Positions 1-3,126 of a stretch of DNA of 3,126 nt are shown here, piece after piece. Location of the stretch: the sequence record PZ195124.1; one strand, written 5' to 3'. The notes under the pieces were generated by a model that was not told where the DNA came from, made no database searches, and saw only the letters and a program-made list of their open reading frames with translations. Position numbers and translations under genes: made by a program. Positions within the stretch are counted from its first letter, which is position 1. Each line of letters starts with the position of its first letter. Source of the DNA: a phage.

Positions 1-58
1 GTTTTGCATAAGCGACTCATTCCTGCAGTCTTTTCACCATGCCGTTAGGTTTAGGTGA

Positions 59-82
59 CGGTATGTTCCACATACCGGAGGA
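59..82 (+). promoter_or_regulatory. 5' UTR stem-loop abutting the maturation-gene ribosome-binding site
   Basis: Read directly: CGGUAUG (59-65) pairs with CAUACCG (71-77) around loop UUCCA (66-70), a 7-bp perfect stem. Its last G (77) is the first base of the GGAGGA Shine-Dalgarno (77-82), which sits 4 nt before the ATG at 86. By analogy with MS2, maturation-gene translation is controlled by 5' leader folding; that is inference here. Confidence 0.45.
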
Positions 83-85
83 TCT

Positions 86-1258
86 ATGTTTCCGAAGTCC
101 AATATAGACAGAAATTACAAGGTCAAGCTTGTATCTTACGATAAGAAGGGTAGGTTGGTTTCCGACGACTCTTTCGAGCAAGTCGAAAACTACCTCTTTC
201 AAAATCGTTCGAACACGTATAAACCTGGTTATCTCCGTCGTGACTTTCGAAGACCAACAAACTTTTGGAATGGCTTTCGCTATTTCAATCAGCCCATTGG
301 TACCTTCACTCGGAAACTCTCTGATGGTGGGAGACAAGTCGCCGACTATGGTATCGTGAACCCTAATAAGTTCACGGCCAACAGTCAGCACTTGGGGGAC
401 AACATGGTAATTTACCCTGGTCCCTTTTCTATAAATATTGACCAGCGTGCTTCTGTCGAAGTCCTCAATAAACTTTCGCAATCCAACCTCAATATTGGGG
501 TTGCGATTGCTGAAGCTAAGATGACTGCTTCATTACTCGCTAGACAATCTATAGCTCTCATCAGAGCCTACACTGCCGCAAGGCGCGGTAATTGGCGAGA
601 GGTGTTTTCGCAACTCCTCATCTCCGAACACCGTTTCAGAGCTCCCGCTAGGGATCTCGGAGGTCGATGGCTCGAACTGCAGTACGGTTGGTTACCTCTC
701 ATGGGTGATATGAAGGCTGCATATGATTTGCTTACGCAAACCAAATTGCCTGCTTTCATGCCTCTAAGAGTTACCCGAACCGTTGGCGGCACGCATAATT
801 ATAAAGTGCGTAACGTTGAATCTGCAGGGGATACATGGTCTTACAGCGATCGCTTGTCGGTGAATTACCGAATATGGTATTTTATCTCCGATCCGCGACT
901 CGCATGGGCCAGTTCCCTCGGGCTTCTTAACCCTTTAGAAATTTTCTGGGAAAAGACGCCCTGGTCGTTCGTAGTTGACTGGTTCTTACCTGTCGGTAAT
1001 TTGATTGAAGCCATGAGTAATCCTCTTGGTCTCGATATCATATCCGGCACGAAAACCTGGCAACTCGAATCAAAACTTAATGCGACGCTTAAGGCATCGG
1101 GTTGGTCTGGAACTGCAAAGCTGTCTGCGTACGCCAAGGCGTATGACAGGTCAACTTTCTATTCCTTCCCTACTCCTTTGCCTTATGTGAAATCTCCACT
1201 TAGTGGACTTCACTTAGCGAATGCATTAGCCTTAATTAACCAACGCCTGAAAAGGTAA
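86..1258 (+). CDS. mat: Maturation (A / assembly) protein, 390 aa
   Basis: Intact ORF from ATG 86 to TAA 1256-1258. An in-frame TGA at 56-58 closes the frame upstream and no alternative start lies between it and 86. GGAGGA precedes at 77-82. The product carries blocks I recognise from the MS2-family A protein: [81 protein letters not shown] and a C-terminal [24 protein letters not shown]. First gene in the standard mat-cp-rep order. Confidence 0.93.
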
Positions 1259-1262
1259 ATAC

Positions 1263-1279
1263 GGAGTTAGCCATATGGC
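1263..1279 (+). promoter_or_regulatory. Coat-gene ribosome-binding site and small palindrome around the start codon
   Basis: GGAG at 1263-1266 lies 8 nt before ATG 1275. GCCAUAUGGC (1270-1279) is self-complementary, giving a possible 3-bp stem GCC/GGC with loop AUAU that places the AUG in the loop and 3' arm. The stem is weak; a start-codon hairpin is known for MS2 coat but is only suggested here. Confidence 0.4.
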
Positions 1280-1667
1280 AACTTTACGCAATTTCGTACT
1301 CGTCGATAATGGCGGTACGGGGAATGTTACTGTCGTTCCTGTTAGCAATGCCAACGGCGTCGCTGAGTGGCTTTCTAATAACTCACGCAGTCAAGCTTAT
1401 CGCGTGACTGCAAGTTATCGTGCGTCGGGCGCGGATAAGCGCAAGTACACCATCAAACTCGAGGTACCGAAAATCGTTACCCAAGTTGTAAATGGTGTCG
1501 AGCTGCCTATCTCCGCATGGAAGGCTTATGCCTCCATTGACCTGACCATCCCGATCTTTGCTTCTACCGAAGATGTGACTGTTATTTCCAAGTCACTCGC
1601 CGGTTTGTTCAAAGTTGGGAACCCTGTTGCCGAAGCTATCTCTTCTCAGAGTGGCTTCTACGCTTAA
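1275..1667 (+). CDS. cp: Major capsid (coat) protein, 130 aa including the initiator Met
   Basis: ORF ATG 1275 to TAA 1665-1667. The product MATLRNFVLVDNGGTGNVTVVPVSNANGVAEWLSNNSRSQAYRVTASYRASGADKRKYTIKLEVPKIVTQVVNGVELPISAWKAYASIDLTIPIFAS... aligns along its whole length with the MS2 coat protein (FVLVDNGGTG.VTV, ANGVAEW, SNSRSQAY, RKYTIK.EVPK, GVELP, ELTIPIFA, GNP). From memory it is closer to the GA/BZ13 type. Length and position (second gene, 16 nt after mat) fit. Confidence 0.97.
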   Translation: MATLRNFVLVDNGGTGNVTVVPVSNANGVAEWLSNNSRSQAYRVTASYRASGADKRKYTIKLEVPKIVTQVVNGVELPISAWKAYASIDLTIPIFASTEDVTVISKSLAGLFKVGNPVAEAISSQSGFYA

Positions 1668-1858
1668 TGGGTCTGAAAGCAAAACATAAGGAAAACCTAT
1701 GTTCCGATTCACAGAGATCGAAAAGACTCTATGTATGGATCGCACTCGCGATTGTGCTATCCGATTTCACGTCTATCTTCAGTCATTGGATTTGGGGTCT
1801 TCTGATCCTCATTCTCCAGACTTTGATGGACTTGCCTACCTTCGTGATGAATGTTTAA
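1667..1858 (+). CDS. lys: Lysis protein L, 63 aa, single-pass membrane protein overprinted on the coat-replicase junction
   Basis: ORF ATG 1667-1669 to TAA 1856-1858. Its start overlaps the coat stop (UAAUG, 1665-1669) and 1699-1858 overlaps the replicase start in a different frame. The product has a basic N-terminal part (MGLKAKHKENLCSDSQRSKR) followed by a hydrophobic segment LYVWIALAIVLSDFTSIFSHWIWGLLILILQTLM with a Leu-Ser dipeptide (codons 1757-1762), as in MS2 L (LYVLIFLAIFLSKFT). No Shine-Dalgarno of its own, consistent with termination-coupled initiation. Confidence 0.85.
   Translation: MGLKAKHKENLCSDSQRSKRLYVWIALAIVLSDFTSIFSHWIWGLLILILQTLMDLPTFVMNV
1683..1703 (+). promoter_or_regulatory. 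Replicase translational operator hairpin (coat-protein binding site) containing the replicase SD and start codon
   Basis: AACAUAAGGAAAACCUAUGUU folds as lower stem 1683-1688 with 1698-1703, an unpaired A at 1689, upper stem G1690-C1697 and G1691-C1696, and loop AAAA 1692-1695. The replicase AUG (1699-1701) is in the 3' arm and AAGGA (1688-1692) acts as the SD. This matches the architecture of the MS2 operator ACAUGAGGAUUACCCAUGU (bulged A, 2-bp upper stem, 4-nt loop). Confidence 0.8.
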
Positions 1859-3126
1859 CTAAACATCCCTCACTGGGAGACAGTAATTCGGAAGCACGCC
1901 GTAAGGAATTGGCATATGCCAAACTTATGGATAGTGATCAAAGATGCAAAATCCAAAACAGCAACGGATACGACTACTCTCATATCGAGAGTGGCGTACT
2001 GAACGGTATACTCAAGACCGCTCAGGCCCTAATTGCAAACTTGCTCAAGGGTTTTGAATCTCACTTCCTGAACGATTGTTCGTTCTCCAACGGAGCCTCA
2101 CAAGGGTTCAAGTTGCAGGATGCAGCGCCGTTTAAGAAGATCGCTGGGCAAGCAACCGTTACAGCTCCTGCCTATGACATTGCCGTAGCCGCCGTTAAAA
2201 CGTGCGCGCCGTGGTATGTTTATATGCAGGAAACGTATGGTGATGAAACCAAATGGTTCCATCGGGTATACGGCAACGGTTTGTTTTCTGTTCCGAAGAA
2301 CAATAAAATAGATCGGGCTGCCTGTAAGGAGCCTGATATGAATATGTACCTTCAGAAAGGGGCGGGATCTTTTATAAGAAAACGCCTTCGCTCTGTCGGT
2401 ATAGATCTTAACGATCAAACGCGTAATCAGGAATTAGCCCGACTCGGCAGCATTGATGGTTCTCTCGCTACTATTGATCTCAGTAGCGCGAGTGATTCCA
2501 TCTCTGACCGCCTCGTTTGGGACCTGCTTCCTTCACACGTTTATTCATACCTCGCCCGCATTCGTTCATCATTCACTATGATTGATGGCCGTCTGCACAA
2601 GTGGGGTCTATTTTCTACCATGGGTAATGGCTTTACGTTTGAACTCGAGTCCATGATTTTCTGGGCTCTGAGTAAAAGCGTTATGCTGTCCATGGGTGTT
2701 ACTGGCTCATTAGGCATCTACGGTGACGATATAATCGTCCCTGTGCAGTGTGCCCCAACTCTCCTTAAGGTACTATCCGCTGTGAACTTTCTTCCTAACG
2801 AGAGGAAGACATTTACAACGGGTTACTTTCGTGAAAGTTGCGGTGCACACTACTTCAAAGGTGCCGACATGAAACCTTTTTACTGCAAGCGGCCAATGGA
2901 AACCCTTCCCGATGTCATGTTGCTTTGCAACAGGATAAGAGGTTGGCAGACCGTTGGTGGAATGTCAGATCCGCGGCTCTATCCAATTTGGAAAGAGTTC
3001 GCTGATATGATTCCGCCGAAGTTTAAGGGTGGATGCAACCTGGATCGCGATACTTACCTCGTTTCACCGGATAAACCCGGTGTTACTTTAGTTCGTGTCG
3101 CTAAGGTACGTTCTGGTTTTAACCAT
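1699..3126 (+). CDS. rep: RNA-dependent RNA polymerase (replicase beta subunit), 3'-truncated by the window edge; 476 codons present
   Basis: Hand translation from ATG 1699 to 3126 gives 476 codons with no stop: MFRFTEIEKTLCMDRTRDCAIRFHVYLQSLDLGSSDPHSPDFDGLAYLRDECLTKHPSLG ... GIYGDDIIVP ... FLPNERKTFTTGYFRESCGAHYFKG ... GGMSDPRLY. Shared blocks with the MS2 replicase include LQDAAP.KK, GNG.F.VPKNNKIDRAACKEPDMNMYLQKG, SVGIDLNDQ, GSLATIDLSSASDSISDRLVW, FSTMGNGFTFELESMIFWA, GIYGDDII, NFLPNE.KTFTTGYFRESCGAHY.KG and GGMSDPRLY. It is absent from the ORF track only because it lacks an in-window stop. Confidence 0.97.
   Translation, partial: MFRFTEIEKTLCMDRTRDCAIRFHVYLQSLDLGSSDPHSPDFDGLAYLRDECLTKHPSLGDSNSEARRKELAYAKLMDSDQRCKIQNSNGYDYSHIESGVLNGILKTAQALIANLLKGFESHFLNDCSFSNGASQGFKLQDAAPFKKIAGQATVTAPAYDIAVAAVKTCAPWYVYMQETYGDETKWFHRVYGNGLFSVPKNNKIDRAACKEPDMNMYLQKGAGSFIRKRLRSVGIDLNDQTRNQELARLGSIDGSLATIDLSSASDSISDRLVWDLLPSHVYSYLARIRSSFTMIDGRLHKWGLFSTMGNGFTFELESMIFWALSKSVMLSMGVTGSLGIYGDDIIVPVQCAPTLLKVLSAVNFLPNERKTFTTGYFRESCGAHYFKGADMKPFYCKRPMETLPDVMLLCNRIRGWQTVGGMSDPRLYPIWKEFADMIPPKFKGGCNLDRDTYLVSPDKPGVTLVRVAKVRSGFNH
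2719..2730 (+). other. Replicase catalytic motif C (YGDD)
   Basis: Codons TAC GGT GAC GAT at 2719-2730 are in the replicase frame within GIYGDDIIVP. The upstream motif-A-like IDLSSASDS (Asp codons 2476-2478 and 2494-2496) and motif-B-like STMGNGFTFELE (2614-2649) are also read directly. Confidence 0.9.

Follow-up and report, generated by a model that had tools for sequence, protein, structure and literature searches.

A 3,126-nucleotide cDNA copy of a probable GA-like RNA coliphage genome and its predicted translational control structures

The window, by which we mean the whole stretch of 3,126 nucleotides analyzed, carries four genes, all on the plus strand of the ORF list and in the order mat-cp-lys-rep (Table 1). 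A gap of 16 nt (1259-1274) separates mat from cp and one of 31 nt (1668-1698) separates cp from rep, while the lys ATG overlaps the coat stop in TAATG (1665-1669) and shares the A of TAA. All four proteins passed the cut-offs of Pfam levivirus families, with mat, cp, and rep far above them and lys reaching 29.3 bits against the Phage_MS2_lysis cut-off of 25. Searches against solved structures matched mat to the MS2 maturation protein (5TC1_M, 5e-75), cp to the GA capsid (1GAV, 6e-78), and rep to the Qbeta replicase (3MMP, 2e-64). The rep ORF begins at 1699 and is still open where the window stops, giving 1,428 nt and 476 stop-free codons of about 532 and leaving the last ~56 residues outside. 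The gene set and order are those of the Fiersviridae core (maturation-coat-replicase on one strand), a family of ssRNA phages, formerly Leviviridae, whose positive-sense genomes of 3.4-4.3 kb pass through no DNA stage. A preliminary description made from the letters had given the same gene order, sizes of 390, 130, 63, and more than 476 aa, and both gap lengths, and every number was reproduced.

Table 1. Features of the window, with positions counted from its first nucleotide
Feature	Position	Strand	Basis
Partial 5' untranslated region	1..85	+	Alignments to GA, KU1, DL10
Hairpin abutting the mat Shine-Dalgarno on its upstream side	59..77	+	Predicted fold, -8.7 kcal/mol, z = -4.6
mat Shine-Dalgarno GGAGGA, 3 nt 5' of the ATG at 86	77..82	+	Read from sequence
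mat, maturation (A) protein, 390 aa	86..1258	+	Pfam Phage_mat-A 6e-62; 95.4% aa identity to GA
Coat-start hairpin (predicted)	1264..1284	+	Single-sequence fold and 10-sequence consensus; -7.6 kcal/mol, z = -3.2
cp, coat protein, 130 aa including Met	1275..1667	+	Pfam Levi_coat 6e-38; 95.4% aa identity to GA
Predicted long-range pairing, 5' strand GCUUUC	1370..1375	+	MFE fold and RNAalifold (10 sequences)
Predicted structure around the coat stop and lysis start (UAAUG, 1665-1669)	1621..1672	+	-19 kcal/mol, z = -3.5; consensus fold agrees
lys, 63-aa lysis protein (putative)	1667..1858	+	Pfam Phage_MS2_lysis 9e-7
Predicted long-range pairing, 3' strand GAAAGC, 19-24 nt 5' of the rep AUG	1675..1680	+	MFE fold and RNAalifold
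Replicase translational operator hairpin (putative coat-protein binding site)	1683..1703	+	Predicted folds; sequence conservation
rep, RNA-dependent RNA polymerase (replicase beta subunit)	1699..3126	+	Pfam RNA_replicase_B 6e-215
YGDD polymerase catalytic motif, rep residues 341-344	2719..2730	+	Motif search on translation

The four genes are intact and under strong purifying selection. The dN/dS ratio is 0.05-0.11 overall (0.05-0.10 in mat and 0.05-0.11 in rep), and the relatives differ from the window overwhelmingly at synonymous sites, with no frame disruptions. The preliminary description had also stated that coding is confined to one strand. This is correct for the genes but not for ORFs as such, as the mechanical list contains minus-strand frames of up to 154 aa (17-481) and 106 aa (2098-2418). 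We rejected the antisense and alternative-frame ORFs (17-481, 568-792, 865-1137, 2098-2418, 129-359, and others) as genes because they are broken by stops in related genomes. The 63-aa lys ORF, unlike the minus-strand ORFs, is open in all related genomes compared and is 95-98% identical across five genomes. Nucleotides 1699-1858 encode both lys and the replicase N terminus in different frames, and synonymous variation in the rep frame drops to 0-0.04 across this overlap.

Megablast aligned the window over 100% of its length (E = 0) to members of genogroup II, which, like the four Pfam matches, far exceeds chance expectation. Whole-window nucleotide identity was highest to the GA-like strains of Emesvirus japonicum, BZ13 DL10 (FJ483837, 92.8%), BZ13 DL20 (FJ483839, 92.5%), and GA (X03869 / NC_001426, 92.3%), and no nearer relative was found; it fell to 84.7-85.2% for the second genogroup II subgroup, KU1 (AF227250) and BZ13 T72 (FJ483838). 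The MS2 match was 73% over patches making up 13% of the window, all within rep. Exact copies of mat, cp, and lys were absent from a collection of 15 billion proteins and from its contig index. GA, DL10, and DL20 were isolated on F+ E. coli. These three genomes have the window's gene order and both of its gaps, with genes of matching length (390, 130, 63, and 532 aa), and their gene coordinates equal those of the window after constant offsets. Their proteins are 95-98% identical to those of the window (to GA, 95.4% for mat, 95.4% for cp, 96.8% for lys, and 95.6% for rep), and the window has 6 private amino acid substitutions in mat, 4 in cp, and 10 in rep. The corresponding identities to MS2 are 43.9, 59.7, 37.9, and 54.4%. 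The BLAST and per-gene comparisons with GA and MS2 thus came out as the preliminary description had predicted, and its assignment to genogroup II agrees with the best nucleotide matches, 92-93% over the whole window to GA and BZ13 strains.

Relative to GA, the window begins at the equivalent of nucleotide 52, as placed by alignments to GA, KU1, and DL10, and ends at nucleotide 3176 of 3466. It covers about 90% of the genome, and about 290 nt are missing at the 3' end and about 51 nt at the 5' end, including the terminal hairpin, given where the window starts; its first base coincides with the start of the DL10 record. Fiersviridae genomes begin with a 5' GGG hairpin and end in a 3' ...CCA domain, and both termini lie outside the window's span.

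The species assignment was based on the replicase. Over 476 of ~532 residues, RdRp identity was 95.6% to GA, 95.6% to DL10, 96.6% to DL20, 90.1% to KU1, and 90.5% to T72, and over 474-476 aligned residues it was 54.4% to MS2, 55% to fr, 59.5% to AVE017, and 36-38% to Qbeta and SP. Amino acid identity cut-offs for this protein are 80% for species and 50% for genus (PMC8743537), placing the window together with all genogroup II members compared (90.1-96.6%) in Emesvirus japonicum and together with MS2, fr, and AVE017 in the genus Emesvirus. In a neighbor-joining tree, the window grouped with GA, DL10, and DL20 at 100% bootstrap and fell outside the trio at 99%. Its basal position is consistent with a nucleotide divergence of ~7-8% from the three, greater than the 5-6% within the trio.

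Gene order and Pfam families are common to all of these phages and would equally fit a KU1/T72-like member of genogroup II or a genogroup I phage of the MS2/fr type. Environmental data lean the same way, as the contigs found with the operator 30-mer were all KU1/T72-like: in IMG/VR, this group II-wide 30-mer recovered only GA itself and five KU1/T72-like fragments of 84-90% identity, and window-private 26-28-mers gave zero matches there. Nevertheless, identity to KU1 and T72 is well below that to the GA-like genomes, and MS2 proteins are just 38-60% identical. KU1 and T72 have the same genes, and the lysis protein is 95% identical, but in both an 18-nt insert, which forms its own hairpin around UAA, separates the coat stop from the lysis coding sequence, and a 3-nt insert precedes the operator. 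Both inserts recur in metagenomic contigs L007-L012, and both are missing from the window, whose lysis AUG lies in the UAAUG overlap as in the GA-like subgroup; lacking the 18-nt insert, the window belongs on the GA side of the species. On these sequence comparisons, we give a KU1/T72-like or genogroup I origin practically no probability and consider it already refuted.

A mosaic origin, whether as a natural genogroup II recombinant or as an assembly or cloning chimera, was suggested by a local drop in identity to the GA-like genomes, to 84-87% at 2446-2670. Environmental leviviruses are reported to recombine (PMC3499819), and the public record of DL20 has a chimeric 5' end. However, the segment 2440-2680 is equally variable among GA, DL10, and DL20 themselves (88-90%), and we rejected recombination on that ground. 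All five genome segments placed the window just outside the GA trio, its nearest neighbors, the frames are undisrupted, and dN/dS is uniform, making a mosaic very unlikely in our estimate.

As the window was given as DNA, it could in principle be part of a DNA replicon, whether integrated, endogenous, or cloned as cDNA in a vector, instead of representing a replicating RNA phage. All RNA phage records are cDNA-derived, and a laboratory clone and an RT-PCR product therefore look the same by sequence. Against a replicon, the window ends without vector, host, or other nonphage flanking sequence, and the database searches came back empty: the window had zero matches in 5,426 E. coli genomes and 72,556 plasmids, and the conserved operator-region 30-mer was absent from 185,579 prokaryotic (GTDB) genomes. 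All 1,670 replicase tblastn matches bear RNA-virus names, nearly all of them ssRNA phages. The synonymous divergence, retained RNA structures, and preserved lys frame point to a replicating lineage and not a decaying insert, and we regard the replicon explanation as extremely unlikely. The preliminary description had named best hits outside the leviviruses and a DNA replicon with host flanks as observations that would count against it; both were searched for, with negative outcome, and its claim of most of a GA/BZ13-like ssRNA phage genome, not cellular DNA, is borne out by the whole-window alignment and the lack of prokaryotic matches. Its warning that DNA-centered annotation would mislead is backed by promoter-like sites (2 against 3.8 expected) and terminator-like sites (4 against 3.2 expected) occurring at chance level in the window; a tRNA scan of the window was empty.

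The window is thus almost certainly a cDNA-letter copy of nucleotides ~52 to ~3176 of a GA-like genogroup II coliphage, whose positive-sense ssRNA genome would measure ~3.47 kb. The virus that best explains it is, with very little doubt, an F-pilus-specific coliphage of E. coli belonging to the GA-like subgroup of Emesvirus japonicum (BZ13/GA). The RNA template, F-pilus host range, coat-operator binding, and translational coupling are all projected from 90-97% identity to phages that have been studied. The mat product is probably the pilus attachment and RNA-binding protein, and we infer adsorption to the F pilus through it from 95-96% identity to the maturation proteins of GA, DL10, and DL20.

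The RNA is predicted to form the hairpins and pairings that would be expected where translation of each gene starts. Upstream of mat, the hairpin at 59-77 has an 8-bp stem and a UCC loop, with U66 an extra loop/stem base found otherwise only in DL20. Where the window and GA pair G65 with C71, DL10, DL20, KU1, and T72 have A-U, a compensatory change. The adjoining Shine-Dalgarno is unchanged in six of six genomes and corresponds to GA positions 127-131, where the GA record places a ribosome-binding site. We also sought an MS2-like upstream complement to it and found no more than a 4-bp UCCU/AGGA possibility, on which we base no claim. The coat-start hairpin, shared with GA, DL10, and DL20, holds A1275 and U1276 of the cp AUG in its loop and G1277 in its stem; its sole variable position (T/C) sits in the loop, and the cp Shine-Dalgarno GGAG is at 1263-1266.

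At the lysis start, a hairpin (1632-1658) is closed by ACCC (1621-1624) pairing with GGGU (1669-1672). It is the counterpart of the GA annotation at 1683-1707, "pot. function in lysis gene control," and the trio shares it together with the UAAUG overlap. The lys protein has a basic N terminus, a hydrophobic core, and the dipeptide L31-S32 (hydropathy), and the KU1 lysis protein has been screened as an Sgl (PMC10229422). The coat frame has no read-through extension, as a second stop follows two codons past TAA. A small, putatively lytic gene over the coat end and replicase start, with no A1 read-through, is the Emesvirus pattern. Qbeta and SP (Qubevirus, genogroups III and IV) belong to the same family and have homologous mat, cp, and rep, but they lack a separate lysis gene, lysis being the work of A2, and they make an A1 read-through extension of the coat (PMC3561173); the window differs in both respects.

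The predicted operator consists of a 6-bp lower stem, a bulged A1689 (-10), two G-C pairs, and an AAAA loop (1692-1695; -7 to -4), and it contains both the rep AUG (1699-1701) and its AGGA Shine-Dalgarno. The hairpin is of the group II type, invariant in 10 group II sequences, including the GA trio, KU1, and T72, and GA is annotated at the same position (1733-1753) as "pot. binding site coat protein." The single Rfam match (E <= 1) was the MS2 operator RF02359, at 18.1 bits below the threshold of 40 (E = 0.45), explained by the model being built on MS2's own sequence. MS2 and fr (genogroup I, Emesvirus zinderi) share the architecture and regulatory logic of the window, and the MS2 operator has the bulged A at -10 and A at -7 and -4, with a loop of AUUA in place of AAAA. 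In MS2, too, the L-type lysis gene overlaps both cp and rep, but its L protein has 75 aa, as given in the preliminary description and annotated in NC_001417 (1678-1905), with its start 50 nt within the coat gene, whereas the 63-aa protein of the window starts exactly at the coat stop.

The long-range pairing of 1370-1375 with 1675-1680 came from two independent predictions, the window MFE fold and RNAalifold, and is invariant in 10 of 10 sequences. In MS2, segments 1427-1433 and 1738-1744 can pair with each other and lie at nearly equal offsets from the cp and rep AUGs. The predicted pairing occupies the position of the MS2 Min Jou interaction, by analogy with which we infer its function. In MS2, that interaction keeps the replicase start shut unless the coat gene is translated. 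The segment 1255-1720 is strongly structured (z = -6.3); covariation adds little, with 3 of 141 pairs compensatory, as most helix pairs are invariant.

By analogy with MS2 and GA, the RNA would act as mRNA with only the coat start freely accessible. Ribosomes translating the coat gene would open the long-range pairing and allow replicase initiation, and those stopping at UAA (1665-1667) may reinitiate at the overlapping AUG (1667-1669), inside the 1621-1672 structure, producing small amounts of the lysis protein. As coat dimers build up, they would bind the operator, turning the replicase off and nucleating packaging. The maturation protein would be translated from nascent strands and fix the virion to the F pilus.

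Within rep, two blocks (2104-2162 and 2272-2359) are near-invariant at synonymous sites across three Emesvirus species and are linked by a predicted 11-bp helix (2150-2160 with 2275-2286); the constrained region is also present in MS2. It is unlikely, in our judgment, that the window stands for a fourth GA-like lineage, previously unsampled and branching basally to GA, DL10, and DL20, and that these blocks are the strands of a functionally undescribed cis-acting RNA domain. Such a domain may be, for example, an internal contact site for the replicase or the coat protein, and the helix may already be drawn in the van Duin and Olsthoorn models of MS2 RNA. This region is the sole loose end of wider interest in the window, which otherwise opens no new biological question.

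A GA-like ssRNA phage of E. coli is a textbook virus, and the finding is an ordinary one; the phage is of a known kind and at most an unsampled strain. Genogroup II F-RNA coliphages are used as indicators of human fecal pollution in water-quality work, and one more divergent GA-like genome slightly helps primer and probe design and strain phylogeny. The main relevance is for annotation: the window should be labeled with the genes and regulatory RNA structures of an RNA phage and not with DNA promoters, terminators, and antisense ORFs.

We found the products of all four genes to match Pfam families, namely Phage_mat-A for maturation (6e-62), Levi_coat for coat (6e-38), Phage_MS2_lysis for lysis (9e-7; 29.3 bits against a cut-off of 25) and RNA_replicase_B for replicase (6e-215). 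In a megablast search against 50,697 phage records, the whole window aligned in one piece, with nucleotide identities of 92.8% to BZ13 strain DL10, 92.5% to BZ13 strain DL20, 92.3% to phage GA, 85.0% to BZ13 strain T72 and 84.7% to KU1; the matches to MS2 and fr (73–75%) spanned a few hundred nucleotides and lay only within rep. Gene coordinates annotated for DL10, GA and DL20 differed from those of the window only by constant offsets (–3, +50 and +43, respectively). Amino acid identities to GA, KU1 and MS2 were 95.4, 89.0 and 43.9% for mat, 95.4, 93.1 and 59.7% for cp, 96.8, 95.2 and 37.9% for lys, and 95.6, 90.1 and 54.4% for rep. Structurally solved relatives were the GA capsid for the coat protein (1GAV, 6e-78), the MS2 maturation protein for mat (5TC1_M, 5e-75) and the Qbeta replicase for rep (3MMP, 2e-64), and the YGDD motif was located at replicase residues 341–344 (nt 2719–2730). 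The dN/dS of mat, cp and rep against all five genomes was 0.05–0.11, a range that marks the window, as far as sequence can tell, as part of a functional, replicating lineage. The lysis protein has a basic N terminus, a hydrophobic core and an LS dipeptide (L31–S32), which by its sequence is the layout of an "L-like" Sgl; the 95% identical KU1 protein was handled as such in a genome-wide suppressor screen (PMC10229422).

The preliminary description had read the window as the cDNA of most of an ssRNA phage genome, and the searches directed against that reading bore it out. Megablast of the window gave no match among 72,556 plasmids, nor among the 20,395 records that make up 5,426 complete Escherichia coli genomes. 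A 30-mer around the operator, invariant in all group II genomes, was not found across 185,579 prokaryotic species, each represented by one genome. All 1,670 replicase tblastn matches bear RNA-virus names, nearly all of them ssRNA phages.

The ORF sizes and gaps given earlier were reproduced exactly by the six-frame ORF list and by the sequence itself. The mat–cp gap is 16 nt (1259–1274) and the cp–rep gap 31 nt (1668–1698), while the coat stop and the lys ATG share one A in TAATG (1665–1669). Both window ends lie within phage sequence, running from GA nt ~52 to nt 3176 of 3466, and the window therefore represents about 90% of a genome; at its 5′ end it falls about 51 nt short, and about 290 nt, comprising the 56 final rep codons and the 3′ UTR, are absent from its 3′ end.

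Genes and predicted RNA structures of the window
Feature	Position	Strand	Description
5′ hairpin	59–77	+	Adjoins mat Shine–Dalgarno; compensatory G–C to A–U exchange among strains
mat	86–1258	+	390-aa ORF (six-frame ORF list)
Coat-start hairpin	1264–1284	+	Predicted fold; cp AUG at loop–stem junction
cp	1275–1667	+	130-aa ORF (six-frame ORF list)
Long-range pairing	1370–1375 with 1675–1680	+	GCUUUC with GAAAGC; invariant in ten of ten sequences
Lysis-start structure	1621–1672	+	Fold –19 kcal/mol, z = –3.5; encloses UAAUG
lys	1667–1858	+	63-aa ORF (six-frame ORF list)
Operator hairpin	1683–1703	+	Bulged A at –10; AAAA loop, A at –7 and –4
rep	1699–>3126	+	1428 nt/476 codons, no stop before window end

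Coding on one strand only, as had been proposed, holds for the four plus-strand genes; minus-strand ORFs do exist mechanically, the longest being 154 aa at 17–481, but as candidate genes they are interrupted by stops in the homologous stretches of related genomes, while the 63-aa lys ORF is open in all. Promoter and terminator searches gave numbers at chance level in the window, with two sigma-70-like promoters against 3.8 ± 1.9 in shuffles and four terminator-like sites against 3.2 ± 1.7, and a tRNA scan of the window found none. These results support the warning that DNA-centered annotation would mislead.

The region 1255–1720 (466 nt) folds far better than its shuffles (–167 kcal/mol, z = –6.3), and its single-sequence fold gave the same key elements as an RNAalifold consensus computed from ten group II sequences. 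Overall, covariation lends thin support (compensatory pairs, 3 of 141), since the compared sequences are closely related and their key helices invariant. We infer the control functions of the structures from those of MS2 and GA. The strands of the long-range pairing lie 95 nt inside the coat gene and 19 nt upstream of the rep AUG, and for the complementary strands of MS2 (1427–1433 and 1738–1744) the corresponding distances are 92 nt and about 17 nt. We take the MS2 pairing to be the Min Jou interaction, through which translation of the replicase comes to depend on that of the coat gene. The core hairpin of the lysis-start structure corresponds to a GA feature annotated "pot. function in lysis gene control," and the enclosed UAAUG fits a model, drawn from related phages, in which lysis would be coupled to coat translation via termination–reinitiation. 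The predicted operator hairpin buries the AGGA Shine–Dalgarno sequence and the rep AUG, and it has the bulged and loop A residues reported as critical determinants of coat binding (PMC3561173).

Within the 5′ hairpin, an extra U at position 66 is common to the window and DL20 only and converts a 7-bp stem with a UCCA tetraloop to an 8-bp stem with a UCC triloop. In the DL20 record (FJ483839), about the first 83 nt (1–83) are all but identical to the 5′ terminus of MS2 (group I), and group II sequence takes over between ACCATG and CCGTTAG; DL20 would then be a natural intergroup recombinant, unless the deposited sequence is a chimera that arose from a primer or from contamination. At 1–20, the window shares its genomic start with the DL10 record (GA nt ~52), from which it differs by a 2-nt indel (GTTTTGCATAAGCG versus GTTTTGCAAGCG). 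Such a coincidence points to one RT-PCR primer site used for both, in which case the first window bases may be primer-derived and not native.

Synonymous variation, computed as the fraction of amino-acid-invariant codons varying among six group II genomes, is usually 50–75%. It drops to 0–0.04 in the lys/rep overlap (1706–1840), as expected from dual coding, and to 0.04–0.12 in the first third of the coat gene (1286–1420), where three hairpins are predicted and where the long-range pairing to the replicase start has its 5′ strand. These drops give independent, sequence-level support for the predicted structures and for lys/rep dual coding. In the ten-sequence alignment, columns 9–175 are almost invariant.

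Two blocks of rep, at about 2104–2162 and 2272–2359, are almost nucleotide-invariant, synonymous sites included, across E. japonicum, E. zinderi (MS2 and fr) and E. piscicola (AVE017). Among codons with identical amino acids in the window and MS2, 12/15, 11/14, 13/17 and 18/20 (75–90%) are identical within the blocks, compared with 124/258 (48%) overall and 7/19 in the equally protein-conserved 2446–2505. RNAalifold predicted an 11-bp helix between 2150–2160 and 2275–2286, closing a ~115-nt domain variable between species, and a hairpin at 2312–2337, each with one compensatory change. The pattern suggests a conserved cis-acting RNA element or domain, possibly one already described. A 106-aa antisense ORF at 2098–2418 (minus strand) runs uninterrupted in the window, DL10, GA and DL20 but is broken by stops in KU1 and T72; because it lies over the rep region under synonymous constraint, conservation of that region is the simplest explanation for its being open.

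Taxonomic cut-offs for RdRp amino acid identity are 80% for species and 50% for genus (PMC8743537). The RdRp of the window is 90–97% identical to those of BZ13, GA and KU1 and 54–60% identical to those of MS2, fr and AVE017; on RdRp sequence, the window belongs to Emesvirus japonicum, formerly genogroup II of Levivirus. Together with the whole-window alignment to GA-like genomes, this confirmed the genogroup suggested from the sequence alone. KU1, T72 and all five recovered environmental fragments carry an 18-nt insert that follows the coat stop and a 3-nt insert that precedes the operator, whereas the window carries neither. In neighbor joining on the whole alignment with 500 bootstraps, the window grouped with GA, DL10 and DL20 in 100% of replicates and branched outside this trio in 99%; its identity to the trio is 92.4–92.8%, that within the trio 94.2–94.7%, and the picture was the same in all five genome segments. 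Identity dips at 2440–2680, as recombination might produce, but the known GA-like genomes are equally variable there and the window thus shows no sign of recombination. KU1 and T72 are 85.5% identical across mat and 96% across rep 1900–2440, a regional contrast much larger than among GA-like strains that may reflect recombination within the KU1-like subgroup.

Five full genomes of GA-like genogroup II phages, 3458–3486 nt in length, have been described previously (PMC3499819). Within the collections searched, which do not cover all of GenBank, no record, contig or protein was identical to the window or closer than 92.8%. All features of the window are those of GA-like genogroup II phages, a kind already known, of which the window, given the distance to its closest relative, may represent an unsampled strain.

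Follow-up and report, generated by a model that had tools for sequence, protein, structure and literature searches.

A GA-type lysis gene that overprints the replicase start and begins at a UAAUG stop-start junction in a group II RNA coliphage sequence

The UAAUG junction between the coat and lysis (L) genes of phage GA has been a laboratory model of translational coupling for decades. The L gene, its overprinting on the operator and the replicase gene, the UAAUG junction and a coupled translation that does without a Shine-Dalgarno (SD) sequence are already known for GA, where the gene was annotated in 1986. In GA coat-UAAUG-L::lacZ constructs, removal of the coat start abolished downstream reading, which excluded free ribosomes (Inokuchi et al., PLoS One 2023, PMC9955659), and no sequence permitted L expression independent of coat translation. 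About 25% of the coat-translating ribosomes read from the AUG, and a change of UAAUG to UAAua cut downstream reading from 25.5% to 2.2% of the upstream ribosomes. With active ribosome recycling factor (RRF), the AUG frame alone was read (PMC9955659). This work builds on Inokuchi et al. (2000, EMBO J 19:3788). For MS2 and fr, where the stop-start distances are -50 and -38 nt, coupling has been discussed in terms of RNA unfolding and/or backward scanning, with an inhibitory hairpin (PMC12548453).

The L-like single-gene lysis (Sgl) proteins have been described by a scheme of domains from Chamakura et al. 2017, as relayed in PMC10229422. Domain 1 is an N terminus that carries positive charge, domain 2 is the hydrophobic stretch directly before the Leu-Ser (LS) motif, and domain 3 is the LS itself. 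When expressed from a plasmid, KU1 Sgl lyses E. coli, and mDAP incorporation is not stopped, as with MS2 L, which makes it type II (PMC10614894). Its toxicity is suppressed by many envelope-homeostasis genes and not by one target (PMC10229422). MS2 L oligomerises via its transmembrane domain (PMC10688784). Because PP7 Sgl has an LS motif and yet targets MurJ (PMC10229422, PMC10614894), the motif can no longer be relied on to predict mechanism.

The window analysed here is a stretch of 3,126 nucleotides from a phage (sequence record PZ195124.1). By megablast against GenBank phage records, its closest matches over the whole length were BZ13 DL10 (92.8% identity), DL20 (92.5%) and GA (92.3%), and KU1 and T72 showed about 85% nucleotide identity over about 3.1 kb. 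The only full-length matches were group II F-specific RNA coliphages (Emesvirus japonicum), and the window diverges by about 7% from every group II record in the phage collection (7-8% over the genome as a whole). It extends from approximately GA position 52 to about 170 nt short of the replicase stop. The Pfam families Phage_mat-A, Levi_coat and RNA_replicase_B follow one another in the canonical levivirus order. Judged by this genome-wide similarity and by the gene order maturation-coat-(L)-replicase, both of which agree with membership of Emesvirus japonicum, the window is a GA-like group II F-specific ssRNA coliphage. The features discussed below are collected in Table 1.

Table 1. Positions of genes, RNA elements and protein segments in the window
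Feature	Position	Strand	Details and basis
Maturation protein gene	86-1258		ORF list and Pfam
Coat protein gene	1275-1667	+	130 codons and TAA; Pfam Levi_coat, 130.2 bits; equivalent annotation in GA, DL10 and DL20
Hairpin in coat 3' end	1632-1658	+	Ends 6 nt before the UAA; GA equivalent annotated
UAAUG stop-start junction	1665-1669	+	Coat TAA 1665-1667, L ATG 1667-1669
Lysis gene L	1667-1858	+	63 codons and TAA; PF11125, phrog_8450, homology, intact in relatives
L basic N-terminal domain, residues 1-20	1667-1726	+	6 K/R, 1 H, 2 D/E
Replicase translational operator hairpin, putative coat-protein binding site	1684-1702	+	Contains the replicase AUG; inside L codons 6-12
Replicase beta-subunit gene	1699-3126	+	5' 476 codons, runs off the window; Pfam RNA_replicase_B, 715 bits
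L hydrophobic helical part, residues 21-63	1727-1855	+	Kyte-Doolittle and AlphaFold model; predicted membrane-active
LS motif, Leu31-Ser32, codons CTA TCC	1757-1762	+	Invariant in 8 aligned L proteins

An earlier sequence-only reading of the window had proposed a 63-aa overprinted lysis ORF that begins on the A of the coat UAA, has no SD of its own and runs in another frame through the operator and the first 160 nt of the replicase gene. The anatomy of the locus agrees with this on each point. The junction reads TTAATGG, with one base shared by the coat stop and the L start. The replicase ATG lies 32 nt after the L ATG, and the overlap between L and replicase is exactly 160 nt. Counted as position modulo 3, the coat, L and replicase genes occupy frames 0, 2 and 1, which puts L at +1 with respect to replicase. 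No SD sequence precedes the L ATG; within the 22 nt before it, the best anti-SD duplex has a predicted energy of -2.7 kcal/mol, a value equal to the median over every 22-mer of the window (50.6th percentile). For the other genes, the corresponding values are -9.5 kcal/mol (maturation), -6.1 kcal/mol (coat) and -6.2 kcal/mol (replicase). The L frame is free of stop codons from 1541 onwards, 42 codons upstream of the L AUG, and it contains no in-frame ATG, GTG or TTG between 1541 and 1667 that could be an alternative start. The two marks of GA-type coupling, a UAAUG overlap and an SD-less start with no alternative, are therefore both found in the window.

The UAAUG junction is identical in GA, DL10 and DL20. 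Between the window and GA the sequence is the same from the UAAUG through 1711, with the first difference at 1712, and in the 30 nt upstream of the UAA the two differ only at 1646, in a hairpin loop, and at 1664. The base at 1664, directly 5' of the UAA, is a T in the window and a G or C in the relatives, and U1664 could alter the coupling efficiency. Because the junction is nearly identical to that of GA, we infer the same coupling mechanism for the window, and the published GA experiments at this same UAAUG (PMC9955659) support the termination-reinitiation arrangement that had been expected from the overlap. ORF 1667-1858 is almost certainly the L (Sgl) gene of a GA-type phage, SD-less and read by reinitiating coat ribosomes, and no feature of the window speaks against this. 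What the sequence shows is the layout of the locus, its homology, the lack of an SD and conservation under dual coding; the coupling mechanism and the lytic activity of the window L are taken over from published work on GA, KU1 and MS2.

In the proposed mechanism, terminating coat ribosomes would be the sole source of L translation at the AUG that overlaps the UAA. After peptide release, the ribosome would be freed from the stop codon and would re-engage the AUG, which begins two bases beyond the first base of that stop. L would then be made by a constant share of the coat-translating ribosomes, so that the dose of lysis protein would be tied to cumulative coat synthesis.

A different use of the same AUG is conceivable, in which a fresh 30S subunit initiates de novo and the terminating coat ribosome merely melts RNA structure. 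This RNA-unfolding model is accepted for MS2 coat/L (PMC12548453), and the window does have structure to be melted: a stable hairpin (1632-1658, -12.8 kcal/mol) lies just upstream, and the minimum free energy fold of a 146-nt segment pairs 1669-1672, which is the G of the AUG and the following GGU, with 1621-1624. However, the pairing over the AUG is just 4 bp long, in a fold with an ensemble frequency of 0.0085, and a free 30S subunit would have no SD to bind. The GA experiments exclude free ribosomes and coat-independent L expression, and non-dissociable ribosomes do read from the GA AUG (PMC9955659). De novo initiation at the window AUG is accordingly very unlikely.

The long open stretch upstream of the AUG, from 1541, would also permit ribosomes to shift frame close to the end of the coat gene and in this way to make L fused to coat. 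Kastelein et al. reportedly once proposed, in 1982, a frameshift model for MS2 L. In the window, no slippery heptamer was noticed when 1541-1667 was inspected by reading as opposed to a pattern search, and in KU1-type genomes, where 18 nt are inserted at the junction, the corresponding site still has a start codon (UUG or AUG). In GA, changing the AUG to AUA abolishes downstream expression (2.2% versus 25.5%; PMC9955659), and we consider the chance of a frameshift origin to be negligible. Reinitiation by coat ribosomes at the UAAUG is the reading that is retained in what follows.

The L ORF was intact in 10/10 relatives, with 63-64 codons and a stop at the same place. The relatives were five complete genomes, one IMG/VR copy of GA and five KU1-type contigs from metatranscriptomes and metagenomes. 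The scan of viral contigs yielded four loci, namely the GA genome itself (L006) and the KU1-type contigs L007-L009, and a metagenome scan yielded two more KU1-type contigs (L010 and L011). No further UAAUG-type genomes were found in these two scans.

Across six complete genomes, 11/192 sites are variable in L, compared with 23% of the downstream replicase positions. Of the third codon positions of replicase, 4/53 are variable inside the overlap and 199/423 downstream of it (Fisher p = 4.6e-9). This follows from the geometry of the frames, in which the third position of a replicase codon is the second position of an L codon. The overlap has 10 variable sites: one is silent in both frames, three change L only, three change replicase only and three change both. 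Because the variable sites are split evenly between the frames, this pattern indicates that both the L and the replicase proteins are under constraint in the overlap. At one position, 1759, the window has an A and the five other complete genomes have a G; the difference is silent in L (L31L) and exchanges I21V in replicase.

These data bear on whether the ORF could be a functionless open frame that arose by chance in the +1 frame of replicase. Its length is indeed unremarkable, for an open +1-frame run of at least 63 codons was present in 81% of codon-shuffled replicase sequences, and ORF length was discarded as evidence for L. The signal for L is homology and conservation. The ORF is kept open in every one of the relatives, replicase-synonymous change is strongly suppressed inside the overlap, the product matches a Pfam family and is homologous to MS2 and fr L, and its homologues are lytic in experiments (PMC10229422, PMC10614894). 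Conservation and homology already refute a chance origin, which we no longer regard as a serious candidate, and ORF 1667-1858 is treated below as a gene.

The protein encoded by L matches the Pfam family PF11125 (Phage_MS2_lysis) over residues 6-37 with 29.3 bits and E = 8.9e-7, above the gathering cutoff of 25 bits, and it matches phrog_8450 with E = 1e-32. The L proteins of GA, DL10, DL20, KU1 and T72 share 97-98% identity with it. There is one substitution relative to DL10 (N62S), one relative to DL20 (Q51R) and two relative to GA (Q16E and I49Y). The family match, this identity to group II L proteins and the annotation of the gene in GA, DL10 and DL20 together support the reading as an overprinted lysis gene. 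The exact L sequence of the window had no match in a gene-position index or in an exact-sequence look-up of contigs. When 5.8 billion sequences were searched with the protein, the BZ13 lysis protein was the one cluster that matched, and the 63-aa query reached no distant homologues. Being one substitution away from known variants, the window L provides a data point on tolerated change at Q16, I49, Q51, M61 and N62.

The sequence-only reading had also described the product as a basic N terminus followed by one hydrophobic helix with an LS dipeptide. The basic N terminus is present, with six K/R in residues 1-20, but the single helix was a simplification, though an acceptable one. The hydrophobic stretch, residues 21-63, is 43 residues long and contains no K/R and only two Asp, and the 19-residue Kyte-Doolittle means have two maxima, at 21-39 and 42-60, both of 1.8. 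A single-sequence AlphaFold model predicts one continuous helix from residue 3 to residue 62, with a mean pLDDT of 81 and values of 89-95 over residues 21-60. The segment LYVWIALAIV (residues 21-30) has an 11-residue Kyte-Doolittle maximum of 2.75 and is directly followed by L31-S32, the single LS dipeptide of the protein. In sequence, all three domains of L-like, type II Sgl proteins are found in the window L.

By BLASTP, L is 41% identical to MS2 L over 51 aa (E = 6e-10), with the LS and the LYV...LAI residues aligned. An alignment of eight L proteins (window, GA, DL10, DL20, KU1, T72, MS2 and fr) shows that the block L21-Y-V-x-I-x-L-A-I-x-L31-S32-x-F-T is invariant. Since this block is unchanged from group II to MS2 and fr, the LS of the window L is the homologue of L48-S49 in MS2 L, in agreement with the earlier description of the motif as conserved. 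Part of the similarity between the window L and MS2 L is enforced by the other frame, because much of it lies over the nucleotide-conserved operator and the replicase start. The gene would encode a membrane protein of 63 aa, basic in its N-terminal domain, with the conserved Leu-Ser on a long hydrophobic helix. As a homologue of MS2 L and KU1 Sgl, it would lyse the cell without blocking net peptidoglycan synthesis, as a type II L-like Sgl.

The operator hairpin folds as (((((.((....))))))), with a 7-bp stem, a bulged A and an AAAA loop. The match to the MS2 operator family Rfam RF02359 (at 1682-1702) scores 18.1 bits with E = 0.45, compared with a gathering score of 40, and the AAAA loop may contribute to this low score. 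The GA record annotates the equivalent of the operator, at 1733-1753, as 'pot. binding site coat protein'.

The hairpin that precedes the junction is also annotated in GA, where record X03869 lists a stem-loop at 1683-1707 with a 'potential function in lysis gene control'. Folding of 1630-1660 in the window gave -12.8 kcal/mol (z = -3.6), and 0/200 shuffles were as stable. 10/10 relatives retain the upper stem; in the KU1-type genomes the lower one is disrupted. The 27-nt hairpin has a stability of -11.4 kcal/mol in the window and in GA, which have the UAAUG, compared with -6.6 kcal/mol in KU1-type genomes; among the UAAUG strains, the values range from -7.4 to -11.4 kcal/mol. Among the 10 relatives, the hairpin showed no covariation, with no compensatory change for the broken lower stem of the KU1-type. 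One could speculate that the hairpin tunes the frequency of reinitiation and through it the timing of lysis, its strength co-varying with the type of junction, and that U1664 could further alter coupling. This is one correlation across two clades, and we think such a role doubtful.

Other segments of the window are conserved as well. A block of 93 nt in the coat gene (1292-1384, approximately codons 6-37) is 100% invariant among all six complete genomes of group II. Over positions 1308-1384, the 10 sequences with coverage all agree, and outside the block about 22% of the coat gene sites are variable. Three hairpins are predicted for the block (-31.3 kcal/mol, z = -2.7), and 0/200 shuffles were as good. 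A +1-frame ORF on the plus strand (1309-1407) with an ATG start, which encodes a hydrophobic product of 32 aa, MAVRGMLLSFLLAMPTASLSGFLITHAVKLIA, is intact in all six complete genomes. It has no visible SD-like motif upstream and no PHROG match, and its equivalent in MS2 and fr is cut to 6 codons. A hidden gene in the invariant block was considered and judged to be unsupported; constraint at the RNA level seems likelier.

In the replicase gene, the segments 2101-2160 and 2272-2365 are almost invariant in group II, with one variable site per 60 nt in the bins 2101-2160 and 2281-2340. Segment 2272-2365 is 91.6% identical to many MS2 records by megablast, and no other part of the window matches MS2 records. 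Its fold is mildly better than that of shuffled sequences (z = -2.15). The near-invariant segments could be a conserved replicase motif together with an RNA element.

The KU1-type junctions show further variation. In these genomes (L003 at 1706-1724; L005, L007-L011), the insertion starts with GGCGUAG, the reverse complement of the last coat codons CUACGCC, and the coat UAA would sit in the loop of a 7-bp hairpin. Contig L010 (OGVH01001890.1, positions 375-400) is of the KU1-type with the 18-nt insertion and reads ...CAGUAAUGGG, where KU1 has ...CAGCAUUGGG. Its L starts at an AUG inside a second UAAUG, whose UAA lies in frame with coat, 18 nt beyond the true coat stop, and its L stop is TGA instead of TAA. 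From its sequence, the L010 junction looks like an intermediate between the GA-type and the KU1-type.

Taken as a whole, the locus is a real overprinted gene whose expression logic can be recognised from raw sequence. Its architecture is identical to that of the lysis genes of GA (X03869 / NC_001426; Inokuchi et al. 1986) and of BZ13 DL10 and DL20. In the records of these three phages, the lysis CDS opens with the final base of the coat CDS and comprises 63 codons, the replicase ATG follows at +32 nt, and the L stop is the same. The window lysis gene differs from theirs by point differences only, among them the T at 1664 and the A for G at 1759. The KU1/T72-type genomes resemble the window in having an L protein that is 97% identical and the same overlap with operator and replicase. 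Their junction, however, contains 18 extra nucleotides (UAA GGCGUAGUUCUUCAGCA UUG) that are absent from the window, and L, longer by one codon, starts at a UUG that lies 20 nt downstream of the coat stop's first base (Groeneveld et al. 1996, Virology 218:141).

The L genes of MS2 and fr share with the window a homologous core (LYV-I-LAI-LS-FT), a basic N terminus and a +1 frame relative to replicase. They also cross the operator, and their translation is coupled to coat termination, as is inferred for the window. The MS2 and fr proteins are 75 and 71 aa long, whereas the window L has 63 aa and an N-terminal domain that is shorter by about 16 residues. In both phages the L start lies inside the coat gene, 50 nt from its end in MS2 and 38 nt from it in fr, in contrast to the single shared base in the window. 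The suggestion that the overlap is shorter than in MS2 and that the mechanics of reinitiation may differ is thus correct, and this difference between one base and 50 nt is already present in the literature (PMC12548453).

Follow-up and report, generated by a model that had tools for sequence, protein, structure and literature searches.

Identification of the Replicase Frame

The last 1.4 kb of the analysed stretch of phage DNA (3126 nt in full, hereafter the window) raises a simple question: is this region nearly devoid of genes, as a list of its open reading frames (ORFs) would suggest, or does it carry the largest gene of the phage? Only two listed ORFs of at least 60 aa overlap positions 1699–3126, namely a 63-aa ORF on the plus strand (1667–1858) and a 106-aa ORF on the minus strand (2098–2418). 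According to the original prediction, these two ORFs look like the only candidates because a 1428-nt replicase frame, which starts at 1699 and runs off the 3' edge, had been omitted from the list, and a stop codon in this frame would speak against it. No such stop codon was found. The frame is uninterrupted for 476 codons (1428 nt), from 1699 to 3126, whereas the two other forward frames contain 20 and 38 stops in the same span. It is preceded by an in-frame stop codon, TAA at 1687, after which the first possible start codon is the ATG at 1699.

The list indeed lacks this frame, because the window ends before the replicase stop codon, and the tool by its stated design excludes ORFs that run off an end. 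Clearly, the apparent invisibility of the replicase results from the ORF-listing rule acting at the window edge, and is not a biological feature. ORF lists that require stops at both ends lose genes cut by the edge of a window or a contig, and in an RNA phage genome of 3–4 kb the gene lost in this way can be the largest one and the one of most diagnostic value.

The identity of the encoded protein was assessed by the profile search that the original prediction had proposed as a check. The 476-aa translation matched the Pfam family RNA_replicase_B (PF03431) with 715.2 bits (E 6.1e-215), at a Pfam cut-off of 25 bits for this family. Residues 18–470 aligned with positions 14–462 of the 540-position profile, which is the coverage expected of a C-terminally truncated copy of replicase. 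The translation also matched the Qbeta replicase beta subunit in the Protein Data Bank (3MMP, 4R71, 4Q7J, and 3AGP; E 2e-64, residues 39–443). All three polymerase motifs that had been predicted could be located and aligned to Qbeta replicase. Motif A, DLSSASDS (aa 260–267, positions 2476–2499), aligned to DLSAASDS of the Qbeta chain 3mmp_G, motif B, STMGNGFTFELES (aa 306–318, positions 2614–2652), aligned to SSMGNGYTFELES, and motif C, YGDD (aa 341–344, positions 2719–2730), which holds the catalytic aspartates, aligned to the YGDD of Qbeta. The residues looked for as marks of the polymerase palm, D..D in motif A and GDD in motif C, are both present.

The comparison with annotated relatives pointed in the same direction. 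Position 1699 of the window corresponds to the annotated replicase start of phages GA (1749), DL10 (1696), DL20 (1742), and KU1 (1770), and the 1428 nt align gap-free, codon for codon, with the coding sequences of all four. The nucleotide differences at the first, second, and third codon positions numbered 13, 12, and 71 in the comparison with GA, 14, 9, and 67 with DL10, 11, 8, and 76 with DL20, and 39, 31, and 145 with KU1. Among the differing codons, 65 were synonymous and 21 non-synonymous for GA (95.6% amino acid identity), with the same two counts and the same identity for DL10; the corresponding values were 71 and 16 for DL20 (96.6%), and 126 and 47 for KU1 (90.1%). Differences dominated in this way by third positions are what purifying selection on a protein-coding frame leaves behind, and the replicase frame clearly evolves as a coding sequence.

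The open frame, the PF03431 and Qbeta matches, and the relatives together indicate, with a probability of about 97%, that the plus-strand frame 1699–3126 codes for residues 1–476, out of an expected 532, of the beta subunit of a replicase, an RNA-directed RNA polymerase, and that the phage is a single-stranded RNA coliphage of the F-specific group II (Emesvirus japonicum, GA/BZ13 type). The gene is already known, and the strain that carries it is only slightly divergent; an annotation artefact has been repaired, and no discovery made. The frame brings no new biology, and its value lies in annotation: with the frame recognised, the window becomes a standard fragment of a group II levivirus genome instead of "three small genes" followed by 1.4 kb of empty sequence.

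Homology to Qbeta replicase suggests that the protein would have RNA-dependent RNA polymerase activity together with host EF-Tu, EF-Ts, and S1. As judged from what is known of MS2, GA, and Qbeta, the replicase would join host EF-Tu, EF-Ts, and ribosomal protein S1, and would use the plus strand as a template for minus strands and these, in turn, for new plus strands. The holoenzyme mechanism with host factors is established for Qbeta replicase, and the same mechanism is to be expected here.

Genome Layout and the Missing Ends

The replicase frame is the last of four genes, all on the plus strand and each matching a Pfam family of its own, in the order maturation, coat, lysis, replicase. The maturation gene (86–1258, 390 aa) matched Phage_mat-A and the coat gene (1275–1667, 130 aa) matched Levi_coat. 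The position of the frame, 3'-proximal and behind the maturation and coat genes, is that of the replicase in a plus-strand genome of about 3.5–4.2 kb. The layout is that of group II, with a 390-aa maturation protein, a 130-codon coat gene, a 63-aa lysis gene that starts at UAAUG, and a replicase start 32 nt later; the ORF sizes and junctions in the window are identical to those of GA, DL10, and DL20. In the 5' UTR hairpin region before the maturation start, the window has an extra T at 66 relative to GA, DL10, and KU1, which is also found in DL20.

How much of the gene lies beyond the window can be judged from the relatives. The annotated replicase genes of GA, DL10, DL20, and KU1 are 1599 nt each (532 aa and a stop codon), and all four have exactly 56 further residues beyond the last codon of the window, terminating in ...CVLS and a stop codon followed by a UTR of 118–119 nt. 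The original prediction had placed about 55 codons and the 3' UTR outside the window, for a gene of MS2 or GA size; the estimate held, with the size being that of GA (532 aa) and not that of MS2. By the relatives, the window ends 171 nt short of the end of the replicase gene, and it would lack about 290 nt at its 3' end in total, comprising the 56 codons, the stop codon, and the UTR of 118–119 nt.

A search for this continuation with an exact 36-nt pattern from the window in viral contigs gave no match, and neither did a search with an exact 27-nt pattern in metagenome contigs. Exact look-ups were likewise without a match, both for the maturation protein in a gene-position index and for the maturation, coat, and lysis proteins in a collection of 15 billion protein sequences. 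As no exact-match 3' extension was found, the stop codon of this particular strain is inferred from its relatives, which suggest that the replicase gene is complete in this strain and ends with a stop codon.

It might be argued that the replicase is truly truncated at 3126, either in a defective or deleted genome or in a partial cDNA that reflects a real RNA end, so that no complete replicase would be made. The window does end within the gene, and the exact-match searches yielded no extension. However, about 51 nt are missing from the 5' end as well, in comparison with GA, DL20, and KU1, whose genomes begin with GG(G/U)UGG, and the start of the window lies within about two bases of that of the DL10 record. 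With both ends missing, the truncation is best read as incomplete sequencing or windowing and not as biology. In support of that, purifying selection is normal up to the last codon, the alignment to the relatives is free of gaps, and every one of the four annotated relatives goes on for the further 56 codons. A genuine truncation is, thus, very unlikely, and the frame is better regarded as the greater part of an intact replicase gene.

The Antisense ORF and the Overlapping Lysis Gene

If the frame 1699–3126 were free of stops by chance, or were what is left of a decayed gene, the real genes of the region would be the 63-aa ORF and the antisense ORF. These are the two ORFs of at least 60 aa listed over the span, and the antisense ORF (2098–2418, minus strand, 106 aa) is open not only in the window but also in GA, DL10, and DL20, that is, in four of the five group II genomes. 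However, the probability that 476 codons stay open, estimated from the base composition, is about 2e-11, and the frame remained open in none of 20,000 shuffled sequences; the profile and structure-sequence matches are overwhelming; and the substitutions in the frame fall predominantly at third codon positions. Moreover, the antisense ORF is interrupted by two stops in KU1 and is under no coding constraint of its own. The open-frame odds, the Pfam and Qbeta matches, the codon-position pattern, and the antisense analysis refute the chance-frame or decayed-remnant reading, which retains only a negligible probability.

The lack of constraint on the antisense ORF follows from the distribution of differences over its own codon positions. 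These were 9/3/0, 6/4/1, 8/3/0, and 26/9/6 at the first, second, and third positions in the four comparisons. The first codon position of the antisense ORF coincides with the third position of the replicase, so differences concentrated there indicate that the antisense ORF itself is not constrained as a coding sequence. On the strength of this substitution pattern and the two stops in KU1, we rejected the antisense ORF as a gene; it is a by-product of the replicase frame, and once that frame is recognised, the ORF is no longer mistaken for a gene. That it encodes a real protein of GA-clade phages, translated from the minus strand, is extremely improbable, as the evidence is strongly against it. 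If true, it would be the first case of a levivirus gene on the minus strand; for none of these phages is translation of the minus strand known.

The 63-aa ORF fared differently. The original prediction had treated it, like the antisense ORF, as a candidate that stands out only when the replicase frame is left out of the list. Both are indeed the sole ORFs of at least 60 aa listed there, but the 63-aa ORF is no decoy: it is a real overlapping lysis gene (1667–1858, plus strand). Its product matched the Pfam family Phage_MS2_lysis with 29.3 bits (cut-off 25) and shares 97–98% of its residues with the lysis proteins annotated in GA, DL10, and DL20. At its start, UAAUG, the gene overlaps the stop codon of the coat gene, and in a different frame it covers the initial 160 nt of replicase (codons 1–53). 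This overlap changes by 1.3–3.1% per nucleotide, versus about 7% in the remaining replicase gene. Together with the operator region, the lysis/replicase overlap forms, at 1667–1858, the most conserved stretch of the window (96–98% nucleotide identity to the four relatives, KU1 included), as would be expected of a region that is both doubly coding and regulatory.

In KU1, 18 + 3 extra bases are found between the coat stop codon and the operator hairpin (KU1 positions 1717–1770, compared with 1665–1699 of the window). These extra bases, and the UUG annotated as start codon of the KU1 lysis gene, indicate that only the GA sub-lineage, which includes the window, joins coat and lysis genes by a UAAUG overlap.

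Relationship to Group II Phages

Over its whole length, the window is 92.8% identical to Escherichia phage BZ13 strain DL10 (FJ483837) and 92.3% identical to phage GA (X03869/NC_001426), in both cases with 100% of the window aligned, and 84.7% identical to KU1, over 99–100% of the window. All the close records are assigned to Emesvirus japonicum, i.e., to group II F-specific RNA coliphages. The notion that the replicase stems from another levivirus lineage, group I of the MS2/fr type or Qubevirus, could draw on the fact that the MS2, fr, and Qbeta replicases match it too, but its likelihood is minimal: it is refuted by the whole-window nucleotide comparison, in which MS2 and fr cover only 5–13% of the window at 73–83% identity, versus 100% at 92–93% for GA and BZ13, as well as being at odds with gene lengths (390, 130, and 63 aa) and a UAAUG coat/lysis junction equal to those of GA, and with a coat reading frame that meets a stop by 1803, too early for the read-through domain of a Qubevirus.

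We also considered, and rejected, a recombinant or mosaic genome in which the replicase differs in origin from the remainder. In a sliding-window analysis, identity was even and the ranking of relatives by identity was constant along the whole window, and there were no indels relative to GA inside coding regions; neither observation gives any sign of recombination.

A scan of viral contigs with a protein query returned only distant metatranscriptome leviviruses (34–51% identity) and one group II fragment, and so illustrated the breadth of the family without adding more. The latter, a 1.7-kb metatranscriptome contig (IMGVR_UViG_3300019247_000248), carries at 1276–1740 a group II-type replicase N-terminus that is 91% identical over residues 1–155. 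It was the sole close relative among more than 600 levivirus matches in the viral contig collection.

In nucleotide sequence, the strain represented by the window is about 7% divergent from the strains that the searched collections contain. Group II has further known strains, among them JP34, TH1, TL2, SD, and BO1 (PMC3499819). These five are absent from the complete-genome collection used in our comparison; since known group II strains thus lie outside that collection, the newness of the strain itself cannot be claimed.

Probable Regulatory Structures at the Replicase Start

The replicase start codon (1699–1701) and a Shine–Dalgarno-like AGGA (1689–1692) are both held in a hairpin at 1683–1703 of the plus strand. 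Its stem is formed by pairing of 1683–1688 with 1698–1703 and of 1690–1691 with 1696–1697, with a bulged A at 1689 and an AAAA loop at 1692–1695. The fold has an energy of −4.9 kcal/mol (z −3.0) and persists when folded in a 486-nt context, and the hairpin shows no variation among the five group II genomes. It is the equivalent of a feature in the GA record (1733..1753) that is labelled "pot. binding site coat protein".

A search of Rfam returned nothing except a match to the MS2 operator model (RF02359) at 1682–1702, which scored 18.1 bits (E 0.45), below the gathering threshold of 40. Because of this score, we did not file the hairpin under RF02359. It differs from the MS2 operator in its AAAA loop and is reached by the model only below threshold, but is the GA-type counterpart of that operator. 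The hairpin at 1683–1703 is expected to bind a coat-protein dimer, through which replicase translation would be shut off. From what is known of MS2, GA, and Qbeta, this would take place later in infection, when a coat-protein dimer on the hairpin would turn the translation of replicase off.

A second predicted structure borders the operator hairpin on its 5' side. When positions 1275–1760 are folded to minimum free energy, the sequence GAAAGC at 1675–1680 forms the 3' half of a long-range helix, the other half of which, GCUUUC at 1370–1375, lies in coat codons 32–34. The same fold also pairs 1365–1369, in the region of coat codons 31–34, with 1743–1747 inside the replicase gene. Neither half of the 1370–1375/1675–1680 helix varies among the five genomes, so there is no covariation by which to test it.

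MS2 has a long-range helix in the corresponding position, through which translation of the replicase depends on that of the coat gene. That helix extends from about coat codons 31–34 to just upstream of the operator, and the helix predicted in the window is a candidate counterpart of it. If it acts as suggested by the knowledge of MS2, GA, and Qbeta, ribosomes traversing the coat gene would open the helix and, thereby, make replicase translation possible.

Comparison with Known Systems

The closest known counterparts of the replicase described here are those of GA (X03869, CDS 1749..3347, CAA27499.1) and of the BZ13 strains DL10 (FJ483837) and DL20 (FJ483839). They represent the same gene, identically placed in the genome, with the start codon embedded in the same operator and with the same overlap of the lysis gene with the replicase gene. 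Over the 476 codons, they show 95.6–96.6% amino acid identity and 93.3–93.7% nucleotide identity to the window. The differences, about 6.5% at the nucleotide level, are mostly synonymous and change 16–21 amino acids.

KU1 (AF227250) and the BZ13 strain of record FJ483838 form a second sub-lineage of group II. Their replicase is the same gene of the same length and aligns without gaps, at 85.5% nucleotide identity to the window. Unlike in the window, additional bases separate the coat gene of KU1 from its lysis gene, for which UUG is the start codon.

The relationship to MS2 lies in gene order and regulatory layout, including a replicase start codon within a bulged-A hairpin with a 4-nt loop, while the nucleotide identity to the window is only 73–75% over about 400 nt. 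The record of phage fr describes its replicase as "AA 1-545", compared with the 532 aa of a GA-sized protein. The Qbeta replicase beta subunit belongs to the same Pfam family and shares with the window the conserved motifs A (DLS.ASDS), B (MGNG.TFELES), and C (YGDD). However, it comes from another genus (Qubevirus) and is longer (589 aa), and confident alignment with it is limited to the core domains.

Follow-up and report, generated by a model that had tools for sequence, protein, structure and literature searches.

The window, a stretch of 3,126 nucleotides read as one strand (sequence record PZ195124.1), carries a hairpin, AACAUAAGGAAAACCUAUGUU, at positions 1683-1703, in which the start codon of the replicase gene is embedded. 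We regard this hairpin, with high confidence, as the translational operator of the replicase of a group II coliphage, to which a dimer of the coat protein would bind, with repression of the GA/MS2 type and a role in packaging. The analysis revealed the predicted structure, its location over the start codon, its exact match to the operator of phage GA, its covariation across the genus, and a coat protein of the GA type encoded in the same window. The operator is already known, since it is annotated in the GA reference genome of the same species. The original prediction had presented the hairpin as a noteworthy find; it is a textbook feature with an entry in X03869.

Phage Identity and Gene Layout

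The window was compared with GenBank phage records using megablast. The only full-length matches were group II F-specific RNA coliphages, Emesvirus japonicum. The identity of the window was 92.8% to BZ13 strain DL10, 92.5% to DL20, 92.3% to GA, 85.0% to T72, and 84.7% to KU1. Judging by these matches, the window covers the greater part of the genome of a GA/BZ13-type group II levivirus strain. Since the nearest deposited genome (DL10) is only 92.8% identical, it looks like a distinct strain of Emesvirus japonicum. The first base of the window corresponds to position 1 of FJ483837 (BZ13 DL10) and to about base 52 of GA, and the window ends about 170 nt short of the end of the replicase gene. 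From these end points it follows that the window lacks the 5′ terminal hairpin and the 3′ UTR.

The features found in the window are collected in Table 1. The lysis gene starts in a TAATG overlap with the stop codon of the coat gene, and the records of GA, DL10, and DL20 have it at the same location. The replicase frame, which begins with the AUG at 1699-1701, spans 476 codons and stays open through the end of the window. The N-terminus of its product, MFRFTEIEKTLCMD, agrees with those of the group II replicases.

Table 1. Features of the 3,126-nt window.
Feature	Position	Strand	Basis
Maturation protein gene	86-1258	+	Pfam Phage_mat-A
Coat protein gene, 130 codons	1275-1667	+	Pfam PF01819 Levi_coat, 130 bits
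Lysis protein gene, 63 codons	1667-1858	+	ORF list; Pfam PF11125 Phage_MS2_lysis, 29.3 bits
Replicase translational operator hairpin (predicted coat-protein site)	1683-1703	+	Fold, GA identity, covariation, sub-threshold RF02359
Shine-Dalgarno-like AAGGA of the replicase	1688-1692	+	Direct reading; 6 nt upstream of AUG
Replicase beta-subunit gene, 5′ part	1699-3126	+	Pfam PF03431 RNA_replicase_B, 715 bits, E = 6e-215

Fold and Anatomy of the Hairpin

The secondary structure was predicted with RNAfold (ViennaRNA). The 21-mer 1683-1703 folds as ((((((.((....)))))))) with an energy of -4.2 kcal/mol, which corresponds to z = -2.4 against dinucleotide shuffles. The same hairpin is both the minimum-energy and the centroid structure of the segment 1675-1710, and it is the centroid of the longer segment 1660-1725. 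A hairpin of MS2 geometry with an AAAA loop at this place had been foretold in the original prediction, and the folding of 1675-1710 had been proposed as a check. Both the fold and the unpaired state of A1692-A1695 were borne out, as was the position of the AUG in the 3′ arm.

The lower stem consists of 6 bp, in which 1683-1688 are paired with 1698-1703. It is followed by an unpaired A at 1689 and by a 2-bp GG/CC upper stem formed by G1690-C1697 and G1691-C1696. The four adenines of the loop occupy positions -7 to -4 when the A of the AUG is counted as +1. Thus, a single unpaired purine lies in the stem and two pairs lie under a 4-nt loop, with an A at -4 (A1695) and a purine at -7 (A1692). 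The hairpin surrounds the replicase start just downstream of the coat gene. The AAGGA motif is located in the 5′ arm and the upper stem, and, as it is only 6 nt from the AUG, both initiation signals are found inside the operator hairpin. In the case of the bulge, two registers are available, because either A1688 or A1689 can pair with U1698. The resulting bulges at -10 and -11 are isoenergetic, each at -4.2 kcal/mol and each with 25% of the ensemble. The hairpin is thermodynamically weak at this energy. It coincides with codons 6-13 of the lysis gene and reaches into the replicase gene; its sequence is therefore also constrained by two reading frames.

We also determined how often such a geometry is expected by chance. 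Both strands of the window were scanned for a lower stem separated by a bulged purine from a 2-bp upper stem with an RNNA loop. On the + strand exactly one site was found, the hairpin 1683-1703. Dinucleotide shuffles gave 0.46, 0.20, and 0.07 sites per window for lower stems of 4, 5, and 6 pairs, respectively. By geometry alone, the hairpin is only mildly unusual, and geometry is weak evidence against chance. What rules chance out is the location on the replicase start codon, the identity among the group II genomes, and the compensatory changes in distant relatives. The only other match to the relaxed geometry (4-bp lower stem) was located on the minus strand at 14-30, GACUGCAGGAAUGAGUC. This site is within the chance expectation of 0.46 per strand per shuffle.

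Conservation and Covariation in Emesvirus

The operator is identical at 21/21 nt in GA, DL10, DL20, KU1, and T72, which are all five distinct sequenced genomes of group II. The same 21 nt were found in three environmental fragments from IMG/VR (L009, L010, and L013). KU1 and T72 have an insertion just upstream and a different lysis start, yet their 21 nt are unchanged. The flanks of the hairpin are also highly conserved within group II, and the invariance of the operator in this group could partly reflect the overlapping lysis and replicase frames.

To go beyond group II, the operators of the GA group, MS2, fr, AVE017, and the four uncultured relatives L031-L034 were aligned (Table 2). In this alignment, both sides change in three of the eight pairs, namely G-C to A-U (-11/-1), G-C to U-A (-8/-3), and A-U to U-A in the outermost pair. 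Paired bases were present in 90% of the alignment cells, in comparison with 20-60% when the 3′ partners were slid. The observed covariation score was reached by 2 of 500 shuffles. All 10 Emesvirus operators share the unpaired A and have A at both -7 and -4. These compensatory changes across Emesvirus point to the operator helix; with only five distinct operator sequences, the support is modest, though consistent.

Table 2. Operator hairpins of the relatives used in the covariation alignment.
Source	Hairpin
MS2	ACAUG A GG AUUA CC CAUGU
fr	As MS2 except loop AAUA
AVE017 (Emesvirus piscicola)	ACGUG A GG AAAA CC CAUGU
L031-L034 (four uncultured relatives)	CAUG A GU AUAA AC CAUG

The variant operators of the uncultured relatives, with their GU/AC upper stem and AUAA loop, are located at 807-827 in L031, 1675-1695 in L032, 1282-1302 in L033, and 1683-1703 in L034. 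The coat proteins of these relatives (~57% identity) have Asp at the column of MS2 Asn87 and Ile at the column of Tyr85. On the basis of these differences, L031-L034 possibly form a distinct class of coat/operator specificity.

Coat Protein and Specificity at Loop Position -5

The coat protein encoded in the window shows 95% identity to the GA coat protein, 93-96% to the coat proteins of group II, and 60% to those of MS2 and fr. It matches the solved GA capsid 1GAV (E = 6e-78) and the GA dimer 1UNA (E = 1e-76). Residues were counted with the initiator Met, which corresponds to the MS2 mature numbering. The residues V29, T45, S47, R49, T59, and K61 are common to the GA group, MS2, fr, AVE017, and L031/L034, except that position 59 is Ala in X03869. 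We take these to be the RNA-contact residues of MS2, which line the two adenine pockets in the MS2-operator crystal structures. A cognate Levi_coat protein with a conserved RNA-binding surface is thus encoded upstream of the hairpin.

Compared with the GA protein of X03869, six differences were found in the window coat: N6, T59, I79, S97, E99, and V119, in place of S, A, G, A, D, and I, respectively. Since Thr59 is common to all the other group II strains and to MS2, only the GA record has Ala59. At position 79, in the region of the FG loop, Ile is unique to the window coat; the other strains have Val and GA has Gly. It is conceivable that the window coat differs measurably from the characterised GA protein in RNA specificity or affinity, and the six differences can be named in favour of such a change, above all Thr59, as position 59 is presumably part of the MS2 adenine pocket. 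Such a coat protein would meet a hairpin with its bulge at either -10 or -11, and the two could then form a GA-type tag with slightly altered and perhaps tighter binding. The hairpin is invariant, though, Thr59 also occurs in the other group II strains, and the data give no hint of such a change, which we consider highly improbable.

The column of MS2 Asn87 holds Ser in the window coat and in all coat proteins of group II. In the small sample of available genomes, U at -5 was found only alongside Asn in this column (MS2 and fr), and A at -5 was found alongside Ser (GA group and AVE017) or Asp (L031-L034). This co-occurrence agrees with the role in the discrimination at -5 that was reportedly assigned to residue 87 by Lim, Spingola, and Peabody in 1994. 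A literature search for Asn87 together with GA gave no match. In the case of position -6, fr has A (loop AAUA) together with an MS2-like coat protein, so the difference at this position looks neutral. Mutagenesis in the Uhlenbeck laboratory is likewise said to have found any base tolerated at -6. Natural variation thus suggests that -5, and not -6, looks like the discriminating loop position. The earlier proposal that both positions affect affinity stands for -5 and falls for -6.

Neighbouring RNA Elements and Stray Motif Matches

Two further RNA elements were noted near the operator. The segment GCUUUC at 1370-1375 (coat codons ~32-34) is complementary to GAAAGC at 1675-1680, which precedes the replicase AUG by 19-24 nt. 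Neither segment varies among the six group II records, their positions are equivalent to those of GAAUGG/CCAUUC in MS2, and the pairing comprises only 6 bp. In MS2, GAAUGG/CCAUUC forms the long-range 'Min Jou' pairing, which couples the translation of replicase to that of the coat. The segments 1370-1375 and 1675-1680 are a candidate for the group II equivalent of this pairing. The second element is a stable hairpin at 1632-1658, at the end of the coat gene and before TAATG; the segment 1625-1665 has a folding energy of -13.7 kcal/mol (z = -2.6). The counterpart of this hairpin in GA, from which it differs by a few bases, is 1683-1707, for which X03869 gives the label 'pot. stem loop structure; pot. 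function in lysis gene control'.

An exact 19-mer, ACATAAGGAAAACCTATGT, was found at 7377-7395 of L012, a 36.7-kb IMG/VR contig, where its ATG opens an unrelated 323-codon ORF. The degenerate motif was also present at the starts of unrelated ORFs in other large contigs (L016, L018, L022, L023, L025, and L026). We rejected a transfer of the operator into the DNA phage represented by L012, because the degenerate pattern occurs in about 12 unrelated large contigs, in several of them at ORF starts. The position of the 19-mer ahead of unrelated ORF starts in DNA-phage contigs fits a ribosome-binding site with its start codon. The stray motif is most likely a Shine-Dalgarno sequence and an ATG within a short palindrome, with no relation to leviviruses.

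Proposed Mechanism and Alternative Explanations

Coat binding and repression in the window strain would follow the course established in work on GA and MS2. Early in infection, ribosomes would load on the AAGGA...AUG within the hairpin. As the coat protein accumulates, its dimer would bind the folded hairpin, reading the purine left unpaired in the stem along with two loop bases, A at -4 and a purine at -7. Binding would stabilise the weak helix and mask both the Shine-Dalgarno sequence and the AUG, and the synthesis of replicase would stop. The complex of coat and hairpin is probably also a high-affinity nucleation point for the packaging of the genome. The AAAA loop, with its A at -5, would be paired with a group II coat protein that has Ser at the Asn87 column and for which a pyrimidine at -5 would be unneeded. 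A hairpin of ~20 nt around the replicase start is known to bind the coat protein and to repress the synthesis of replicase, and the operator was also suggested to initiate specific encapsidation (PMC3561173). In E. coli, the GA wild-type hairpin together with the GA coat protein (GCP) represses a reporter (bioRxiv 10.1101/168625).

The hairpin could, alternatively, act only in cis and lower the initiation of replicase, for example through coat-replicase coupling, with no specific site for the coat protein. It would sequester the Shine-Dalgarno sequence and the AUG with or without a protein, and the candidate long-range pairing of GAAAGC (1675-1680) with GCUUUC in the coat gene (1370-1375) lies just upstream. 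We find this very unlikely, because a helix of -4.2 kcal/mol is too weak to block initiation alone, and the features kept throughout the genus are those contacted by the protein: the unpaired purine, the A at -4, the A at -7, and the 4-nt loop. Moreover, the GA hairpin, which is identical, is on record both as bound by the coat protein (Gott et al. 1991, cited in PMC3561173) and as mediating reporter repression by GCP (10.1101/168625). A pure accident, that is, an inverted repeat conserved only through the overlapping lysis and replicase frames, has a negligible probability. Its geometry is expected 0.07-0.46 times per shuffled window, depending on the stem length required, and the flanks are highly conserved within group II too. 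However, compensatory double changes preserve the helix in MS2, fr, AVE017, and L031-L034 despite their differing sequences, and KU1 and T72 keep the 21 nt despite their different lysis start and upstream insertion.

The main selected role of the hairpin might also be that of a packaging or assembly-initiation signal, translational repression being secondary. This is improbable, though less so than the two readings above. The start of encapsidation was suggested for the operator in PMC3561173, and the window holds a single site with the full operator geometry. Such a role is compatible with the translational operator that we prefer, since one complex could do both jobs. On the other hand, every relative that we examined carries the hairpin exactly on the replicase AUG, a placement that fits translational control and not packaging.

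Significance and Use as an RNA Tag

The hairpin matters mainly for annotation, as it marks the replicase start and the coat-protein operator in a further strain of Emesvirus japonicum. Throughout the species the operator stays the same, although the genomes are only 85-93% identical. The point specific to the window is an unchanged operator in a strain ~7% divergent from the closest deposited genomes. The use of the hairpin and its coat protein as an orthogonal RNA tag, which was proposed in the original prediction, holds in part: the pair can serve as a tag, and the idea is not new. The GA wild-type hairpin and GCP were already used alongside the MS2, PP7, and Qbeta pairs, among which the PP7 coat was reported to be fully orthogonal. 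The MS2-wt, U(-5)C, and U(-5)G sites also elicit a response from GCP (bioRxiv 10.1101/174888). Because of this published cross-talk with MS2 in reporter assays, the GA hairpin/coat pair is neither orthogonal to MS2 nor a new tool.

Comparison with Known Operators

The GA record X03869 (1986) annotates 1733-1753 as 'pot. stem loop structure; pot. binding site coat protein'. This segment corresponds to window 1683-1703 and is identical to it at 21/21 nt. The likeness to the GA operator extends over the whole hairpin, its location on the replicase AUG, the gene order, and the coat protein; the hairpin itself shows no difference, and the window strain diverges from GA by ~7-8% of bases overall. 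The prediction of a GA-type coat/operator specificity thus agrees with the identical operator, the 95% identical coat protein, and the group II genome. Gott, Wilhelm, and Uhlenbeck are said to have characterised the binding of the GA operator (Nucleic Acids Res, 1991). The GA coat protein is reported there to require a stem with an unpaired purine, an A at -4, and a purine at -7; two alternative locations of the unpaired purine are reportedly tolerated, and a pyrimidine at -5 is not strongly favoured. These requirements match the degenerate bulge register and the A at -5 seen in the window. In MS2, GA, and PRR1, coat binding depends critically on the unpaired purine and on the A located four nt before the start codon (PMC3561173, where the requirement in GA is credited to Gott et al. 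1991).

The hairpin was also compared with Rfam. In the alignment of the family RF02359, 'MS2 operator hairpin', to 1682-1702, all pairs are retained; the score is 18.1 bits, in comparison with a gathering threshold of 40 bits. The alignment covers model positions 16-36 of 36, and positions 1-15 have no match in the window. Three other hits obtained at a permissive E-value, to an lncRNA and two snoRNA families, were dismissed as chance matches (E = 3-5). The full-text literature was searched for the hairpin sequence in RNA and DNA letters, and no match was found.

In the case of fr, AVE017, and L031-L034, the operators have the same geometry and the same placement on the replicase AUG as that of the window. 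AVE017 shares the AAAA loop and the Ser at the column of residue 87, and it differs in having G-C below the bulge and a G-U wobble in the lower stem. The operator of fr is distinguished by its AAUA loop. In L031-L034, the differences lie in the GU/AC upper stem, the AUAA loop, and the Asp at the residue 87 column.

The operator of MS2/R17 resembles that of the window in the lower stem, the single unpaired A, the 2-bp GG/CC upper stem, the 4-nt loop that begins and ends with A (-7 and -4), and the placement of the AUG in the 3′ arm. The mechanism, translational repression by a coat dimer, would be alike as well. The loop is AUUA in MS2 and AAAA in the window, and the coat proteins have Asn87 and Ser, respectively. 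The pair below the bulge is G-C in MS2 and A-U in the window, and it is this A-U pair that makes the bulge ambiguous between -10 and -11. An operator of the MS2 type has a pyrimidine at -5, either U or, for the tightest binding, C, which is matched by Asn87 of the coat protein. The window has A1694 and Ser instead, and its score lies below the RF02359 threshold. By its AAAA loop, the A-U pair under the bulge, and its identity with the operators of Emesvirus japonicum, the hairpin is of the GA type. By analogy, the operator of the window would work as that of MS2 does, yet it belongs to the GA type and not to the MS2 type.
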